From: a virus | Strand: one strand, 5' to 3' | IMG/VR virus record: IMGVR_UViG_3300010352_000628 | Location: 688 to 64,687 of that record | DNA: 64,000 nucleotides | Shown here: positions 1 to 64,000 of the stretch, piece after piece | Position numbering within the stretch: position 1 is the first letter of the stretch | How the letters are laid out: every line of letters begins with the position of its first letter | Translations under genes and position numbers: made by a program | The notes under the pieces: model-generated | Databases searched by the model: none | Seen by the model: the letters and a program-made list of their open reading frames with translations, nothing else | What the model was told of the DNA's origin: nothing

Positions 1-84
1 GGCAACTCAGGTGGCTGATCCTCTTCGTCAGTTCCTTCTTTTTCAATTGCGGTCTCGTCTACCTCCTCCTCCGAGGGTAGGCGC

Positions 85-125
85 GGGGCGGCGGTTCGCG
101 GATTTCCCGCCGCCCCAAGGTTTTT
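85..125 (+). terminator. GC-rich hairpin followed by a T-tract (possible intrinsic terminator)
   Basis: GGGGCGGCGG...CCGCCGCCCC stem, then AAGG and TTTTT. Confidence 0.4.
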
Positions 126-196
126 GGCGGTGTAAAACGCACGGTGAGCGCGTGAAACTCCGTGGGCTGTTGCTGATTTGGCGAGGCGACGTCGAG

Positions 197-352
197 GTGC
201 GCAAGACGAAGGCCGGCGACTTCTCGGGTTTCGGTTTTGCGTGCTTGTTTATCGGCGTAATTTCTGTGCTCATCGCACTCTCGGCGATTGGCTCTATTCG
301 CACGCCGGAGGCATGGGCACTTCAGGAAGTTTTGAGAATCTTCGGTCGGTAA
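197..352 (+). CDS. small membrane protein
   Basis: GTG start within ORF 11..352; hydrophobic segment FGFACLFIGVISVLIALSAIG. Confidence 0.5.
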   Translation: MRKTKAGDFSGFGFACLFIGVISVLIALSAIGSIRTPEAWALQEVLRIFGR

Positions 353-361
353 GGAGATGGC

Positions 362-619
362 ATGGAGCGCCAGAACCAACCCGTGCTTGGCCTGCCAGCA
401 GGCCGCTACTACTGCATCGGCTGCCAGCAGTTTTACGACGGCGAACCCGTCGTCTGGTTCAAAAATCGCCCGGCGTGTTCTGCCCGTTGCTTCGACCGCA
501 TGGCCGAAGCCGACAGGCTGGTAACGGAGAACCCCGGCCCGCTCTCGTGGTGGGACGTGGCGCTCAGCGTAGCGTGGATTGGATTCGTGGTGTGGCTGCT
601 GACGTGGGGGTTGGCATGA
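362..619 (+). CDS. Zn-finger-like protein with C-terminal TM helix
   Basis: AAGGAG RBS; CIGC...CSARC; hydrophobic C-terminus. Confidence 0.65.
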   Translation: MERQNQPVLGLPAGRYYCIGCQQFYDGEPVVWFKNRPACSARCFDRMAEADRLVTENPGPLSWWDVALSVAWIGFVVWLLTWGLA

Positions 620-975
620 CGCGCGCGGCGTTCTTCTCGGCGCTTTCCGAGGCCGCCTACGATCTCGACCAGACACACGGCCAGGTGCTTCTGGCGCTGA
701 ACGTGGCAGAAACGAGCTTGGCTGTCCGCGATGAGCGGATCATTTCGGAAGATGCCGAGATGATGCTGATTGAGTTGGTCGGACGAGTTCGTCTGGCCAG
801 CGACCAAGCACAGCGGCTCGCGCGGGAACTGAAAATCGATCCGGCATACGGACATGTTGGTGGGTCGATCGTCGAACAGATTCGCGAGAATTTTCGGGCC
901 ATCCGGAATCAGCCGACGGCTCTGGATCTGACAGGTCTGCCGGCGGATCAGCAGCGACCGACGGAGGGCGTGTGA
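616..975 (+). CDS. hypothetical protein
   Basis: ATGA overlap with the upstream gene; 3' part of ORF 178..975. Confidence 0.6.
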   Translation: MTRAAFFSALSEAAYDLDQTHGQVLLALNVAETSLAVRDERIISEDAEMMLIELVGRVRLASDQAQRLARELKIDPAYGHVGGSIVEQIRENFRAIRNQPTALDLTGLPADQQRPTEGV

Positions 976-1054
976 AGAACTTTCTCCAGTGGCTTCTCGC
1001 CGCCGCAATTGCTCTGATTGTGGTCCATGTGCTTGAGCAGTGGGGGCTACTACT

Positions 1055-1390
1055 ATGACATTCACAGCATCCTGGCCGGTTTTGGTTCAGATCCAAGAGG
1101 CGACCCGCGAGCGGCCCGTCACCATCGCCACGATCCAGGCAGCGACGGGACTCTCGCCGCGGGCGATCAAGGCCGTTGTGGAACGGATGCGGCGCGAAGG
1201 CATAGCCATTGGAGCCAGCCGGGGGAAAGTGGCCGGGTACTACTGCGTCCGGTCGGTGGCTGATGCCGAGGCAGCCATCGCGCCGCTTGTTCGACAGTTG
1301 AGCGAGATGGCGAAGACAGTGCGGGCGATGGTGCCGGAGAGCCGGTATCGGGAGTTGGTCGGGCAGGCGGTGTTGGAGGTTGAGAAGTGA
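1055..1390 (+). CDS. winged-HTH DNA-binding protein
   Basis: TIATIQAATGLSPRAIKAVVERMRREGIAIGAS...GYY pattern typical of phage wHTH proteins. Confidence 0.65.
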   Translation: MTFTASWPVLVQIQEATRERPVTIATIQAATGLSPRAIKAVVERMRREGIAIGASRGKVAGYYCVRSVADAEAAIAPLVRQLSEMAKTVRAMVPESRYRELVGQAVLEVEK

Positions 1391-1394
1391 ACTT

Positions 1395-1545
1395 GGCAGG
1401 CGGGGTTAGGCTAGGCGCGGCATGGACGGGCTCGGCAGGTTTGGCAAGGCAAGGTGCGGATGGGAGAGGCCCGACGAGGCAGGATTGGCAGGACTCGGAG
1501 AGTCGGGTTTCGGTGCGGCATGGCATAGCAGGCGAGACGGGACGC
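1395..1545 (+). repeat. pentameric GGY-NN array 1 (candidate guide-RNA array)
   Basis: GGCA|GGCGG GGTTA GGCTA GGCGC GGCAT GGACG GGCTC|GGCA|GGTTT GGCAA GGCAA GGTGC GGATG GGAGA GGCCC GACGA|GGCA...; intergenic, directly upstream of the RAMP-like gene. Confidence 0.85.
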
Positions 1546-1585
1546 CATGTTCCCGATGCGGTAAACACACACACCAAGGAACAGT

Positions 1586-2227
1586 ATGACTAACACAAAC
1601 ACAAAGACGGTGGCGATCAAGCCGCCAAACTTCGGAACGGCGGTTTTCGGAATCAGGGGCACGGCCCCGCTGGTGATCCACCGATTTTCTGCCAAGACGA
1701 AAGAGCAGATGAAACAGAAGATGGAGGAAGGCAAGTCCGCATCCTCCAAGCGGGTCCGGGAGCCGAAGTCCACGGACGACACTTTCATGGAGGCCCGCTA
1801 CATCGCTAAGGACGGATGGGACGGCTTCAACGCGGCCTCCGTGCGTAACGCGCTCATCTCCGCTTGCCGACTGGTGGGCTTCAAGATGACGCTGGCGAAG
1901 ATGAGCCTCTTTGTCGAGGCCGATGGTTGGGACGCCAAAGAGCCGCAAGTTCCGTTGATCCGCATCCTCGGCAAGCCGACCAAGCAGGAGGACATGGCCC
2001 GCGTCGAAACTGGCCAGCCCTACGTCACCGTCCGGGCGGCCTATTTCGACTGGAAGGCGAAGGTCAAAATCAAGTGGGATCAAGACCAGTTCAGCCTCGC
2101 CGATGTCACCAACTTGCTTTCCCGCGTCGGGATGCAGGTGGGGCTGGGCGAGGGACGGCCAGACTCAAAGAACTCAACCGGCATGGGCTGGGGCACGTTC
2201 GAACTTGAGCAATCCAAAGGAGCGTAG
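1586..2227 (+). CDS. stand-alone RAMP/Cas7-like protein (candidate VIPR-type RNA-guided effector)
   Basis: AAGGA RBS; N-terminal strand IRGTAPLVIH; ASVRNALISA helix; C-terminal glycine-rich loop GMQVGLGEGRP...GMGWGTF as in RAMP proteins; flanked by pentamer arrays. Confidence 0.75.
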   Translation: MTNTNTKTVAIKPPNFGTAVFGIRGTAPLVIHRFSAKTKEQMKQKMEEGKSASSKRVREPKSTDDTFMEARYIAKDGWDGFNAASVRNALISACRLVGFKMTLAKMSLFVEADGWDAKEPQVPLIRILGKPTKQEDMARVETGQPYVTVRAAYFDWKAKVKIKWDQDQFSLADVTNLLSRVGMQVGLGEGRPDSKNSTGMGWGTFELEQSKGA

Positions 2228-2229
2228 TC

Positions 2230-2679
2230 ATGACCGATCCGGCAATCATTGCAGAGCTGAAGCGGCTGGCAGATGACAACGGCGGCGTGCTGACGGCTTC
2301 AACCATTGTTGTGGCGGCGCGTGATGAAGAGTCTATACTCCATTCCCAGTTTGAATGGGATGACAGCGCGGCTGCTGAACAGTACAGAATGTGGCAGGCG
2401 CGTCGTTTACTGAACGTCGTGGTTGAGTACATCGGCCCAAAGGACGGGCAGAGACGGACGCGAGTGTTCGTGAGCCTGACGCCGGATCGGACCGGGAAGG
2501 ATGGGGGGTACCGCCAGATCACGGCGGTACTCTCCGACCGAGAGCACCGCCAGCAGTTGCTCGACGATGCTCTCGAAGAGATGGAGCGGTTCCAGAGGAA
2601 ATACGAGGAGTTACAGGAACTCGTAGAGGTCATCAGTGCCATGCGTAAGGTCTGCAAGGCTCGCGTGGCGGCTGACTGA
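2230..2679 (+). CDS. conserved phage protein, companion of the RAMP-like gene
   Basis: starts 2 nt after the RAMP-like stop; motif LTASTIVVAAR..SILHSQFEWDD.AAAEQYR..QARRL; enclosed by the two arrays. Confidence 0.75.
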   Translation: MTDPAIIAELKRLADDNGGVLTASTIVVAARDEESILHSQFEWDDSAAAEQYRMWQARRLLNVVVEYIGPKDGQRRTRVFVSLTPDRTGKDGGYRQITAVLSDREHRQQLLDDALEEMERFQRKYEELQELVEVISAMRKVCKARVAAD

Positions 2680-2681
2680 TC

Positions 2682-2875
2682 GGCTTGGCGTGGATGAGCA
2701 GGCATGGCGGGAACTGGCTTGCCGATGCAGGGCACGGCCGGGCTTGGCGTGGCGCGGCAGGCAAGACGGGTCGAGGAAAGGCGAGGCAAGGCATGCTAGA
2801 GCAGGCGAGGCGTGGAGAGATTGGGAGAGTTGAGACATGGATGGACATGGCGCGGAACTGATGGGGCAGGCGGTG
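2682..2875 (+). repeat. pentameric GGY-NN array 2 (candidate guide-RNA array)
   Basis: AGCA|GGCAT GGCGG GAACT GGCTT GCCGA TGCAG GGCAC GGCCG GGCTT GGCGT GGCGC|GGCA|GGCAA GACGG GTCGA GGAAA GGCGA GGCAA GGCAT GCTAG|AGCA|GGCGA GGCGT GGAGA... Confidence 0.85.
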
Positions 2876-2895
2876 TTGGGTGACGAAAGGACGAC

Positions 2896-3621
2896 ATGAG
2901 CAATGAACTGACGGTCGCGCCCCAGACGGGCGTGGCGGAGACGCAAGCGCCGGAGCAGAACATCCTCGCCGTGATCGCACGGGCGGCGGCGGACCCCAAC
3001 GTGGACACGGGCAAGATGCGAGAACTCCTGGACATGCAGGAGCGCTTCATGCGGACGCGGGCGGAGATGGAGTTCAACGCCGCGATGGCCCGCATCCAGC
3101 CGAAGATGCCGCGAGTGAATAAGCACGGGCAAATCGTCGTACATAACGAGATCCGGTCGAAGTTCGCCCGCTACGAGGATCTGGACGCGGCAATCAGGCC
3201 ACTGCTGGAGGAGGAAGGGTTTGCGCAGGACTTCGACTCCGAGGATCTTGGCGCAAAGATGAAGGTTGTCCTCTGTGTGTCCCACCGTATGGGCCACAAG
3301 GAGCGGCGGCAAATCACGCTGCCCTACGATGCCAGCGGGGCGAAGTCGGGGACGCAGGGGACTGGCAGCACCTACACGTTCGGCAAGCGGTACTTGGTCC
3401 AGAACTTCTGGAACATCATCACGACGGATGACCCACTCGATGACGACGGGCAGGGAGGCTGCATCAGCCTCGACCAGCAAATCGTCATCAACGACTTGCT
3501 CAAAGAGGTGAAGGCGGACACGACCGGCTTCCTCAAGTTCATGGGGGCGTCGTCGGTGGACGCCATCCCGGTTGCACAGTACCAGAAGGCAATCAACGCA
3601 CTGGAGAGGAAGCGGCGGTGA
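2896..3621 (+). CDS. erf: ERF-family single-strand annealing recombinase
   Basis: SKFARYEDLDAAIRPLL, QGTGSTYTFGKRY and DDDG motifs; adjacent exonuclease. Confidence 0.85.
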   Translation: MSNELTVAPQTGVAETQAPEQNILAVIARAAADPNVDTGKMRELLDMQERFMRTRAEMEFNAAMARIQPKMPRVNKHGQIVVHNEIRSKFARYEDLDAAIRPLLEEEGFAQDFDSEDLGAKMKVVLCVSHRMGHKERRQITLPYDASGAKSGTQGTGSTYTFGKRYLVQNFWNIITTDDPLDDDGQGGCISLDQQIVINDLLKEVKADTTGFLKFMGASSVDAIPVAQYQKAINALERKRR

Positions 3622-4280
3622 TTGTCTACGACACCCTCGAGCAGGGGACGCCCGAATGGTGCGAGGTGCGCAGGGGCATCCCGACAGCCAGCAACTTCGA
3701 CAAGATCCTGACGCCGGGGGGCAAGCCATCAGCACAGGCGAAGCCGTACATGCGGCATCTGATCGCGGAGTTGATCATCGGCAGGCCGATCCAGCAAGTG
3801 AAGACGAGTTGGATGCAGCGCGGCAACGAGATGGAAGGCGAGGCGATGTCCTTTTACGAGTTCGACCAAGAGGTCACTATCAAGCGCGTCGGGTTTATTG
3901 AGAACGATCTGAGGACGTGGGGCTGTTCCCCGGACGCGCTGGTAGGTAACGACGGAATGGCTGAATTCAAGTGCCCAGCCCCGGATACGCACATCGGCTA
4001 CATGTTGTGGTCCGATGTGGCGACTGACTACCGGGTCCAACTCCAAGGGCAACTGTTTGTCGCCGAGCGCGACTGGGTAGATATCTGCTCTTACCACCCG
4101 GAGTTGCCGCCAGTGATTGTGAGGGTCCAGCGGGACGAGCCGTACATCACACTGCTCGCCGCCGCGCTGGAACAGTTCGTGGAGGATATGTCGATCGAGC
4201 GGCAACGCCTCATCGACTTGGGATTCACAATTCATGAGCGGACGCCCGGCGAGCCGCTTGCGGTCAAAGGAGCAGCATGA
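3618..4280 (+). CDS. YqaJ/lambda-exonuclease family protein
   Basis: QGTPEW...R.G..TAS, MQRGNEME, GCSPDALV...EFKCP, Y.VQLQGQL. Confidence 0.92.
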   Translation: MIVYDTLEQGTPEWCEVRRGIPTASNFDKILTPGGKPSAQAKPYMRHLIAELIIGRPIQQVKTSWMQRGNEMEGEAMSFYEFDQEVTIKRVGFIENDLRTWGCSPDALVGNDGMAEFKCPAPDTHIGYMLWSDVATDYRVQLQGQLFVAERDWVDICSYHPELPPVIVRVQRDEPYITLLAAALEQFVEDMSIERQRLIDLGFTIHERTPGEPLAVKGAA

Positions 4281-4618
4281 CGAAGAAACTGACGGCGAAA
4301 CAGCGGCGCGAGGCTGCGCTGCGAGATGCGGTCACGGAACGATTGAAAGACATACTGGCCGGAGCGTTTGGCCCGTACATCGTCAGCCAGTTGACTGACG
4401 TGACCGATGACGAGTGCAGTGTATCGAGCCTTGGAACGGACGTGTTTTCACGCTTCATCGGCGGTGTGCGTAATGCTTGGGGAGTCGCAGAGGAAAACCG
4501 AAACGACTACCCCTGGAACGTGAACGCGCTGGAGAACTGGGACAAGCCGCTGCCTGAGATCGCCGAGTGGCTGTGCGGCTTCGACGCGACGGTCCAAGCA
4601 ATGAAGGGGCGCGTATGA
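4277..4618 (+). CDS. hypothetical protein
   Basis: coupled ORF with AGGAG RBS. Confidence 0.6.
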   Translation: MTKKLTAKQRREAALRDAVTERLKDILAGAFGPYIVSQLTDVTDDECSVSSLGTDVFSRFIGGVRNAWGVAEENRNDYPWNVNALENWDKPLPEIAEWLCGFDATVQAMKGRV

Positions 4619-4809
4619 CGACAGGCCCGAAACCCCCACGCGCCCGCCCACTGGCGAAGGCACTGAAAGACATCAACGACAAACTGGCGGCTATCGAAGC
4701 CAGGCAAGCATCCTTTGCGAAGGTACTCCTGCCGCTCTATGAGGGAGCAACGATTGTGAAGCCTGCACCCGGACCGATTGCCCGGTTTTTCCTGAAGGTG
4801 GGTCTATGA
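4615..4809 (+). CDS. hypothetical protein
   Basis: ATGA overlaps on both sides. Confidence 0.55.
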   Translation: MTTGPKPPRARPLAKALKDINDKLAAIEARQASFAKVLLPLYEGATIVKPAPGPIARFFLKVGL

Positions 4810-4994
4810 CGCCCTACACGGCAACCGAAAAGGCGCGGATTCTCGTCGAGGAGATGGATAACCTCGATCAGTACGACGCGCAAACGAAGGAGATGAATAA
4901 GCAGCGCAAGTTGGGCCGCGAGCAGATTCTCAACAGCATCGGCATGTTGCGAGAGGACGTGCGGCAGATGCGGCTAGACGAGGTGGCGGAATGA
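4806..4994 (+). CDS. hypothetical protein
   Basis: coupled ORF. Confidence 0.55.
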   Translation: MTPYTATEKARILVEEMDNLDQYDAQTKEMNKQRKLGREQILNSIGMLREDVRQMRLDEVAE

Positions 4995-4995
4995 A

Positions 4996-5217
4996 GTGGA
5001 CACTTATATGAATCGAAAAACCATCACGAAGGCGACGGGAGGGCTGGCGCGGGAAATCGTCATCGCGTGGGATGTTGGAGGCGTACTTGTGACCGAGCGC
5101 GAAGGTTGGCTGCCGACCGGCGCGACCCGCCTCCAGTGGGAGGAATCCTGCATTTCTCTCAGGTTTAGCGAACTTAGGAAGATCGCCGAGGCCGTGCTTG
5201 GGGAGCCGAAACTATGA
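4996..5217 (+). CDS. hypothetical protein
   Basis: ORF in tight operon packing. Confidence 0.5.
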   Translation: MDTYMNRKTITKATGGLAREIVIAWDVGGVLVTEREGWLPTGATRLQWEESCISLRFSELRKIAEAVLGEPKL

Positions 5218-5468
5218 CGCCCTGGGAGCAGGTCGAAGCCGATCGCCTCGCACGCCGCTCGGCGTGGCGTAAGACATACCGGCCCAACGGGGGCGCGTTC
5301 GTTGTCACGAGTCCCGACAGGCTCGTCGGCGAGATGCGCAACGAGGAGTTGGATGCGCTCAACTACGGCGGCAGGATCAAGGGCCGCTGGCGGGTGACGA
5401 TAGCCCGGTGGCTGACGTGGATGGCGGCGGTACTGCTGACGGTAGAGATTCGGGAGGCGAAGCCATGA
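5214..5468 (+). CDS. hypothetical protein
   Basis: ATGA coupling. Confidence 0.55.
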   Translation: MTPWEQVEADRLARRSAWRKTYRPNGGAFVVTSPDRLVGEMRNEELDALNYGGRIKGRWRVTIARWLTWMAAVLLTVEIREAKP

Positions 5469-6043
5469 GCGACACCCACAGTCTGATGAGTATGGTGGAG
5501 CACGAGGCCGGGAAGTTGCATCAGCGCATCGCCGACCTCGAAGCCGAACTCGCGGCGGCGAAGGAGAAAATCGCGGCTTGGGCGTTGATAATCAAGGCGG
5601 TGAGGGCGCGGCTTACAACAACGAAGGAGTCTCCACAATGGACTTGGGTGGACTTCAACTACATGGTTGAAACCGTCAGGAGCCTTCTGTCTGACTGCGA
5701 CTACGCCGCTATTATTGAAGCTCACGACGCCGAAGTCCGTAAGCCACTAGAAGAGCAGAACGCGGCGCTTGCGGCGGCGCTGGAGAGGTTTCACGCGCTT
5801 GCGGCCACGCTATCCCTGCTGCCTACCGAAAGGCGAACGCACGCTGAAAAACGGTTAGTTTGGGAGGCGGCAAATCACCCTGATATCCCCGCCATCCTGG
5901 CCCGCGTCCGCGCCGAGGCCAGACGCGAGGGGGCGGAGGAAGAACTTGAACGGTTTCTTTATGCGTGGACGATTAAGGGTGGCACAGCTATTTCGTGGGA
6001 AGCGATCCGTGACAGGATCGCCGCGCTGAAGGGAGGCGCGTAG
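5465..6043 (+). CDS. coiled-coil hypothetical protein
   Basis: GGAGG RBS; RIADLEAELAAAK coiled coil. Confidence 0.6.
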   Translation: MSDTHSLMSMVEHEAGKLHQRIADLEAELAAAKEKIAAWALIIKAVRARLTTTKESPQWTWVDFNYMVETVRSLLSDCDYAAIIEAHDAEVRKPLEEQNAALAAALERFHALAATLSLLPTERRTHAEKRLVWEAANHPDIPAILARVRAEARREGAEEELERFLYAWTIKGGTAISWEAIRDRIAALKGGA

Positions 6044-6045
6044 CC

Positions 6046-6261
6046 ATGTGGATCACTGTGGACAGGGTGACGGAAGGCAGAAAAATCTACATCCGGTATG
6101 AAAGTATTTCCCTCGTTCAGAACCTGAATAAACGGGTTTACGTCACCGTCATCGGAGCCGAGGAGGACTTGGGGCCTTGGGATAAGGAGATGGCCGAGTC
6201 GTTCTTGGATCAGTTCGAGCGGTGTGTGGCGGTTGAGGCCCAACTGAAGGGAGGCGCGTGA
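6046..6261 (+). CDS. hypothetical protein
   Basis: GGAGG RBS; flanked by a 16-bp direct repeat. Confidence 0.6.
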   Translation: MWITVDRVTEGRKIYIRYESISLVQNLNKRVYVTVIGAEEDLGPWDKEMAESFLDQFERCVAVEAQLKGGA

Positions 6262-6830
6262 TGGCCAGTGAACTTGATGCCTACATCTACAACTGGACCG
6301 TCAAACTCGCGGCCAAGGACGCCGAGATCGCCACCCTCCGCGCTGAACTATCCCTTGTGAAGGGCGGTGAGCCAAATCATCCCGACCGCGCCTACGCCAT
6401 GAAGGGTTGGCTGAAGACGTTTGGGTTTAAGGTCTTTTGCGAGCTAAAACACAATGAGGTTGGATTCGTTCTTTCTCTACTACAGTGCGGTGACATTTCG
6501 CGCGGGAAAGCGGCTGAGGCGATTGCTGAATTGTTGGTCGGGAACGAGCCGCCGCTGCCCCAGTTGGTTGATGATGTGTTTGGCGAAGACGATCTGCCGC
6601 GAGAAGTGGTAAACACCCTCCGCGCCGCACTGCGGGAGACGCGGGAGGCGCTGGAATGCTGCGCTGAATGTATCGCCGTAGACATGGCAAGGATGGGTTG
6701 CTGTGGGGAAGGCGACTGCGGCGATCACAAAGCCGACCATCAGTTCCCCGTTGGATTCAGGGCAACGCGAGACGCAAGGACCGTCCTCACCAAGTACGCC
6801 GCGCTGGCGAAGGAGGAAGGCAATGGCTGA
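6258..6830 (+). CDS. hypothetical protein
   Basis: coupled ORF; Cys-rich C-terminus. Confidence 0.6.
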   Translation: MMASELDAYIYNWTVKLAAKDAEIATLRAELSLVKGGEPNHPDRAYAMKGWLKTFGFKVFCELKHNEVGFVLSLLQCGDISRGKAAEAIAELLVGNEPPLPQLVDDVFGEDDLPREVVNTLRAALRETREALECCAECIAVDMARMGCCGEGDCGDHKADHQFPVGFRATRDARTVLTKYAALAKEEGNG

Positions 6831-7077
6831 CACCACACGCGGGCTGTACCGCAAGTACAACGTGACCCGTACGGACGGTTCGAGCGAACCTCATGGCAAG
6901 CACCACAAGTGCCAGTATTTCGTCCTCGATCTGGACCATGACGATTTCGCGTGGGCTGCACTGAGGGCGTACGCCAAAGCATGTAAGAGGAGATACCCCC
7001 TTCTAGCTGCTGACTTGCAGAGGTTGGTGGTTGAACGTAACGCAGGGATAGCCCTGATGGAGGCCGCCCGTGGCTGA
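6823..7077 (+). CDS. conserved phage hypothetical protein
   Basis: GLYRKYNVTRTDG...YFVLDLDHD..A..AL.AYA motif common in phages. Confidence 0.7.
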   Translation: MADTTRGLYRKYNVTRTDGSSEPHGKHHKCQYFVLDLDHDDFAWAALRAYAKACKRRYPLLAADLQRLVVERNAGIALMEAARG

Positions 7078-7375
7078 CACAGAACGATCGAATTCCACCA
7101 TGACTATATGGACACGAACATCCCTGGGCGACTACGAGAGTCGCTTAGGCTTCATCTGGTCCCCAAGACCGGGCACGTATGTGTGGCAGCCGCCGCCTTG
7201 CCTGGGGCTGTCTCCGATGCCACACCGCACACTGCGCGGAGCAAAAAGCGCGGCGCTGCGGGTCATGGACGCTGCGTTGAGACAGCAAGCTCCATACCTT
7301 GCCATTCACGGTTGGACTAATCTCGGGAAACCGTTCGAGAAGGCCGCCGCTATCCTGGAGGGACGCGATGGATGA
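7070..7375 (+). CDS. hypothetical protein
   Basis: coupled ORF. Confidence 0.5.
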   Translation: MADTERSNSTMTIWTRTSLGDYESRLGFIWSPRPGTYVWQPPPCLGLSPMPHRTLRGAKSAALRVMDAALRQQAPYLAIHGWTNLGKPFEKAAAILEGRDG

Positions 7376-7736
7376 CGCTCGTCTTGCCAAATTCAATGCG
7401 TGGCAGAAGAATGCTTACCAACTCGTCTTGGAGCGCCTAAAGGCTGAGAGTCCAGACGAGTATAGGCAGGCAATGGCCATGTGGGAAGCGGTTTGGCTGG
7501 GGGGTGATGAATTGATACCGAGCACCAAGCGGGCGACGTGTCGGTGGGCGGAGGGGAATTACCACCATCCGATGAGGCCCAACGATTGCCGAGCCAATAC
7601 ATCTGATTGTCGCTGGCCTGTCCCACCATGGCTGTGGCGTGCCCTAAACATGCCAGTGGCACGGGTGGATGACGACGACTGCGACCGCTGCCCCTGCTGG
7701 GCGGAGAAGGAGAAGGACAATGTTGCTCAGCAATAG
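7368..7736 (+). CDS. hypothetical protein
   Basis: GGAGG RBS; Cys-rich. Confidence 0.5.
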   Translation: MDDARLAKFNAWQKNAYQLVLERLKAESPDEYRQAMAMWEAVWLGGDELIPSTKRATCRWAEGNYHHPMRPNDCRANTSDCRWPVPPWLWRALNMPVARVDDDDCDRCPCWAEKEKDNVAQQ

Positions 7737-8088
7737 CATTGGGCCTGAGCCCATGTGGAGATACCGGCTCGTACGATTGGCGCAGTGTTTTAACTGGGGT
7801 GACCACGAGTACCTGCGCCGGGAGTGGCGCTGGCGCTTTCCGTGGGTCTTTTGGCTAACCGTCTATGAACCGCGTTACTTGCGAGGATGGTCGCGCTTCT
7901 TTCCGTGGCGGCTCCGCACAGCGTGGGCGGGGGTGGTGACTGATCTTCTGGTACGCCGTTGCCCCGGCTGTCGGGAAAGATTCACGTATGGCGAGTTGAC
8001 CGGAAAAACTGGACAACTGAGCAGGTACATGAGCGGGACGACGTGGCACGAGCGGTGCCAGACGGAGGCTCCCGATGACGCGAACTGA
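7720..8088 (+). CDS. hypothetical protein
   Basis: AAGGA RBS; CPGC...HERC. Confidence 0.5.
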   Translation: MLLSNSIGPEPMWRYRLVRLAQCFNWGDHEYLRREWRWRFPWVFWLTVYEPRYLRGWSRFFPWRLRTAWAGVVTDLLVRRCPGCRERFTYGELTGKTGQLSRYMSGTTWHERCQTEAPDDAN

Positions 8089-8518
8089 CGTGCTAGCGCT
8101 CGAAGGCCGCGAACTCGACGCGGCGGTGGCCGAAAAGGTGATGGGGTGGGACATCCGAAAAGACCAGACAGGAATGTCGTTCGTCTTGCACGAGCAGGTA
8201 TATGAGATCAGCGGTTTGTCGATTATCTGGTCACAGCGCGACGAATACTACAGGATCATCGAAGGCGTTGAGAAAGTGTTCCCGCGTGCCGAGATGGTGT
8301 CGCGCTACTCCTCCGACCGCAACGCCGTCGCTCTTGTCCTGGCGGAGATCGAGCGGAGGGGGCTGAACACTGCATTTCTCGACGAACTCGAAGACATCCT
8401 TTGGCCTGATCCCATTGACCTATCCGAAGGCGATGCGGCGATGGGCTACCTCAACGCCCCGCCCGACGCGATCTGCAAGGCCGCCCTGTTGGCCGTGCTT
8501 CCGGAAGGGGGTGAGTGA
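8075..8518 (+). CDS. phage ABA-sandwich-like protein
   Basis: GRELDAAVAEKVMGW...YSSD...P.AICKAALLA. Confidence 0.65.
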   Translation: MTRTDVLALEGRELDAAVAEKVMGWDIRKDQTGMSFVLHEQVYEISGLSIIWSQRDEYYRIIEGVEKVFPRAEMVSRYSSDRNAVALVLAEIERRGLNTAFLDELEDILWPDPIDLSEGDAAMGYLNAPPDAICKAALLAVLPEGGE

Positions 8519-8913
8519 TGGACGGTAACAAGCCGTGGGACTCTGACACCTGGCAGGCGTTTCAGGACAAATGCGCTGCTCTTGCTGCAAAGGAACCAGC
8601 CGAAGAGTATTGGGACTTGGACCCCTGCCCTGACTGCGGAGCCTGCCCGAAATTGACGCGATGCATGTGTGACTTCGCCGGGGTCCGGGTCCAGAGGCGC
8701 ATCGCCGCCATCGAATCGCAACTGGCCGAGGGAACGGCACGGCTGGACGAACAACGGACGCGAATTGCCGCATTTATCCGCGAAAAGTCCGCATCCGCGA
8801 AGTGGGATTGGGAAGTTCGCCATTTTGCCGATCACGCTGCTGAGCAGATTGAGCACGGATGGGACGGTGAAGGCGAGGCCGCCATCGACGCGGCGCGAAA
8901 GGAGCGGACATGA
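8515..8913 (+). CDS. hypothetical protein
   Basis: coupled ORF; CPDCG. Confidence 0.55.
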   Translation: MMDGNKPWDSDTWQAFQDKCAALAAKEPAEEYWDLDPCPDCGACPKLTRCMCDFAGVRVQRRIAAIESQLAEGTARLDEQRTRIAAFIREKSASAKWDWEVRHFADHAAEQIEHGWDGEGEAAIDAARKERT

Positions 8914-9320
8914 CCATCACCGTCCTCGGCACGCCCGCCCCGCAGGGCAGCAAGCGCCACGTTGGGCGCGGCATCATGGTCGAGTCATGTAAGGCGCTCC
9001 CTCCGTGGCGAGAGGCAATTGTCTGGGCCGTTCGCGAGGCACGGAACAGAGAGAATTTCAACGGCTGGTTCGAGTGCCCCGTGTTTGTCTGCATCGACTT
9101 CTACCTGCCCCGCCCGAAGTCCACGCCGAAGCGCATTCTACGGCCATTCCGAAAGCCCGACGTGGACAAGTTGGTGAGGAGCGTTTTCGACTCGCTCACG
9201 ATTGCCGGCGTGATCGACGACGATGCGCGGGTGGTCAACCTGCACGCTGAGAAGCACTTCTGCGGACCCGGCAAGGTCCTGGACGTGCCCGGCGCGATCA
9301 TCACCGTGGAGGCGCTATGA
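8910..9320 (+). CDS. rusA: RusA-family Holliday junction resolvase
   Basis: G.PAPQGSK, KPDVDKLVRSVFDSL...DDDARVV. Confidence 0.9.
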   Translation: MTITVLGTPAPQGSKRHVGRGIMVESCKALPPWREAIVWAVREARNRENFNGWFECPVFVCIDFYLPRPKSTPKRILRPFRKPDVDKLVRSVFDSLTIAGVIDDDARVVNLHAEKHFCGPGKVLDVPGAIITVEAL

Positions 9321-9374
9321 CAAAGAACTGTTTGATTTGCGGGGCCGGGGCTAACGAGAGTTCAGGAGGCTGAC

Positions 9375-9596
9375 ATGAACCCCTATCAGACCACAGGCGG
9401 CACCTGCCCGAAGTGCGGTATGCCGTACACCACGGGCGGATGCGGATGTCCGCTGTTCAAGGCAACGACGCCCACCTACGGCCAGATGGGCTGGATCTGC
9501 CCTGTGTGCGGCAGGGTCCTGTCGCCGTTTACGCAGCAATGCCCATGTAGGACGCCTCCACTGGTGGTGACGTGTGAAACGGGGCCGAAGCTATGA
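9375..9596 (+). CDS. small Zn-ribbon protein
   Basis: AGGAGG RBS; GWICPVCGRVLSP...CPC. Confidence 0.65.
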   Translation: MNPYQTTGGTCPKCGMPYTTGGCGCPLFKATTPTYGQMGWICPVCGRVLSPFTQQCPCRTPPLVVTCETGPKL

Positions 9597-9805
9597 CCTT
9601 CACCGCCGCCGAGATCGAGGACGCGCGACGGAATCCAGTCATAGGTGACGTGTGGAGACGTGGAAGCATGATCCGTGAGGTGTATACCACGCGGCCCAAG
9701 GACCTCACTTTGATGACGCCCAAGCGTGGGGCCGGCGGCGTGTGGTCGTATGAGAGTTTTGAGACGTGGACGCTTAACGCCACGCTCGTCCGGAGGGGCG
9801 CATGA
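9593..9805 (+). CDS. hypothetical protein
   Basis: coupled ORF. Confidence 0.5.
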   Translation: MTFTAAEIEDARRNPVIGDVWRRGSMIREVYTTRPKDLTLMTPKRGAGGVWSYESFETWTLNATLVRRGA

Positions 9806-10239
9806 CCCCGCTCGACCGCTGCCTCGTGGAGCAGGCCCGCTGCCGGGAGTACCTTAACGGGCCGGGTGAGGACAAGGAAGGCGCGTGGCAAGGCGTGACC
9901 GACTGGCACATGGAGGAAGTGATTTTGATGACAGACTTCCCTCAAGGAGGGGGAGTGGCTTTCCCCTCTGACCTGCCTCGACAGGCTTGGGAGGCTGACA
10001 ATTTCGTGGATGGGGGCGGCTGTCTGCCTTCCGGAATCCCTTTCGCCGGAGGCCGCTCTCTTTACCCTGACTCGTCAGGTCAGGAGGGTTGGTGGCGGGG
10101 TACTCCACCGCACGCCGTTCCCATCCACGAAACACTGGCTTGCGAGATGACTGAACTCCTTGATGCCCACTCGCGTACCCGGCAGGAGCTTGTTTCCCGT
10201 ATCCCGGTTGGGCCTTACAGCCACAGCATACACCACTAA
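9802..10239 (+). CDS. hypothetical protein
   Basis: coupled ORF; 3' half may be low-quality coding. Confidence 0.4.
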   Translation: MTPLDRCLVEQARCREYLNGPGEDKEGAWQGVTDWHMEEVILMTDFPQGGGVAFPSDLPRQAWEADNFVDGGGCLPSGIPFAGGRSLYPDSSGQEGWWRGTPPHAVPIHETLACEMTELLDAHSRTRQELVSRIPVGPYSHSIHH

Positions 10240-10252
10240 GGAGCCTTTTGCA

Positions 10253-10450
10253 ATGGGTAGAGTAGATATTTCTGCGCGGGACCGTGAAGCCTTTTCCAGG
10301 ATGATGTCAAAGTTTGGGAAGATTGGCGGGAGCGAAGGCGGCAAGAAATCGAGCGCCAACATGACACCAGAACAACGCCGTGAGCGTGCGATCAAGGCAA
10401 ATGCCGCTTCCCAGGCAGCGAAACGCCGCAAGCGTGAGGCCGCCCAATGA
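10253..10450 (+). CDS. small basic protein, MTPEQRRERA family (paralog 1)
   Basis: GKIGGSEGGKKSSANMTPEQRRERAIKANAASQ. Confidence 0.7.
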   Translation: MGRVDISARDREAFSRMMSKFGKIGGSEGGKKSSANMTPEQRRERAIKANAASQAAKRRKREAAQ

Positions 10451-10647
10451 CCCCCTACCGCCCAGGCGCTCTCGCCCACATGCCGCTCCGCTTCGACCGG
10501 ACGCTGCCCTGCGTCCACTGTGGAGCCACCTTCGCCACGACCTCCGGCAACGCCAAGTGGTGCCCAGAGTGCCGCAAGACGACCGCATACCGCGAGTGGC
10601 GGAACCGCCAGCGGAATCGCTGGGACGCGAGGTACCGAGGTGACTAA
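10447..10647 (+). CDS. small Zn-finger protein
   Basis: CVHCG...WCPEC. Confidence 0.55.
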   Translation: MTPYRPGALAHMPLRFDRTLPCVHCGATFATTSGNAKWCPECRKTTAYREWRNRQRNRWDARYRGD

Positions 10648-10795
10648 GCCCCTCGCCTCCCTCCGCGACCGGCCCCTGGCGCAGCACGCCCTCGTGATGG
10701 CGTACAAGCGGGCGCTGGAGAAGCAAGAGAAGCGAACCGTCAAAGAAACTGTGACAGTTGACCCCCAACTGCGCCTGGAACTGGAGGCAAAATGA
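10640..10795 (+). CDS. hypothetical protein
   Basis: GTG start overlapping the upstream stop. Confidence 0.45.
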   Translation: MTKPLASLRDRPLAQHALVMAYKRALEKQEKRTVKETVTVDPQLRLELEAK

Positions 10796-11406
10796 CCGCT
10801 GAACGACTGACGGAGATCAAGACCCGCCTTTTCCGTTGCCAACTCAAAGTGGACTCTGTAATACGTCGGTTTGCCCGCGCTCATCTATTAAGAGGCGACG
10901 TGCCCGACATCATCGAGGCACTGGAGGCCGCCCAGGAGCGGATTGCGGTACTAGAGGTTGCAAACGCCAACCTAAATGGTCATCTAACTCATGAAGCTAG
11001 ATTGGCTGATTCAAACCTTGGGGCATACAAGGAGGTCAGGGGATTGTACGATGCCATGCGGTCTAGGGCCGACGGACTAGAAATCGAATGTGAACGCCTC
11101 AAGCAAACACTGAGATCAATCGTGGTGACATGCGGCGGCATTGCCGCGCCGGGCGTATCAACGGATTTCCTCGTGAGCACCGCTGAGGAGGTTCGGTTGA
11201 TGAAGGAGGAACTGTTGCAGAAATTGCAACAGTTGGAGGCGGACAAGGCCCGCTTGAACTGGATGGAGGCGCAGATGCTTCAACAAAACTGCTGGCTGCC
11301 CGGCTACAACAAGCACACTCGAACGTGGTTCGTTGTGGATGAATCGGAGAACGAACCGACGTTCAGGACCGCTCTCGACGCCGCCCGAGGAGTGCCCCGT
11401 GGCTAA
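10792..11406 (+). CDS. coiled-coil hypothetical protein
   Basis: GGAGG RBS; DKARLNW...RTALDAA motif. Confidence 0.6.
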   Translation: MTAERLTEIKTRLFRCQLKVDSVIRRFARAHLLRGDVPDIIEALEAAQERIAVLEVANANLNGHLTHEARLADSNLGAYKEVRGLYDAMRSRADGLEIECERLKQTLRSIVVTCGGIAAPGVSTDFLVSTAEEVRLMKEELLQKLQQLEADKARLNWMEAQMLQQNCWLPGYNKHTRTWFVVDESENEPTFRTALDAARGVPRG

Positions 11407-11758
11407 CCACATCCCCATCGAGGCCGCCGACGCGCTCTCCGAAGCAGCCAGGATCTACCGGACATCGGTCGCAGCGATCCGCAACCCCCGCATCCATGTC
11501 CGCCACGTCAGCGCCGCTCGCCGCTACGCCGCCGACAGACTCGGAAGTTACTCAGCAGCCAAAGTTGCCGAGTGGATGGGCGTGCGCCGAACCACCGTCT
11601 ACTCCTGGAGGAACCGCCGTGCCAAGGGACAAAGCCGCTGCCGATCGCGCCCTGACCGGCCTGAAGGTCGAACTGACCTCCGCTCTGAACGTGCTCGACC
11701 ACGCGCTGAAGTGCGACAGCCTCCAAGAGAAGGATGCTGCCATCTTCCTCGTCCGTAG
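11399..11758 (+). CDS. HTH protein (DnaA C-terminal-like)
   Basis: VSAARR...SAAKVAEWMGVRRTTVYSW. Confidence 0.5.
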   Translation: MANHIPIEAADALSEAARIYRTSVAAIRNPRIHVRHVSAARRYAADRLGSYSAAKVAEWMGVRRTTVYSWRNRRAKGQSRCRSRPDRPEGRTDLRSERARPRAEVRQPPREGCCHLPRP

Positions 11759-11801
11759 CGATTTGCGGCGATTAGTGGTGTCTGACAGTATCGAGCCATA
11801 A
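11619..11801 (+). CDS. hypothetical protein
   Basis: GGAGG RBS before GTG; overlaps the previous ORF. Confidence 0.4.
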   Translation: MPRDKAAADRALTGLKVELTSALNVLDHALKCDSLQEKDAAIFLVRSDLRRLVVSDSIEP

Positions 11802-11902
11802 GAGATTTAAGCCAGCGCCTCCACGCAGGTATTTATGCCATCTTATATTAAGTACAAATCGGAACGTTCACAATTCATACCCAGTGAAAGTTGGGCCTCC
11901 AG

Positions 11903-12691
11903 ATGAAGTCAGACGGCCCCCTCCCTTGGCTCCGGCTCTACGTCGAGATCCTTGATGACTCAAAAGTGCAGTTACTACCTGACAAATTGTTCAAGTTTTG
12001 GATCAACTGCCTTTGCATCGCTCGGAAGTACGATGGTTGGCTACCAGATCCGGGGTCAATCGCATTCATTCTAAGGCTCAAAAAAAAGGTAGTAGTATCG
12101 CAACTCGCCGGGCTTGCTAATGCTGGCCTACTAGACTCAGAAGAAAAGGGTTACGCCCCTCACTCCTGGGCTCGGCGACAGTACAAATCCGACAATTCCA
12201 CAGAGCGCGTGAATCGTTTCAGGGACGCGAGGAGAAACGTTACATGCAACGTTGCACGAAACGTTGGGTGTAACGGTGATGAAACGGCCCTCAGAATACA
12301 GAGTACAGAAGCAGAAGAAACACCCCCCTCCCCCTCACGGGGATCGGGTGGCGGTGGGGCGCTTTTCCGCAAGAAACAGGACGAGTGGTTTGATCGGTTC
12401 TATTTGGCTTACTGGAGGAAAGTTGGCAAGGACGCAGCCCTCGCTAAGTTTCGTCTGAAAATTAGGGATGAGGCGACATTTAATTCCGTCATGGCGGCAG
12501 TTAAGAAGCAGACTCCAGAAATGATGGTCCAGATGGGAGTTGATAAAAAAAAGGTCCCTCACCCCGCCACTTGGATAAACCAGGGAAGGTGGAAGGATGA
12601 GGACGACCAAGAGGCGGCAGCCTCTTCCGGCCCCGCCTACCGCCCAGCGGACGGCTACCTCGAAGACCTGTTCAGGAACCCCAATGAGTGA
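11903..12691 (+). CDS. phage replication initiator / replisome organizer
   Basis: WLRLYVEILDDSKVQLL N-terminus; FYLAYWRKVGK..A...PHPATWINQGRW C-terminus; directly upstream of dnaB. Confidence 0.85.
   Translation: MKSDGPLPWLRLYVEILDDSKVQLLPDKLFKFWINCLCIARKYDGWLPDPGSIAFILRLKKKVVVSQLAGLANAGLLDSEEKGYAPHSWARRQYKSDNSTERVNRFRDARRNVTCNVARNVGCNGDETALRIQSTEAEETPPSPSRGSGGGGALFRKKQDEWFDRFYLAYWRKVGKDAALAKFRLKIRDEATFNSVMAAVKKQTPEMMVQMGVDKKKVPHPATWINQGRWKDEDDQEAAASSGPAYRPADGYLEDLFRNPNE
12234..12287 (+). repeat. iteron-like ~12-bp repeats (candidate replication origin)
   Basis: GAAACGTTACAT GCAACGTTGCAC GAAACGTTGGGT GTAACGGTGAT GAAACGG inside the initiator gene. Confidence 0.5.
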
Positions 12692-13994
12692 ACTCGTCAC
12701 ACTCTTGGACCGGGGTGGGCTGCCGGAGGCAGCGATGGCCGAGCGGGCGCTGATCGGGGCGGTACTCGCGCAGGGCGGGTGCTACCCGTTCGTCCGGGAC
12801 ATCGTGCGGCCTGGAGACTTCAGCCTGACGAAACACCAATCGATCTGGAAGACGGTCGGGGAGTTGCACGGGGCCGGTACGCCCGTCGATGCGGTCAACC
12901 TAGCGACGGCCCTCCATCGCCGGGGCGAACTGGAAAGCATCGGCGGGTTGACCTACCTGCTCGAACTCTCGGATCAGGCTATCCCGCTGGCGAACGTCGA
13001 GAGTTACGCCGGGGCGATCTCTGAGACGGCAGTACGGCGTCGGCTGATCGTGGCGGCGCAGTCGATTTGCGAGATGGCCGCTGGCCCGGATGACCTAACC
13101 GCCGTCATGGACAACGCGAAAGCGATGCTCTCTGAGCTCACGCCGGCCACGCCGGGCGAGTTCGCTACGCCGGGCGAGGTCGTTATGGCGTCGGGCGGGC
13201 TGGACTCGTACCTGTCGAAGTTCCGGGCGCGGGGCGTGTCCTGGCCCTGGCCCCGGCTCACTCATGTCACGGCGGGCATGTTTCCGGGCGAGTTGTCTAT
13301 CATCGCGGCGGGCACGGGGCGCGGCAAGACGGACTTCGCAATCAACACCGCCATGCACTGCGCTGAGAACGGCGGCGGGGTGGCGTTCTTCAGCCTCGAA
13401 ATGAGCCGGGAGCAGGTCATCAACCGCCTCGCCGCTCTCCGGGGTGGGTTCAACCGGGCGCTGGTGCGTCACGAACCGCAAATCTGGCACCTGGGCGTGT
13501 TGCAGCAGGGGTTTACGGACGTGTCCGACCTCCCGGTGTACGTCCGGGACTCGACAAACTGTACGGTCGCCTCGATCGAGGCCGGGGTCCGACGCCTCCA
13601 GGCGCGGCACGATATCCGGCTGGTGGTGGTGGACTACCTCCAACTCGTCACGGGGCGCGGACAGACGCGAGCCGAGCAGGTCGGCAGCGTGGCGCGGGGG
13701 CTGAAGGTGATGGCGGCGGCGCTGAAGGTTCACATCCTGGCGCCGTGTCAGTTCAGCCGCGACCACCAGAAGACCGGGGCGAAACCGCAACTACATGATT
13801 TGAGAGAGTCGGGCGATATCGAGCAGGCGGCGAACGTGGTGCTGTTCCTGAGCGGCGAGACGCGGTACGAGAGCCAGCCGTCCGAAGAGTTACCCATCGA
13901 CCTCATCATCGCCAAGCAGCGCGATGGGGCCAACAACTTCACCGTCCCAATGCTGTTCCGTGGCGACACGGGCCGATTCTCTGAGGCAACATGA
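12684..13994 (+). CDS. dnaB: replicative DNA helicase DnaB
   Basis: AERALIGA N-domain; Walker A AGTGRGKT; FSLEMS; VVDYLQL; LRESGDIEQAA; AKQRDG. Confidence 0.95.
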   Translation: MSELVTLLDRGGLPEAAMAERALIGAVLAQGGCYPFVRDIVRPGDFSLTKHQSIWKTVGELHGAGTPVDAVNLATALHRRGELESIGGLTYLLELSDQAIPLANVESYAGAISETAVRRRLIVAAQSICEMAAGPDDLTAVMDNAKAMLSELTPATPGEFATPGEVVMASGGLDSYLSKFRARGVSWPWPRLTHVTAGMFPGELSIIAAGTGRGKTDFAINTAMHCAENGGGVAFFSLEMSREQVINRLAALRGGFNRALVRHEPQIWHLGVLQQGFTDVSDLPVYVRDSTNCTVASIEAGVRRLQARHDIRLVVVDYLQLVTGRGQTRAEQVGSVARGLKVMAAALKVHILAPCQFSRDHQKTGAKPQLHDLRESGDIEQAANVVLFLSGETRYESQPSEELPIDLIIAKQRDGANNFTVPMLFRGDTGRFSEAT

Positions 13995-14251
13995 GGCGCG
14001 ACCAGGAATCGTTCGACGTGGGCAACGGGCAGGCCGCCGCGCTCATCCTGGGCAATATTGAGGCGTGGGGCGGCGAAGGCAGTCTGGCGGTGAAGTGGGC
14101 GAGACAGTGGAGAGAAAGGCACGATGAAAAAAACAACACAACCGGCAGGACGGCGGCAGGTTCACTTGTCCCAGGAGCAACTTCAGGACCGGCTCCAGTA
14201 TTGGCAGAAGGTTCTCCGACTGGAAAACTGGGATGTGAAGGTGAAGATTGA
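13991..14251 (+). CDS. hypothetical protein
   Basis: ATGA coupling to dnaB. Confidence 0.45.
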   Translation: MRRDQESFDVGNGQAAALILGNIEAWGGEGSLAVKWARQWRERHDEKNNTTGRTAAGSLVPGATSGPAPVLAEGSPTGKLGCEGED

Positions 14252-14591
14252 TCGTGTCTTCAATCTGCACCCCAACACACAAGGCTGCTGCGAGTGGACG
14301 CTATCGAGGATGGAGGCGTTGATCCGTATTTTAGATCCAGCGGACTGGGACCCATCCTGCATCTACCCGCAGGATATGGAGACGACGCTGGTTCATGAGT
14401 TACTGCATTTACACGGGGCCCGTCTGCCGACGATGGAGGAGAACTCCCCTGGATATATAGCGCTGGAGCAAATGATCCATCACTGCGCCTACGCGCTGAC
14501 GGCCCTAGACGGGCGGGGGTGCCGCCAACCACGGCGCAGGGGCCACAAATCGCGTGGCGGTGCCCCTGAACGCGGCAAATCGGCATCGTAG
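14124..14591 (+). CDS. HExxH zinc metallopeptidase-like protein
   Basis: WQKVLRLENW...ETTLVHELLHLH. Confidence 0.7.
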   Translation: MKKTTQPAGRRQVHLSQEQLQDRLQYWQKVLRLENWDVKVKIDRVFNLHPNTQGCCEWTLSRMEALIRILDPADWDPSCIYPQDMETTLVHELLHLHGARLPTMEENSPGYIALEQMIHHCAYALTALDGRGCRQPRRRGHKSRGGAPERGKSAS

Positions 14592-14601
14592 CGGCTGAGG
14601 C

Positions 14602-14640
14602 GACACAAAAAGCGGGGAGCCCGAAGGCTCCCCGTGTGTC
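14602..14640 (-). terminator. intrinsic terminator between convergent operons
   Basis: CGGGGAGCC-CGAA-GGCTCCCCG stem with AAAAA on the left (U-tract on the minus strand). Confidence 0.75.
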
Positions 14641-14693
14641 AAGTACGGGAGAGGATTCCGTACTGATAGCGAGTTCTCAATAAGTATAACCGA

Positions 14694-14774
14694 TTATCTT
14701 GTGGCCCACCCAAACAGAATCCAGATCGCCAGCGCAATCAAACCCGCCGCCGGGCCGCTCAGGTCCCTACGCAT
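14694..14774 (-). CDS. 26-aa transmembrane peptide
   Basis: translated by hand: MRRDLSGPAAGLIALAIWILFGWATR; overlaps the upstream stop. Confidence 0.4.
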   Translation of the reverse strand: MRRDLSGPAAGLIALAIWILFGWATR

Positions 14775-15036
14775 GGACGTTTCTCCAGCCGTGCCACGCT
14801 CGCGCCTCGCTCAACTGCGTATACCAGTCCATGTTCAGGTCGTAGCACTCCATCACGCGCTGCATGGGTGCCGCGCTGTAGTGCTCTCCCTTGCTGGCTG
14901 CCTCTTCCTGCGTTGCGGCGTAGACCGGGTAGTCTTCGTAATCGAACGAGTCGCAGATCACCAGCATGTACGCGGCTCCCTGCGCCTTCCCCTGTTCGAG
15001 CCATTCCAAGATGTCAGCCTTCGTTGCTGCCATCAT
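14767..15036 (-). CDS. conserved phage hypothetical protein
   Basis: GAAYMLVICDSFDYEDYPVY...MQRVMECYDL. Confidence 0.7.
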   Translation of the reverse strand: MMAATKADILEWLEQGKAQGAAYMLVICDSFDYEDYPVYAATQEEAASKGEHYSAAPMQRVMECYDLNMDWYTQLSEARAWHGWRNVHA

Positions 15037-15380
15037 GCGCCTCCCCACTTCGCCCGCACCGCCGCAAGCACCTTCGCCTCCAGATTCGCCAGCACGCCCC
15101 GCGCGATCCACTGGCGGGCCTTCTCTGCCGCCTGCTCCATCTCCGGCTGGCGGCAGATCCAGTCCGGCAACCCGCCGTCGTCCGCGAGCCTGCCGCTGAT
15201 CGTCTTGATGGCCTCCTGGCTGGGCCTCCATCGTGTCTTCATGGCGTGTGCCATCCTCTCCTTGTTTTCTTGCGGCGTCCGCGCGGCGGCGATCGCCGTC
15301 TGCTGCGCGACTCGTGCTCGGCGCATGGCCGGCGTCACGGGGAATTTCTTTCGCGTGGGCAGGCCGATGCGCTCATCCAT
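15033..15380 (-). CDS. basic hypothetical protein
   Basis: coupled ORF; ARTPQENKERM resembles the MTPEQ motif. Confidence 0.55.
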   Translation of the reverse strand: MDERIGLPTRKKFPVTPAMRRARVAQQTAIAAARTPQENKERMAHAMKTRWRPSQEAIKTISGRLADDGGLPDWICRQPEMEQAAEKARQWIARGVLANLEAKVLAAVRAKWGGA

Positions 15381-15549
15381 CGCAGGTTCCCTTCAAGAGC
15401 TTCTTCTTCAACTTCGACGCCTGGCTGGCAGCGTTGGCCTTCAAGGCCCGCTCGCGCTTCTGTTGCGGGGTCATGCGGGCGTTGCCCTTGCGACCGGCGG
15501 CGGCGAAGAACGCCTTGGCCTCGGGGGACAACGGGGATTCGCCGTTCAT
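15373..15549 (-). CDS. small basic protein, MTPEQRRERA family (paralog 3; absent from the ORF track)
   Basis: translated by hand: MNGESPLSPEAKAFFAAAGRKGNARMTPQQKRERALKANAASQASKLKKKLLKGTCDG. Confidence 0.7.
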   Translation of the reverse strand: MNGESPLSPEAKAFFAAAGRKGNARMTPQQKRERALKANAASQASKLKKKLLKGTCDG

Positions 15550-15749
15550 TGGGCGGCCTCACGTTCTGCCTTCTTGCGGCGCTTCGACTCCTGGGAGGCG
15601 GCGTTGGCTTTAATGGCGCGTTCGCGGCGCTGCTCGGGGGTCATGTTGGCCGCCGTACTCTTGCCGCCGATGCGTCCGCCTATCTTGCCCCATTCGGACA
15701 AGATCCGTCTGGCGCGGGCATGGTCATCCAATTCTTTTGTGTTTTTCAC
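15546..15749 (-). CDS. small basic protein, MTPEQRRERA family (paralog 2)
   Basis: GKIGGRIGGKSTAANMTPEQRRERAIKANAASQ. Confidence 0.7.
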   Translation of the reverse strand: MKNTKELDDHARARRILSEWGKIGGRIGGKSTAANMTPEQRRERAIKANAASQESKRRKKAEREAAQ

Positions 15750-15785
15750 TTGCTTATGGCCTCAAGTTGTGTTATCTATAAATCA

Positions 15786-16176
15786 GCGTAGCCGAAAGGC
15801 AACGCCGCGTGTTTAGGGCCAGCGAGGGAAGTCCCTCCACTGGGAACGTGATCGGCGGGAGAGTCAACCCGCTGCGCGGACGATAGAACCCGGTGCCACG
15901 GCCTCTCTGGGCGCGTCAGGACCAGCCCGTACAGGGTCAAACCAAGCCAGGGACAGTGGGTATGGGGCCAGCATCCTAGATCAAGCTGGCTGCGTCGAGG
16001 CGACGACGGCTCCGTAGGGGCAGAATCGCGGGACGTGATGATGCGAGGGTTTAGCATCATTGCGTCTCGGCTCAGACTCACCATAGGGGCAGCAGGGGTA
16101 GAGAAACAAGAAAACGGCGCGACGAAACTTTTGACGGTCATCGTTTCGTTGAAGGAACCGCAACAAAATTTCGCCG
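15786..16176 (+). ncRNA. candidate large structured non-coding RNA
   Basis: ~440-bp gene-free gap with at least 7 hairpins, a GAAA tetraloop, and G-U pairs favouring the + strand. Confidence 0.5.
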
Positions 16177-16188
16177 CGCTGGTCATAG

Positions 16189-16431
16189 TTACTCCGGTTC
16201 GACTTTGGCGAGTACGGCGCGGGCCATTTTGACCTCGGCGGTCACTTCTGGGTTACACCACGACCTATCGCGTTTGACGTGGCGGATATAGCAGACCACC
16301 ATCCTCTTGAGTGCCTCTAGGAGTTCGGCGGCGTGTTGTTGCGCCAACGTGTTTGTTTCTTGTTCTATCGTCGTTACCTCTTCGGGACGCAAACCCATTC
16401 CCATCGGCAGTTCTGCCCGCGAGAGTCGCAT
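16189..16431 (-). CDS. hypothetical protein
   Basis: AAELLEALK...ARAVLAK motif common in phage early genes; start uncertain. Confidence 0.5.
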   Translation of the reverse strand: MRLSRAELPMGMGLRPEEVTTIEQETNTLAQQHAAELLEALKRMVVCYIRHVKRDRSWCNPEVTAEVKMARAVLAKVEPE

Positions 16432-16580
16432 CGGCAGACCGCGACGAGATCCTTGCAGCCCAGAGGGGGCAAGGGCTTCAAGGGTTTCAGCCCGCAGCCT
16501 GACGCGCAGGCCGGGGGCGGTGTCATCAGGAGGGCCACGGCGAGGGCCGCAGCCGGGATTGTGAGCAGAAGTGCTTTCAT
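16374..16580 (-). CDS. small secreted Cys-rich protein
   Basis: GAGGA RBS; signal peptide; 7 Cys. Confidence 0.6.
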   Translation of the reverse strand: MKALLLTIPAAALAVALLMTPPPACASGCGLKPLKPLPPLGCKDLVAVCRCDSRGQNCRWEWVCVPKR

Positions 16581-16671
16581 GTTGTCCTCTCTACCTTGAG
16601 AATCCTAAACTGTCACTTCAGGTATCTCCAGCCCGCCGCCGTCTGTGAACGGCAGGGGGCCGGGGACGGCC

Positions 16672-16863
16672 CTATCGCTCCCCGTTCTCGATCCGCGTCA
16701 ATGATTTGAGCGCGTCTTCAATATCGTGGCGCAGTTCCACTTTGATCTGGGCCACCTTCTCTTCCGTCAGTTTGGACGTGCGGTTGTTGTATGCGAGCAG
16801 GCGGGCGTTCTCGGCTATCGCCTCGGCTGCGTCAATCAAGTTGTCGGCCTCCCACTTAGCCAT
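16672..16863 (-). CDS. hypothetical protein
   Basis: GGAGG RBS. Confidence 0.55.
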   Translation of the reverse strand: MAKWEADNLIDAAEAIAENARLLAYNNRTSKLTEEKVAQIKVELRHDIEDALKSLTRIENGER

Positions 16864-16881
16864 CTCTCCCTCCCCTCAGTC

Positions 16882-17118
16882 CTATTTCCCCTCGATATCG
16901 AGGGCGCAGTGATAGCAGCATCCGCCGCTCGTTACATCGTCCGGGCCGATGGGATCGCCGCACAGGGCGCACGTCTCCGCGAGATGCTTGTGTTTCTCGC
17001 AGTATTCGCCCGCGGTCGGCTCACCGTAGCAGCCCCTATAGAGGCAGCAGTCCTGCCCCAGTTCGCCCTCTCGCCGCTCCCTGGCGGCGTGTTGCGCGAT
17101 GATCTGCTTGGCGGTCAT
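16882..17118 (-). CDS. Cys-rich Zn-finger-like protein
   Basis: GGAG RBS; multiple CxxC. Confidence 0.55.
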   Translation of the reverse strand: MTAKQIIAQHAARERREGELGQDCCLYRGCYGEPTAGEYCEKHKHLAETCALCGDPIGPDDVTSGGCCYHCALDIEGK

Positions 17119-17119
17119 A

Positions 17120-17290
17120 TCACTCCCTCCCCTCTGCCTTGGCGATCGCGGCAATTATCATAGCGTGAGCCTCGTGTGCCGTGGAACATGTTGCGCCACG
17201 TTGCGCAGGGGTCTCGTTATCGCCGAAACGCATCCAACAGCGAGCCTCTTTCAGCGCCTCCAGCAGTTCCGGCGCGGCGTCTCTCACCAT
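17120..17290 (-). CDS. hypothetical protein
   Basis: AAPELLEALK...AAIAKAEG motif; start approximate. Confidence 0.5.
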   Translation of the reverse strand: MVRDAAPELLEALKEARCWMRFGDNETPAQRGATCSTAHEAHAMIIAAIAKAEGRE

Positions 17291-17508
17291 CACTCGCCGC
17301 CTTCCGCCTGGGCGGAGACTTCTTCGCTGATGGCCGATTCCGCCGCCGCCGTCAACATGGCCTCGACTGTCGAGTAGTGCTGCCACTCAGCCTGTCCGCT
17401 AATGTGATCCAGGTGCTCGCCGTCGCGGTACAGATCGACCTCGACGCTACGGCCCATGTAGTTCGCAACGGCCTCGATGCCGTCGCGGGTGATTGTGAGT
17501 TCTTCCAT
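17290..17508 (-). CDS. hypothetical protein
   Basis: GAGGA RBS. Confidence 0.55.
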   Translation of the reverse strand: MEELTITRDGIEAVANYMGRSVEVDLYRDGEHLDHISGQAEWQHYSTVEAMLTAAAESAISEEVSAQAEGGE

Positions 17509-17594
17509 TTCGTTCCTCTCTTTCAATTCGGCTGCGCGCCGGTTCCGCCTGCTGCGACAAGCGGGACGGGCGGGCCTCCGAAGAGGCCGCCGGG

Positions 17595-17921
17595 TTACAG
17601 TCCTCGCGCTTCGGCAGTCGCAAACTCGGACGGCGACAGTTCCGCCCAAAACTCCCGATGAGTCGCGCCCGACGGGAGTCTCAGCTGCTCGTCGCAGCGC
17701 ACCACGGACATGATGGAGTCTCGCGACTCGCTAGTGTCGGTCGGGTCCGCGGCGCGCCTGTACTCCGGCTCGTTGCCCTCCCACTCGCGCGGGTCGGAGC
17801 CACCGATCAAAGCCAGCACGTCTCGCGCAAGTTGCTTGCCGCCGTCATACGCATGGCAGTAACCGCGCGTCATCAGCAGCGCGCCTCCGCCATCGTCAAA
17901 CAGGATTGTAAAGTCTCGCAT
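17595..17921 (-). CDS. hypothetical protein
   Basis: GAGGA RBS; ILFDDGGG. Confidence 0.6.
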   Translation of the reverse strand: MRDFTILFDDGGGALLMTRGYCHAYDGGKQLARDVLALIGGSDPREWEGNEPEYRRAADPTDTSESRDSIMSVVRCDEQLRLPSGATHREFWAELSPSEFATAEARGL

Positions 17922-17954
17922 GGTGTCCTCTCTCCTAGCGTTAGCCGCTCGCCG

Positions 17955-18167
17955 TCACTGCTCAATCCAGATCCGCTCGGCCCTTACACCGTTGCGCATC
18001 CTGAGTACCTGGTCGCCGTCGATCAGGTACTCACCCTCCAAGTCGTCCGTTGCGGGGTCGATGGTGATATCGTCCACCAGTGTGACCTCGCCGTTGCCGT
18101 CCTGGACCGCATCCCATCTGCGGGCCTTGATCTCATCGAGTACTGCCGCAATCCCTATGACTGTCAT
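17955..18167 (-). CDS. acidic hypothetical protein
   Basis: GAGGA RBS. Confidence 0.55.
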   Translation of the reverse strand: MTVIGIAAVLDEIKARRWDAVQDGNGEVTLVDDITIDPATDDLEGEYLIDGDQVLRMRNGVRAERIWIEQ

Positions 18168-18309
18168 ATCCTCTCCTCTCAATCCAGCGTCTCTTACTAT
18201 TGCTTTCCCACGACGCGATCAACAAGCCGCGCCGCTTTCCAGGTGCGGTACTCCGCCCGCGCGAAGAACGCGCAGAGCGTCACCCAGGCGATGGCCAGCA
18301 GGTAGGGCG

Positions 18310-18522
18310 TCATGACGACACCTTCCCACCGTTCGGTCCGCACTTGCCAGCGATGTAGTCAAGCCAACGCCCCTTGTCGAAGTTCATATTCTGCTTCTTG
18401 CAGAACCATGCAAGGGTCTGGATCTGGTCTTCGGTGAATGCTGTTTCGCTCTTGTTGTTTTGCGCCACGCGGTTGTGATCCCTAATCACGTCCGCCAATG
18501 CGATAAAGTGTTTCTTGGACAT
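18310..18522 (-). CDS. conserved phage hypothetical protein
   Basis: MSKKHFIALADVI...LA......N.NFD..RW motif. Confidence 0.7.
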   Translation of the reverse strand: MSKKHFIALADVIRDHNRVAQNNKSETAFTEDQIQTLAWFCKKQNMNFDKGRWLDYIAGKCGPNGGKVSS

Positions 18523-18638
18523 TGGACCCTCCTTCGGTCTGGTGTCTCGCCTCGGGGCCGCTCCAACGGCTCCGGGGCTCACGGTTTCACCCGCTAATCG
18601 GTCGCACTGGGCACAATGCGACCTCAAGAGGTTGAAGC

Positions 18639-18863
18639 CTAGAGTCCTAAGGCCTTGCGGGCCTTACCCAACGCGATAGCATCGCCATGAGTCGCGGCCT
18701 TGCATCCGGCGGAGCAACGGGCAGGCAGTTGTTTGTTCCAGTCCAACTCCTGCCGGATCACCCGACGCACGTTATCCGCCGCGGCCGTCGTGACCGCAAA
18801 CCCGCTGCCAATCCATCGGACGTATAGCGTCCTGAGTGTCGAGATAGCTTTCATTTGTTCCAT
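18639..18863 (-). CDS. hypothetical protein
   Basis: GAGGA RBS. Confidence 0.5.
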   Translation of the reverse strand: MEQMKAISTLRTLYVRWIGSGFAVTTAAADNVRRVIRQELDWNKQLPARCSAGCKAATHGDAIALGKARKALGL

Positions 18864-19050
18864 GGTTCCTCTCTTTCGTTTCAATGCCCGCTGGAGAGCT
18901 TGAAGCGGAAACGAGCGATGCCAGCGTCGGTAGGATCTCACGCTCCGCCATGTGTCCCGAGATCCAATACCAATCCGTGCAGCCGCGATACTCCACCTTC
19001 GCGCGAGTCTTGTTGCAGTGCCCGTCAAAGTACCACTCGATTAGTTGCAT
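18772..19050 (-). CDS. hypothetical protein, first gene of the leftward early operon
   Basis: GAGGA RBS; downstream of a promoter. Confidence 0.45.
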   Translation of the reverse strand: MQLIEWYFDGHCNKTRAKVEYRGCTDWYWISGHMAEREILPTLASLVSASSSPAGIETKERNHGTNESYLDTQDAIRPMDWQRVCGHDGRGG

Positions 19051-19086
19051 CGTCTCTGTCCTCTCTTGCTGCCGTCTCACATACCC

Positions 19087-19117
19087 TTTGTACCACTGTC
19101 AACATGTCGTGTCAACA
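19087..19117 (-). promoter_or_regulatory. sigma70-like promoter of the leftward operon, with a TGTCAACA direct repeat
   Basis: TTGACA-17 nt-TACAAA on the minus strand; TGTCAACA at 19097 and 19110. Confidence 0.6.
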
Positions 19118-19249
19118 AAATTCGTATCGCGTTGATAACAAAGAGACGATTTTCTGAGACTTAGACCAGCCAAGAGACCGCGCTTTCGCTCTGAATGATT
19201 GCAACCAAAGGAGTTATCGCTTCACACCAAAGCGGGTTAGAATGGTTGC

Positions 19250-20029
19250 ATGGCTAGCAAGCAAGACATGCAAGCAGGGCCGAGTAATGTCACGACGCAA
19301 AGTTCGAAACTAAGCGATCCCACCGCTCCATTCCCCGTCAAGTCCCGGCGTGTTGCCGACCTCATCGCTCAACTCACACCCAAACAGCGCGACCTAGTCA
19401 AGTTCCTCACAGTCGGAGGTATGAACAAGACTGAAGCCTACCGATGTGCGTACGAGTCCAAGAAGAAAGGCAAGGGAATCCACGTTGACGCTCATCGAGC
19501 TGCCGCAAAACCTAAGGTCGCTGAAATCTTAGCGGCCTACCATCAAGAAGAGTGGACAGGAGCGATAGCAGATGTTGAACCAATGCGCCGCACGGCCTTA
19601 CGAGTGATGCGCGAGGTGGCCGAGACTGGAGAGAATGAGAAGAACCGCTTGAAGGCCGCCGAGTTGATCGGGCGGACTGCTGCTGCTGGTCTGTACCAAT
19701 CAGGTGGCGCATTGCACCAGCACCTCCATATTGAGGGCAAAACTGCCCGAGACCACCTCATTTCCAAGCTCGCCAATCTGTACGGTACACCTCAAGTACC
19801 ATCTAATCAAGAGGATACAGCCGTTGCTACAGTGCCATTGATAGGCACTGCGCAGCCTGTAGGCCAGGTGATTGAGGCTCGAGCGATCGACCCCGACCCC
19901 GTTGTTTCCCTCGAGCAGCCAGGGGCCGGCGTACCCGGCACCCCCCCCATTGAGGATCGGAGTCCCGTCCCTCAATACACACTGTTTCGCTCGGTTGATG
20001 AGGTTGCAGGGGACGGTGACGGGATTTGA
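19250..20029 (+). CDS. terS: terminase small subunit
   Basis: LTPKQ...NKTEAYRCAY...KPKVAEIL HTH pattern; RLKAAELIG. Confidence 0.7.
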   Translation: MASKQDMQAGPSNVTTQSSKLSDPTAPFPVKSRRVADLIAQLTPKQRDLVKFLTVGGMNKTEAYRCAYESKKKGKGIHVDAHRAAAKPKVAEILAAYHQEEWTGAIADVEPMRRTALRVMREVAETGENEKNRLKAAELIGRTAAAGLYQSGGALHQHLHIEGKTARDHLISKLANLYGTPQVPSNQEDTAVATVPLIGTAQPVGQVIEARAIDPDPVVSLEQPGAGVPGTPPIEDRSPVPQYTLFRSVDEVAGDGDGI

Positions 20030-20390
20030 GGCTTGAAAACGTATCTGGCTGTAGAGTAGAGGTAAGCCGAACCGGGCCTTCCAAAACTCCTTCGTGGTGA
20101 ATCCTTCTAACCGGTGAGGCGGGGGACCCCGAGCAGCGTGACCTGCGGGTTGCACTGGACTCGGGGTTTTCTTGTGGATGGTGGGTAGTAGTGGGGGGGG
20201 GGAGCGGCTTCGCTTCGCTCTCGCCGCGGCCTACGGCAGTGAGGAAGGTCGGAACATGGGAATGCCCCCTCCCACTGGACTTTTTGCAAAGTAGGCGGGG
20301 TTTTCCTGGCCGACCAGGTTCTCGCGCTGGTCGATTCTCGTATGTCGTTTCGGGCTGCCGACTTCGGTCAGCCGTCGCTGTGGTCACACC

Positions 20391-20915
20391 TTACTGGGAC
20401 AGCCGGGAGGCTTGCGTTGCGCTCTCGTATTGGCTGCTGTTCGAGTATGGCCCGCTTCCGCATACGACCCGCGTTCCCAACGCTTCGACGTGTCCGCTGC
20501 GGTTGAACGCAGTCCGGGTGACTGGGACATTGGACGCGACAGGCTTACCATGCTGCTCGGCATGGCAATACTTACAGAGGACGATCAGGTCTAAAGGCTT
20601 TTCCGCGCCTTTGTTGCGGTAGTTGAGGTGGTGGACGTTGAGGGGCGGGAGTTTAGACCCGCACTGTTCGCATTGGTACTTTGCCCGGAGTAGGGCCGCC
20701 GCTCGTGTCTCGCGCCAGTGGTCGGATTCCAGGTACTGCTGATAGGCGAGTTGGCTTGGGGTCGCTCCGCCGATTAGGGCGGTCGGTTTGCGTCGGCGTG
20801 GTGTATCTGACTGCGGTCCTGACGAGTAGAGGTTGGACCAGTCCTGGTAGCGGTTCTTCACCGATCGCAGGGTGCGACAGTTCAGTTTGATTCGAGGTCC
20901 GCCGGAAACCTTCAC
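20391..20915 (-). CDS. HNH endonuclease
   Basis: YQQYLESDHW...CEQCG...LNVHHLNY...LCKYCH. Confidence 0.85.
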   Translation of the reverse strand: MKVSGGPRIKLNCRTLRSVKNRYQDWSNLYSSGPQSDTPRRRKPTALIGGATPSQLAYQQYLESDHWRETRAAALLRAKYQCEQCGSKLPPLNVHHLNYRNKGAEKPLDLIVLCKYCHAEQHGKPVASNVPVTRTAFNRSGHVEALGTRVVCGSGPYSNSSQYESATQASRLSQ

Positions 20916-20987
20916 CGAGTCCAGAATAACACCCCCACCCCCTTTTCAACGAAATAAAGTGGAGGGGCCGCCGGTGGGTGGGGGGGG

Positions 20988-21212
20988 CTAATTCACGCGA
21001 GTGGTGGTCTGGGTAGCACCGGCTTCAAGGAGGATGAGTTGGACCTCGGACCAGACCTCCTGGCGGACGACAACTACTTTGAAGGCTTTGCCGAGTACGG
21101 TGACCTCGAAGTCGTGGATATCGGCCCCGGGGCCGATGGTACCGTCTGCGAAGTTGTCGATTTCGTTAATGATGAGTTCGGCGAGTTGGGTACGGGAGAC
21201 GGTTTTGGTCAT
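20988..21212 (-). CDS. hypothetical protein
   Basis: coupled ORF. Confidence 0.55.
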   Translation of the reverse strand: MTKTVSRTQLAELIINEIDNFADGTIGPGADIHDFEVTVLGKAFKVVVVRQEVWSEVQLILLEAGATQTTTRVN

Positions 21213-21400
21213 GCGGTCACCTTTAGTTCTGCCTCGGCGTGGTCCATGAGTTTCTGGACGGACTCGCCGAACTTGTAAATGGTTTTGCCGTTGGGTAGCA
21301 GCAGGATGAGCAGGAACTCGCCAAGGCGGGGCTGGATGGTGGCGGCGAGGGAGTTATCGAGGGTGAGGGAGTAGACGGCTCCGTTGCGGGTCCAGGTCAT
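21209..21400 (-). CDS. hypothetical protein
   Basis: ATGA coupling. Confidence 0.5.
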   Translation of the reverse strand: MTWTRNGAVYSLTLDNSLAATIQPRLGEFLLILLLPNGKTIYKFGESVQKLMDHAEAELKVTA

Positions 21401-22233
21401 GCCTCGTCTCCGAAGTGCGCCCGGACGACGGCCTCGACGGCGGCACGGGCAAGTTGCAGTGTGACAGCCGTGCCGATAATGGGTTGGCTTAATGCCCGTG
21501 TGCATGACGCTTCCCATCCACAGAGACCATCACCCCTAGGCCAGACTTTTCCGCAACAAGCCCCGCCGCGGAAGAGATAGCAGTGGATAGGGACATCCTT
21601 GGCGTCTTGCCACTCGTACACCGCCTTGCGGGGCGGCTCTGGGGCATCCTTGTGCGCATTGATGAAATTAACCGTCTTCTCTGCGATGGCGGCGGGGTCG
21701 AACGAGCCACAAGCCCCATTGCTAAACGCCGTGTGGATGCGGTTCAGCGCACTGCGGGCTTCGGCTCGCTCTCGCTTGAGTTGTTCGATGTGGATATTCT
21801 CGGCATGAATCGTTTCGACGATACGGTGCTTGTCTTCAGCCTCCAACTCGTGCCATCGCTGAGAAACGGAGTTCATGTCTTTACAGATTTGTTCAACTTT
21901 CTCCACTAGGTGAATCGCCTTCTTTTCTGGTGGTGCTGTGGGCGGGGACGCAGCCTTCAGACCCCCTTTCTCCCTGCTCTCGATCGCGGCGATGGCGAGG
22001 TCGGCAATGAGTTTGTGTTCGACGACGGTTTCGTAGCCGAGGGCGCGGGCGATGCGGTGGAACTGGGCCTGAACCATGCTGAGTCGCTTCTCAATCTGGT
22101 CGCGCTCGGCGGCCTCGTCGTATGCCTTGCAGAACCACAACTTCTGGTATTCGGGTGAGAGGTAGACGAAAGTCGATTCGTTGTGTGCGCCGTCACGCGC
22201 CCAGAGTTCCGCGGCGTGTTTATCTAGTGTCAT
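21397..22233 (-). CDS. coiled-coil hypothetical protein
   Basis: AGGAG RBS before MTLDKH. Confidence 0.6.
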   Translation of the reverse strand: MTLDKHAAELWARDGAHNESTFVYLSPEYQKLWFCKAYDEAAERDQIEKRLSMVQAQFHRIARALGYETVVEHKLIADLAIAAIESREKGGLKAASPPTAPPEKKAIHLVEKVEQICKDMNSVSQRWHELEAEDKHRIVETIHAENIHIEQLKRERAEARSALNRIHTAFSNGACGSFDPAAIAEKTVNFINAHKDAPEPPRKAVYEWQDAKDVPIHCYLFRGGACCGKVWPRGDGLCGWEASCTRALSQPIIGTAVTLQLARAAVEAVVRAHFGDEA

Positions 22234-22241
22234 CGTGTCTC

Positions 22242-22481
22242 CTAGACGGGTGCCCCGCAGTTGGGGCAGTTGGTTGAGGTGAGGTTGCGCGACCGGCAGT
22301 AGGAGCAGGTTGTGGTGGGCGACGGGATGGGATAGAAACTGAGGTTGAGAGGTTGAGTCGTCGAGACGCAGATATCGCGCCATTCAGATGGGCCGTACTG
22401 GTTTGCGTAAGCCCGGCTGTCGTAAGCCGAGCCAGCGTAACTCCCCAACGCGCCGCCCATGTAGAGGAGCGGGCTAGACAT
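22242..22481 (-). CDS. small Zn-ribbon protein
   Basis: CSYC...CPNCGAP. Confidence 0.6.
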   Translation of the reverse strand: MSSPLLYMGGALGSYAGSAYDSRAYANQYGPSEWRDICVSTTQPLNLSFYPIPSPTTTCSYCRSRNLTSTNCPNCGAPV

Positions 22482-23175
22482 TGGCGACCTCCGCTGCCTG
22501 CTCTGCCCGCGCCTTCAGCCACTCGCCGAAGTTGCCGTGGTTGTACGTCGTCCAGTAGTGCCGGAACGTGATGTCCGGGTAGATCCAGAGTTTGCCGCCG
22601 ATCTTGCGCCACAGTTCGCAGAACCCGTAGTCGTCGCTGATGTAGATGTTGGGATTGTCGAGCGACGGGCGGGCGTCGAAGAACAGGAACGACTTCAGTT
22701 CGCCCCGCCACCCGAACTCCATTTGAAGTTCCGGGTACGCCTCGATGAGCCGGCCGATGACGCCACGCTTCAGCAACATGCATCCCGTGGCGACGTGGGT
22801 AGCCTCGATCAGCCCCTTTTCGTTGACAGTGACATCTGGGGCCATGCACATCCAGGTGGGGTCCGGGCCGCGGCAGGGGTAGGCCCCAGCCACTACGTCC
22901 TCGTCGGCGGCGAGCATTTCCAGGATGGCGGTGGGCGGGTCGAAGTCCATGTCGGCGTCGAGAAACCACAAGTGCGTGCATTGCGGGTAGCGCTGGAAAA
23001 TGTCGAGCGCAGTGGCGCGTCCCTGCACGATGTCGCTGCATTCGGCGTTGACGTAAAGGAACTCAATGCCAGCGCGTTCGAGGGTGAGGGTGAGTTTAAT
23101 CAGCGTCGCGCCGTAGTCCTTGTAGAGCATTCCCATGTTGGCGGGGGTGTAGATGAGGAGAAAGGGTTTGGTCAT
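22474..23175 (-). CDS. GT-A fold glycosyltransferase-like protein
   Basis: SDIVQGR...THLWFLDADM...ATGCMLLKR...SDDYGFC..W...GG. Confidence 0.75.
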   Translation of the reverse strand: MTKPFLLIYTPANMGMLYKDYGATLIKLTLTLERAGIEFLYVNAECSDIVQGRATALDIFQRYPQCTHLWFLDADMDFDPPTAILEMLAADEDVVAGAYPCRGPDPTWMCMAPDVTVNEKGLIEATHVATGCMLLKRGVIGRLIEAYPELQMEFGWRGELKSFLFFDARPSLDNPNIYISDDYGFCELWRKIGGKLWIYPDITFRHYWTTYNHGNFGEWLKARAEQAAEVANV

Positions 23176-23450
23176 GTCGTCTCCAGTATTTTGGCGTGGC
23201 GGGCGAGGACTTCGCGGGACATGTCGCGGACTCGCGCCCAGTCTTGTTTCTCATACAGGTGGTCTCTGGCTTCAGCCAGCACACCCGCCATCTCCCGGAG
23301 CGCGGTTTCGAGGGCGGCAATTCTGTGCTCTGGCAGGCACTCGTGGTACGACACGTCGCCTCTCGCATCGCGGGAAAAGTACACCATCCTGCACTTCTCG
23401 CAGAGCGTATATCCTTCTGCTACAAATTGCCCTTCGTTCCACGTCGTCAT
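23172..23450 (-). CDS. hypothetical protein
   Basis: coupled ORF. Confidence 0.55.
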   Translation of the reverse strand: MTTWNEGQFVAEGYTLCEKCRMVYFSRDARGDVSYHECLPEHRIAALETALREMAGVLAEARDHLYEKQDWARVRDMSREVLARHAKILETT

Positions 23451-23941
23451 GGTTTCAGCCCAAGCAGCCGCCGCACGCGCGGGATCAGTTTGGGCGGGGT
23501 AGGGTAGACCCCTCCGCTTGTGGCGTAGAACCCATCGAACTCGAAAGTCACGCCGTCCAAAACCGTATCCAGGTCACGTAAATCAATTGCGATGGATTCC
23601 CCCGATTTGAGAGACCACACCCGCAGACCCGCTTCAGCAAGGTCGAGAGCGTGGACAAGAGACTGAAGACGAAGACGCTTCACAAAACCGGTCGCCTTCA
23701 GCGGCGAGTCCTTGTTCGTCCCAACAAGAATCCAAGCGTTCAGCCAGACCGGCTTTGCTGGGTCTTCTGTCCTGTAGCGCTTGTACCCTGTTACTACCAC
23801 ATTGCCAGTGGGAGCAATTGCGATACCTGGATGTTTGCGATACATCAAGCGGGCCGCAGCTACCGTTTCTTCGATAATATTGGCGTCACGGACACGTTCG
23901 ATGTCCTCCGCATTAAGTAGAGAAGCAGAAATGTGTTTCAT
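23447..23941 (-). CDS. hypothetical protein
   Basis: coupled ORF. Confidence 0.55.
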   Translation of the reverse strand: MKHISASLLNAEDIERVRDANIIEETVAAARLMYRKHPGIAIAPTGNVVVTGYKRYRTEDPAKPVWLNAWILVGTNKDSPLKATGFVKRLRLQSLVHALDLAEAGLRVWSLKSGESIAIDLRDLDTVLDGVTFEFDGFYATSGGVYPTPPKLIPRVRRLLGLKP

Positions 23942-24354
23942 GGTTTCAGCCTGAATCCGTACTGCGCCAGTGCGCGTTCGATGTTCTGAATCGTGGCCTG
24001 GCCCGCCCCGGAGCGTTCGAGGATGGCGGTCTTCGATAGTTGCGTCACGTCTTTCACCGTGACGCAGTTGAAGTCTTCGAGCAGGTCGAGGGCGCGGGAA
24101 CTGAGGCTGCCAAGGCGCTTGCTCGGCTTCGCCATCAGAATATCGCTAGACGAAACGTAGAGGGTTTCCACGTCCGCAAACGGGATAAGGAGGGTGTCGC
24201 TTTCCGGTGGGTCATCCACACGCCGCAGGAACAGCGCCGCCATTTGAGGGTCCGCGCCAACGAGGAAATACTCTTTGGGTGGTTCCGTTTCCGGTGTCCT
24301 TTTCCAGTGGATACGCACCTTTTGGTCCACAAGCGCGTCAAGAGACATCAACAT
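23938..24354 (-). CDS. protein with an RNA polymerase alpha-CTD-like domain
   Basis: LSSRALDLL...TVKDVTQLS...L...GAGQATIQNIERAL...GFRL. Confidence 0.65.
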   Translation of the reverse strand: MLMSLDALVDQKVRIHWKRTPETEPPKEYFLVGADPQMAALFLRRVDDPPESDTLLIPFADVETLYVSSSDILMAKPSKRLGSLSSRALDLLEDFNCVTVKDVTQLSKTAILERSGAGQATIQNIERALAQYGFRLKP

Positions 24355-24360
24355 AGGCGG

Positions 24361-24552
24361 CTATCTCCTTGAGGTGGGGGTCGGTGGTGGCTCAGGGTCT
24401 TCCTGGATGGCTTTGTACCGTTCCAAGAACTGAATACAGAGTTCCTCGACAGCGATAGTGGGCTTGCAGCCGCCCATGATGGCGATGACCTGCTGAAGTC
24501 GTAGGCCCGCCCGTTCGTTGAGCCAGACAGGGAAACGAACACTTGCCTTCAC
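24361..24552 (-). CDS. small putative ribbon-helix-helix regulator
   Basis: VKASVRFPVWLNERA strand-helix pattern; promoter directly upstream. Confidence 0.45.
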   Translation of the reverse strand: MKASVRFPVWLNERAGLRLQQVIAIMGGCKPTIAVEELCIQFLERYKAIQEDPEPPPTPTSRR

Positions 24553-24558
24553 AGCCCA

Positions 24559-24588
24559 ATAGTATTGCAAGCCTTGCTTGCAAGCAAG
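24559..24588 (-). promoter_or_regulatory. promoter overlapped by a 16-bp perfect palindrome (operator candidate)
   Basis: TTGCTT-17-TACTAT on the minus strand; CTTGCTTGCAAGCAAG at 24573-24588. Confidence 0.6.
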
Positions 24589-24627
24589 CAATATTTTGAG
24601 AATCGTTATCAATAGTATCCTGAGAGC

Positions 24628-26193
24628 ATGGCATCTGTCGTCCAGCCCCCAAAAATCGAGTTCACGCCCGAGGTCCTGGCCTTCTACATGGACAAGTTGC
24701 GGGCGGCGAAGAACATTCCGCCGGATCAGATGGCCGAAATCATGGACCTGGTGGCCCGCGCGGAGATAGAGCAGAAGCAGGAGGAGTGCGGGAAGTGGTT
24801 CTTGCAGTTTGTGCGCCATACCTGGCGGGGGTTCATCCACGGCCACCACCACGAGATCATGGCAAATGCGTTCGAGCGGCTGGTGGACGGGGATTTGAAG
24901 CGGCTCATCATCTGTATGCCGCCACGCTGTTCAAAGTCTGAGTTTGGGTCCATCCACCTACCCGCTTGGTATTTGGGGAAATACCCTGACGGCAAGGTCA
25001 TTCAGGCGTCCAACACAGCGGAACTGGCGGTCGGGTTCGGGCGCAAGGTGCGCGATCTGTTTACAAAGCCTGAGTTCCAGCAGATATTTCCAGGAGTCAG
25101 CCTGAAGACCGACTCCAAGGCCGCTGGCAGATGGGCCACCAATCACGGCGGAGAATACTTTGCTGTCGGGGTTTCTGGCGCTGTGACCGGAAAGGGCGCG
25201 ACGCTGCTCATCATTGACGATGCGCACAGTGAACAGGAAGCCAAGCAGGGCAACCCGCAAGTCTTTGATACTGCATATGAATGGTACATGAGCGGCCCTC
25301 GCCAACGCCTCCAGCCGGGTGGCCGAATCGTCCACATCCAGACACGATGGTCCAAGAGAGATCTTGTCGGTCGCCTTATAGACGATCAGTACAACCGCGA
25401 GGGCGCGGACAAGTGGGAAGTCATTGAGTTTCCAGCCATTTTGCCTTCCGGCGAAGCAATGTGGCCGGAGTTCTGGAAACTGGAAGAACTCCTCCAGATC
25501 AAAGCATCGCTGCCCGTTCATGCGTGGATGGCGCAGTACCAGCAGGAGCCTACCTCCCAACAGGCCGCCATCGTGAAGAAGTCGTGGTGGCAGACGTGGG
25601 CCAGCCCCGAACCGCCCAAGCGGGAGGACTTTGAGTTCGTCATTCAGAGTTGGGACACGGCCTTCCTCAAGTCCCAGCGGGCCGACTACAGCGCCTGCAC
25701 CACTTGGGGCGTGTTCACACACCTCGCGGACGACGGCACACCACAGACGAAAATCCTGCTGCTTGATGCGTTTAGGGACAAGTTTGAGTTCCCGGACCTC
25801 AAAAAGAAGGCGCTGGAGGTCTACCGGTTCCACCGTCCCGATACGCTGATCGTGGAGGCGAAGGCGTCTGGAGCGCCGCTGCTTCAGGAGTTGCGCCGGG
25901 CGGGTGTGCCGGTGCGCGACTACACCCCCAGCCGCGGCGAGGACAAAATTGCCCGTCTGAACGCAGTCGCGGACCTGTTTTCGAGCGGGGTTGTGTACGC
26001 ACCGCCGTCCCGGTGGGCCGAGGAAGTCATCCAGGAGGTAGCCGACTTCCCCGCCGGCGACCACGACGACTACGTGGATTCGGTCACAGCGGCCCTGTTG
26101 CGCTTCCGTCAGGGCGGATTCATCCGTCTGGACAGCGACGAGGACGACGAGCGCAAAAACAAGAGGCTGCGGCGCAAAGCAGATTACTACTGA
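24628..26193 (+). CDS. terL: terminase large subunit
   Basis: RLIICMPPRCSKS, LLIIDD Walker B, QTRW, SWDTA, DYSA, VEAKASG, HDDYVDS. Confidence 0.95.
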   Translation: MASVVQPPKIEFTPEVLAFYMDKLRAAKNIPPDQMAEIMDLVARAEIEQKQEECGKWFLQFVRHTWRGFIHGHHHEIMANAFERLVDGDLKRLIICMPPRCSKSEFGSIHLPAWYLGKYPDGKVIQASNTAELAVGFGRKVRDLFTKPEFQQIFPGVSLKTDSKAAGRWATNHGGEYFAVGVSGAVTGKGATLLIIDDAHSEQEAKQGNPQVFDTAYEWYMSGPRQRLQPGGRIVHIQTRWSKRDLVGRLIDDQYNREGADKWEVIEFPAILPSGEAMWPEFWKLEELLQIKASLPVHAWMAQYQQEPTSQQAAIVKKSWWQTWASPEPPKREDFEFVIQSWDTAFLKSQRADYSACTTWGVFTHLADDGTPQTKILLLDAFRDKFEFPDLKKKALEVYRFHRPDTLIVEAKASGAPLLQELRRAGVPVRDYTPSRGEDKIARLNAVADLFSSGVVYAPPSRWAEEVIQEVADFPAGDHDDYVDSVTAALLRFRQGGFIRLDSDEDDERKNKRLRRKADYY

Positions 26194-26260
26194 CCTGACT
26201 TCGCTAATGATACTGATAATGTGATATCGTTTGGTTGATGGGTGACCAACCGGGTATCAC

Positions 26261-28702
26261 ATGATCGAACGGTCTCCGAACGGTTTCAGTGGCGTGGAGC
26301 CACCGCCTGCCAGCGATGAGATGCTCGAAGTGTTTGTGGAGGGTGACGAGCCGCAAATTGAGATCGACGACACCCTGCCCGAACCCAGACACCTCGACAA
26401 TCTGGCCGAGTTCCTGTCTGATACCGACCTTGCCTCCATCGCCAGCGACCTCATCGCCCAGTTGGACGCCGATCGGCAGTCCCGCGAAGTCTGGGAACGC
26501 ACCTATAAAGAGGGGCTGGACCTCGTTGGCCTGAAATTCGAGGATCGGGTCCGCCCATGGCCGGGGGCCTGCGGCGTGTTCCACCCCATGCTGGCCGAAG
26601 GCATCATCCGGTTCCAGGCGCAGTCCATCACGGAGATGTTCCCGGCGGCGGGACCGGCCAAATGCAAGATTCTTGGCAAGGCGGATGACGCCCGCCGTGC
26701 CCAAGCAGCCCGCGTCCAGGACGAGTTCAACTACTGGCTCACAGAAAAGATGCCGGAGTACCGGGACGAGACCGAGCAACTGCTGTTTGCGGTCCCCATG
26801 ACCGGTTCTGCGTTTCGCAAGGTCTACATTGACCCCATCCTGAAGCGCCCCACCGCCATTTTCGTGCCAGCCGAGGACTTCATCCTGCCCTACGGGTACT
26901 CCCGGCTGGAGACGTGCCCCCGCTACACCCACATCATCAGTAGAGACACTAATGATGTCAAGAAGTTGCAGCAGGCCGGCTTCTACAAGCGCATGGACTT
27001 GTCCGAATCGGTCCAATCTGGCGACGAGATCGACGAAAAGAAGGGCGAACTGACCGGACAGGCCCGTCCGGCGGACAGCGCCGCCAAGCCACCCCGAAAA
27101 CTCTTCGAGATGCACGTTAATCTGGACCTCCCGGCCCCGTTTGCGGACATCGCCGTCAATCAGGACACCGGCCAGATCGAAAACACGGGCATCGCGCTGC
27201 CTTACGTCGTCACGATCGACGAAGAGAGCAAGAAAATCCTTGCAGTCTACCGGAACTGGGAGGAGCAAGACCCGGACAAGCGGAAACGGCTCCATTTTGT
27301 CCACTACCGCTACGTGCCCGGCCTGGAAGCCTACGGATTCGGCCTGATTCATCTCATCGGCGGGGCCACAAAGGCGGCCACGTCCATCCTGCGGCAGTTG
27401 GTGGACGCCGGAACGCTGTCCAATCTGCCCGGCGGCTACAAATCAAAGGACTTGCGGATCAAGAACGACGACGATCCGCACCAGCCAGCCGAGTGGCGGG
27501 ACGTGGATACCGGTGGTGGCGCGTTGCGGGAGTCGTTTTTCCCGCTGCCCTACAAGGAACCGAGCGCGGTCCTGTTCCAGTTGATGACAACCATGGTGGC
27601 CGAAGCCCGCCGGTTTGCCTCAACCCAGGACATTCAGGTCGGCGAGGGCAACCAGGAAGCCCCGGTCGGTACGACAGTCGCCCTGCTCGAACGCGCAATG
27701 AAGGTCATGACAGCCATCCAGGCGCGGTTGCACGAGTCGCAGCGCCAGGAGTTCCGGCTGCTGATGCCGCTGATCCGCTACGCCAAAGAGGTGTACGAGT
27801 TCGAGCCGTCCGTGGGTGGGCGCGACTCGAAGGCTGCCGACTTCGACGATCGCGTGGACGTGATCCCGGTGTCGGACCCCAACGCCGCTTCGATGGCGAT
27901 GCGGGTCACGCAACTTCAGGCGGCATTGCAGTTGTCTGCCCAGAACCCAAGCATCTACGACATGCCGAAATTGCACCGGCAGATGCTTGAAGCGATCGGC
28001 GTGCAGGGCGCGGCTGAACTCGTGCCAGATAAGGGTGCCGGAAAGTTAGCCGACCCGCTGGCCGAGAACATCGCCATGCTCACCAGCAAGCCAACGAAGG
28101 TGTTCCCGCATCAGGACCACGACGCGCACATGGAAGTGCATCTGTCGCTGCTGAACGACCCCAAGACCATCCAGGTATTCAATCAAAGCGCCTTGGGCAA
28201 CCAGATGAAGGCGGGCATCGACGCGCACATCGCCGAGCATCTTGCGTTTGCGCACCGCGATAAGGTCGAGCGTCAGATCGGCACGCAGATTCCGCTGCCA
28301 GGCGAGCCGATGACGCCGGAAGTGGAACGCATGGTTTCGACATTGATGGCTGAGGGTAGCCGCAAGGCACTGGCCCAGTCGAAAGCCGCGGTCGAAGCGC
28401 AGCAGGCCCAGCAGGCGGCCAACGATCCGGTCGTTCAGATGCAGCAGGCCGAGTTGCAGATCAACGCGCAAAAGGCTCAGTCCGCCGCTGCCACTGCCGC
28501 AGGGAAACTGCAACTTGCCCGTAAGCAGCACGACGACAAGATGGCTCTGGAATCTGCCCGTCTCGCCCAGCAGGAGCGCATGGCGAACGAGGCGATCGAG
28601 TCGCGGGAAGACATCGCGGAAGCCGAACGGGTAGCCGACTTCGCGCTGGAAGCGATGAAGCCGCCGCCCTCGCCGCCCAACTTTGATGGAGGCCAGCAAT
28701 GA
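26261..28702 (+). CDS. portal protein
   Basis: follows terL; PWPGACGVFHP, LVDAGTLSNLPGG, EAPVGTT motifs of podovirus-type portals. Confidence 0.85.
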   Translation: MIERSPNGFSGVEPPPASDEMLEVFVEGDEPQIEIDDTLPEPRHLDNLAEFLSDTDLASIASDLIAQLDADRQSREVWERTYKEGLDLVGLKFEDRVRPWPGACGVFHPMLAEGIIRFQAQSITEMFPAAGPAKCKILGKADDARRAQAARVQDEFNYWLTEKMPEYRDETEQLLFAVPMTGSAFRKVYIDPILKRPTAIFVPAEDFILPYGYSRLETCPRYTHIISRDTNDVKKLQQAGFYKRMDLSESVQSGDEIDEKKGELTGQARPADSAAKPPRKLFEMHVNLDLPAPFADIAVNQDTGQIENTGIALPYVVTIDEESKKILAVYRNWEEQDPDKRKRLHFVHYRYVPGLEAYGFGLIHLIGGATKAATSILRQLVDAGTLSNLPGGYKSKDLRIKNDDDPHQPAEWRDVDTGGGALRESFFPLPYKEPSAVLFQLMTTMVAEARRFASTQDIQVGEGNQEAPVGTTVALLERAMKVMTAIQARLHESQRQEFRLLMPLIRYAKEVYEFEPSVGGRDSKAADFDDRVDVIPVSDPNAASMAMRVTQLQAALQLSAQNPSIYDMPKLHRQMLEAIGVQGAAELVPDKGAGKLADPLAENIAMLTSKPTKVFPHQDHDAHMEVHLSLLNDPKTIQVFNQSALGNQMKAGIDAHIAEHLAFAHRDKVERQIGTQIPLPGEPMTPEVERMVSTLMAEGSRKALAQSKAAVEAQQAQQAANDPVVQMQQAELQINAQKAQSAAATAAGKLQLARKQHDDKMALESARLAQQERMANEAIESREDIAEAERVADFALEAMKPPPSPPNFDGGQQ

Positions 28703-28914
28703 CCCCTGAAGCCGCGGCGCTGTACGAGTTCCTGAAGTACCTGGATACCGAGATCCAGCACAGATCCGGCGTCATCAGTCGCGGCAACGCGACTGACTAC
28801 GCGCATTACCGGGAGATGGTCGGCGCTATCGCCGCCTTTGAACGGGCAAAAACCGAGTTGAAGGAACTGCTCAAGAAGCAGCACTTCGACTTGCCTGAAG
28901 GAGAACCAGAGTAA
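28699..28914 (+). CDS. small conserved head-module protein
   Basis: GNATDYAHYREMVG.I; position after portal. Confidence 0.65.
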   Translation: MTPEAAALYEFLKYLDTEIQHRSGVISRGNATDYAHYREMVGAIAAFERAKTELKELLKKQHFDLPEGEPE

Positions 28915-29318
28915 TGAGCACTGCAATCTGGCCGGCCAGCGTGCCTATGCCAGCCGTCACCGAAACCATAGCCCTTTCGGCTGCGCCGGAGCCGAAGCAG
29001 CCCAAACCGACGGGATACAGGATCATTCTCCTGATCCCCAGGAAATCCGAAAAAGTCGGTTCGGTCTATCTGCCCGACCAGTCCCGCAAGACGGAAGAGG
29101 TCGCCTCGATCCTGGGCCAAGTCGTCGCGCTGGGACCGGACGCCTACAAAGACGCAAGCCGGTTCCCGACCGGCCCCTGGTGCGCCGTGGGCGACTTCGT
29201 GATGTTCCGCGCCTACAGCGGGACACGGTTCATTCGCGGTGACAATGAGTACCGCATCATCAACGACGACACGGTGGAAGCCGTGGTGTCTGATCCGAGC
29301 GAGGTGCAGCGGCCATGA
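28914..29318 (+). CDS. groES: GroES-like co-chaperonin
   Basis: PTGYRII...GSVYLP...GQVVALGPDAY...VGDFV...YSGT...YRIINDD. Confidence 0.85.
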   Translation: MSTAIWPASVPMPAVTETIALSAAPEPKQPKPTGYRIILLIPRKSEKVGSVYLPDQSRKTEEVASILGQVVALGPDAYKDASRFPTGPWCAVGDFVMFRAYSGTRFIRGDNEYRIINDDTVEAVVSDPSEVQRP

Positions 29319-30343
29319 CGACGCCCATGCCCGGAATCCCGCCGCCGGTTGACGAAGACCGCGACCTGTTCGTGGAACTGGACCAGGAAGCCGCTTCCAA
29401 GCCTGAAGTCAAGGCCGAGCCGGAACCTGAGCCGGAGCCAAAGGCCGACGCCGAAGTAGAAGTCGAGATCGTTGACGACACGCCTCCCGAAGACCGCCGC
29501 CCTCCGCGCCGCGAAACAGCCGAAGAGACGCCCCTCGAAGAGAAGGAAGCTCTCGGCAAGCGGGTCCAGCACCGCATCAGCAAGTTGAAGTTCGACGTTC
29601 ACGACATGCGCCGCCGCGCCGAGCAGGCCGAGCGGGAGCGCGATCAGGCAGCCGCCTGGGCCAAGAACGTCTACACGCAGAAACAGCAGTTGGAGCAGCA
29701 GGTAGCCGCCGGACAGAAAGTCTCCTACGACTCCACGCTGGGACGGTTGGACGCTGAGATCCTCAACACGCGGCAGAGTCTGAGGCAGGCGACCGAGTTG
29801 GGCGATGCCGACAAGATCGCCGAAGCCACCGAGAAGATGTCGATGCTCGCCGCCCAGCGGCAGAACATCGCCATGAATTTCCAGCCGCCGCCTCAACCTC
29901 AACAGCCAGCGGCACAGCAACTGGGCGAACTCCAGCCGCCTCCGCAAGTCGAACAGTATCAGGCGCAGATGGCGCAGAAGTTCCAGCGGCAGTTGCAGGA
30001 GTGGCAGGGACGCAACCCCTGGTTCGCTCAGGACAAGGAAATGACCGACTACGCTTTGGCGATGCACCACAAGGCGCTAACCGAAGACCTGATCCCCGGC
30101 TCGATCGGGTATCTCAAGTTCATCGACCAGCAAATGGTCGCAACCTTCCCCGAAAAACTGGGTCACGCCGCTCCGGCGAAACCCAAGCCTGCCCCGCAGA
30201 TCGTCGCACCCAGCGTCCGGTCGAATGGGGCTGGATCGAAAAAACTGGTTCTGCCCAAAAGCGCGGCAGAAACTGCAAAACGGCTGGGCGTGCCCCTCGC
30301 GGAGTATGCCCGGTACTACCAGGAGAACGAAGCCAATGGCTGA
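29315..30343 (+). CDS. capsid scaffolding protein (putative)
   Basis: acidic N-terminus, coiled coil, W...NPWF, AKRLGVPLAEYA C-terminus. Confidence 0.7.
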   Translation: MTTPMPGIPPPVDEDRDLFVELDQEAASKPEVKAEPEPEPEPKADAEVEVEIVDDTPPEDRRPPRRETAEETPLEEKEALGKRVQHRISKLKFDVHDMRRRAEQAERERDQAAAWAKNVYTQKQQLEQQVAAGQKVSYDSTLGRLDAEILNTRQSLRQATELGDADKIAEATEKMSMLAAQRQNIAMNFQPPPQPQQPAAQQLGELQPPPQVEQYQAQMAQKFQRQLQEWQGRNPWFAQDKEMTDYALAMHHKALTEDLIPGSIGYLKFIDQQMVATFPEKLGHAAPAKPKPAPQIVAPSVRSNGAGSKKLVLPKSAAETAKRLGVPLAEYARYYQENEANG

Positions 30344-30776
30344 CCGCACCTCAAGAGAGACAGTGACTCGCGCCGAAGCGGCGCGCCCCCGCAATTGGGA
30401 TGATGACAGTCCGCTCCCGGTCCCAACGCCGCAGCCCGGGTGGGCTTTCCGTTGGATCAGGGTCGGCTACCTGGGCAACACGGACGACGCCAACATGAAC
30501 AAGCGTTTCCGTGACGGGTGGGTGCCGTTGAAGGCATCCGAACACCCGGAACTTGCTCAGTTGGCAGACTCCCGCAAGAACACAGGGGACACCATCGAGA
30601 TCGGTGGGTTGATCCTCTGCAAGATGCCGGAAGCGGAAGTCAGAGCGCGGAACGAACATTTCGCCCGCAAGTCTGAACAGCAGGTTCAGTCGGTGAATGC
30701 CGCGCTGGCACAGGCACAGCATCCGGCCATGCCCATGACAGTCAACATGAGCAGCCGGATCGGCGGTCCAGAGTAG
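30336..30776 (+). CDS. conserved head-module protein
   Basis: FRWIR...D..N......GW.P...IGGLILCKMP. Confidence 0.7.
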   Translation: MADRTSRETVTRAEAARPRNWDDDSPLPVPTPQPGWAFRWIRVGYLGNTDDANMNKRFRDGWVPLKASEHPELAQLADSRKNTGDTIEIGGLILCKMPEAEVRARNEHFARKSEQQVQSVNAALAQAQHPAMPMTVNMSSRIGGPE

Positions 30777-30822
30777 CCCGATGACGGGCGGGCCGCTAGA
30801 CGACAACGAATGAGGTAAGCAG

Positions 30823-31407
30823 ATGCCGAACACAGCGGCCCCATACGGGCTTCTTCCTGTCGGGCAACTTTCGGGCCAGCCGTTTAACGGGGCCACCCGA
30901 AGGCTCTCCATGACGACCACTTCCACGGTCGGGATCTTCCAGGGCGACTTGGTGAGTTCCGCGCTTGGCGAACCGATCGCCGCAGTTGCGTCCCCGACCA
31001 CATCCATCGGTGTGAACACGCCGGTCGGCGTAATGGCTGGATGCAGCTACGTCGATTCCACCGGCAAACCCACCTGGTCGAACTTCCTTCCTGCCAGTGC
31101 GATCGCCAACGGAGCGACCGACGTTGAACTGTATATCTGGGACGACCCAGCCATGCTGTTCAAGGTGCAGGGCAGCGGTGCGGTGACCAAAGCGGCCATC
31201 GGCCTGAACGCGCCCCTCGGCAACTTCGGGGCGGGCAGCACGGTGACCGGGCGCAGCGCCATCAACCTGACCTATGGCTCCATCGCCACGACAGCCACTC
31301 TGGCCGTCCGCATCGTGGATGTCCTTGACCCCGCCACGTCCTACCCGGACGTGATCGTGAAATTCAACCCCGCAGTCCACGCTTACGGGATTGCTGAAGG
31401 CCGGTAG
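30823..31407 (+). CDS. putative capsid decoration/cement protein
   Basis: APYGLLPV...IFQGDLV...DDP..LFKVQ; directly upstream of the capsid gene. Confidence 0.6.
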   Translation: MPNTAAPYGLLPVGQLSGQPFNGATRRLSMTTTSTVGIFQGDLVSSALGEPIAAVASPTTSIGVNTPVGVMAGCSYVDSTGKPTWSNFLPASAIANGATDVELYIWDDPAMLFKVQGSGAVTKAAIGLNAPLGNFGAGSTVTGRSAINLTYGSIATTATLAVRIVDVLDPATSYPDVIVKFNPAVHAYGIAEGR

Positions 31408-31419
31408 GAGGGAACGACA

Positions 31420-32325
31420 ATGGCCATCTCAAGAGCACAACTCGCGAAAGAACTGGTTCCCGGCCTGAAGGCTCTCTTTGGGTTGGAGTACAAACAGTAC
31501 CCCGAACAGCACACGATGATCTACGAAGTCGAAACGTCCGAGAGGGCGTTTGAAGAGGAGTTGAAACTCTCCGGCTTTGGCCAGGCCCAAGTCAAGTACG
31601 AAGGCCAGGGCATCGTGTACGACCACGCGCAGGAAGGCTGGGTGGCCCGGTACACCCACCAGACCATCGCGCTAGGCTTCGTCATCACCGAGGAGGCGAT
31701 GGAGGACAACCTCTATGAGTCCGTCTCCAAGCGGTACACGAAGGCTCTGGCGCGGGCGATGGCCCAGACCAAGCAGATCAAGTCCGTTGTCCCGCTCAAC
31801 AGCGGGTTCGCGACGTTCAAGTCCGGCGATGCCGTGTACCTGTTCAGCGCGTCCCACCCGCTCAATGGCGGAGGCACGGTATCCAACCTGCTGTCCACTG
31901 CCGCCGATCTGAACGAGACCTCGCTTGAGGCCGCGACCATTCAGATCAGCAAGTGGACCGACGACCGCGGCCTGCTGATCGCAGCCAAGCCGAAGCGGTT
32001 GCTCATCCCCACCGACTTGCAATTCGTGGCATCCAGGTTGCTCGACAACGCGGATCGCCCCGGCACGGCGGATCGGGACATCAACGCGCTGGTCAAGACC
32101 AACGCCATTTCGGGCGGGTACGCGGTGAACAACTACCTGACCGACACGAATGGCTGGTTCCTGACCACCGACGTTCCGAACGGCATGAAGATGTTCGTTC
32201 GCCGGCCCTACAAGTTCGAGAAGGATTCGGACTTCGAGACGGGCAACCTGAAGTTCAAGGCGAGCGAGCGCTACTCGTTCGGCGTGAGCGATCCGTTGGG
32301 TGTCTTTGGGACGCCTGGCGCGTAG
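31420..32325 (+). CDS. major capsid protein
   Basis: MAISRAQLAKELVPGL..LFG.EY, SERAFEE, DFETGN.KFKA.ERYSFG.SD. Confidence 0.9.
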   Translation: MAISRAQLAKELVPGLKALFGLEYKQYPEQHTMIYEVETSERAFEEELKLSGFGQAQVKYEGQGIVYDHAQEGWVARYTHQTIALGFVITEEAMEDNLYESVSKRYTKALARAMAQTKQIKSVVPLNSGFATFKSGDAVYLFSASHPLNGGGTVSNLLSTAADLNETSLEAATIQISKWTDDRGLLIAAKPKRLLIPTDLQFVASRLLDNADRPGTADRDINALVKTNAISGGYAVNNYLTDTNGWFLTTDVPNGMKMFVRRPYKFEKDSDFETGNLKFKASERYSFGVSDPLGVFGTPGA

Positions 32326-32330
32326 GTTTA

Positions 32331-32354
32331 GGCGGGGGCCGCAAGGCCCCTGTC
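32331..32354 (+). terminator. GCAA-tetraloop hairpin after the capsid gene
   Basis: GGCGGGGGCC-GCAA-GGCCCCTGTC; no U-tract. Confidence 0.45.
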
Positions 32355-32435
32355 CGGTCCAGGAGATAGAGCCGCGCTGACCCGCCTGGGGGACGCTACG
32401 AAGACAGTGCGGCCCAACTCTCGTAGGAGAAACAA

Positions 32436-32864
32436 ATGGCACAGTCTACTTTCAAAGGCCCACTCAAGGTGGGCACCATCAAAGAGAACACCGGGGTCAA
32501 TCTCGGCCAAGTCGTTCTGTCGCAGTCCACCACCATCGCTCAGAACTCGACCGCCGTCGTGACCTCGACCATCGTGGTTCCGGCGAACTCGCGGTTGCTG
32601 GATCTCATGTGCGATGTCGGCACGGCGTTCAATAGCGCCACGTCCGCGGTCCTGTCGATCGGCAGCGCGGCGGCTGGCACGCAGTACGCGGGCAGCATCG
32701 ACGTGAAAACGGCCACGGGCCGCATCGCCCCGGCTTGCACGGGTGCGCAATTGCTGGCGATGGCGAACGTCGGCGCGAACACCACGATCCACGCGACGGT
32801 CACACCGACTGGCGCTACGACCGCCGGGTACGTCCGCGTCACGGTGACCTACGTTCAGGTTTAG
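32436..32864 (+). CDS. virion structural protein
   Basis: AGGAG RBS; STFKGP..G; beta-rich. Confidence 0.7.
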   Translation: MAQSTFKGPLKVGTIKENTGVNLGQVVLSQSTTIAQNSTAVVTSTIVVPANSRLLDLMCDVGTAFNSATSAVLSIGSAAAGTQYAGSIDVKTATGRIAPACTGAQLLAMANVGANTTIHATVTPTGATTAGYVRVTVTYVQV

Positions 32865-32917
32865 TCATGGTGGGGGAGGGGCAACTCCTCCCCACTCCTG
32901 AAGAAAGCGAGGCAATC

Positions 32918-33502
32918 ATGGCAAGGCCAATCGTAAGAACAGTTTCAGGCGTTGACAACACGACCGGAGCCATCCCGCTCAACGCGGTATACGATGCGCC
33001 CATCACGGTTACCAAAAGCGGTTCGGGTACAGTGAAACTTCAGGCAACACTGGAGAACATTTTCACTGAGTACGACCCGGCAGAGACGCTCACCATCAAC
33101 ATTGCCATCGACGCCGAAGGCACCCCGGATACGTTCTCCTGGGGCACCGGGTCCTCATTCACAAGCGGGGCCGAAGGTGTCGAGATCAGCACGACCAACG
33201 ATCTCGGCAATGGCGTCATCCTGACGTTCGCCGCGACAACCGGTCACACCGATACGGAAACGTGGTCCTTTACGGTGACTCCCACCGTCAAGTCGAGCAT
33301 CACATTCACCGGGACGGGCCTTAATGATCTCACAGCCGCTGGCCATACGGACGGCGGAGTGGCGTGGTTTGAGGTTGAGTCGGCCTCCGCATTTGCAACA
33401 GCCAACTGGATCGTCACACTTGGGGGGCCATATACCGCCATTCGCGCAGTCAGCACGGCGGCAGCGGAATCCGTAGTCACCGTTTTACAGGCGGGGGCGT
33501 GA
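32918..33502 (+). CDS. virion structural protein
   Basis: Thr/Gly-rich beta protein in the structural operon. Confidence 0.6.
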   Translation: MARPIVRTVSGVDNTTGAIPLNAVYDAPITVTKSGSGTVKLQATLENIFTEYDPAETLTINIAIDAEGTPDTFSWGTGSSFTSGAEGVEISTTNDLGNGVILTFAATTGHTDTETWSFTVTPTVKSSITFTGTGLNDLTAAGHTDGGVAWFEVESASAFATANWIVTLGGPYTAIRAVSTAAAESVVTVLQAGA

Positions 33503-33789
33503 TGGCCCCCATTGTCCCCATCGTCGAAGGCCCGGTGCTCACAGATAACCAGAAGCTTGCCATCCGGGCGGCGCAGGTCAAGGTGATGTACGCGAAAGTC
33601 CGGCAATTTGAGCACCGGCAGAGTTTGACAAACGCCGTCAACGAGGAGAACGAGTACCTCGCAGCCCTACGCGCCCTGCTTGTCGAGGCCATCCCCGAAG
33701 GATACGAGATCACCGACGATCTCGACCTCGTGTTGAAGCAGCAACCCGTGGAGATTCCCCACGCGCATACCCATCCGCATGAGGAGTAG
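33499..33789 (+). CDS. hypothetical protein
   Basis: coupled ORF. Confidence 0.55.
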   Translation: MMAPIVPIVEGPVLTDNQKLAIRAAQVKVMYAKVRQFEHRQSLTNAVNEENEYLAALRALLVEAIPEGYEITDDLDLVLKQQPVEIPHAHTHPHEE

Positions 33790-33791
33790 AG

Positions 33792-34454
33792 ATGTCTGCA
33801 TCGACGACGACCGCGTTCGACCTGAATGCTCGTGATCTCATCGAAGAAGCCTATGAGCGCGTGGGTGTTGAGATTCGCGGCGGGTATCAATTCGAGACAG
33901 CACGGCGTAGCCTGAACCTGCTCCTACTGGAGTGGGCGAACCGGGGTTTGAATCTGTGGACGGTCGAGTCGGTCGTGCTGCCTCTGGTGGCGGGAACTGA
34001 ATCCTATTCTCTTGGGTCGGCTACGGTGGACATCCTCGACGCGGCGCTGCGCAACGAAGGCACGGATCTGCCGCTGGCCAGGGCCTCATTCGATTCGTAC
34101 TCCAAGATCACATCGAAGACACAGCAGGGCCGCCCGACAACCTACTTCGTCAATCGCAAGTTGACGCCCTACGTTTACTTGTGGCCGGTGCCGGACTCCG
34201 CGTATTCGCTCTACTACTGGCGGATGCGCCGGATGTACGAGGCGGCTTCGGACACCGACAAGACGATGGACGTGCCGTTTCGGTTTCTGCCAGCGCTGGT
34301 GGCGGGCTTGGCCTACTACCTTGCAATCAAGACGCCCGACGCGATTCAGCGGATACCGCTTCTAAAGTCGTTCTACGAAGAGGAGTTCCACCGCGCAGAG
34401 CAGGAGGATCGGGACCGGAGTTCTCTGTTCATCCGGCCTGGGATTGCACGATGA
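33792..34454 (+). CDS. head-tail adaptor / tail tubular protein
   Basis: IEEAYER.G...ARRSLNLL..EWANRGLNLWT, GRP, WPVP, RFLPALVAGLAYYLA. Confidence 0.75.
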   Translation: MSASTTTAFDLNARDLIEEAYERVGVEIRGGYQFETARRSLNLLLLEWANRGLNLWTVESVVLPLVAGTESYSLGSATVDILDAALRNEGTDLPLARASFDSYSKITSKTQQGRPTTYFVNRKLTPYVYLWPVPDSAYSLYYWRMRRMYEAASDTDKTMDVPFRFLPALVAGLAYYLAIKTPDAIQRIPLLKSFYEEEFHRAEQEDRDRSSLFIRPGIAR

Positions 34455-34762
34455 GCCTATTCGTTTCAGGCAAGTACGCTGCTGGGATCTGCGACCGATG
34501 CGGATTACGGTATCGCTATCGTGACCTGAGCGAGCAACTGACGGACGGACGAAGGACGGGCTTGGTCGTCTGCCGCGCCTGTAACGACGTGGATAACGAG
34601 CAGGATTACGTGGGCCAGTATCTGACTGTGGATGCGGAAGCGTTGGAATGCGCCCGCCCGCCCAACGACCTGCGCAGCCGGACGTTTTGCGGGTTTAAGC
34701 CCGTTGTTGGACTGGAGATATGGAGCAAGGTGGGCAGGGTCACGATATCTGGAGGTGTGTAA
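34451..34762 (+). CDS. Zn-finger virion-module protein
   Basis: GKYA..ICDRCG...VC..C.D. Confidence 0.7.
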   Translation: MSLFVSGKYAAGICDRCGLRYRYRDLSEQLTDGRRTGLVVCRACNDVDNEQDYVGQYLTVDAEALECARPPNDLRSRTFCGFKPVVGLEIWSKVGRVTISGGV

Positions 34763-35247
34763 TGGCGAGATTTAGGCAACCTGTGAGGATGTTGGAGGGC
34801 GGGCCGACAGGCGCTCCGCAGTTCACCCCGACGTGGCAGCAGCCGCAACAACAGCAGATGACCGTGGCTCAGCCTGATTTTGCACTGCCTCAGCAGACCG
34901 TCCCGCAGGGTGCGGCCCCGGCTTACGGCGCGGCTCCCCTGCCCGCAGGGACACAGGGGCAGCCATTCGACCCACGCAGACTGCCGGGCGGCGACGGGTT
35001 CATGCCACGGCGCAAGTCATGGCGCGACTATGCCCCTGACCTCATCAGCAGCGCTCTCATCGGGACGATGGCGGGCCAGGGAGGGTCAGTCCTGGGCGGA
35101 GCCGCTGCTGCTGGCATCACAACGCTGGTAAAGGAACTTATGAAAAACAGGAAACCGAAGACCACCACGAAAGCCTGTGGCGGCATGGTGAAGAAGAACG
35201 CCACGGCCAAGACGGCCAAAGCAAAGGGCGGCAAAAAGAGGAGTTGA
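34762..35247 (+). CDS. hypothetical protein (possibly internal virion)
   Basis: Gln-rich; basic C-terminus with GGMVKK. Confidence 0.55.
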   Translation: MARFRQPVRMLEGGPTGAPQFTPTWQQPQQQQMTVAQPDFALPQQTVPQGAAPAYGAAPLPAGTQGQPFDPRRLPGGDGFMPRRKSWRDYAPDLISSALIGTMAGQGGSVLGGAAAAGITTLVKELMKNRKPKTTTKACGGMVKKNATAKTAKAKGGKKRS

Positions 35248-35248
35248 C

Positions 35249-35878
35249 ATGAACTACTCCGATCTGGTCGATGCCATTCAAGCGTGGGAAGAAAACGACG
35301 AAGCCTCGTTCGTTGCCAACATCCCTGTGATGGTGCGAAAAGCGGAGAACCGGATCGGCTTGGCCGTGCGCATCCCTAATGGGAAACGATTATCAACAGG
35401 GACACTGACCGCCAACGTCGAGACGCTGGACGTTCCCACCGGCTTCCTCTACCAGAAATCCATGATGGTGACCCTGCCGACCACCGGGGAGCGGGCGCTA
35501 AAACTGAAGGATCTAAGTTACATCCGCGTGGCGTTCCCGACCGCTGTCTCCGGTTTCCCGGAATACTACGCGCTCTCAGATGACGACACATTTGTCATCG
35601 CCCCTCCCCCGGCTGGAGCCTATCCCTACACCCTGGAGTACGGGGCACCGCCAGATTCCATCGTGGACAGCGGCACGAGTTGGTTAGGCGACAACGCCTA
35701 CAACCTGTTGCTCGACGCCTGCCTGCTCGAAGCCGCCATCTTCATGAAGAAACCGATCGACGAGATTGCAGCCAAGAAGCAACTCTACGACGCATCGCTG
35801 GCTGAGATCCAACTCCTGCGCGAAGGCCGCGCAATGAAGGACGTTCACCGCAAGCCTGACTTGAGAATCGAGACCTAG
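35249..35878 (+). CDS. adaptor-like virion protein
   Basis: MNYSDL...I....E...AE.RI, G.P.YY, APPP, SWL......LL...L.EA. Confidence 0.7.
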   Translation: MNYSDLVDAIQAWEENDEASFVANIPVMVRKAENRIGLAVRIPNGKRLSTGTLTANVETLDVPTGFLYQKSMMVTLPTTGERALKLKDLSYIRVAFPTAVSGFPEYYALSDDDTFVIAPPPAGAYPYTLEYGAPPDSIVDSGTSWLGDNAYNLLLDACLLEAAIFMKKPIDEIAAKKQLYDASLAEIQLLREGRAMKDVHRKPDLRIET

Positions 35879-35879
35879 C

Positions 35880-36332
35880 ATGGCATTCACTGGTAACTAC
35901 GTTTGCGACACGTTCAAGACGGAGATTCTCACTGGAGTCCATGACTTCACGGAGACGACCGGCCATACGTTTAAGATCGCGCTCTACACGAGTTCGGCCA
36001 CGATGACCGAGGCCACCGCCGCCTACTCTGCGGCCAATGAGATCGTCTTTACTGGCTACACGGCAGGCGGCGCGGCGCTCTCCTCGAACGGAGTTGCGTC
36101 GGGCGCGGTGGCGGGCGTCATCGGAAAAACGGCGTTCGTTGACTTCGACAACGCCACATGGTCGGGCGACTTCACTGGAGTCCGCGGCGCACTGATCTAC
36201 AACTCATCTGTCGGCGGCAACCCGGCTGTGGCGGTCCTGGACTTCGGGATGGATAAGGCGTCGGTTGCCAGCACGTTCACGGTTGAGTTCCCGACAGCGG
36301 ATGCGGCATCGGCCATCGTGAGGATTGCATAA
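35880..36332 (+). CDS. tail-associated structural protein
   Basis: FK.EIL.G.HDF...FKIALY...GYTAGG..L...GALIYN...VLDFG.DK. Confidence 0.75.
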   Translation: MAFTGNYVCDTFKTEILTGVHDFTETTGHTFKIALYTSSATMTEATAAYSAANEIVFTGYTAGGAALSSNGVASGAVAGVIGKTAFVDFDNATWSGDFTGVRGALIYNSSVGGNPAVAVLDFGMDKASVASTFTVEFPTADAASAIVRIA

Positions 36333-37891
36333 TGCCAAGCACATACACCAATGGACTCGGACTGGAACTGATCCCGACCGGCGAACAGGCCGGGTCGTGG
36401 GGCGCAACGCTGAACGAAACCATCGAGTTTCTCGATCAGGCCATCGGCGGCTACAGCGCCATCGAGTTGACCACATCCACCTACGCGCTCGAAATCACGG
36501 ACGGAACCGCCGGGGTGCAGCGGAGCAAGGTCATCCGGTTCTACGGGACGCCGGGAGCGGGTGTGGCGGTGACCATTGTGCCGAACAACGCGGAACGGTT
36601 CCTGCTGATCGTCAACGACAGCGACCAGATCGTGACGATAGGCCAGGGCAGCGGGGCGACGGTGGCTATCGCGGCGGGCAAGTCCACGCTCATTTTCTGC
36701 GACGGCGCGGGTGTGGGCGCGGCTGTCGCAAACGCTCTAGCAAATCTGTCGCTGGCGACGTTGACCGCTTCCGGCAACGTGACGGTAGGCGGGACGGTTG
36801 TTGCGACCGGAACTGTGAGCGGCGGAGCGCCTACGGATTCAGGCCACCTCACCACGAAGACTTACGTCGATACGCTGGTGGGCGGCTATGCCAGCCTGAC
36901 CGGTTCCTATAGCAACCCATCGTGGATCACGGCTCTGGCGAACTCCAAGATCACCGGCCTGGTGGCCAGTGCGACCACCGACACGACCAACGCTGACAAC
37001 ATCTCAGCCGGTGCACTGTCGCTGGCTCGCATTGCGCAGGGCGGTGCGGTGTCGGGCAACGCTCTCGGCTGGAACGGGTCCGCGTGGGCACCACTGGCTC
37101 TGGCGGCCAGTGCGACCACCGATGCTACGAATGCGTCTAATCTTGCTACTGGGGCGCTGGCGCTGGCGCGACTTGCGCAGGGCGGCGCGACGATGGGCCA
37201 GGTCCTGAAGTGGGACGGTAGCGCGTGGGCACCGTCTACCGATTTAACTGGCGACGGACTGGGCGAAGCGTCGGTGGCCTGGGGCAACATCACGGGCACC
37301 CTGAGCGCACAGAGCGACGTGTACTCGGCCATCACGGCGAAGGCGGACTCCAGCCACACGCACGCGCTCGGCACCATCCTGATCTCCGACGTGACGAGCT
37401 TGCAGGCCACTCTGGACGGCAAAGCGGCGGCGTCTCACACGCAAGCCATTTCTACCATCACCGGGCTTCAGACGGCTCTCGACGCGAAGGCGGCATCCTC
37501 GCACACGCATACCGAGTCCGACATCACCGGGACGCTCTCGCTTACGAAAATCGCACAGGGTGGGGCGACGACCGGCCAGTACCTCAAGTGGTCCGGGTCG
37601 GCCTGGGTTCCGGCCACCGTGACGGCCAGTGTGGCTTGGGGCGGAATCACAGGCACGGTTAGCGCACAGACAGATCTCGCCAACCTACTGAACGATAAGG
37701 CTGCCCTGTCGCATACGCATGCTTCAACGTCGGTCTATCACGGCGGCACACTTCTTTCGACGCTCATGACGGCGACGATGGGCCACGGACACACGATCAA
37801 CTACAACACAATCACGCTAACCATCAGCGGCATTCCGGTGAACGTCGTGTCGTACATCTATCCCACAACAACAGGGCCGAGCGGGTTCTAA
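36332..37891 (+). CDS. tail fibre protein
   Basis: MPSTY...L.L...GE..G.WG...N anchor; SHTH and WNGSAW repeats. Confidence 0.8.
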   Translation: MPSTYTNGLGLELIPTGEQAGSWGATLNETIEFLDQAIGGYSAIELTTSTYALEITDGTAGVQRSKVIRFYGTPGAGVAVTIVPNNAERFLLIVNDSDQIVTIGQGSGATVAIAAGKSTLIFCDGAGVGAAVANALANLSLATLTASGNVTVGGTVVATGTVSGGAPTDSGHLTTKTYVDTLVGGYASLTGSYSNPSWITALANSKITGLVASATTDTTNADNISAGALSLARIAQGGAVSGNALGWNGSAWAPLALAASATTDATNASNLATGALALARLAQGGATMGQVLKWDGSAWAPSTDLTGDGLGEASVAWGNITGTLSAQSDVYSAITAKADSSHTHALGTILISDVTSLQATLDGKAAASHTQAISTITGLQTALDAKAASSHTHTESDITGTLSLTKIAQGGATTGQYLKWSGSAWVPATVTASVAWGGITGTVSAQTDLANLLNDKAALSHTHASTSVYHGGTLLSTLMTATMGHGHTINYNTITLTISGIPVNVVSYIYPTTTGPSGF

Positions 37892-37893
37892 AG

Positions 37894-39723
37894 ATGCCTC
37901 TCAAGAAATTCACATTCCGGCCTGGCATCGTGCGGGACGCGACCAACTACGCCAACGAAGGCGGCTGGTACGACTGCAACAATGTCCGGTTCCGGGCTGG
38001 ATTTCCTGAGTCGATTGGAGGCTACGTCCGCGAGTCAATCACCTCGTATCTCGGCCAGTGCCGCTCCATCCACCCGTGGGTTGCTCTAGACTACGGGGCT
38101 TACGCTGGCATCGGGACCAACATCAAGTTCTACATCTACTACGGGGCGCTGTTCTACGACGTGACGCCAGTTCGCCGAACCGTCACGCTGGGGGCAGACC
38201 CCATGATTACGGTTCTCGCCGGATCTGGCCTCATCACTATCACCGACACGGCGCACGGCGCGGCGGCGGGCGACTATGTGACGATCTCCGGAGCGACCGG
38301 CCCGATTGACGGGATTGCCGCCGCCGACATCAACAAAGAGCATCAAATCTACTACGTCGGCAGCGTGGACGGGTATCAGATTCTGACGGCAGGAACGGCC
38401 ACCGCTGGCAGCGTGTCGGGCGGCGGGTCATCCGTCGTAGCGGCCTATCAAATCCCAATCGGGCTGGCTGATTACGTCAGCGGCGACGGCTGGGGCAGCG
38501 GACCTTACGGCTACCCTGCCTACGGCACGTCGTCGAGCATCGGGGCGACGGTCTACCAGTTGCGGACCTGGACTCAGGGAAACTTCGGCGAGAACCTACT
38601 GGCTGCGCCCAACGGTGGCGGCATCTACTACTGGAGCAAGAGCGCGGGCTTGGCCGCACGCATGGTCAACATCACGTCGCTCGCCGGGTCGTCCGATGCG
38701 CCCACGGTCGTCTCGATCATGGGGATCAGTTACCTCGACCGGCACGTCGTTGCGATGGGGGCCAACCCCATCGGGTCAGCCAGCCAGGACCTGCTCATGG
38801 TTCGCTGGTCTTCGCAGGAGAGCCTGATCGACTGGACCCCGACATCCACCAACACGGCGGGCTACTACCGGTTGAGCGTCGGCTCGCGCATCGTGGCGTC
38901 GTTGTTCTCGAAGAACGAGACGCTGATCTGGACCGACTCTGCCCTGTACTCGATGCGGTTCACCGGGCCGCCCTACACGTTCTCGTTCGAGTTGATCTCG
39001 TCGGCCACCACCATCGCCTCGGTCCACGCGCCTGTGAGCGCGAACAACACGATCTACTGGATGGGCAGCGGCGGGTTCTTCGCCTACACGGGCCGCGTCG
39101 ATCAGATCCCCTGCCCCATCAGCGACTACGTGTTCAGCGGGATGAACAACAGCCAGACCGAGAAGGTAATCGGCGGCAGAATCACCAAGCACAACGAGGT
39201 CATCTGGTTCTATCCGAGTGAAGACTCTGTTGAGATCGACCGGTTCGTTCTCTACAACTACGTCGATAACGTGTGGAGCTACGGCACGATGTCCCGCACG
39301 GCATGGGCAGAGTCGGTGGACAGCGGGAAAATCTACGGCGCCGCCGGCGGCATCGTGTACCTCCAGGAGTCTGGAGTGGACGCGGACGGGGCGGCGCTGC
39401 TGTCGCACATTGAGTCCAGCGACTTCGACTTGGACGACGGCGAGAAGTTCGCCTTTGTGGATGCCATCATCCCGGACGTGGAATTCCGTGGGACCGGTTC
39501 AGAAGACGAGCAGATGGTGGACATTGTGATATCGCATCGCGGCGTGCCGGGTGCCGCGCAGACGCTGGCTCCGTTCACGGTGTACGCCAATGGCGGCGGC
39601 GCAAAGAAAAACGTGCGGGTCCGTGGCCGTCAGATGGCGGTCAAAATCGAGAATACGACAGCCGGGACGGCCTGGCGCGTGGGTTCCGTGCGGCTGCGGT
39701 TGCAAGAGGATGGACGCCGATGA
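37894..39723 (+). CDS. tail nozzle / packaged-DNA stabilization protein
   Basis: EGGWYDCNNVRFR.G.PE.IGG, VRWS.QE....W.P, propeller-like repeats, R.RGRQ...DGRR. Confidence 0.75.
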   Translation: MPLKKFTFRPGIVRDATNYANEGGWYDCNNVRFRAGFPESIGGYVRESITSYLGQCRSIHPWVALDYGAYAGIGTNIKFYIYYGALFYDVTPVRRTVTLGADPMITVLAGSGLITITDTAHGAAAGDYVTISGATGPIDGIAAADINKEHQIYYVGSVDGYQILTAGTATAGSVSGGGSSVVAAYQIPIGLADYVSGDGWGSGPYGYPAYGTSSSIGATVYQLRTWTQGNFGENLLAAPNGGGIYYWSKSAGLAARMVNITSLAGSSDAPTVVSIMGISYLDRHVVAMGANPIGSASQDLLMVRWSSQESLIDWTPTSTNTAGYYRLSVGSRIVASLFSKNETLIWTDSALYSMRFTGPPYTFSFELISSATTIASVHAPVSANNTIYWMGSGGFFAYTGRVDQIPCPISDYVFSGMNNSQTEKVIGGRITKHNEVIWFYPSEDSVEIDRFVLYNYVDNVWSYGTMSRTAWAESVDSGKIYGAAGGIVYLQESGVDADGAALLSHIESSDFDLDDGEKFAFVDAIIPDVEFRGTGSEDEQMVDIVISHRGVPGAAQTLAPFTVYANGGGAKKNVRVRGRQMAVKIENTTAGTAWRVGSVRLRLQEDGRR

Positions 39724-40007
39724 TTGAGAAGCGATCAGCGCCGCCGAATCTGGGCACAACTAGCGGCCCGAATGCGCTGAACGATATTCTCCGTATTTTG
39801 AACACGCTCATCTCGGACGTTTACAGTCCGCAGCGGGCGAAATTGACGGGCCTTCGGTTCGTGCGGTACGACGTGGCCGGCGCTGGATTGGGCATCGGAG
39901 AGGTCTGGGTTGACGGGGATGGGCACCTTCGGATGGTGGTTCCGCAGATCGCCAACGCGCATTCTTTTGAAATTGTCTCGTCTGTAGGAACAGTAACGGT
40001 AGCATAG
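39720..40007 (+). CDS. hypothetical protein
   Basis: coupled ORF. Confidence 0.6.
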   Translation: MIEKRSAPPNLGTTSGPNALNDILRILNTLISDVYSPQRAKLTGLRFVRYDVAGAGLGIGEVWVDGDGHLRMVVPQIANAHSFEIVSSVGTVTVA

Positions 40008-40021
40008 AGATAGGAGCGAAT

Positions 40022-40747
40022 ATGGGCATCGAATCAGCGTTGATCCCGATTCTGGTTTCGGCCATTGGCGGCGGCGCAAGCGCGGCCATCTCGAAGAAGT
40101 TGGGCAGTGGAGATTCGTCCAAGAAGTCGAACACGTCCGCCAACGCCCAGGCATCGCTCGACAACTTTAACAAAGGGCAGGCATACAGCCCCATCCTTGA
40201 GCGGCGCTACAACCCCGCCCCGGAAGGCTACCGCATGGGCGTGGACCCCGAACATCAGTTCTTCACCGATGTCGTGACCGGCTACCGCCCGATGGTGCCG
40301 GGGATGGCGGCGGGTGGCCCAGTGGATGACGACGCCCGGGCGGCTCAGTCGGTTGTGGCCGCAGCGCGTGAGGCTCTAATGGGCGGCGGGCGTGACCCGC
40401 AGGGGGCCATCAAGGCGTTCATCGACTACTTCGGGATGGAAGAGTTCATCGACTTTCGCAATGAGATTCTCGGGCAAGGAGGAAGGTCCGGACCTGCCGA
40501 AAAAGCGGGGCTAGTAACTGGTCCCGGCGGCGGAATGGACGATTTGGTCCCGGCTCGTTCACCGAGCCGGGACATCCTCCTTTCAGATGGGGAGTTTGTC
40601 CTGCCAGCAGATGTTGTCAGCGGCCTGGGCGACGGAAGCACGAAGGCTGGTGCGGAGCAGTTGGAAGGGCTGATGGAGTTGGTTCGACGGCAGCGGACGG
40701 GTAAACCGACGCAGCCAAAGAGGTTAGGCGGTGGGATTGGTTATTAG
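40022..40747 (+). CDS. internal virion protein (putative)
   Basis: GPGGGMDDLVPA...LSDGEFVLPADVVS.LG.GS..AGA..L. Confidence 0.7.
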   Translation: MGIESALIPILVSAIGGGASAAISKKLGSGDSSKKSNTSANAQASLDNFNKGQAYSPILERRYNPAPEGYRMGVDPEHQFFTDVVTGYRPMVPGMAAGGPVDDDARAAQSVVAAAREALMGGGRDPQGAIKAFIDYFGMEEFIDFRNEILGQGGRSGPAEKAGLVTGPGGGMDDLVPARSPSRDILLSDGEFVLPADVVSGLGDGSTKAGAEQLEGLMELVRRQRTGKPTQPKRLGGGIGY

Positions 40748-41189
40748 CCGCATTTCGGCTGACAGCGTGCCTACGGTATGGCCCGAAGTCAGTCCGCTTT
40801 TGCGCAAGGCCACAAACAGGAGCGGTGGCCGATACGATGTTGACGATCTCCTGCAACCGTTGGAGTCCGGGTTGACGGAACTGTGGACGATTCGGGACGG
40901 CGAGAAATTGGTACTCGCCTTTGTGACCGCGATTCAGCGGTTCCCGAAATGTTCAGTTCTGACCATCCCGGTCGTCGGCGGGTCTGCGATGACGAAGTGG
41001 CTTCGGCCAGGACTTGAAGCGATGGAAGCCTACGCCAGAGAAACCGGTTGTACGCGCCTCGAAGGGGGCGGTCGCCGCGGCTGGGAGCGGGCACTCGCAG
41101 GGTCAGGCTGGGTAGTCACGCGCATCACGATCGAGAAGGAGATCAAGGTCAATGGCTCTCACCGACACGAGTTCGACAACTACAACTAG
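40731..41189 (+). CDS. GNAT-like protein of the tail/ejection module
   Basis: VGG.....W......E.YA...GC..LE..GR.GW.R. Confidence 0.6.
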   Translation: MGLVISRISADSVPTVWPEVSPLLRKATNRSGGRYDVDDLLQPLESGLTELWTIRDGEKLVLAFVTAIQRFPKCSVLTIPVVGGSAMTKWLRPGLEAMEAYARETGCTRLEGGGRRGWERALAGSGWVVTRITIEKEIKVNGSHRHEFDNYN

Positions 41190-43494
41190 CACGATCCCGG
41201 AGTGGCTCAAAAACATGTACTTGCAGATGCTTGCGTCTGCACAGCCCTACGTCTTCGGGACCGCACAGCGCACAGACCTGCCGACAGCAGGAGATCCGAA
41301 CCTCGGAGATCCCGGACTGAACAACGCACGTCCGGACTCGGACGGGAACAAGTTCTGGGGATCGTGGCTCGGCATGAATCTCAACGAGACCAACAACCAG
41401 CCGCAGCAGCCGTACACTCCGATCTTTCAGGCCGTTGAGGACCGCAACACACCCAAAACGCCATCGCCCTATCTGCCGTCGTGGAATCAGCAGCAGTCGC
41501 AGCAAGGCGGCTACACCTCGCCCTGGGTGGCCCCGGCAACGCAGCCGGCTACCACACAGTCGCAGCAGTTTGTTGGCGGGCTGGCCCCCGCAACGCCGCA
41601 GACAGGTCAACCCACGCAGACGACCGGCACAAACAATTTCAGTCTGCCGAGTTCCCGCACGTCTGGCTCCACGACGGGAACACCGCGCCCCGATAGCAAA
41701 CCGAATAGGACGGGGAACACTCTCGGTTCTCAACTCGGGCTGGGCCAACCCACAGTTGGAGCCAATCAACTCATGGCAACCATGCCTGCGAACTCCTGGC
41801 TGTCGGAGACGAGGGGGACAGAACTGCGCAATGACGGGACTACGGTTCCGTTGAATCAGAACAACAGAGAATGGGCATCCGAGGCAGGCACGCAGTTTGC
41901 ACTGGAGCAGCTTCAGCGGCTGAATCCCGGCGGCAACCTCGGAGTAACAAGCGCCTCCCCGACGCAGGGGCCGTTCGCGTGGGCTCCGCAAACCGCCATT
42001 ACAGCGAAGGGCAGCCCAAACCAGGGGCAGAATGCGGGGCTGGTCGCCAATACCTACGCCAACACGCCGCAGGCGATGGCCGACGCGATGATGCGAGACG
42101 AAATGATTGCAATGGGCATACTCCAAGGGGAGCCGACCCGGATCATGGCCGGCGGTGGGCTGTTGCAACTTCTCGCCAAGGGCGGCGTCGTGGGGATGGA
42201 CTCTGGCGGCATCTTAGATAGCCAAACCGGGTCGGACACGAACGTGCCCGAGGGCGCGATCACCGGCATGCCGGTCGGCTCCTACACGCCCTACCCCGGA
42301 CAGCGGTTCGGCGAAATGGGCGACCTCACCAACATGTATATGGCCGGGACGCAGAGGATGAACGAGAGTCTCGTTGATCCGAGCCAGACCATCTACTCGC
42401 CAATTGAGTTGGGCAACTATTCGATGCAGCGCATGGCTGAGGGTTTCACCGACCCCGACATGGCGTACCACACGCAGATTCGGGACTGGTCGCAGCAGAC
42501 GCCCATGAATACCTATCAGGCTGGGTCATATGACCCAGCGCAGTACAGCGCCGCCAACCTGATGGGCGGCAACGCGGGGGCGCTGGCTGGCTACACGGGT
42601 GGTAACTATCAGGCGGTCAACACGGGCAACTTCACTGATCCCGGCGTAGCGCAGAGCTACATGAACCCCTACCAGCAGAATGTGACCGACATTCAGAAGG
42701 CCAAGGCGACCGAGGCGTACCAGGAGGCGTTGCCCCAAATCGGAGCGAACGCGGTGGCGGCGGGAGCTTTCGGCGGCGGGCGGCATGGCGTTGTGGAGGG
42801 CATGGCAAACCGCGAGTACACCCGGCAGCTGGATGAGATCCAAAAGACCGGGCTGAATGACGCTTACCTCAATGCGCAGCAGCAGTTCGAGCGTGACCGC
42901 AGCGCTGGCTTGCAGGCTGATCTCGCCAACCAGGGTCAGTACGGGCAGGTCCAGGACCGGAACCTCTCCGGGCTGACCTCTCTCAGTGGGCAGGGCCTGG
43001 AGGCGGCACTCCAGTCAGCAAACCTCAACGAACAGTCTCGGCAGTTTGGGGCCAATCTCACAGACACCGGGCGGCAGCGGCAGTCGGAACTCGACATGGA
43101 AGCGGCCAAGACGGCGGAGGGTATTCAGAGCAGCGTCGTGGGGACCAACCTCAACGCCATGAATGCGCGTCAGGATGCGGCGGCTGGAATGATGGATGCG
43201 TCGGGCCAGTACACCACGAACCTCAATAATCAATTGAACTCGTTGAGATCTGCGGGGGCACAGGCTGATGCGTACAACCAGCAGTACCTCGACTACAACT
43301 ATCAAAACTTTCTGAACCAGCGGGACTACCCGTTGCAGATGATGAGCTACTACTCAAACCTGCTGAACGGCGTGCCGACGACCGTCTCGACGGAGCAGTA
43401 CACGCAGGGCCAGCAGGCGAGCCCGTATAGCGGAATCCTTGGGCTGGCAACCGCCGGACTCGGCGCAATGGGCAGCTACTACAACCAGGGCTAG
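41152..43494 (+). CDS. DNA ejection / pilot protein
   Basis: YMNPYQQNV...AGAFGGGR.GV...Q..LD..Y..F...DYP motifs; Gln/Gly-rich. Confidence 0.75.
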   Translation: MALTDTSSTTTTSTIPEWLKNMYLQMLASAQPYVFGTAQRTDLPTAGDPNLGDPGLNNARPDSDGNKFWGSWLGMNLNETNNQPQQPYTPIFQAVEDRNTPKTPSPYLPSWNQQQSQQGGYTSPWVAPATQPATTQSQQFVGGLAPATPQTGQPTQTTGTNNFSLPSSRTSGSTTGTPRPDSKPNRTGNTLGSQLGLGQPTVGANQLMATMPANSWLSETRGTELRNDGTTVPLNQNNREWASEAGTQFALEQLQRLNPGGNLGVTSASPTQGPFAWAPQTAITAKGSPNQGQNAGLVANTYANTPQAMADAMMRDEMIAMGILQGEPTRIMAGGGLLQLLAKGGVVGMDSGGILDSQTGSDTNVPEGAITGMPVGSYTPYPGQRFGEMGDLTNMYMAGTQRMNESLVDPSQTIYSPIELGNYSMQRMAEGFTDPDMAYHTQIRDWSQQTPMNTYQAGSYDPAQYSAANLMGGNAGALAGYTGGNYQAVNTGNFTDPGVAQSYMNPYQQNVTDIQKAKATEAYQEALPQIGANAVAAGAFGGGRHGVVEGMANREYTRQLDEIQKTGLNDAYLNAQQQFERDRSAGLQADLANQGQYGQVQDRNLSGLTSLSGQGLEAALQSANLNEQSRQFGANLTDTGRQRQSELDMEAAKTAEGIQSSVVGTNLNAMNARQDAAAGMMDASGQYTTNLNNQLNSLRSAGAQADAYNQQYLDYNYQNFLNQRDYPLQMMSYYSNLLNGVPTTVSTEQYTQGQQASPYSGILGLATAGLGAMGSYYNQG

Positions 43495-43508
43495 GGAAGA
43501 GGGGCAAT

Positions 43509-44786
43509 ATGAACCTCGTTGAATCAGCAAAGATGGCGATGAGTCTCTCGGACCAGCAACTCCAGCAGTCGCTTCGGGGTGGGTCGTTGCCTCAGTTTGT
43601 GGTGGCGGCTGAGATGACGCGGCGCAAGAAGACGCGGGAGTCGATGCCGGGGCCGCAATCGACGGTGGTGCAGGAGTTGATGGCGAACGCGAATGCGCAG
43701 ATGCCGGCGCCTCAACCGCAGCCGCCCATGCAGCAGCCAATGTGGCGCGGCGGGGTGGTGGGGCTGGCCGAAGGCGGTCCTGTGCAGCAGCCGGTCGATC
43801 CGAACTACTACCTGTCCAAGTTGCTGCCTGCTCCGCAGATTGCTGTCACGCCGCCGCCAAGCAGCGCGACCGAAGACTACCTCTCGATGATGTTGCCTGA
43901 GATCGCCAAGCGGAAAGCCAAGATCACGGATAGCGAGAAGAACCGCTTGAACCGCGCTCTGATGCAGGCCGGGTTCGCCATGATGGCGTCCAAGTCTCCG
44001 CGCCTGATGGGCGGAATCGGAGAGGGCGCGATGGCCGGTCTGGGCTACCACGAGGCCGATAGGGCCAACCAGGAAGCTGGTCTGATGGCACTACTGAACG
44101 AGGAGCAGCGGGTGCGCAGCGGCCAGCAGGGCGCGGCAGAGAACAAGGCGCGGCGCGATGTGGACATCTACGAGAAGGGCGTAGGCCGGGACATCGTGGC
44201 CGGTCAACTCGCCTCGGGGCCGGTCAGCACGGCCAACCATGCGGCCATTCAGGCGATGGAGAACAATGCCAGGTTGCTGAACCAGCAGCCGAAGCAGGCG
44301 GCGATGCCGTCCTTCAACGAGAACCAGTTGCGGTACGCAGCGAAGTTGGGCGATCCCATCGCGGCCTCTGTCGTGAAGGACCTCGACGCGGCAGATGCGC
44401 GAAAGGCCGCTGGCAGCGGGCAACGCCCGGCGCAGTTCACGCCCGCGCAGAAAATCGCGATCAACAACAAAAAGACCCGCGACCTGAGAGACGCGGAAGA
44501 GAAGGTGCGAAGGTCAGTCCGGCTTCTGAAGTCCGGGTACAACGCTCTAACGTCGAAGGACAAACCGCCGGACTTTGCTTCCGAGCAGGAAGCCTACGAA
44601 TGGCTCCTGGCGCAAAAGCAACGGATTCAGGACGAATATGAGGAGTCCATCGGAGCGGCTACGGGGGACGCAACTCCGCACTTCCAGTACCCAGAGGCCG
44701 GAATCCAGTCGCAGGCTCGTGCGAGCGCACCGGCAGCACAGAAACCGAAGCTGAAGTACAACCCGGCCACGGGGAAGGTGGAGTAG
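43509..44786 (+). CDS. internal virion / ejection protein
   Basis: position; ALMQAGFAMMA...IGEG. Confidence 0.6.
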   Translation: MNLVESAKMAMSLSDQQLQQSLRGGSLPQFVVAAEMTRRKKTRESMPGPQSTVVQELMANANAQMPAPQPQPPMQQPMWRGGVVGLAEGGPVQQPVDPNYYLSKLLPAPQIAVTPPPSSATEDYLSMMLPEIAKRKAKITDSEKNRLNRALMQAGFAMMASKSPRLMGGIGEGAMAGLGYHEADRANQEAGLMALLNEEQRVRSGQQGAAENKARRDVDIYEKGVGRDIVAGQLASGPVSTANHAAIQAMENNARLLNQQPKQAAMPSFNENQLRYAAKLGDPIAASVVKDLDAADARKAAGSGQRPAQFTPAQKIAINNKKTRDLRDAEEKVRRSVRLLKSGYNALTSKDKPPDFASEQEAYEWLLAQKQRIQDEYEESIGAATGDATPHFQYPEAGIQSQARASAPAAQKPKLKYNPATGKVE

Positions 44787-44793
44787 GCCAGAA

Positions 44794-47700
44794 ATGCCGA
44801 CTGATGTCGAAATCCCTGGTGTTGGCGTAGTCGAGTTCCCGGACGGGATGACGAACGATCAGATCGCTGCGGCGATCAGAACGAACATCCTCAAGTCGGC
44901 TCCGCAAGTGGGAGCGGATCTCCCGAACCTGCCTGCTCGTGCGACGGAGGTGGAACCCGAGGGGTCGTGGCTGGTGCGTGGACTTGGCAAAGTCGCAAGC
45001 GCCATGAGTCAAGGGGAAGATGAACCGCGGGAAAAGCCGCATCCTCTAAGCCCCGCTGGGTTTGCCCACGCGGCCATGACGGGCGTCCCGCAGCAGATCA
45101 CTGAAGCGACTGGGAAGAAGTACACGTCGCTGCCTGAGAGAATCGACACGGGGTTCAACGCTCCGGGCGGTCTGCGCGATGTGGCAACCAAGGTTATCGA
45201 CACTGTGGGCGGTCGCGGGACGACGGAGCAACTGAAGCGGAACCTGCCAGCCATCCCGGCCATCGGCGATGTGACCGAGGAAGGTTTGAAGTTCCTCAGC
45301 GGACTGGCCGAGTTCCAATCATCCCCAGTTGGGGTAGCACTTCCCTTGGCTGGGAAGACGGGCCAGATGATGCGGCAAGCCGCCAAGACAGCGCAGGCGG
45401 CGGGTGCCCCTGAAGCTGCCTCGCTCGCACTAAAGGCCAAGATTGCCGAACAGGCGGGCATCGGTGCGGGAGCCGCATTCGGCGCTGACATGACGCAGGC
45501 CGCTGTCGAGCCAGTTCGACAGGCCATCGAAGACCCCACAGTCAAGAACGTAGCCGAAGCCGGGTTCGCCGTCGCGGGTGCGGGGCTGCCGCTCATCCAC
45601 GCCGCCGCCGAAAACAGCAAGACAAAGGCGATGGAATCGGAGAATAAGGCGACCGCTACGGAGAAAGCAACTAAGGCCACAGAGAAGAACCCGGAGTCGG
45701 GGGCGCTTTCCATCCCGAATCCATTCACTCCAACAGAAACGCTTACCCCAGAGCAACAGTGGGCGGACACCTACGCCAAGACCAAGATCGCAGAACGCGA
45801 GGCGGCGAGGGGCGGCAGGACCAAGCGAGCTTTGGATGCGTTTCAGCAGACCGTCGCCAAGGCAAAGACGGAAGGGCTCGACTCGCTCTCTCCGATTCTG
45901 GATGCCACTGCCGCAGCGCAGAAGGAACACAAGTTCGAGATTCTCCCAACATCACGATTTGAGTACTACGCCGACCGGTCGCTTGGCTCCCACGAAGCAT
46001 CCGAGCGGTTCATGGAAAGCAACGGGCTTCTTGACGTTATCAAGTCTCCGGACAAAATGGATCGCTTCGATCAGTTCCTCATCGCCAAGGAAGCTGTCCG
46101 TGAGGCAGCAGCACAAGGGCGCGAAACTGGGCGCGATCTAGAAAGCGATGCCCGCTACGTCGAAGCATGGAAGGACGTACCCGCCGACACTCGTTCGGGA
46201 GGGGTGACCTACGATCAGTTGTCCGAGAAGTTCTACGAGTACGGAAACTCACTCCTGGATTACAGCGTGGATGCTGGGTTGGTTTCAAAGAATGCAGCCG
46301 AGCAGTGGAAGTTGGAGTACGGTGGGGAACACGTTCCATTGGCCCGCGTATTCGAGGCCATCGACCGCGCAGCGCCGGAGTCGGCCAAGCCGAATCGTCA
46401 AGTCGCCCATCTCTCCAAGCAAACCGTTTACGCCAAACGCAAAGGTTCTGCCCGGCAGATCGACAACCCGATGTTCGAGATGATGGAGCGCACCCGCGCC
46501 GCATTCTCTCAGGGTGAGCGGAACAGAGCAGCGCGAACGCTTGCTAGTTACTCGGAACTGCCGGGGCTGAATGAACTAATCCGAGACGCGACGAGAGACA
46601 AGGAAGTTCCAAAAAACTCATTCAGTTATCTAGAAGACGGCAGCCGGAGGGTGTTCGAGACGACGCCGGAGTTCGCGGCTGCGGCCAAGACTCTTGACGC
46701 TCAGACGTTGGGCATCGCGGCAAAGATCGTGGGGTATCCAGCTCGGTTGACGCGGTTCTTCACCACGGACGTTCGCCCCGCATTCGCCGCGGCCAACCTG
46801 CCTGTCGATCTTATGACGACTCTCATCACGTCGAAGAACGCAAAGCAGACGACGCTCAACCCGGCTGTATGGTGGGAGGCGTTCAAGGCGGGAGTTCTAC
46901 ACGGCGAAGAGTGGGGCAAGATCGAAGCGCACGGGGCCGGGTTCACGCAACTCGATCTCTACCGCAACACGCGGGAACATACGCTCGACGCCATCCGCGC
47001 CAGTCGGAGCGGGAAGGACTGGGGCAAGTACGTTGCATCCCATCCCATCCGTTCCTCGGTCGATGTCTTCAGGGCGATGGAAGATGTCATCAGCCGGTCA
47101 GAGCAATTTGGGCGGGCACGAAACTACATCGGAACCAAGAAGGCAGAACTCGCCAAGGGGCACACTCTTGAGGACGCGGAGATTCTTGCCGCCATCGCGT
47201 CCAACAACGAGCTGCCAAACTACCGGCGTTCCGGCAACGTCACTCGCGCCTTCAACGGGATGATCCTCTATCTCAACGCTGGACTCCAGGGCGCAAGAAT
47301 CACGGCACGGGCGATTAAAGACAGACCAATCGAGACGGCCTCGAAGATTGCCGTAGGTCTGTACCTGCCCGTCGCCCTGACGACCTACTACAATCTCAGC
47401 GACCCGGAGCGGAAGAAAATCTACGACGACATCCGCAAGTACGAGAAGGACAACAACCTCATCATCGTGACGCCGGGGGCTCATCTCAACCCCAAGACGA
47501 ACAAGTACGAGGGCATCGTCAAAGTGAAACTCGCTCCCGGCCTGAGCAGCCTGACTGTGCCCGTGCGCCGCGTTATCGAGGCGCAGTACGGAGCGGACCC
47601 AGTGACCTTTCAAGAGGTTGCGACAAAGTTGGTTGGTGCGGTCAGCCCGGTTGAACCGACAGTCAACGGCATGGCAGCGGGCCTCACCCCGCAAATCGTC

Positions 47701-48318
47701 AAGCCGGGAGTTCAGGCGTACACGAACAAGGACTTTTTCCGGGGCAGCCCGAAGTTGCCACGGCGGCTTGAAAACCTCCCGCCCGAGCAACAGGTTATGC
47801 CGAACACCAGCGGCACCATCCGTAAAGCGGCTTCGGCGGCGGGTATCTCGCCCGTCATGGCAGAGGAGTTCATCAAGGATACGATCGGCGGCGCGGCCCC
47901 CGAACTCATCAACGCTGTCGATTCTGCTGCCGCCAGCATGGGCGCGATTCCCCAGGATGAAGTCGGCGGTCAGAACGTGGCTCAGTCCATCACCGCACGG
48001 TTCGAGGAGGCGCGAGGCGGTGAGGTTGACCAGAGAATCTACGACGCGCTTGCGGCCCTACGCGAGAAGGCCGTAAACCAGGCTGTCGGCAAACTCAAGC
48101 AGGATCCGAACTACATCGCCATCAAGGACAAGAACCAGCGCCTCGACATCGAACGCAAGATGGCGAGTTCCGTCACCGCGAAACTCAACGCGATGACCAG
48201 TTCTCACAAGGCTTGGGACGAAGCCACGACGGAGCAGAAGATGGAGGCCATTACCAGTCTTGATCGGATGGTGGGCGGGAAGCCGGTTTTCCGGGGCGGG
48301 GAACGCGTCTCGCCATGA
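44794..48318 (+). CDS. large ejection protein (large-polyvalent-protein-like)
   Basis: VEFPDGMT.DQI N-terminus; P.FA..N...D, NY.R.G, YLNA..QG, Y.....YEKDNN. Confidence 0.7.
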   Translation: MPTDVEIPGVGVVEFPDGMTNDQIAAAIRTNILKSAPQVGADLPNLPARATEVEPEGSWLVRGLGKVASAMSQGEDEPREKPHPLSPAGFAHAAMTGVPQQITEATGKKYTSLPERIDTGFNAPGGLRDVATKVIDTVGGRGTTEQLKRNLPAIPAIGDVTEEGLKFLSGLAEFQSSPVGVALPLAGKTGQMMRQAAKTAQAAGAPEAASLALKAKIAEQAGIGAGAAFGADMTQAAVEPVRQAIEDPTVKNVAEAGFAVAGAGLPLIHAAAENSKTKAMESENKATATEKATKATEKNPESGALSIPNPFTPTETLTPEQQWADTYAKTKIAEREAARGGRTKRALDAFQQTVAKAKTEGLDSLSPILDATAAAQKEHKFEILPTSRFEYYADRSLGSHEASERFMESNGLLDVIKSPDKMDRFDQFLIAKEAVREAAAQGRETGRDLESDARYVEAWKDVPADTRSGGVTYDQLSEKFYEYGNSLLDYSVDAGLVSKNAAEQWKLEYGGEHVPLARVFEAIDRAAPESAKPNRQVAHLSKQTVYAKRKGSARQIDNPMFEMMERTRAAFSQGERNRAARTLASYSELPGLNELIRDATRDKEVPKNSFSYLEDGSRRVFETTPEFAAAAKTLDAQTLGIAAKIVGYPARLTRFFTTDVRPAFAAANLPVDLMTTLITSKNAKQTTLNPAVWWEAFKAGVLHGEEWGKIEAHGAGFTQLDLYRNTREHTLDAIRASRSGKDWGKYVASHPIRSSVDVFRAMEDVISRSEQFGRARNYIGTKKAELAKGHTLEDAEILAAIASNNELPNYRRSGNVTRAFNGMILYLNAGLQGARITARAIKDRPIETASKIAVGLYLPVALTTYYNLSDPERKKIYDDIRKYEKDNNLIIVTPGAHLNPKTNKYEGIVKVKLAPGLSSLTVPVRRVIEAQYGADPVTFQEVATKLVGAVSPVEPTVNGMAAGLTPQIVKPGVQAYTNKDFFRGSPKLPRRLENLPPEQQVMPNTSGTIRKAASAAGISPVMAEEFIKDTIGGAAPELINAVDSAAASMGAIPQDEVGGQNVAQSITARFEEARGGEVDQRIYDALAALREKAVNQAVGKLKQDPNYIAIKDKNQRLDIERKMASSVTAKLNAMTSSHKAWDEATTEQKMEAITSLDRMVGGKPVFRGGERVSP

Positions 48319-48484
48319 ACGCGACAACATCCTGCCGGCGATATCGCACGAACCTGTTCTTGGTGCCCAGCCCCGCGTTGAGGCACTTCAACTTCCCCGC
48401 TTTCTCAAGGTTGCGAACGTGCATGGCGCTGCAATTGAGGTACTCGGCGACCTGCTGAGTTGTCATAAATGGCTGCATTATCAT
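48251..48484 (-). CDS. xis: excisionase-like HTH protein
   Basis: MTTQQVAEYLNCS..HVRNL...GKL...VRY...DV..F; coupled to the integrase. Confidence 0.75.
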   Translation of the reverse strand: MIMQPFMTTQQVAEYLNCSAMHVRNLEKAGKLKCLNAGLGTKNRFVRYRRQDVVAFMARRVPRPGKPASRPPSDQDW

Positions 48485-49296
48485 ACTCCGAAACTCGCAG
48501 ACAGCCGGCCAACGGAATTGGTCAGGTAGTCCGGGGTGTACTTCACATAGACACGCTCGGTCGTGACGATGCTGGTGTGGCCGAGCAGTTTAGAAACCTC
48601 ATTCAGCGGGACTCCCTCCTTGACGAGATTGGTTGCAACGCTGTGGCGCAGGACGTGGGGTGTGACCCATCCCAGTCCAGCCGCCGTGATGGCATTGTGC
48701 CAGGGCCGACGGATGTCGCGCAACTTGCGGCCCCAGAGAACGTAGCCCACGCCGCCGGTCGTCTCGCGCAGCCGGTCGAGGATAGCGGCCAGAGATCCCT
48801 TAATGGGCAGCACGCCAGCTTTCTTGGCGCGAGCCACGCCCCGGTTAAAGTCAACAACCTGCGCGTGCTCATCTACTTGGGACCACCGCAGGGTGAGGAC
48901 CGCACCGGGACGTTGGCCGGTGAGCACCATGATGCGCACGAAGTCTCCGATCCCTGCCGCCTCGGCGGCCACGATGAGAGTGCGCATCTCGTCGATGGTA
49001 CACCAGCGGAGGCGGGGCTTCTCGACGATGTTGGCGAAGATGATGGGCGCGGCGGGAATCCTGCCCGTCTTGGCGCAGTAGCGGATGGACGCTCGCAGCG
49101 TAGCAAGTTCTCGCTTGGCCGTAGCACCGCCGCCCCGCTTGGTGACGTAGCGCAGGATGACGGCGGGCGTCACGTTTTCAACCTTGGTCTTGGCGAGGAC
49201 GGACAGCCGCTTCCATGCGGCCTCCTGCCGCCGCTTGTCAATGATGGTGGGCAGGTGCTCCGACCGGTAGATGTTCCAGCACTCCTCGATGGTCAT
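48481..49296 (-). CDS. int: tyrosine recombinase / integrase
   Basis: TGQR...L.L.W..VD, HVLRHS.AT, LGH......VY; ATG at 49296 preferred because of the promoter position. Confidence 0.9.
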   Translation of the reverse strand: MTIEECWNIYRSEHLPTIIDKRRQEAAWKRLSVLAKTKVENVTPAVILRYVTKRGGGATAKRELATLRASIRYCAKTGRIPAAPIIFANIVEKPRLRWCTIDEMRTLIVAAEAAGIGDFVRIMVLTGQRPGAVLTLRWSQVDEHAQVVDFNRGVARAKKAGVLPIKGSLAAILDRLRETTGGVGYVLWGRKLRDIRRPWHNAITAAGLGWVTPHVLRHSVATNLVKEGVPLNEVSKLLGHTSIVTTERVYVKYTPDYLTNSVGRLSASFGV

Positions 49297-49302
49297 GCCC
49301 CA

Positions 49303-49330
49303 AGCATACAGGAACGCCAACTGCTGTCAA
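49303..49330 (-). promoter_or_regulatory. sigma70-like promoter for a leaderless integrase mRNA
   Basis: TTGACA-16 nt-TATGCT-6 nt-ATG. Confidence 0.65.
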
Positions 49331-49447
49331 GCATTTTCATCTACGGCCATAAGACATTGAGTGGAAACAACTTTCGGCCGCTGTCTATTTGTGGTCGCAA
49401 CTTTAGAGAAAACCGTTTAGAACCATATACTTAGAAAAGGAGAACGT

Positions 49448-49564
49448 ATGAAGCGATATTTGTTTGCCCTGCTGGTGTGCAGCTTGGTTCTGACCGGGCT
49501 GGCCAACGCGGTCAACCAGACGACCAACGCGGCTGGCAATGTGTTCAGGATTATCTGCACCTAG
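49448..49564 (+). CDS. 38-aa signal-peptide-like protein
   Basis: AAGGAG RBS; translated by hand: MKRYLFALLVCSLVLTGLANAVNQTTNAAGNVFRIICT. Confidence 0.55.
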   Translation: MKRYLFALLVCSLVLTGLANAVNQTTNAAGNVFRIICT

Positions 49565-49574
49565 GGGAGCGACC

Positions 49575-51482
49575 ATGCGAGCCATCACCACTGTGATCAT
49601 CGCCTTAGCGTTTAGTGGCGTGATGGTGGCGCAGACTGTCACCATCACCGACACCCTCTATACCGGGCCTGAGAACGAGAAGTTCGTTGGGCGCATCACG
49701 GTGGAGTCGCCCGACATGACGTGCAGTTCGGTGACCTACGTGCGGGGCACGAAGACCTACACCATCACGTCCGGGCTGGTGTCGATCACACTGCCAGCCA
49801 ACACGGGTTGTACGGTCCCGACAGGTCAGCAAAATCAATACCGTGTCCGGCTGGCCCCGAACGGAAACGCGCCGACCGCATGGACCGAAATCTGGGTTAT
49901 TCCCACTTCGCCGTCGCCCACAACGGTTCGGGCTGTGCGGGTGGGCACGGCGGTCGCTACGCCCATCGGAACGGTCGCGCTGGCGCAGCTGGCGCAGTCG
50001 GGGGCCTACCTGTATCAGCCGCTCGCGTGGCTCGGCTCGCACTGGGGACCGCTTACGGCGACAGACGACACTCTCATCATGGGCAACGGCACTGGATTCA
50101 GTCTGAATGTGGTGCCGGATTGCGGAGCCGTGGGCAAGGCGCTGAAGTACACCGCCGCCACGAACACATTTAGTTGCGGCGACACTATCTCCGCCGTGGC
50201 CTGGGGTGGAATCACGGGCACATTGAGCGCACAGACGGACCTCTACGCGGCGCTGACAGCCGATCACGGGACTAACCACGGAGTTGCCGGGTCAGACCCG
50301 GTGACGTTGGCCCAGTCCCAGATCACGAACTTGGTGACGGACCTGAGCGGGAAAGTAGGGACGGGAGATTCTAGGTTGACGGATGCTCGAGCACCTACTG
50401 CTCACGCTTCTAACCACGCAGCAGCCGGTAGTGATCCGGTGACCGTGACAGAGGCGCAGGTGACGGGTCTGGTAACGGACCTTGCGAACAAGGTAGAGGG
50501 GTCCGATTCGCGCCTTACGGATGCCAGGGTACCTACCGCTCATGCCTCCTCCCACGCGGCTGCGGGAAGCGATCCAATGACTATTCCACAGTCGCAGGTA
50601 ACGGATCTCGTCACTGCGCTGTCTGGGAAAGAGGCGACGATTACGACGCTTGGGTTGGCAAAGGGCGGGACGAATAACACTTCTTGGACTGCTGGACGCT
50701 GTGTGCAAGTCGCAGCCGACGGGACGAAGTTGGAGGTAGCGGCGGCGGCTTGTGGCTCTGGGTCCGCAAGCTCCCCATATGCGGTTTCCTTCAGTGGCGA
50801 CACGACAAAGACAGCCACCGCCGCAACGCACGGCCTCGGTACGAACCCCTTGGATGGTGGATGCTACACGGTGACGACCGGGGCGAAGATCAATCCGGCG
50901 TCATGGGCGAAGAACGGCAGCGGCGACGTGACGATCACCGTGGACCCGGCTTGGACCGGGACTTGTTATCTTCACGCCGGCTCTGGGTACACCGGAGGCG
51001 GCGGAGACGTGTCGAGCGTGTTCGGGCGGACCGGGGCCGTGGTCTCGGCGACCAATGACTACGCGTTCAGCCAGATCAGCGGGACCGCTGCAATCTCGCA
51101 GGGCGGCACTGGAGCGACCACGGCGGCGGCTGCGCGCGTCGCGTTGTTTCCATCAATGACCGGCAACGCTCTCAAGCGAGTGAGAGTCAACACCGGCGCG
51201 ACGGATATCGAGTACGTCACGTCATCGTATGACCTCGAGGGCTCGGCTACATTGAACTCGTGGGGGACCATCGCGTCTGGATGTGTCGATAAGAACATTA
51301 CTGTTGTTGGGGCGGTGGGCGGTGACAAGCACTCTCCTGGATGGCCGGCAACGCTTGAAGCTGGGATCGTTGGCATGATGATCCCGGCTACGGATCTTGT
51401 TGTGGTTCGGCTGTGCAACTACTCGGCGACTGGTATTGCCGTCGCAGATGGAAAAACCTTCTCAGTGGGGATTAACCGATGA
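49575..51482 (+). CDS. tail-fibre-like protein with an N-terminal signal peptide
   Basis: MRAITTVIIALAFSGVMVAQ; fibre motifs WGGITGTLSAQTDL, DSRLTDAR.PTAH, VSSVFGRTGAV, GGTGATTAAAAR. Confidence 0.75.
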   Translation: MRAITTVIIALAFSGVMVAQTVTITDTLYTGPENEKFVGRITVESPDMTCSSVTYVRGTKTYTITSGLVSITLPANTGCTVPTGQQNQYRVRLAPNGNAPTAWTEIWVIPTSPSPTTVRAVRVGTAVATPIGTVALAQLAQSGAYLYQPLAWLGSHWGPLTATDDTLIMGNGTGFSLNVVPDCGAVGKALKYTAATNTFSCGDTISAVAWGGITGTLSAQTDLYAALTADHGTNHGVAGSDPVTLAQSQITNLVTDLSGKVGTGDSRLTDARAPTAHASNHAAAGSDPVTVTEAQVTGLVTDLANKVEGSDSRLTDARVPTAHASSHAAAGSDPMTIPQSQVTDLVTALSGKEATITTLGLAKGGTNNTSWTAGRCVQVAADGTKLEVAAAACGSGSASSPYAVSFSGDTTKTATAATHGLGTNPLDGGCYTVTTGAKINPASWAKNGSGDVTITVDPAWTGTCYLHAGSGYTGGGGDVSSVFGRTGAVVSATNDYAFSQISGTAAISQGGTGATTAAAARVALFPSMTGNALKRVRVNTGATDIEYVTSSYDLEGSATLNSWGTIASGCVDKNITVVGAVGGDKHSPGWPATLEAGIVGMMIPATDLVVVRLCNYSATGIAVADGKTFSVGINR

Positions 51483-52507
51483 AACACTTCCTGATGATTT
51501 TGCTTTTGGTGAGCATCGCATCCGCCCAGACCGAGACGCGTGGGGCCAGCACGCAGACCGGCACCTACACAAACACGGCTGGCATCAACGCCTCGGCTGC
51601 CAGCGTTGTGCGAGTGTCCGAGGGGACCACTGTGCCGGGTTCCTGCACGGGCGGGCAACTGTTTGTGAAGACGGACGCATCAGCAGGGCAGAATCTCTAC
51701 ACCTGCTCAGGCGGGACGTACACCGTTATTGGAGGTTCTGGGAGCGCGGCCACGGCGGGCTACGGCATCAGCATCAGCGGGACAGCAATCTCGTACGACC
51801 CCACTGACATGCGCCAAAAAGTGCTGGTGGATGATTTTGTTGCCCCTGTCGGGACTGCCGACAGCTTTAGTGTAGGTGCGCTGCATTGGCGTTACGGGCA
51901 CGGTGGGACGTGTACAGCGAGCTTGGTTTCTGCGAGCAATTGGGAAGACTTTGGGCAGTGGGAGGTCACCACGGGCACGACCAGCGGCAACGGGTGCTGG
52001 CTCAATTTTCAGAGCGGTGGATACGGACCAGCAACGCAATTTTACGCGAACACGGACAAGCCGTGGAATCTCATTTGGAGAGTAAAGGTCGACGCGACGA
52101 CCAACGTGATCCTTTACGCTGGACTTCAGGGGCTCTACAACGGCGACCCGCCCGGCGACAAAGGTTTCTTTTTCCGCTACTCAACTACCGCCAGCGACAC
52201 AGATTTTATGTTGGTCAGTCGAGCGTCCTCGACCGATACAGCGGTGTCGATGGGGGTCGCGGCGAACACTTCCTATAACATATTCCATCTGTACTCAGAT
52301 GGAGTGACAGCGAACAAAATCTATGCCTCCGTCAACGGGGGGACGGCTAAAACGATCTGTGCCAGTGGTTGTGACATCACAACCAACATCTCAACTACTG
52401 GTAATATGCAGCCCTTTGTGGCGAACTTCATCAACTCAACTTCCGCTAGGAAGATGAGCGTCGAGAAGTTGGTCATGCCGCTCATCACGAGCACGGCTGC
52501 GAGGTAG
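51479..52507 (+). CDS. secreted-type beta-sandwich protein
   Basis: signal peptide MKHFLMILLLVSIASAQ; lectin-like C-terminus. Confidence 0.65.
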   Translation: MKHFLMILLLVSIASAQTETRGASTQTGTYTNTAGINASAASVVRVSEGTTVPGSCTGGQLFVKTDASAGQNLYTCSGGTYTVIGGSGSAATAGYGISISGTAISYDPTDMRQKVLVDDFVAPVGTADSFSVGALHWRYGHGGTCTASLVSASNWEDFGQWEVTTGTTSGNGCWLNFQSGGYGPATQFYANTDKPWNLIWRVKVDATTNVILYAGLQGLYNGDPPGDKGFFFRYSTTASDTDFMLVSRASSTDTAVSMGVAANTSYNIFHLYSDGVTANKIYASVNGGTAKTICASGCDITTNISTTGNMQPFVANFINSTSARKMSVEKLVMPLITSTAAR

Positions 52508-52514
52508 ACCACGC

Positions 52515-55463
52515 ATGAAAGCCCTGATCATCGCCCTACTCGCCCTGCCATTGCTGGCATTGGACAACAGCGTCGTGGTCCACGAGGCCAGCGGATCGTC
52601 CCAGACCGCGCGGCCCCTGACGATCTACCGATCGTTCGCTCAGGGGGAGTTCGCCACGGGCACCTACCCGAAGCCGCGCATTGGGGGGACAGTCCCGAGT
52701 GTCTGGCAGGTGGACGTGTCCACTACCTGGCCGGATGGCAGCGTGATGGCGGCCTACGTGAGCTTCCGACTGGACCTCACGGCCAACGGCTCGGCGACGG
52801 TGGACTTCGTGCGTGACTCGAACCCCTGCCATCTGGGAAACCTGAGCACTTGCCAAACGGCGGCGCTCACGCAAGCCAACATGCTCGACTACGACACAGG
52901 CGGCGGGACGGGATCGTGGTCTGCGACTTGGTATGGGACGGTGAACTCGATCGAGTACAGTGCATCCGCGCGGACAATGCTCGCCGCGGCAGCGTGGCGG
53001 TGGATGCTGCGAGGGCCGGTCGTCTCGGCGGTGATTGTGGAGGACCGGTCGTCAAGCTTTGCCTACGACTTCGGCTGGACGTATGACACTGGCACGTCAG
53101 CCTGGATCGCCCCAACTTCTAACACCTACAAGAGCCTCCACCCTGTCTTTGAGATCCGCTTCTATCCAGACCCGGATGGGGCGGGGGCTCTCACGGCGTG
53201 GGGCGGCGTCGAGGTGGATGCGATTTTGCAGAACGCCTCTCTGTTGCGGTTGCAGGGGTTCGACAGCATCAGCCTCTCGGTGAAAACCGGCAATGCTGAG
53301 GCCACGACTGCCTACAGCGTCACGAGCAAACTGTTTCATCCACGCTCCCGTCGCCACTCGCGCTCTTGGAGCGGTACAGCGCCGGGGGCCATCGTGGTTG
53401 ACTACAACTTCCCGTATCTCATCCACACCAAGCTGATCGGGCCGTACGACTACAATCTGGCCGTCGCGAACACCCTCGCCGACACGACGCTGAGCCTCTA
53501 CGACTCTTACGTGGGAAGCGACGATGTTCAGTGGTGCAGCCATGCAACCTACTGCGGCAATTGGACCAAGGCCGTCGGCACGACTGGGGGCCGCGGCGAC
53601 ATTGCCCTGATCCCGACCTGGTACCTCAACTACCTCTACCTGATGGGCCACGGGTCAACCACTGTGGCAAAGAGAAAAGAGGTCTGGGACAAACTTGTCA
53701 TTGGCAACGCGGATGCGGCGGGCAGCGCGCCAATCCACTACATGGAAACAGACGCGACCAAGACGTTCTTTTCCTGGTACGACTCCACCTCGGCGGTCGG
53801 TCGATTCGTGACAATCAACGCCAGGATGAGCTATCCGCTGGGTGCAACATCTGAGCAAACGGCCTGGCCGGCTGCCTGCGCGGCATCTCCCTGTGATGGT
53901 CGGGGCATGTATGGCGACTGGTCAGTGACCTCGCATCTGAATGGGTGGAAGGCAGCGGGCGTCACCAACTTCACGAGCCACGAACCGCCGTTTTATGCCA
54001 TCCCAGCGTTCCTGACTGGATACCACTACTACATTACTGGGGCTCAAATGGAGGCTGCGTTTGCGCTGGCGACGACTCCGGCCGGGACAGGTAGCTATAC
54101 TGACCCAGGATCGTGGAATGGCGGGGTCCGGTACAATCCGCAGGGCATTATATGGTACGACGAAGGCTTGCGGGCCACGCCTTGGGTAATGCGGGATCTG
54201 GCTTGGGCCTACATCCTCACACCTGATTCCGAGGTTGAGAAACCCTACTTTGCCGACAAACTCCAGCGCAACGCCCGCTGGACCGAGGGCGTCATGATGC
54301 TCGCGAATGGAGCCGATCCGCCCGACGACCCTACGTGTGCCTCGTATGTTCGCAGCGACGCAACCTCGCTGAATCAGGTCTACGATTCCTGGTGCGCTGG
54401 CCGGGCCTGGTGGATCGAAAGCACAGTAGGGCAACTGACATCTAACCCGTTATACCAAGTCAGCTACGGCAGCTTGAAAACCAGTACGAGTGATGGGTTC
54501 GCGGACGGAGCCCGGACCACGACGGGCTATTGGCAGAGCTATATGGCCGCGGTGTGGGCTTGGATCGCTTCCACTGGGGCGATTCTCGACGTGGATGACC
54601 AGCCGATGTTCACCCACGTTCGAGATGCTATGGCAGCAAACCTTGCAGGCCGCGTCCTGTCGAGCCCGAAGTCCATGTATCTACTGAGAGACATTCAATG
54701 GGGAGTCGGAGGGTCCGGGGCGATCGCCACCACTTTCGCAGACGTGCTCAGCAGCTATGTCACCAGTTATACATTGGACGCCGACATTTCCAGTTCGGCC
54801 ACCAGTATGGTCCTCACAACGATGGACATTCGCAACACCGGGGATTCATGGCTCAATGAGAGCTACGTCGAGATTGACGATGAGATTGTTCAGTTGAGCG
54901 GAACCCACACGATCAACTCCCCTTCGGCTGGCAAGGCGACGGTCGCGCTCTATAAACGCGGGGTATGGGGCACAACACCAGCGGCTCACACCGCCAGCGC
55001 CACGGTCACCTGGATACCTGGTTTCTGGGCCACGTATGTGGCCAACACGGACGGGTACCCGGTGGTGGCTCGCGGAGCATTGGCGCTACTCGCAGACGCG
55101 ACCAAGATCGGTTCATACTCGCCAGTTACGGCCTACAGAGTCTACTCGGGAGCGCTTCCGAACCAAGATTACAAGACTCGCCCGATGTGGGCATTTACGC
55201 CCCGTGAGCGCGTCCAGGACCTTGCGGCGGTCGGAGGTACAGGCACGGCGAGTTTTTCGTTTCTGGCCCCCTCGGGCGCGGCCTGCAAGGTGTATGTGGG
55301 CTCGGCGCTGCCATCCACGTCCAGCGATACGGCGGATGCCTCGGCGACTAACACCTATGGCAAGCGGCAGACCTACTCGGCCAGCGGCCTGAGTGCCGGG
55401 ACAAACTACTACCGCATCTCGTGCGGGACCGCGCGGGCGAGCGGAACGGTAACGGTGAACTGA
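52515..55463 (+). CDS. large secreted-type protein (possible glycan-binding or lyase)
   Basis: signal peptide MKALIIALLALPLLA; WPDGSV, GGRGDIALIP.W; aromatic-rich. Confidence 0.65.
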   Translation: MKALIIALLALPLLALDNSVVVHEASGSSQTARPLTIYRSFAQGEFATGTYPKPRIGGTVPSVWQVDVSTTWPDGSVMAAYVSFRLDLTANGSATVDFVRDSNPCHLGNLSTCQTAALTQANMLDYDTGGGTGSWSATWYGTVNSIEYSASARTMLAAAAWRWMLRGPVVSAVIVEDRSSSFAYDFGWTYDTGTSAWIAPTSNTYKSLHPVFEIRFYPDPDGAGALTAWGGVEVDAILQNASLLRLQGFDSISLSVKTGNAEATTAYSVTSKLFHPRSRRHSRSWSGTAPGAIVVDYNFPYLIHTKLIGPYDYNLAVANTLADTTLSLYDSYVGSDDVQWCSHATYCGNWTKAVGTTGGRGDIALIPTWYLNYLYLMGHGSTTVAKRKEVWDKLVIGNADAAGSAPIHYMETDATKTFFSWYDSTSAVGRFVTINARMSYPLGATSEQTAWPAACAASPCDGRGMYGDWSVTSHLNGWKAAGVTNFTSHEPPFYAIPAFLTGYHYYITGAQMEAAFALATTPAGTGSYTDPGSWNGGVRYNPQGIIWYDEGLRATPWVMRDLAWAYILTPDSEVEKPYFADKLQRNARWTEGVMMLANGADPPDDPTCASYVRSDATSLNQVYDSWCAGRAWWIESTVGQLTSNPLYQVSYGSLKTSTSDGFADGARTTTGYWQSYMAAVWAWIASTGAILDVDDQPMFTHVRDAMAANLAGRVLSSPKSMYLLRDIQWGVGGSGAIATTFADVLSSYVTSYTLDADISSSATSMVLTTMDIRNTGDSWLNESYVEIDDEIVQLSGTHTINSPSAGKATVALYKRGVWGTTPAAHTASATVTWIPGFWATYVANTDGYPVVARGALALLADATKIGSYSPVTAYRVYSGALPNQDYKTRPMWAFTPRERVQDLAAVGGTGTASFSFLAPSGAACKVYVGSALPSTSSDTADASATNTYGKRQTYSASGLSAGTNYYRISCGTARASGTVTVN

Positions 55464-55465
55464 TT

Positions 55466-55621
55466 ATGCAACCTAACGAAACTGTCGGAATCAAAGTGCA
55501 ACTTTCCATTAAATTGGAAAAGTTTGACGGCGAGTACGAGCCGGGCATGGAGCCGGTCGAGACGATTGTGATTGACGAAGAAAAGGAGATAGACAATGGC
55601 ACTGACCACAGCCGGTCGTAA
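55466..55621 (+). CDS. small acidic protein
   Basis: KLEKFDGE...PVETI. Confidence 0.55.
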   Translation: MQPNETVGIKVQLSIKLEKFDGEYEPGMEPVETIVIDEEKEIDNGTDHSRS

Positions 55622-55976
55622 CCATCTCGCCCAGGCGCTCATCGGCGCTGGCGTGACCGCATTCAACGCTGCGAACGCCTACATCGGCGTGGGCGACAGC
55701 ACCACAGCATTTGACGTTGCGCAGACCGATCTACAGGCGGCAACGAACAAACTTCGCAAGGGCATGGAGTCCACCTACCCGTCCGGGGCATCGAATGCGC
55801 TTGCGTTCCGCTCGCTGTTTGGGACCAGCGAAGCGAACTACGCCTGGGCCGAGTGGGCGGTCTTCAATGCTGCCAGCGCCGGGACGATGGTGTCGCGCAA
55901 GGTGGAAGCGTTGGGCACGAAGACGAGCGCCCAGTCCTGGCAGATCACCGTTACGCTGACAGTCACCGCCGCCTAA
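55596..55976 (+). CDS. tail-fibre/baseplate-associated protein
   Basis: IGVGDS......TDL...F...EAN.AW.E..VFNA...G.M..RKV..LGTK. Confidence 0.7.
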   Translation: MALTTAGRNHLAQALIGAGVTAFNAANAYIGVGDSTTAFDVAQTDLQAATNKLRKGMESTYPSGASNALAFRSLFGTSEANYAWAEWAVFNAASAGTMVSRKVEALGTKTSAQSWQITVTLTVTAA

Positions 55977-55988
55977 CGAGGTCAGCCA

Positions 55989-58409
55989 GTGGCCTACGCA
56001 TACAAGCGGAGAATCACGATTGACCACACGAAGTGTGGCGCTGGCAACAGCACTGATTATCCGCTTTGTTTTGCGGGCACGTACACCTGGCTGAAGACCT
56101 CCGCGAACGGCGGGGATCTTGCGAACGCCAGCGGCTACGATCTCAACTTCTACAGCGACGAGGCGCTGACCACGCCGCTCAAGTACGAGCGGGAACTACA
56201 CACGCTCACCACGGGCGAGGTAGTGTTCTGGGTCAAGATCCCGACTCTATCGAGTTCGACCGATACTGTTATCTACCTCGGCTACGGCGACTCCGGGGTA
56301 ACGACCGACCAGTCCGACAAAACGAACGTCTGGAAGTCCGGTTACAAGGGCGTTTACCACCTTGGGGAAGCGCGCTCCACTAGCGCAGGAGCCTACAAGG
56401 ACTCCACTTCCAACGCCAACAATGGCACGCTGACCGATGCGGACAGCGACTGCGTTTCGGCGGCGGTCAAACTTGGAAACGGTATGGATTTTGGCGGCGA
56501 CGGAGCCGATCGCATCGCCGTCGCCGACGCTGCATCGCTCGATCTCGCTAGTGATTTTACGATCACTGGGTGGGTCCGCACCAATTCAACGCCAGGGTCA
56601 GGGACATTCTACGGAGTTCTGGGCAAGGGAACCGGCTCAATTCCACACAACTATATTGTGGTGGTGGACAACGGCTACGTGTCCACCGGCCTGGGGCTGG
56701 CCGCCGCCGTCTACAACTCTGGCGCGTCGGTGGTGACGGCAAAGGTCACCATTTCCGTCAACACGCTCTACTTTTTTACAGTGCAGTGGGTGGCGGCGAC
56801 TGGCGTCATATCCATTGCCATCAACAATGGAACGCCGACCGCATCGTCCGCGTCGGGGTACACGGCTAATTCCAACTCCGCGGCACTGGTTTTGGGCAAC
56901 TGGTCTGATACAGACGGATCGTATGCTCTCGACGGTTTGCTTGACGAAGTGCGCATCCATTCCGGGGCGCTTGATGCCAACTGGATCACCAGCCAGTACA
57001 ACAACGAGAACTCGCCGTCCACGTTCTATGGCGAACAGCTTATCAGTGATGCGCCTACCGCCATCACAGCCTCAGACACACTGACCGTTTCGCTTTCAGA
57101 AGCCCAAGTTTCTCTCGGGGCGCTCGCGCGCACGGACACACTGACGGTTTCGGTATCGGAGGCCCAAGCGTCCGAGGGTGCATTGGCCCGCACGGACTCG
57201 CTCTCCGTTTCCATCGCAGAGTCGCAGCAATCCCTTGGAACGTTGGCGGCGTCAGATTCCGCGTCCGTCTCCATTGCGGATGCCTCCGCTGTTGGGGTCA
57301 TCGTAGAAGCCAGCGACACCGTGGCTGTCAGCCTGGATGAGGCGGTTACCAGCCAAGGGCTAATAGCCGTCTCCGATATCCTCGCCGTGGCGCTCAGTGA
57401 AGCGCAGGAGTCACTGGGGACGCTTGCGGTCGCAGATGCCGTCACCGTGGCCCTGGCTGAGTCCCAAGCGTCATTCGGCGAGTTGGCAGGCAGCGATACC
57501 CTGGCTCTGTCAGTTGACGACGCAGCGGCTATCCTGGCCGCGCTGTCCGCCGCCGATTCGGTCGCGGTGAGTATCACGGAAGGGCAGGAGTCTTTCAGTG
57601 AACTCAGTTCGACGGATAGTCTGACGGCCTCCATCGTCGAAGCGCAAGAGTCGTTGTGCGCGGTCAGCCCGAGCGATTCGGTCGCCGTGTCGGTAGGCGA
57701 TGCGGCTGCGCTTGAAGCCGCGCTTGCGGCGAGCGACACTCTCACAACGTCAATCAGCGAATCGTCGGTACTGGAGTTCCCCGGCGCTGCCATCGAGAAG
57801 ACGGGTTCGGACGATCTCACCGTCTCGGTCGTGGAATCAGCCGGAATTATGGTGGCTATCACCGCATCGGATACTCTCTCCGTCGCGTGCGCAGAGGCGG
57901 TAGCTATCCACTGCGAGTTGACTTCCACGGACGCGCTGGCCGTCAGTTTCGCGGAGTCTCAGGTTTCTTTCGGCACGCTCGAAGTTGGGGACGCAGCGGT
58001 CGTCTCCCTAAGCGAAAGCCAATCTTCTGAGTTGGCAATGGGGACTTCCGACGCGCTCACGCTGGCCTTCGCGGAGAGCGCCCTACTCGGCCTCAACTTG
58101 GTAGCTAGCGACACGCTGACCGTGGCCATCTCCGGGACCAGCGACGTGAGCGAAAGTTCCGTTTCGCACTATGCCGTGGCCGTGCTCGCCGTAACCGTCC
58201 CGCCCACCGCCGTTCTCTACGGGGCGTCGTCTCTCGCAACCGTCATGCAGACGGTGAACCAACCGTCCTCTGTATTGACGGCGACCCCAACTTTAGCGGC
58301 TGTCATGCAGGCAGCGGCTGGCCCGTTCGCTGTTCTGGCGGCAGCCACGCGATTAGACGCTGTTTTGCAGGTAGTGGATCAACCGTCCGCTCCGCTCACG
58401 ACCCAATAG
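55989..58409 (+). CDS. DUF2341-like + LamG-like protein with a 20-aa repeat stalk
   Basis: Y.YKR.ITI...DL.F...WVKIP...IYL.YG; GVYHL; DG.LDEVRI...WI...YNN; SDTLTVS..E repeats. Confidence 0.75.
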   Translation: MAYAYKRRITIDHTKCGAGNSTDYPLCFAGTYTWLKTSANGGDLANASGYDLNFYSDEALTTPLKYERELHTLTTGEVVFWVKIPTLSSSTDTVIYLGYGDSGVTTDQSDKTNVWKSGYKGVYHLGEARSTSAGAYKDSTSNANNGTLTDADSDCVSAAVKLGNGMDFGGDGADRIAVADAASLDLASDFTITGWVRTNSTPGSGTFYGVLGKGTGSIPHNYIVVVDNGYVSTGLGLAAAVYNSGASVVTAKVTISVNTLYFFTVQWVAATGVISIAINNGTPTASSASGYTANSNSAALVLGNWSDTDGSYALDGLLDEVRIHSGALDANWITSQYNNENSPSTFYGEQLISDAPTAITASDTLTVSLSEAQVSLGALARTDTLTVSVSEAQASEGALARTDSLSVSIAESQQSLGTLAASDSASVSIADASAVGVIVEASDTVAVSLDEAVTSQGLIAVSDILAVALSEAQESLGTLAVADAVTVALAESQASFGELAGSDTLALSVDDAAAILAALSAADSVAVSITEGQESFSELSSTDSLTASIVEAQESLCAVSPSDSVAVSVGDAAALEAALAASDTLTTSISESSVLEFPGAAIEKTGSDDLTVSVVESAGIMVAITASDTLSVACAEAVAIHCELTSTDALAVSFAESQVSFGTLEVGDAAVVSLSESQSSELAMGTSDALTLAFAESALLGLNLVASDTLTVAISGTSDVSESSVSHYAVAVLAVTVPPTAVLYGASSLATVMQTVNQPSSVLTATPTLAAVMQAAAGPFAVLAAATRLDAVLQVVDQPSAPLTTQ

Positions 58410-58422
58410 GGAGGAGACTTTT

Positions 58423-58773
58423 ATGCTCGAACTCATACCCGGCGACAACAACGAGATCACGGGAACGGTCTACACGGACAGCACCCACACGACTCCAGTC
58501 AGCCTGAGTGACGCCGTAGAGATGACGTTCAGGGCAAGGCGTCAGGACGGCGCGAGGACAGTAGTGTTCACCAAAACTCTGACTGCAAGTGGTGGCATTA
58601 CCGTTGTCAGCGCGGCGGCTGGCACGTTTGCCATCGCCATTGTTCCGAACGACACGGCATCGTTGAACGAGCGCAGTGCCACGCTGGACTACGATCTGAA
58701 ACTGACCCGGCCCGGTCCATCCGTAAAAACGATAGATCGTGGCACTCTGGAATTTGAGGGAGTGCCGGAGTAG
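58423..58773 (+). CDS. BppU-like baseplate/Ig-type protein
   Basis: GD......T...PVSL....GITV......G...I...DT..L....YDL.L. Confidence 0.55.
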   Translation: MLELIPGDNNEITGTVYTDSTHTTPVSLSDAVEMTFRARRQDGARTVVFTKTLTASGGITVVSAAAGTFAIAIVPNDTASLNERSATLDYDLKLTRPGPSVKTIDRGTLEFEGVPE

Positions 58774-58775
58774 CC

Positions 58776-59000
58776 ATGATCTGCACCATCTGCCACCATC
58801 GGGGCCGTTACGGGCGCTGCGAGGCCGAGCCGATGGCCATGAAGCGGCGTTCCGAACCGGACGGTCGTTTCTTCGGGCCGATGTGCGAGACGGTCCTGGC
58901 GGTTGACGGTTCGTGCGGGAAGTTTCGCCTGTCAAACCGGGTGAGCGAGGGCACGGCGCGGGAGGTGGTGGAGCGGATCGAAGAGGCGGTACGAAGATGA
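58776..59000 (+). CDS. Cys-rich hypothetical protein
   Basis: CTIC...C.A.P...CGKF. Confidence 0.55.
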   Translation: MICTICHHRGRYGRCEAEPMAMKRRSEPDGRFFGPMCETVLAVDGSCGKFRLSNRVSEGTAREVVERIEEAVRR

Positions 59001-59188
59001 AGCGCTTTCTGTTTTGGTTATGCGACTTGTGGCTGAGATGTATTCATGGCCCACAATGCCCACGTCATCCAGGCCACAGGATCTACGAATTCGATCCGTA
59101 CTTTGGCGAAACTCATGCTGGCATATGCGAAACATGCCTACTGTGCTGGGACGAGATGAAGGAGAAGTACCCATGGCTGGCTGGATAG
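58997..59188 (+). CDS. hypothetical protein
   Basis: coupled ORF. Confidence 0.45.
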   Translation: MKRFLFWLCDLWLRCIHGPQCPRHPGHRIYEFDPYFGETHAGICETCLLCWDEMKEKYPWLAG

Positions 59189-59514
59189 GGGTTGATTTGG
59201 ACGGAACGCTTGCCCAGTACCATCACTGGGTCAGTGCGGACCACATTGGAGAGCCGATTTCTTCCATGGTAGATCGAGTCAAGCGGTGGCTTGCGCAGGG
59301 GAGGACCGTCAAGATATTCACTGCTCGGGTGTACGGGAACCAACGCGACGAAGCCCTTGCGCCCATTGAGCAATGGTGCCAGAAGCACATCGGCCAAGTG
59401 CTTGAGGTCACATGCTCGAAAGACTACGGAATGATCGAATTGTGGGATGACCGGGCCGTACAGGTCGAGCCAAACACCGGACGGCGAGTAGATGGAATAG
59501 GGGTTGATTGGTGA
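59173..59514 (+). CDS. HAD-superfamily phosphatase-like protein
   Basis: WIGVDLDGTLA, IFTAR, VT..KD..M..LWDDRA. Confidence 0.8.
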   Translation: MAGWIGVDLDGTLAQYHHWVSADHIGEPISSMVDRVKRWLAQGRTVKIFTARVYGNQRDEALAPIEQWCQKHIGQVLEVTCSKDYGMIELWDDRAVQVEPNTGRRVDGIGVDW

Positions 59515-60002
59515 GAATCCGCGTCGAACTCCCGAAGAACCGTTGGGAGCGGGGCTACCTGACGCTGGTCGGGACCGACTTCGGATGCTTTTGCTACGGC
59601 AAAGCGGACGGCGCTGCCGCTGCGAAGGTCGGCAATCCCACCAGGAGCCCGCTACAGCGCAACGGGGACACGCCGCTAGGCAAGTACGTCGGGATGGTTC
59701 AGGGCGCGCCTTGGGGCACCAGCGCGTCACGATTACGGAGTTACGGGCCGCATAGAACGATCCTGCTGTACCCCACGGGCGGGGACGCTCTACTGGCCAT
59801 GAAGAATGGCCGAAGCGGGCTTGCCATCCATGGCGGGGACCTCGCATCCGACGGGCGCGGGTTCCGGCCTACGCACGGCTGCATCAGGCTCTCGAACTAT
59901 TATCAAGCGGCGCTACTGGTCTATCTTGACGCAAGTGGCGAGCGCCAACACGAGGTTGCAGTGGTAGAGATGGCCAGTGAGAAGAGAAGGCTTGAACCAT
60001 GA
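59511..60002 (+). CDS. L,D-transpeptidase (YkuD-like)
   Basis: GDTPLGKY, IHGG...PTHGCIR catalytic motif. Confidence 0.8.
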   Translation: MRIRVELPKNRWERGYLTLVGTDFGCFCYGKADGAAAAKVGNPTRSPLQRNGDTPLGKYVGMVQGAPWGTSASRLRSYGPHRTILLYPTGGDALLAMKNGRSGLAIHGGDLASDGRGFRPTHGCIRLSNYYQAALLVYLDASGERQHEVAVVEMASEKRRLEP

Positions 60003-60550
60003 CGAAAGATGAAGCAGTCAGCATCATTGCGCCAGCCGCGCTTGAGAGCGAGCAGCAATCGGGTCTTCCGGCCGAGATCACAGCCGCCCAGTGTGCTTTG
60101 GAGAGCGGCTGGCTGAAGCACTCACCTGGAAACAACTGCTTCGGGATCAAGCAGTCCGGCGGCGAGCCGGGCCAGCTTCTCACCACGAAGGAATGGTTCA
60201 CAGAAGTCGAGCGCGACAGGTGGGTGGCGTCGAAGCCTGGCCGGATGATCGTCGAGCAACTGTCCGCCGAGCCGAACGGCCGGGGTCGCCTGGAGTACCG
60301 GGTCAAGGACTGGTTCAGGGCCTACGACTCCCTAACCGACTGCTTCAAAGACCATGCCCGGCTCATCACCAACGGAAAGCCCTACCGCAAGCCGTGGGGC
60401 GAGTTCATCGTCCATCGCTCATGGAAGAAGTTACTGTCTGGGATTGCGCCGGTCTACGCGACGGCGCCTACATACGAAACAAGCATCCTGGCCATCCTCG
60501 AAGGGGAACTGGCTGATGCGATCCAAGCCGCAAGAAAGGCTACCCAATGA
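59999..60550 (+). CDS. endolysin, GH73/FlgJ-type glucosaminidase
   Basis: AAQCALESGW...NNCFGIK...T.EW...FRAYDS...YATAPTY. Confidence 0.88.
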   Translation: MTKDEAVSIIAPAALESEQQSGLPAEITAAQCALESGWLKHSPGNNCFGIKQSGGEPGQLLTTKEWFTEVERDRWVASKPGRMIVEQLSAEPNGRGRLEYRVKDWFRAYDSLTDCFKDHARLITNGKPYRKPWGEFIVHRSWKKLLSGIAPVYATAPTYETSILAILEGELADAIQAARKATQ

Positions 60551-61038
60551 GAATCCTGATTCTGTTCATCCTGTGCGCCGCGTTCGCCGCCGCGCAAGTC
60601 CCGTGTGTTGTTGACTTCGGCCCGCAATACGATGCGGCCGGGAAATTGATTGAAAAGAAAATCTCCGTTGCTGACTGTGATCGGGACGTGAAAGTCGGCG
60701 AGCAGGCCGTCATCATTACCGTCCGAGAGGGCGATGCCGTCATCCAGCGGGTCTACCCGAACTGGTACTACCTGGACGCGAAGGTGGTCCGCCAAGAACC
60801 GTACCGCTGGAAGGTGTCGGTGACGTTCAAGTACGCCGGCGTCTGCACTGAGGTTCCAGGAATTCCTACCGATGTTACCTGCCCGCCGAATGTGAAGGTG
60901 TGGGATATGGTGGACAAGGGGGACATCCGGTTTTTGCCGGCGGGCCTCGAACTCATCATGTACAACACCTTCAAGGCCCCAAATCTGTTCTGGCCTTGGT
61001 CCCAAATCGAGAAGGTGGAGGTCGCGAAAGTCGAATGA
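60547..61038 (+). CDS. secreted hypothetical protein
   Basis: signal peptide MRILILFILCAAFAAAQ. Confidence 0.6.
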   Translation: MRILILFILCAAFAAAQVPCVVDFGPQYDAAGKLIEKKISVADCDRDVKVGEQAVIITVREGDAVIQRVYPNWYYLDAKVVRQEPYRWKVSVTFKYAGVCTEVPGIPTDVTCPPNVKVWDMVDKGDIRFLPAGLELIMYNTFKAPNLFWPWSQIEKVEVAKVE

Positions 61039-61202
61039 CTGCCGCCATGGTCGCTTTCATCCTGATGCCACCACCGGCGCTGCCCCCGCAGCCGCTCGAT
61101 GCGTGGCGTTGGGAACGCGAGCGGTCGGCGCAATGGAGGAAGGTGCTCGCTCCGGTGCGGCGGTGGGTGTGGAATGCGATTCGAGGGTGGTGGAGGTGTG
61201 AC

Positions 61203-61472
61203 GTGGCAGAACAAGTTGTTTACGGAGGCGTGTCCAGGGAAAAGCTCGAAAAGGCACGCTCGCGAATCTTGGAGGCTGCTGGGTTCAGTGTGCCTGGAGA
61301 TGCCGGTTTTGCGAAGCACGGTGGTTTTGAAGTCACCTACAGCTACAACGAACCGGCCTGTGAGTTGACCCTCATCCTCGAACGCAAACCGCGCTTCGTC
61401 CCGGTGTGGGCGATCAAGCGCAAACTCAAGGCCGAGTTGGACAAGGAAGGAATCTACGAGGTAAGAACATGA
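61203..61472 (+). CDS. hypothetical protein
   Basis: GGAGG RBS before GTG. Confidence 0.5.
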   Translation: MAEQVVYGGVSREKLEKARSRILEAAGFSVPGDAGFAKHGGFEVTYSYNEPACELTLILERKPRFVPVWAIKRKLKAELDKEGIYEVRT

Positions 61473-61843
61473 ATTGGCTCAAGAAACTGTTTGGTGCGAT
61501 CTCCAAGTACTTCAAGACTGGCAGCGCGGCCCGGCAAGCGCAACAGGCGCTGGAATACGTCGCGAAAGCCATGCCTTTCGTTGTGACGGCCGGCAACGTC
61601 ATTGTGACCCTGACCCCCACCGGGGTTGACGACGCGGTGTGGAAGGCGATCAAGGCCAAGTACCCGAAGCTCTTGGACGGGTCCGCAAAGACCATCGACG
61701 AACTGAAGGCTGAGGCGCTGGTGATCGCGGCCGAGATGTTGCAGGCGAAGTTCCCGGAACTCACGACCAGCGTGGCGCGCGCGGCTGCACAACTGGCGTA
61801 CATCGACTGGTCTGCTCTGAAAACGGAAGTGGCGGAGGCTTAA
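61469..61843 (+). CDS. hypothetical protein (lysis region)
   Basis: MNWLKKLFG; LTPTGVDD. Confidence 0.6.
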   Translation: MNWLKKLFGAISKYFKTGSAARQAQQALEYVAKAMPFVVTAGNVIVTLTPTGVDDAVWKAIKAKYPKLLDGSAKTIDELKAEALVIAAEMLQAKFPELTTSVARAAAQLAYIDWSALKTEVAEA

Positions 61844-61847
61844 CGCC

Positions 61848-62066
61848 ATGACGCGAAACGTACAGATCGTCTTTCAGTTGATAGCTCTCTTCCTTCAGAC
61901 GGTAGCGCCGGCAATTCCCGGCGTGCCGACTGAGTGGCGGCAAGTCTTCGCCGCGTCCGTCGGATTCTTCCAACTCGCCATCGCCGTCATCGGCCAGGGC
62001 AAGAACCCGGACGGGACGCCGGCCGCCGTGGCGTACGAGCCGCAACCCAAGAAGATCGCACAGTAG
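61848..62066 (+). CDS. holin-like membrane protein
   Basis: two hydrophobic helices; NPDGTP; near the endolysin. Confidence 0.55.
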   Translation: MTRNVQIVFQLIALFLQTVAPAIPGVPTEWRQVFAASVGFFQLAIAVIGQGKNPDGTPAAVAYEPQPKKIAQ

Positions 62067-62141
62067 ACGGCCCGCCGCGCGGCGTCTGGATCAGCCCGGC
62101 GCCGCGTGGCTGCGGCCATTAACAAGGCAAAGGAACGACGA

Positions 62142-62648
62142 ATGAACGATACTCGCCGCTGCGATGAGCACGAAACCACGCTGAAGCAACTGACCCAGGT
62201 ATTGAACGGGCTGGCTGCTGGCCAGATCAAGATGCAGGGGAGTATCGACACGCTGGAGGTCAAACTGGATTTGGGTGTCTCCGCCATCACAAAACGGCAA
62301 GACGCGACTAACGGGCGTATCAACACTCTTGAGCCGAAGGTCCAGAGGCTTGAGGTGGCATCGGCGGCGCAGGACGTGTTCACTCCGGGGTTGAGTCGCG
62401 ACCTGATGCGATTCGAAACGGCGGTCCAGACCAAGGTGGATCATCTATGGGACGCGGTCCACGCGATCGAAAAGCAAGAGCGCACGCTCAATTCCGACAA
62501 GCAAGAGGCGCGAGGCATTGCCAAAGGCATGGCTATCACCGGCAAGTTTGTGTACGTGCTCGCCGGGGCCGTCTCTGCGTTCTTGGGTTGGGTCATCATG
62601 CTGTGGTTTCAGTACTTCCGGCAAGTCCCAAAGCCTCCATCCCCCTAG
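62142..62648 (+). CDS. coiled-coil protein with C-terminal TM helix
   Basis: TNGRINTLE; C-terminal hydrophobic helix. Confidence 0.6.
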   Translation: MNDTRRCDEHETTLKQLTQVLNGLAAGQIKMQGSIDTLEVKLDLGVSAITKRQDATNGRINTLEPKVQRLEVASAAQDVFTPGLSRDLMRFETAVQTKVDHLWDAVHAIEKQERTLNSDKQEARGIAKGMAITGKFVYVLAGAVSAFLGWVIMLWFQYFRQVPKPPSP

Positions 62649-62692
62649 CCTAGCTACGGATTTATCCTACCTGTTTTGAACACTCTTTTCTG

Positions 62693-62721
62693 TTGACAGG
62701 GGCGGAGCTATGCCGTAAAGT
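62693..62721 (+). promoter_or_regulatory. sigma70-like promoter
   Basis: TTGACA-17 nt-TAAAGT. Confidence 0.7.
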
Positions 62722-62730
62722 TGGCAACAG

Positions 62731-62919
62731 ATGGCTGACACAAAGACAGCAAGGCATAACAGGAAGCCAAGCGGCGGGCTGGTCCGAACCACCGTTCGGC
62801 TTCCTTCCGAACTGCATACCTCCGTGAAGATTGCCGCCGCCAGCAAGCCGGGATGGACTTTCCAAAGCATCCTGATCGACGCGCTGACGCGGTTCCTTGC
62901 TTGGAGAAAACCCCAGTGA
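62731..62919 (+). CDS. ribbon-helix-helix regulator
   Basis: RTTVRLPSELH...KIAAA.....FQSILIDAL..FL. Confidence 0.7.
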   Translation: MADTKTARHNRKPSGGLVRTTVRLPSELHTSVKIAAASKPGWTFQSILIDALTRFLAWRKPQ

Positions 62920-63326
62920 TCTACTTCATTGCGGAAGACGATACCAATTATGTCAAGATTGGGTACTGTAAGGCATCGCCAGAGACCCGACTTCAGCAAC
63001 TGCAAGTCGGAAACGTCAGGAAGTTGCGCATAGTTGCTTCCTGTGAAGGCACGCTCGGCGCGGAAACAGAACTGCATCTTAGGTTTAAGGATTCTCTTGT
63101 CCGAGGGGAATGGTTTCGCCCCACTGCCGAACTAGACGCGATGATCAAAACCGTTGGGATTCAGCACGTTAAGCAGAATAGGGCCGACGTACTAGTCAAA
63201 GATGTTTCAGTTGCCTTCTGGCGCAGCGCACGGTTGGCGGCGATGGAACGCGGCGTATCAATGGCGGCATGGCTGGAAAGTATACCAAAGCATATGCTTC
63301 GCCAGAAAGACGAGGCGGCGCGATGA
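62916..63326 (+). CDS. T5orf172/MUG113-type GIY-YIG protein with an RHH-like tail
   Basis: IYFI...VKIG...RL..LQ.GN...E.ELH.RF...RGEWF. Confidence 0.8.
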   Translation: MIYFIAEDDTNYVKIGYCKASPETRLQQLQVGNVRKLRIVASCEGTLGAETELHLRFKDSLVRGEWFRPTAELDAMIKTVGIQHVKQNRADVLVKDVSVAFWRSARLAAMERGVSMAAWLESIPKHMLRQKDEAAR

Positions 63327-63733
63327 TCTACTTTGTGGCAACAAGCGACAATGCCTTCGTAAAGATTGGACACTGCAAGGAGTCCATAGATAAGCGGTTC
63401 ACTGCTCTTCAGGTTGGCAACCACGAGGAACTTCGGATTGTTGCATTATGTTTTGGCACGCGGGATGCTGAGTTTGAACTCCATCAAAGATTTGCCGCTA
63501 GCCGAGTGCGTGGCGAATGGTTTGCAATGACGGACGCACTCGCTGCTTTGATTGCAGAAGTAGGCATAGCTGAGATAGCACAGCCGCTCGTGAGGCTCAA
63601 CCCTTGGGTCCGCCCAGAGACCGCTCGCCGTATCTATATCGCTTGCGCAACGCGCGGTAAGACACAAGGCGAGATCATTGACGAAATTGTGGCCGCAGCT
63701 CTTCCACCCGTCCCACAGGAGGCCGTCCGATGA
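63323..63733 (+). CDS. T5orf172/MUG113-type GIY-YIG protein with an RHH-like tail (paralog)
   Basis: IYFV...VKIG...LQVGN...ELH.RF...RGEWF. Confidence 0.8.
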   Translation: MIYFVATSDNAFVKIGHCKESIDKRFTALQVGNHEELRIVALCFGTRDAEFELHQRFAASRVRGEWFAMTDALAALIAEVGIAEIAQPLVRLNPWVRPETARRIYIACATRGKTQGEIIDEIVAAALPPVPQEAVR

Positions 63734-63822
63734 ACCGCAAAGCGCCGGGCGGCGAGGCGGCTGTCGAGCAAGAGATCCGAGAGGCCCTGTTGGATCGGGG
63801 CATCGCGGCATAGGAGCAACCG

Positions 63823-64000
63823 ATGGTAGAAGTCAATGTTCGTGAATTGATCTTAAGAGGGAATGCTCCCGAGGGACTGAAAGCCAACGCCCTCTACCTG
63901 AGCGGCTGCACGGGGCTGAAGGCCCTGCCTGAGGGACTGAAAGCCAACACCCTCGACCTGCGCGGCTGCACGGGGCTGCTCCAACCAACGACAAAGACCG
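63823..64000 (+). CDS. leucine-rich-repeat protein (truncated by the window end)
   Basis: AGGAG RBS; translated by hand: ...PEGLKANALYLSGCTGLKALPEGLKANTLDLRGCTGL; 60-bp tandem unit. Confidence 0.6.
   Translation, partial: MVEVNVRELILRGNAPEGLKANALYLSGCTGLKALPEGLKANTLDLRGCTGLLQPTTKT

What the first reader, a model, noticed from the sequence alone, without database searches (positions are those of the whole stretch)
1395..2870. Arrays are punctuated by (G/A)GCAGG delimiters obeying a 4+5n length rule, defining individual guide units
Seen in sequence: delimiters start at 1395, 1434, 1478, 1487, 1527 and at 2697, 2756, 2800, 2865. Spacings of 39, 44, 9, 59 and 44 nt equal 4+5n exactly (n = 7, 8, 1, 11, 8). 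Two segments (40 and 65 nt) are one base off. NN read-outs: A1 GG,TA,TA,GC,AT,CG,TC; A2 TT,AA,AA,GC,TG,GA,CC,GA; B2 AT,GG,CT,TT,GA,AG,AC,CG,TT,GT,GC; B3 AA,GG,GA,AA,GA,AA,AT,AG; B4 GA,GT,GA,TG,GA,GA,AT,TG,AT,GC,AC. The NN strings differ between segments, which simple microsatellite slippage would not produce. Inference: the 4-nt unit is a processing or boundary signal, giving about 6 guides that each carry 14-22 informative bases.
Basis: partly seen in the sequence, partly recalled or inferred. Interest (0 to 1): 0.88.

Follow-up and report, generated by a model that had tools for sequence, protein, structure and literature searches.

The report
Phage VIPR guide arrays, staggered type
The two G-rich repeat arrays are guide-RNA arrays of a phage VIPR system, a CRISPR-like DNA-silencing system described in 2026, and the GGCAGG marks are the one-base-short junctions between guides.

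Summary
GG recurs every 5 nt far beyond chance.

The arrays flank a 213-aa gene (1586-2227). Its only significant PDB sequence match is the SUSP1 Vipr protein (E 5.4e-6). Its model matches Cas7/Csm3 RAMPs. This is therefore a VIPR system (bioRxiv 10.64898/2026.04.26.720920 and .720927), and this scan has met VIPR arrays before on other genomes.

The delimiter is a 4-nt unit, GGCA, followed at once by GG, which moves the register back by one. Across 36 related loci and the window, 239 of 253 register changes are this step, and 152 of 215 distinct contexts read GGCAGG. This matches the preprint's "staggered vrRNA arrays" (fig. S18 legend).

In relative L001, a junction-bounded tract matches terminase genes of other phages at 16 of 16 bases under the skip-one rule.

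Not shown:
- RNA ends.
- Any target for the window's own guides.

The site at 2865 is a relic of the neighbouring gene's 3' end, not a delimiter.

Verdict: a new member of a known kind.

The parts
1055..1390 (+). HTH / winged-helix regulator gene just upstream. It is not part of the system but marks the left edge of the inserted cassette. Its last ~40 nt (from about 1348) came in with the cassette.
   Evidence: Pfam HTH_11 and Rrf2, both below their cut-offs. phrog_2113. Three non-self homologs. Contig join at 1347.
1361..1376 (+). Left copy of a 16-nt direct repeat that brackets the cassette. It contains a GGCAGG at 1362 that lies in coding sequence.
1395..1398 (+). GGCA unit directly before the first guide (array A start).
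   Evidence: GGCA precedes the first GG in 14 of 44 related arrays.
1399..1437 (+). Guide A1: 8 units, all with GG. There are seven NN (GG TA TA GC AT CG TC), then the terminal GGCA at 1434-1437.
1438..1481 (+). Guide A2: 9 units, 8 with GG. There are eight NN (TT AA AA GC TG GA CC GA), then the terminal GGCA at 1478-1481.
1482..1490 (+). Two-unit tract GGATT GGCA. The same GGATT-GGCA ending occurs in L008 and L036.
1491..1545 (+). Irregular, degenerate tract with a 5-bp hairpin at about 1492-1506 and an AGCAGG at 1527. It is probably a decayed guide or the leader of vipr.
   Evidence: The hairpin was read from the sequence and not folded.
1586..2227 (+). vipr: 213-aa RAMP protein that would coat the guides.
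   Evidence: Profile against PDB sequences: only significant hit is 36pp_D, SUSP1 Vipr, E 5.4e-6. AF2 model pLDDT 80. Foldseek top rows are all Csm3/Cmr4/Cas7. VIA-align top 27 rows are all CRISPR RAMPs, Z up to 10.0.
2230..2679 (+). vap-like accessory gene, 149 aa, function unknown.
   Evidence: A homolog lies directly downstream of vipr in 33 of 42 related loci. phrog_15946. AF2 pLDDT 88.8. Only weak winged-helix-like fold rows, none at E <= 0.001.
2682..2700 (+). Short tract B0: three units, then AGCA.
2701..2759 (+). Guide B1: 12 units, 9 with GG. There are eleven NN, then the terminal GGCA at 2756-2759.
2760..2803 (+). Guide B2: 9 units, 5 with GG. There are eight NN, then the terminal AGCA at 2800-2803.
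2804..2853 (+). Guide B3: 10 units, 6 with GG, degenerate. It ends where the cassette ends.
2854..2899 (+). Relic of the original 3' end of the HTH gene. It reads ...ELMGQAVLGDERTT*, and the stop overlaps the erf start. It holds the right copy of the direct repeat (2864-2879) and the GGCAGG at 2865, which is therefore not a delimiter.
   Evidence: A contig of run X4 joins 1347 to 2854 in frame.

Best explanation
Identity. The stretch 1395-2853 is a VIPR cassette (Viral Interference Programmable Repeat) carried by a 64.7-kb phage from activated sludge. It holds a Vipr RAMP gene (1586-2227) and a vap-like gene (2230-2679). Two guide-RNA arrays of GGY-NN pentamers lie on the same strand, one on each side.

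Mechanism, taken from the published system and inferred for this locus. The array transcript is coated by Vipr, one protomer per pentamer. The GGY bases are buried in the protein. The NN bases are displayed and pair with double-stranded DNA, reading two of every three bases (the skip-one rule, where the skipped base is usually the codon wobble). Binding silences a gene of a competing phage.

The finding itself. Guides are laid head to tail with no tail, hairpin or ribozyme between them. Each guide ends in a 4-nt unit, GGCA, followed directly by the GG of the next guide. The pentamer register therefore slips by -1, giving GGCAGG, and junction-to-junction distances are 4+5n. My reading is that this short unit breaks the Vipr filament and so sets guide length. 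Trimming by some RNase may follow.

Shown here:
- Vipr kinship.
- Array periodicity.
- Family-wide conservation of the GGCA junction.
- A junction-bounded, in-frame, skip-one target match in a relative.

Inferred only:
- Transcription.
- Filament break or cleavage at the junction.
- Activity of the window's own guides.
For: Vipr kinship.
- The A2 profile (43 sequences) against PDB sequences has one significant hit, 36pp_D SUSP1 Vipr, E 5.4e-6. The A1 profile gave E 0.0036.
- RNA-contact residues named in 10.64898/2026.04.26.720927 (Results read) align as R138/R150, D177/E189 and R179/R191.
- H17/H32 also aligns, but only in a weak alignment stretch.
- The fold matches Cas7-type RAMPs.

Arrays go with the gene.
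- 41 of 42 IMG/VR loci with a homolog have a same-strand period-5 GG array beside it.
- vap is conserved in 33 of 42 loci. The flanking HTH, erf and exonuclease genes are conserved in 0 of 42.

Junction.
- Arrays were called in 36 loci plus the window. Of 253 register changes, 239 are step 4, 11 step 6, 2 step 7 and 1 step 3, with equal penalties for steps 4 and 6.
- GGCAGG occurs in 152 of 215 distinct contexts and NGCAGG in 184 of 215.
- GGT-type arrays switch to GGCA at tract ends.
- The last unit of an array starts with GGCA in 24 of 42 arrays. About 8 are expected from unit composition.
- 113 of 177 junction spacings are 44-64 nt, with the mode at 54.

Guide function in this clade, shown in relative L001.
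- Tract 2061 matches L001's own terminase Walker-A codons at 15 of 16 bases, in frame. The four units upstream match at 0 of 8.
- The same 16-base pattern has 30 exact hits in IMG/VR. Twelve lie in terminase homologs, including L077, whose TerL is 85% identical.
- A second L001 guide matches L077 terL at 23 of 26 bases, against a shuffle maximum of 19.

Literature.
- The fig. S18 legend of 10.64898/2026.04.26.720920 describes staggered arrays with 1-nt overlapping vrRNAs.

Window guides.
- They have no self-target above shuffles at skip 1, as the preprint reports for its systems.
Against: No target was found for any window guide.
- B1 (22 bases) has 0 exact hits in viral, metagenome and genome collections.
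- A2 (16 bases) has 14 hits, which are 6 independent sites. None lies in DNA of about 60% GC.
- All five guides are within shuffles against 648 kb of held loci.
- Across relatives, 191 guides showed no skip-1 enrichment against 320 kb. Two further long guides of relatives had 0 hits.

The collection scans take exact matches only, so their sensitivity is low.

Array B is degenerate: GG is present in 9 of 12, 5 of 9 and 6 of 10 units. It may be decaying.

No RNA ends are available. The runs are kept as contigs only.

No sigma-70-like promoter or terminator flanks the arrays.

NN = AG inside tracts, which also spells GGCAGG, is not avoided: 4.7% observed against 5.8% expected. The hexamer alone therefore cannot be the signal.

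Sequence similarity to SUSP1 Vipr is weak, and W178 of SUSP1 aligns with G190 here.
Confidence: 0.82

Rival explanations
1. It is a VIPR locus, but the GGCA junction is only a scar of how guides are added or duplicated (for example by recombination or slippage that drops one base). It is not a signal read by the protein or by an RNase. Guide ends are then set in some other way, or the array acts as one long RNA.
For: - No RNA ends were seen.
- GGCAGG made by in-phase AG units is not avoided inside tracts.
- Short tracts of 2-7 units are common, 99 of 301, which looks untidy for a ruler.
- Tracts within L008 look like diverged duplicates of one another.
Against: - A scar would not keep C at 93% and A at 88% across phages whose Vipr proteins are only 61-77% identical.
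- A scar would not make GGT arrays switch to GGCA.
- A scar would not give a 239:11 excess of -1 over +1 steps.
- The L001 target match stops at the junctions.
Confidence: 0.1
2. The window's arrays are a decaying, no longer functional VIPR remnant. The gene pair may still be intact, but the guides are drifting.
For: - Array B has many units without GG, and 1491-1545 is irregular.
- No target was found.
- A related phage seems to lack the whole cassette.
Against: - A1 and A2 are nearly perfect, with 16 of 17 units carrying GG.
- vipr and vap are full-length. Residues that are invariant across the 38 close homologs of alignment A1 include the aligned RNA-contact residues H32, R150, E189 and R191.
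- The preprint notes frequent internal degeneracy of vrRNAs (Methods).
- The target searches were exact-match only.
Confidence: 0.06
3. It is not a guide array at all. It could be a G-rich leader acting through two-tetrad G-quadruplexes, repeated Shine-Dalgarno-like sites, a sponge for a GGA-binding protein of the CsrA type, or a slippage microsatellite.
For: - The arrays are G-rich (47-48% G), sit between genes of one operon, and lie just upstream of start codons.
- Rfam has no match.
Against: - The arrays travel with the Vipr gene and not with the flanking genes.
- GGY is fixed while NN composition is broad.
- No tract is shared between distinct loci.
- The register slips always go the same way.
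- Tracts in L001 decode in frame to another phage's terminase.
Confidence: 0.02

Closest known systems
VIPR systems with staggered vrRNA arrays (bioRxiv 10.64898/2026.04.26.720920, fig. S18 legend; Results, three Methods sections and figure legends read, figures and supplements not seen)
   Same: - A stand-alone RAMP gene plus one accessory gene in a phage.
- GGY-NN pentamer arrays in the flanking gaps.
- Guides abutting with a 1-nt overlap of registers, so the end of one marks the start of the next.
- No self-targets.
   Different: - The held text does not give the junction sequence. The strings GCAGG, CAGG and GGCAG are absent from it.
- The text says that only the ribozyme and single-guide layouts were confirmed by small-RNA sequencing.
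- I could not tell which of the seven types this locus belongs to, because that needs the figures and data files.
Type II VIPR of Escherichia phage SUSP1 and the Pseudomonas fulva prophage (same preprint, and 10.64898/2026.04.26.720927, Results read; PDB 36pp)
   Same: - The protein family is the same. SUSP1 Vipr is the only significant PDB sequence hit.
- Contact residues R138, D177 and R179 have aligned counterparts.
- The repeat is GGY/NN.
- Targets lie in genes of rival phages with the skipped base at the wobble position. This is shown here only for relative L001.
   Different: - In SUSP1 each vrRNA is a separate RNA of about 100 nt with an invariant 3' tail that folds into a pseudoknot cap. 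Here there is no tail, only the 4-nt GGCA unit.
- Sequence similarity is low (29 bits).
- SUSP1 W178, which stacks on G2, aligns with G190 here.
CRISPR class 1 backbone proteins (Cas7, Csm3, Cmr4) with crRNA
   Same: - The RAMP fold is shared: Foldseek E about 4e-4, VIA-align Z up to 10.0.
- One protomer binds per fixed step of the guide.
- Bases are flipped out periodically.
   Different: - There is no repeat-spacer array, no cas operon and no Cas6-type repeat hairpin.
- The step is 5 nt with 2 informative bases, against 6 nt with 5.
- The guide reads a gapped target.

Membership tests
VIPR system | Vipr protein: a small stand-alone RAMP (RRM core, glycine-rich loop, thumb) related to described Vipr proteins | tested here: met
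   The profile of 43 family members has one significant PDB sequence hit, SUSP1 Vipr 36pp_D, at E 5.4e-6. The GxGEGRP loop aligns with the SUSP1 G-loop GVGDWRP. The model matches Cas7/Csm3/Cmr4.
VIPR system | Tandem GGY-NN (YNNGG) pentamer tracts of at least 4 units in the gaps beside vipr, on the same strand | tested here: met
   A1 has GG in 8 of 8 units and A2 in 8 of 9. Position 3 of regular units in the family is C 60% and T 24%. Arrays lie beside the homolog in 41 of 42 related loci.
VIPR system | One accessory gene (vap) next to vipr in a minimal two-gene locus, mostly in phages | tested here: met
   The 149-aa gene is conserved directly downstream in 33 of 42 loci, and the flanks in 0 of 42. 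The record is a 64.7-kb virus contig with Erf and YqaJ genes. The vap class was not determined.
VIPR system | vrRNAs are expressed as discrete small RNAs that bind Vipr | not testable with these tools
   Only assembled contigs of public runs could be laid. Metatranscriptome contigs cover 1502-1652 and 1686-1836 but show neither ends nor transcription.
VIPR system | NN strings match DNA targets under the 1-nt skip rule | tested here: inconclusive
   Window guides: no target was found, and the collection scans were exact-match only. Same clade, relative L001: 16/16 and 23/26 on the terL gene of another phage, in frame.
Staggered vrRNA array (VIPR sub-architecture) | Successive guides abut with registers offset by 1 nt and no tail or ribozyme between them | tested here: met
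   In the window, -1 steps occur at 1395/1399, 1434/1438, 1478/1482, 1487/1491, 2697/2701, 2756/2760 and 2800/2804. Across the window and 36 related loci, 239 of 253 register changes are -1. Rfam finds no ribozyme.
Type II VIPR (SUSP1 clade) | Each vrRNA carries an invariant 3' tail of about 40 nt with a pseudoknot | tested here: not met
   Tracts follow one another directly, separated only by GGCA. Vipr similarity to SUSP1 is distant.
CRISPR-Cas | Repeat-spacer array with repeats of about 24-40 nt, plus cas genes | tested here: not met
   Neither Rfam nor Tandem Repeats Finder reports such an array. The neighbours are HTH, Erf and YqaJ genes.

The most novel reading that the evidence does not exclude
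The 4-nt GGCA unit is a complete guide terminator in itself. By putting the next GG one base too early, it stops one Vipr filament and seeds the next. Guide length would then be written into the array with no tail, ribozyme or Cas6-like nuclease.

In this clade the guides would be aimed at allelic variants of the phage's own core genes in sibling phages, with the phage's own copy spared by a few mismatches. This pattern is seen for L001, which matches a sibling's terL at 16/16 and 23/26 but its own at 15/16 and 20/26. It is possibly true for window guide A1, which decodes to GYYA[I/M]RS. The neighbouring HTH gene reads GYYCVRS at that site, and its homologs read GYYEIRS and GYYAIKT.
Probability: 0.3. 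Interest if true: 0.6.

Novelty: new member of a known kind. Interest (0 to 1): 0.35.

Why it matters
VIPR was described only in 2026, and its staggered array layout rests, in the text I could read, on one supplementary figure without RNA data.

This window and 36 relatives add four things:
- The junction has a fixed sequence, GGCA before GG, kept even where the ordinary unit is GGT.
- Typical guide length is about 10 NN.
- In one relative (L001), a target match filled a single junction-bounded tract and did not continue into the units upstream.
- The whole array-vipr-vap-array block behaves as a cassette that can be present or absent between the same two phage genes.

This gives a simple rule for calling guides in such arrays and a clear bench test for how guide length is set without a processing enzyme.

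For this scan the result is mainly a classification.

Tried and rejected
1. Known RNA families. Rfam at gathering thresholds over the whole window gave 0 matches.

2. Tandem Repeats Finder did not call the arrays as period 5.

3. Self-targets.
- Window guides against the phage's own 64.7-kb genome at skips 0-2 were within shuffles. Skip 3 finds only the arrays themselves.
However, it is one of five 11/14 hits in the genome, so it is chance level on its own.

4. Targets of window guides in collections.
- B1 (22 bases): 0 hits in viral contigs, metagenome contigs and genome contigs.
- A2 (16 bases): 14 hits. Nine are one homologous site in contigs of about 33% GC, and none extends into the next unit.
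- I ran no shuffled-pattern scan of a collection, so "chance level" for A2 rests on hit context, not on a control scan.

5. Targets of relatives' guides.
- 191 guides against 320 kb of held DNA showed no enrichment over shuffles at skip 1.
- 20-base seeds from L033 and L028 gave 0 hits.
- The near-self test on 191 guides showed no general enrichment: 7 had p <= 0.05. The L001 pair was the exception that I followed up.

6. DNA of HTH homologs, to test A1.
- The search for related loci with the protein found none.
- The search for related loci with alignment A4 in metagenomes found none.
- A degenerate motif scan gave 2 hits, of which one is a true homolog (L061, GYYLIDT, 9 of 14).

7. Host and pangenome route.
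- Genome contigs gave only 4 loci, all on short MAG contigs of four phyla.

8. Reads.
- All runs are kept as contigs, so RNA starts, ends and strand cannot be seen.
- Parts of the stretch without cover in these runs mean nothing.

9. vap function.
- The profile against PDB sequences gave nothing significant; the best hit was E 0.079.
- Foldseek gave no row at E <= 0.001. The weak rows are MukE, forkhead and MarR-type winged helices.

10. A sigma-70 promoter and terminator scan of 900-3100 found 0 promoters, and terminator-like sites were at shuffle level.

11. VIPR type (I-VII) was not assigned. It needs the figures and data files. They may hold the junction motif and the type of this clade.

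Literature search. The paper search for 'VIPR' plus 'vrRNA' found 6 papers holding both terms, of which 4 were listed. For 720920 I read the outline, the Results, three Methods sections and passages. For 720927 I read the outline and the first of two parts of the Results. For 759431 and 760802 I read passages only. None of the strings GCAGG, CAGG or GGCAG occurs in the main text of 720920, and GCAGG does not occur in that of 759431.
Full report
**What is in the sequence.**
The window is nearly all of a 64,687-nt virus record. Public runs place it in activated sludge.

Genes at the left end all lie on the + strand:
- an HTH regulator (1055-1390);
- a 213-aa ORF (1586-2227);
- a 149-aa ORF (2230-2679);
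- an Erf annealing protein (2896-3621);
- a YqaJ exonuclease (3618-4280).

Two gaps, 1391-1585 and 2680-2895, are 47-48% G. In both, GG recurs every 5 nt.

**Check of the observation.**
- All nine (G/A)GCAGG sites are at the stated places.
- The spacings are 39, 44, 9, 40 and 59, 44, 65. Five of seven equal 4+5n.
- Nine motifs fall in 372 nt, against 0.42 expected from the rest of the window.
- The period-5 signal of the tract blocks was reached by 0, 3 and 2 of 5000 shuffles.
- The two gaps are the strongest period-5 GG regions in the 64 kb.

The 4+5n rule follows from the motif. GGCAGG is two GG placed 4 nt apart, so the rule states that every other GG step between two junctions is exactly 5.

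**What it is.**
Earlier notes of this scan on other genomes pointed to VIPR systems. I checked this myself.

The literature says the following.
- Preprint 10.64898/2026.04.26.720920 (Results and Methods sections read) describes phage loci with a stand-alone RAMP protein (Vipr) and one accessory gene (vap).
- The flanking vrRNAs are made of 9-16 YNNGG repeats.
- The NN bases read double-stranded DNA while skipping every third base.
- Preprint 10.64898/2026.04.26.720927 (first part of the Results read) shows one Vipr protomer per repeat, with the GGY bases buried and the NN bases displayed.

The 213-aa protein belongs to this family.
- It has 6122 relatives in the 90% clusters and 2144 representative clusters.
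- A profile of 43 diverse members hits one PDB sequence significantly, SUSP1 Vipr (36pp_D, E 5.4e-6). A profile of 38 close members gave E 0.0036.
- SUSP1 residues R138, D177 and R179 align with R150, E189 and R191. H17 aligns with H32 only in a weak stretch. W178 aligns with G190.
- The AlphaFold model has pLDDT 80.
- Its Foldseek matches are all Csm3, Cmr4 or Cas7 rows at E about 4e-4.
- By VIA-align, the first 27 rows are all CRISPR RAMPs, with Z up to 10.0.

**The arrays travel with the gene.**
- Of 42 IMG/VR loci with a homolog, 41 have a same-strand period-5 GG array beside it. The exception, L025, ends about 0.8 kb after the gene.
- A vap homolog lies directly downstream in 33 of 42 loci.
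- The window's flanking HTH, erf and exonuclease genes are found in 0 of 42.

**The delimiter.**
I segmented the arrays with a dynamic programme that charges the same penalty for a 4-nt and a 6-nt step.
- It called arrays in 36 of the 42 loci and in the window.
- It found 253 register changes: 239 of step 4, 11 of step 6, 2 of step 7 and 1 of step 3.
- Among 215 distinct junction contexts, 152 read GGCAGG and 184 read NGCAGG. The two bases between the GGs are C in 93% and A in 88%.
- In ordinary units the third base is C 60% and T 24%, and the NN composition is broad.
- Arrays built of GGT units (L031, L036) still end each tract in GGCA.
- Junction-to-junction distances peak at 54 nt, and 113 of 177 lie between 44 and 64 nt. 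That is about 8-12 NN per guide.
- The last unit of an array starts with GGCA in 24 of 42 arrays, against about 8 expected.
- GGCA precedes the first GG in 14 of 44 arrays. GGCA therefore looks like the 3' end of each guide.
- In-phase AG units, which also spell GGCAGG, are not avoided: 4.7% observed against 5.8% expected. The signal is the short 4-nt unit, not the hexamer alone.

This matches the legend of fig. S18 of the first preprint: "staggered vrRNA arrays", with vrRNAs derived from positions overlapping by 1 nt, the end of one marking the start of the next. The main text adds that only the ribozyme and single-guide layouts were confirmed by small-RNA sequencing. The strings GCAGG, CAGG and GGCAG do not occur in the held text. 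I could not see the figure.

**Do the tracts act as guides?**

For the window I found no target.
- There is no self-target above shuffles.
- B1 has 0 exact hits in three collections.
- A2 has 14 hits that look like chance.
- Nothing stands out in 648 kb of held loci.
- These scans take exact matches only, so this is weak evidence.

In the relative L001 the answer is clear.
- A tract of eight NN, bounded by two GGCA junctions, matches codons 64-71 (MKGTQAGF) of the phage's own large terminase gene at 15 of 16 bases. This stretch looks like the Walker-A motif, which is my reading and was not tested. The gene is identified by Pfam GpA_ATPase, E 7.7e-15.
- The match is in frame, with the skipped base on the wobble position.
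- The four units upstream of the tract match at 0 of 8 bases.
- A scan of IMG/VR with that 16-base pattern gave 30 hits. Twelve lie in terminase homologs, including L077, whose TerL is 85% identical to L001's and matches at 16 of 16.
- A second L001 guide of 13 NN matches L077's terL at 23 of 26 bases. It matches L001's own terL at 20 of 26. The shuffle maximum was 19.
- The held parts of the twelve terL-bearing loci contain no vipr or vap. The six of them that I scanned for arrays, L077 among them, show none.

In this clade, therefore, the skip-one rule holds and a junction-bounded tract is one guide. The guides are aimed at a sibling phage's allele, and the phage's own copy carries mismatches.

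- The site at 2865 is not a delimiter. Positions 2864-2879 repeat 1361-1376 exactly.
- Positions 2852-2899 encode AELMGQAVLGDERTT with a stop that overlaps the erf start. This resembles the HTH protein's own end, RELVGQAVLEVEK.
- A low-depth contig of run X4 joins 1347 to 2854 with three letters between. That join keeps the HTH frame open to that stop.
- A relative thus appears to lack the whole block, and 2854-2899 is the old 3' end of the HTH gene. This explains the 65-nt "one base off" segment.
- The 40-nt segment (1487-1527) is an irregular, degenerate tract.
- I count five substantial guides: A1, A2, B1, B2 and B3.

**How it most likely works.**
Steps shown here:
- kinship of the protein;
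- periodic arrays tied to the gene;
- a conserved -1 junction;
- junction-bounded targeting in a relative.

Steps inferred:
- The arrays are transcribed with the early operon. No promoter or terminator signal was found.
- Vipr coats each tract.
- The 4-nt unit interrupts the filament and so defines guide ends, perhaps with trimming by a host RNase.
- The window's guides silence genes of rival phages.

Guide A1 decodes to GYYA[I/M]RS. The adjacent HTH gene reads GYYCVRS at the matching site, and its three homologs read GYYEIRT, GYYEIRS and GYYAIKT. This is suggestive, but at the nucleotide level it is within chance.

**Verdict.**
The kind is already described, so this is a new member of a known kind. 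The scan has met VIPR arrays before on other DNA.

Noticed in passing
window 1347-2899: The array-vipr-vap-array block looks like an inserted cassette. A 16-nt direct repeat (1361-1376 = 2864-2879) brackets it. A relic of the HTH gene's 3' end lies at 2852-2899. One low-depth contig of run X4 joins 1347 to 2854 in frame, which suggests a relative without the cassette.
   Followed up: partly
L001:2061-2104, L001:2241-2305 and L001:2350-4038: A relative's guides match its own large terminase gene at 15/16 and 20/26 bases in frame. By the preprint's 80% NN threshold, the first (94%) would count as a self-target. The sibling phage L077 is matched at 16/16 and 23/26. The phage's own copy differs at the Ala/Gly codon of the MKGTQAGF stretch, which looks like the Walker-A motif.
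   Followed up: yes
window 1235-1255: Guide A1 decodes to GYYA[I/M]RS. The HTH gene 150 nt upstream reads GYYCVRS here, and its homologs P0272-P0274 read GYYEIRT, GYYEIRS and GYYAIKT. The nucleotide match is 11/14, one of five such hits in the genome.
   Followed up: partly
window 1482-1492; L008 and L036 arrays: An extended junction, GGATT-GGCA-GG, recurs in the window and in two unrelated relatives. It may be a preferred last unit.
   Followed up: no
window 1492-1506: A small hairpin (5-bp stem, GGA loop) lies inside the irregular end of array A, upstream of vipr. It was read by eye and not folded.
   Followed up: no
window 57075-57211 and 12234-12286: Tandem repeats of period 60 (2.3 copies) and of period 12/24 were reported by Tandem Repeats Finder. 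They are unrelated to the arrays.
   Followed up: no
L008:543-652 and L008:1900-2039: The two arrays of one relative end in near-identical last tracts, and their middle tracts look like diverged duplicates. This hints that guides arise by tract duplication followed by NN change.
   Followed up: no
L064, L065, L071, L073-L075, L081-L085, L091: Twelve of the 30 hits to the L001 guide pattern fall in one unrelated protein family (context ...TVLTLDDIKGTQGGFL...). This is probably one chance match copied across a much-sampled phage group.
   Followed up: no

Follow-up and report, generated by a model that had tools for sequence, protein, structure and literature searches.

A 440-base stretch in the genome of an uncultured sludge phage has the appearance of a gene, but we judged it to be noncoding; what does it contain? 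The stretch lies in a 64,000-nt window (i.e., the whole piece of DNA that was analyzed; positions 688 to 64,687 of IMG/VR record IMGVR_UViG_3300010352_000628). All of its neighboring genes are on the minus strand, including a series of genes for small basic proteins from position 15749 downwards, and genes for a replication initiator and DnaB are located 1.8 to 4 kb from the interval. The original prediction regarded the interval as a gene-free gap that may hold a single, highly structured RNA of ~400 nt, transcribed from the plus strand and antisense to the leftward operon.

The gap is not free of ORFs, and the gene-free description is wrong as worded: a 136-codon ORF on the minus strand (P0001; 15776 to 16186) fills it exactly. 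The ATG of this ORF is located 6 nt after a GGAG motif and 2 nt past the stop codon of the upstream gene, which encodes an 80-aa protein (16189 to 16431), and the ORF is open, with a similar start and length, in all three of the relatives that we detected (P0002, P0003, and P0004). A genuine, fast-evolving, disordered protein of 136 aa that is translationally coupled to the 80-aa gene would account for these features. However, the open ORF of the relatives reflects an ascertainment effect, because relatives are detectable only where an ORF was called, and the coding signal is weak. With a codon model trained on 13 long genes, the log-odds of the ORF is −0.127 per codon; 11 of the training genes score +0.22 to +0.39, and the other two score +0.12 and −0.09. 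The G+C content is flat across codon positions (.56/.58/.64), no family in Pfam or PHROGs was matched, and the AlphaFold model (pLDDT, 42.3; pTM, 0.10) is devoid of secondary structure. A BLASTP alignment with P0004 contains 57 identities but only 64 positives in 119 positions. The mean BLOSUM62 scores of the substitutions in the three relatives are −1.08, −0.85, and −0.97 (−0.70 for random single-base nonsynonymous changes); the substitutions are thus as radical as random ones. The stop codon and the C terminus differ in all three relatives, and the reading frame is not kept in P0004, in which residues 81 to 88 (FDPVRAGP) correspond to window positions 15918 to 15941 read in another frame. 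An 8-residue match in any of the five other frames was reached by none of 300 shuffles of P0004, and the frame switch implies net indels of 2 nt and 1 nt. Furthermore, a strong terminator sits within codons 3 to 29 of the ORF. The search for a coding signal, on which the noncoding prediction could have failed, was therefore negative with respect to codon log-odds, substitutions, frame, and pLDDT. We consider it highly improbable that the ORF is a gene and assign a correspondingly minimal probability to the coupled protein. Gene callers nevertheless give a protein of 136 to 149 aa here in every relative of the protein collections. This entry appears to be an artifact that lies over a terminator and a conserved noncoding element, and its recognition is a useful correction for phage annotation.

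The terminator (16100 to 16179, minus strand) is predicted to be an intrinsic (Rho-independent) one that ends the upstream leftward genes. It begins 10 nt past the stop codon of the 80-aa gene and comprises a 15-bp stem (16179 to 16165 and 16131 to 16117), an inner hairpin, and a U-rich tail (16114 to 16100; CGUUUUCUUGUUUCUCU), with 6 U residues in the 8 nt starting 2 nt past the stem. Its minus-strand fold (−30.7 kcal/mol; z = −3.61) was equaled by none of 200 shuffles, while the z-score of the same positions on the plus strand is only −1.46. The non-Watson-Crick positions of the stem (16122/16174 and 16128/16168) form G-U pairs on the minus strand only, and minus-strand pairing is kept in each of the inferred variants (16122 A>G, 16173 G>A, and 16180 T>C). 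The terminator is absent from our consensus scan because its loop is longer than 8 nt. In phage early operons, intrinsic terminators likewise consist of a G+C-based stem and a U-rich tail, on the sense strand and just past a stop codon; the loop found here (33 nt, with the inner hairpin inside) is unusually large in comparison. Thus, a single plus-strand RNA of ~400 nt does not fit the interval, the last ~80 nt of which (16100 to 16179) are assigned to this minus-strand element.

The other part of the interval is a core of ~310 nt (15785 to 16095), which is placed provisionally on the plus strand. By sequence comparison, the interval behaves as noncoding DNA that is conserved at the nucleotide level and not as a protein gene. 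Only three relatives were found among 1.84 billion protein representatives, all in Logan assemblies (one is a spurious repeat protein), a scarcity that also speaks against a protein gene. The contigs that encode P0002, P0003, and P0004 are 4,052, 39,411, and 1,024 nt long, respectively. Their proteins were read back into DNA, which leaves a third of the bases unseen. P0004 is ~50% diverged, yet islands of 12 to 24 nt are perfectly kept (15785 to 15805, 15845 to 15862, 15918 to 15941, 15989 to 16003, 16007 to 16024, and 16079 to 16090), whereas the spacers are scrambled and shifted in length by 1 to 3 nt. The conserved islands coincide with predicted helices.

Three sequencing runs (X3, X4, and X10) contain zero differences over 15829 to 16239, and in X4 the near-identity reaches the flanking genes (15309 to 15629; 1 difference). 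Since this identity continues into the flanks, it looks like a recently exchanged mosaic block and not like selection on the element. The runs were compared as contigs. No run listed as RNA contains the interval, and four that are labeled "RNA?" are probably DNA. One X10 contig contains a joint from 15581 to 15918, with only 26 letters on one side, within a repeated gene motif; it was left out of account. A 181-nt contig in run X13 is divergent. Other searches were negative. A blastn search of the GenBank phage collection with the interval gave no match. Pattern searches of viral, genome, and metagenome contigs with P0001, A1, A2, and P0004 gave pattern matches but 0 confirmed loci. No related locus was found with the flanking 80-aa gene and DnaB as queries, and a flanking 67-aa gene led to three weak loci (L002 to L004), none of which is similar to the element. 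Protein searches with shorter forms and with the plus-strand frame found none, and the pattern of the 23-nt island had no match in genome contigs. The element has so far been found in four phage lineages from sludge, sediment, and groundwater.

All seven hairpins that had been listed for the interval are present where they were placed; like the noncoding status of the core, they rest on tool results. H1 (15786 to 15805) contains 7 of 8 possible pairs and one A-A mismatch, and it is assigned to neither strand, with a GAAA loop on the plus strand and a UUUC loop on the minus strand. In P0002 and P0003, its C15792-G15799 pair is replaced with T-A (inferred from P130S plus G132D), although the changes in the two relatives may share one event. 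H2 (15824 to 15837, plus strand; 5 bp, AAGU loop) is not kept in P0004, while the stem of H3 (15853 to 15874, plus strand; 7 bp, one G-U) is retained there with a changed loop. H4 (15966 to 15991, plus strand) has 7 bp, including one G-T, and a 12-nt loop, and H5 (15993 to 16005, plus strand) has 5 bp. The longest is H6 (16029 to 16069, plus strand), a stem of 16 bp (13 Watson-Crick and 3 G-U; 81% complementary) around a 9-nt loop. In a gap-free protein alignment with P0004, 10 of its pairs are unchanged, three have changed with pairing retained (16044/16054, C-G to G-C; 16041/16057, A-T to G-C; 16036/16062, T-G to C-G), one pairs on the minus strand only, and two basal pairs are broken; this reading, with its two double changes, is alignment dependent. 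The stem top and the loop of H6 are altered in the X13 contig. The seventh hairpin (16120 to 16151) lies in the terminator and competes with the longer stem of 16117 to 16131 and 16165 to 16179, which is better on the minus strand.

Two further features of the core are conserved motifs on the plus strand. The first is the 24-nt island at 15918 to 15941, which is predicted to be a partner of 16008 to 16021 (helix 15925 to 15938/16008 to 16021 in the plus-strand fold). The second is a twin 12-nt motif (CCRUAGGGGCAG) that flanks H6, with copies 69 nt apart. Copy 1 (CCGTAGGGGCAG; 16012 to 16023) is kept in P0004, where it is read as SAPTEP, and copy 2 (CCATAGGGGCAG; 16081 to 16092) is kept in the X13 contig up to position 16092. 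The two copies are the only sites with 0 mismatches in the 64-kb window. Sites complementary to the motif are not present beyond chance in the window (16 at ≤2 mismatches; 11.5 expected), and as a DNA pattern, the motif matched at least 116 viral and at least 113 metagenome stretches, all of which are chance matches according to blastn and nhmmer. The long-range helices 15807 to 15820/15900 to 15916 and 15838 to 15844/15889 to 15895 are mostly broken in P0004, and a pseudoknot between the H3 loop and 16075 to 16079 was rejected, as it is not kept there.

The core folds better than its shuffles but is not exceptional for this genome. On the plus strand, the z-score is −2.64 for the whole interval (1 of 100 shuffles as good; minus strand, −1.67) and −2.15 for positions 15785 to 16100 (2 of 100 shuffles; minus strand, −0.28 with 38 of 100). 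In a background of 202 further windows of 316 nt from this genome, each scored on both strands, however, 30 of 404 values equal or undercut the plus-strand value of the core, which places it in the lowest 7% of the windows. These background scores are noisy at 20 shuffles (the window at 30337 scores −5.38 with 20 shuffles and −2.95 with 100). The term "highly structured" in the original prediction was therefore an overstatement.

Could the core then be a functionless remnant (i.e., a mosaic junction or a decayed moron), with similarity due to recent common descent and with the hairpins beyond the terminator due to chance in DNA of 62% G+C? The unexceptional fold would be expected in this case, the stem content of the core was reached by 32 of 300 shuffles, the identical block of the other metagenomes runs into the neighboring genes, and the family is tiny. 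Recent descent does not readily explain why P0004 has kept its islands perfectly amid scrambled spacers at such a divergence, and the paired changes in H1 and H6 also speak against decay. We regard a remnant as rather improbable.

The strand of the core is harder to assign. In its favor, the plus strand folds better, and an alifold of the window with pseudosequences from the proteins of the relatives gave −114.8 for the plus strand versus −93.5 for the minus strand. In addition, the base skew in the interval (A>T and G>C on the plus strand) is the reverse of that in the flanking minus-strand genes. The strand difference in the z-score of the core is matched by 32 of the 202 background windows. 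The original prediction resolved mismatches as G-U pairs on the plus strand, which is correct for the stems it listed; a strand-neutral enumeration of stems (15806 to 16100) gave 6 G-T against 3 A-C, an asymmetry that was reached by 50 of 300 shuffles and is not significant. An antisense RNA thus agrees with the better fold, while the G-T count and the inferred base changes are mixed with regard to strand.

These mixed signals leave room for the opposite reading, in which the conserved hairpins work within the minus-strand RNA that results from read-through in the leftward operon and set the expression of the distal genes for small basic proteins. H6, located after the terminator, would serve for processing or pausing (e.g., as an RNase III site), and H1 would be an attenuator. 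The adjoining terminator is a minus-strand element, and the minus-strand genes beyond it need a route of expression past it. On the minus strand, H1 gains two pairs (C-G and G-U) and is more stable (z = −2.40 versus −1.11 on the plus strand), forming a 9-bp stem that is followed by AUUUAU, 35 nt before the next start codon; its tail, however, contains only 4 U residues in 8 nt. Two changes in P0004 pair on the minus strand only (i.e., at 16042 in H6 and at 15985 in H4, where one pair becomes C/A), whereas the plus strand alone allows pairing after three one-sided changes: 15996 C>T in H5 of P0003 (giving U-G), 16068 in P0003, and 15870 C>T in H3 of P0004, the last being a G-U-type change if the unseen partner is still G. 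On the minus strand, three pairs of H6 would turn into A-C mismatches, and the core contains no excess of structure over its shuffles there, although minimum-free-energy z-scores have little power for real leaders. We consider this sense-strand reading rather unlikely as a whole.

The core may alternatively act as DNA, with the repeats, the inverted repeat, and the islands serving as protein-binding or single-stranded-DNA sites (a secondary origin or priming site, a recombination site, or operators). Two exact or near-exact 12-mer copies placed around an inverted repeat would suit such a site, as would the vicinity of the replication initiator and DnaB genes, and island-wise conservation fits binding sites equally well. 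Only two repeats are present, though, and in lambdoid phages the origin is usually found within the initiator gene, which counts against this explanation. Pfam and PHROGs revealed neither an integrase nor a partition gene next to the element. In H1 and H6, the compensatory changes suggest that it is the pairing that matters and not specific bases contacted by a protein. A DNA-level element is accordingly improbable in our estimation.

Under a chance ORF, the interval comprises two separate noncoding things, the terminator and the ~310-nt core, which is a real conserved element. The leading reading of the core, which we hold tentatively and with less than even confidence, is a plus-strand structured RNA. 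Sequence, fold statistics, and variant compatibility indicate that the intrinsic terminator stops upstream leftward transcription 10 nt after the stop codon of the 80-aa gene. For the core, we infer the following strand, ends, and mode of action. It would be transcribed convergently with the terminator, on the plus strand, into a folded RNA of its own that starts near H1 with its GAAA loop. As for the AT-rich, promoter-like stretch of the original prediction, the region preceding the core does have a lower G+C content (55% versus ~65% beside it), but a consensus scan of both strands found no sigma-70 promoter; it found no plus-strand terminator around the core either. The free RNA would present the twin motif on both sides of the 16-bp H6; the two copies could, for instance, serve as a platform or decoy that binds a dimeric protein, or they could pair in alternation with 15925 to 15938. 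A bolder version, which seems doubtful to us at present, is that the core encodes a trans-acting, free-standing plus-strand RNA of ~300 nt that belongs to a new class, the twin motif of which captures a dimer of a host or phage protein or switches the pairings of 15925 to 15938, with the terminator shielding the RNA from leftward transcription. The core is possibly a new small family of phage RNA. If it is an RNA, it would add one more uncatalogued structured RNA of ~300 nt to those of phage early regions, with a simple architecture (i.e., a hairpin between two copies of a motif). Should it turn out to be a leader on the sense strand or a site in the DNA, the region would be regulatory in an ordinary way, as part of a mosaic phage genome.

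The interval had been judged not to be a tRNA, tmRNA, RNase P RNA, or known ribozyme, and this held: Rfam scans of the interval gave no match (including RF02932, ROOL, GOLLD, and HEARO), and ARAGORN predicted 0 tRNA or tmRNA genes in the 64 kb. An RNase P identity, suggested by an apparent likeness of short motifs to conserved RNase P regions, was rejected on these grounds, as was a tmRNA or tRNA identity. A retron was rejected given the lack of a reverse transcriptase nearby, a type I toxin-antitoxin system given the lack of a small hydrophobic ORF on the plus strand, and a riboswitch given the lack of a plus-strand gene downstream.

Among known phage elements, RF02932 (Betaproteobacteria-1 RNA) resembles the core in size (~300 nt) and in its phage location not far from replication genes. 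Its model gave no match in 15740 to 16240 at E values up to 10, and its best matches in the genome are located elsewhere at noise level (11.8 and 10.2 bits; threshold, 49.4 bits); it also gives matches in 11 of 14 control genomes. The name Betaproteobacteria-1 does not occur in the main text of PMC5737381; the motif is presumably in its supplements. ROOL, GOLLD, and HEARO are likewise structured RNAs carried by phages or prophages; unlike the core, they are larger and have deep covariation support. The processing hairpins of lambda sib and T7 RNase III sites are long and imperfect, lie after or between early genes, and function on the sense transcript. This likeness fits the sense-strand reading of H6, although H6 differs from them in its three A-C mismatches on that strand. 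Lambda OOP, P22 sar, and P1/P7 C4 (the last of which is Rfam RF01695) are RNAs of ~70 to 80 nt with defined targets. Compared with these, the core, which has no Rfam match, is long (~310 nt), but it shares with them its position as a noncoding unit opposite or inside the early operon of a temperate-type phage, near the replication genes.

The interval at 15776-16186 sits within a minus-strand gene block (approximately 24400 down to 14767) that is convergent with a plus-strand replication module, which includes a replication initiator (PHROG 270; 11891-12691, plus strand) and a DnaB helicase (12597-13994, plus strand). The window represents bases 688 to 64687 of a 64,687-bp IMG/VR virus record (60% G+C) that is rated 99% complete. 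With respect to leftward transcription, the interval is preceded immediately by an 80-aa gene of unknown function (phrog_1273; 16189-16431, minus strand), and genes for two paralogous small basic proteins (67 and 58 aa; 15546-15749 and 15373-15549, minus strand) adjoin it downstream. The paralogues have a common motif of the form MTP-QR/K-RERA-KANAASQ, and a search of IMG/VR gave only three weak relatives. The leftward block also contains a 174-aa protein (20391-20915, minus strand) that carries an HNH endonuclease domain (Pfam PF01844; E = 1.4e-5) and a 68-aa ORF (16374-16580, minus strand) that shares 58 nt with the start of the 80-aa gene and matches none of the Pfam and PHROG families searched. 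The latter looks like a small lipoprotein (i.e., an N-terminal signal-like segment and then a cysteine [...LLMTPPPACASGC...], with a tail rich in cysteine and proline).

The original prediction described the interval as a gene-free gap, yet a 136-codon minus-strand ORF occupies it exactly, with its ATG 6 nt past a GGAG and 2 nt past the stop of the 80-aa gene. Under a codon model trained on 13 long genes, the ORF scored -0.127 log-odds units per codon, while 11 of the 13 training genes scored +0.22 to +0.39 (the other two, +0.12 and -0.09). Since 3 of 10 small neighboring ORFs were also at or below +0.04 (16189-16431, +0.039; 16374-16580, -0.119; 16882-17154, -0.05), the codon score alone is weak evidence against the ORF. 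Its G+C content by codon position is flat, and its product, P0001, matched no family in Pfam and PHROG searches. AlphaFold2, given a four-sequence alignment, returned a mean pLDDT of 42.3, a pTM of 0.10, and no secondary structure.

All of the relatives of P0001 are single Logan sequences. A word-indexed protein search yielded two matches among 19 candidates (P0002, 90% identity; P0003, 86% identity), and a profile-based search covering 1.84 billion representatives yielded three, namely, P0003, P0004 (E = 1.8e-15), and P0005. Although it matched the profile (E = 5.9e-6), P0005 (599 aa) is a tandem-repeat protein and was regarded as spurious; its repeats (at least 8, of about 49 aa) are probably translated repeat DNA unrelated to the element. 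Among the relatives, the start region differs, a one-codon indel included, and the stop codon is not kept, with unrelated tails that extend 13 and 2 residues further. Positions of P0001 and P0004 are either identical or unrelated (57 of 119 identities, 64 of 119 positives). Substitutions in the three relatives have mean BLOSUM62 scores of -1.08 (n = 13), -0.85 (n = 20), and -0.97 (n = 65); the mean for random single-base nonsynonymous changes of the ORF is -0.70. The strongest of seven lines of evidence against a gene is a frame switch: residues 81 to 88 of P0004 (FDPVRAGP) are encoded identically by window positions 15918-15941 in a minus-strand frame other than that of the ORF, and this segment is flanked, to judge from its spacing, by net indels of 2 nt and 1 nt, one on each side. 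When P0004 was shuffled 300 times, no match of 8 residues arose in the five other frames (the longest was 7, in two shuffles). Therefore, the DNA is conserved and the "protein" is not. The conserved coding signal that the original prediction had named as a refutation is absent. Only called proteins could be found as relatives, so the open ORF in all of them reflects ascertainment; a real protein is highly improbable, and we conclude firmly that the interval is noncoding.

The right end of the interval is, on firm grounds of sequence, a predicted sense-strand intrinsic terminator (16100-16179, minus strand), the inverted repeat of which was first flagged by a spurious Rfam alignment. An uninterrupted 15-bp stem (16179-16165 with 16131-16117) encloses an inner hairpin and is followed on the minus strand by CGUUUUCUUGUUUCUCU. 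The minus-strand fold of 16190-16095 has an energy of -30.7 kcal/mol (z = -3.61; 0 of 200 shuffles as good), and the plus-strand fold of the region has a z of -1.46 (19 of 200 as good). The two non-Watson-Crick positions of the stem are G-U on the minus strand only, and pairing on that strand is preserved by each of the changes inferred for the relatives (16122 A>G, 16173 G>A, and 16180 T>C). The 80-aa gene stops 10 nt before the element, which falls in codons 3 to 29 of the supposed ORF. All of the hairpins originally listed were found in the sequence, and the seventh (16120-16151) belongs to this terminator; the proposed plus-strand RNA of approximately 400 nt is not a single unit, its right end being a minus-strand element, and the remaining core (15785-16095) may be a plus-strand RNA. 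A consensus scan for terminators gave a sole site (1.5 expected by chance), at 16330-16363 (plus strand), inside and antisense to the 80-aa gene, with nine pairs (three G-C) and then TGTTTCTTGT; a longer antisense transcript from the plus strand could end here. A consensus scan of both strands found no sigma-70-type promoter, contrary to the promoter-like stretch that had been suggested.

Conservation of the core at the nucleotide level is firmly supported, and at least two of its hairpins are apparently maintained by paired changes, judging from relatives compared as proteins read back into DNA (third codon positions unseen) and from contig difference tables. Islands common to the window and P0004 lie at 15785-15805 (hairpin H1, 15786-15805), 15845-15862 (H3, 15853-15874), 15918-15941 (one arm of a predicted long-range helix), 15989-16003 (H5, 15993-16005), 16007-16024 (the other arm and copy 1 of a 12-nt twin motif), and 16079-16090 (copy 2). 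The twin motif, CCRTAGGGGCAG, has exact copies in the window at 16012 and 16081 only, and these flank the 16-bp H6 (16029-16069). In H1, the pair C15792-G15799 becomes T-A in P0002 and P0003, as inferred from P130S and G132D; this may be a single event. In the gap-free protein alignment, H6 of P0004 shows 16044/16054 C-G to G-C, 16041/16057 A-T to G-C, and 16036/16062 T-G to C-G, with 10 other pairs unchanged, one that pairs solely on the minus strand, and two broken pairs at the base; these counts are alignment dependent, because aligning the degenerate back-translation at the nucleotide level changes the reading of the top of H6. A divergent 181-nt contig (run X13) spanning 16008-16092 has 12 substitutions and five gap positions, and these cluster in the loop and the uppermost part of H6; the contig retains motif copy 2 and continues with a purine-rich stretch resembling that of the window. 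The left-half long-range helices of the minimum-energy fold (15807-15820/15900-15916 and 15838-15844/15889-15895) are mostly broken in P0004. A functionless remnant is improbable.

We tentatively favor a separately transcribed plus-strand RNA for the core. The whole interval folds better than shuffles on the plus strand (-166.4 kcal/mol, z = -2.64, 1 of 100 as good; minus strand, -147.9 kcal/mol, z = -1.67, 6 of 100). Counted for the plus strand were the z values of the core (-2.15, 2 of 100 shuffles as good; minus strand, -0.28, 38 of 100), RNAalifold energies for the window with three pseudo-sequences (-114.8 versus -93.5), the three G-U and no A-C pairs of H6, and base skews opposite to those of the neighboring minus-strand genes. 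One-sided changes at 15996 and 16068 (P0003) and 15870 (P0004) retain pairing on the plus strand only. Counted against it was H1, which has two more pairs and a better score on the minus strand; changes at 16042 and 15985 in P0004 retain pairing on that strand only. Also counted against the plus strand was a strand-neutral stem enumeration, which gave six G-T versus three A-C (as extreme in 50 of 300 shuffles). A sense-strand leader or processing region controlling distal genes is rather unlikely, and a DNA-level site is quite improbable.

The fold was calibrated on 202 nonoverlapping 316-nt genome windows (both strands, 20 shuffles each; noisy estimates). Since z values as low as the plus-strand value of the core occurred in 30 of 404 window-strands and strand differences as large in 32 of 202 windows, the core fold is suggestive and, against this background, not outstanding. 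The lowest z values (20 shuffles) were those of plus-strand windows 30337-30652 (-5.4; -2.95 with 100 shuffles, 0 as good), 28757-29072 (-4.4), and 633-948 (-3.9), which are situated within or between structural genes and in the early region at the far left and had no Rfam match in a scan of the whole 64-kb window.

Twenty runs from 11 studies contain parts of 15500-16500 (two of the runs may be the source sample). In four runs compared, contigs with no differences cover 15829-16239 (X4), 15839-16239 (X3), and 15781-15931 and 15940-16090 (X10), while flanking contigs differ by 5 to 19% (e.g., 14/259, 15/213, 11/118, and 21/111). Because near-identity in X4 reaches leftward through the two small protein genes (15309-15629, one difference), we regard this as a recently exchanged mosaic block and not as evidence of selection on the element. 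In one 529-nt X10 contig, 15581 is fused directly to 15918 and the 336 nt between them are missing, the shorter flank being only 26 letters long; this may be a deletion variant lacking H1 to H3 or may result artefactually from the small-protein motif, which is repeated. Many unrelated contigs (L005-L120 from IMG/VR; L121-L233 from metagenome contigs) contain the pattern TAGGGGCA(G)…TAGGGGCAG, with favored lengths of about 74 to 75 and 89 nt and at times in tandem (two to three matches 130 to 160 nt apart; e.g., L147, L182, L125, and L152). This recurrence suggests one or more unrelated repeat or RNA families containing the 9-mer; the loci bear no resemblance to the element by blastn and nhmmer.

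In line with the original prediction, the core could not be assigned to a catalogued RNA: ARAGORN found no tRNA or tmRNA, and Rfam scans gave no match at E values up to 1 over 3 kb or at gathering thresholds over all 64 kb, and only a spurious plant microRNA match at E values up to 10 over 501 nt. None of the Rfam families matches the core. The catalogued RF02932 model, run alone, had no match in the interval at E values up to 10, and its hits at other sites of the genome (11.8 and 10.2 bits) are at a level that 11 of 14 control genomes also reach. The predicted terminator beside it is ordinary among intrinsic terminators.
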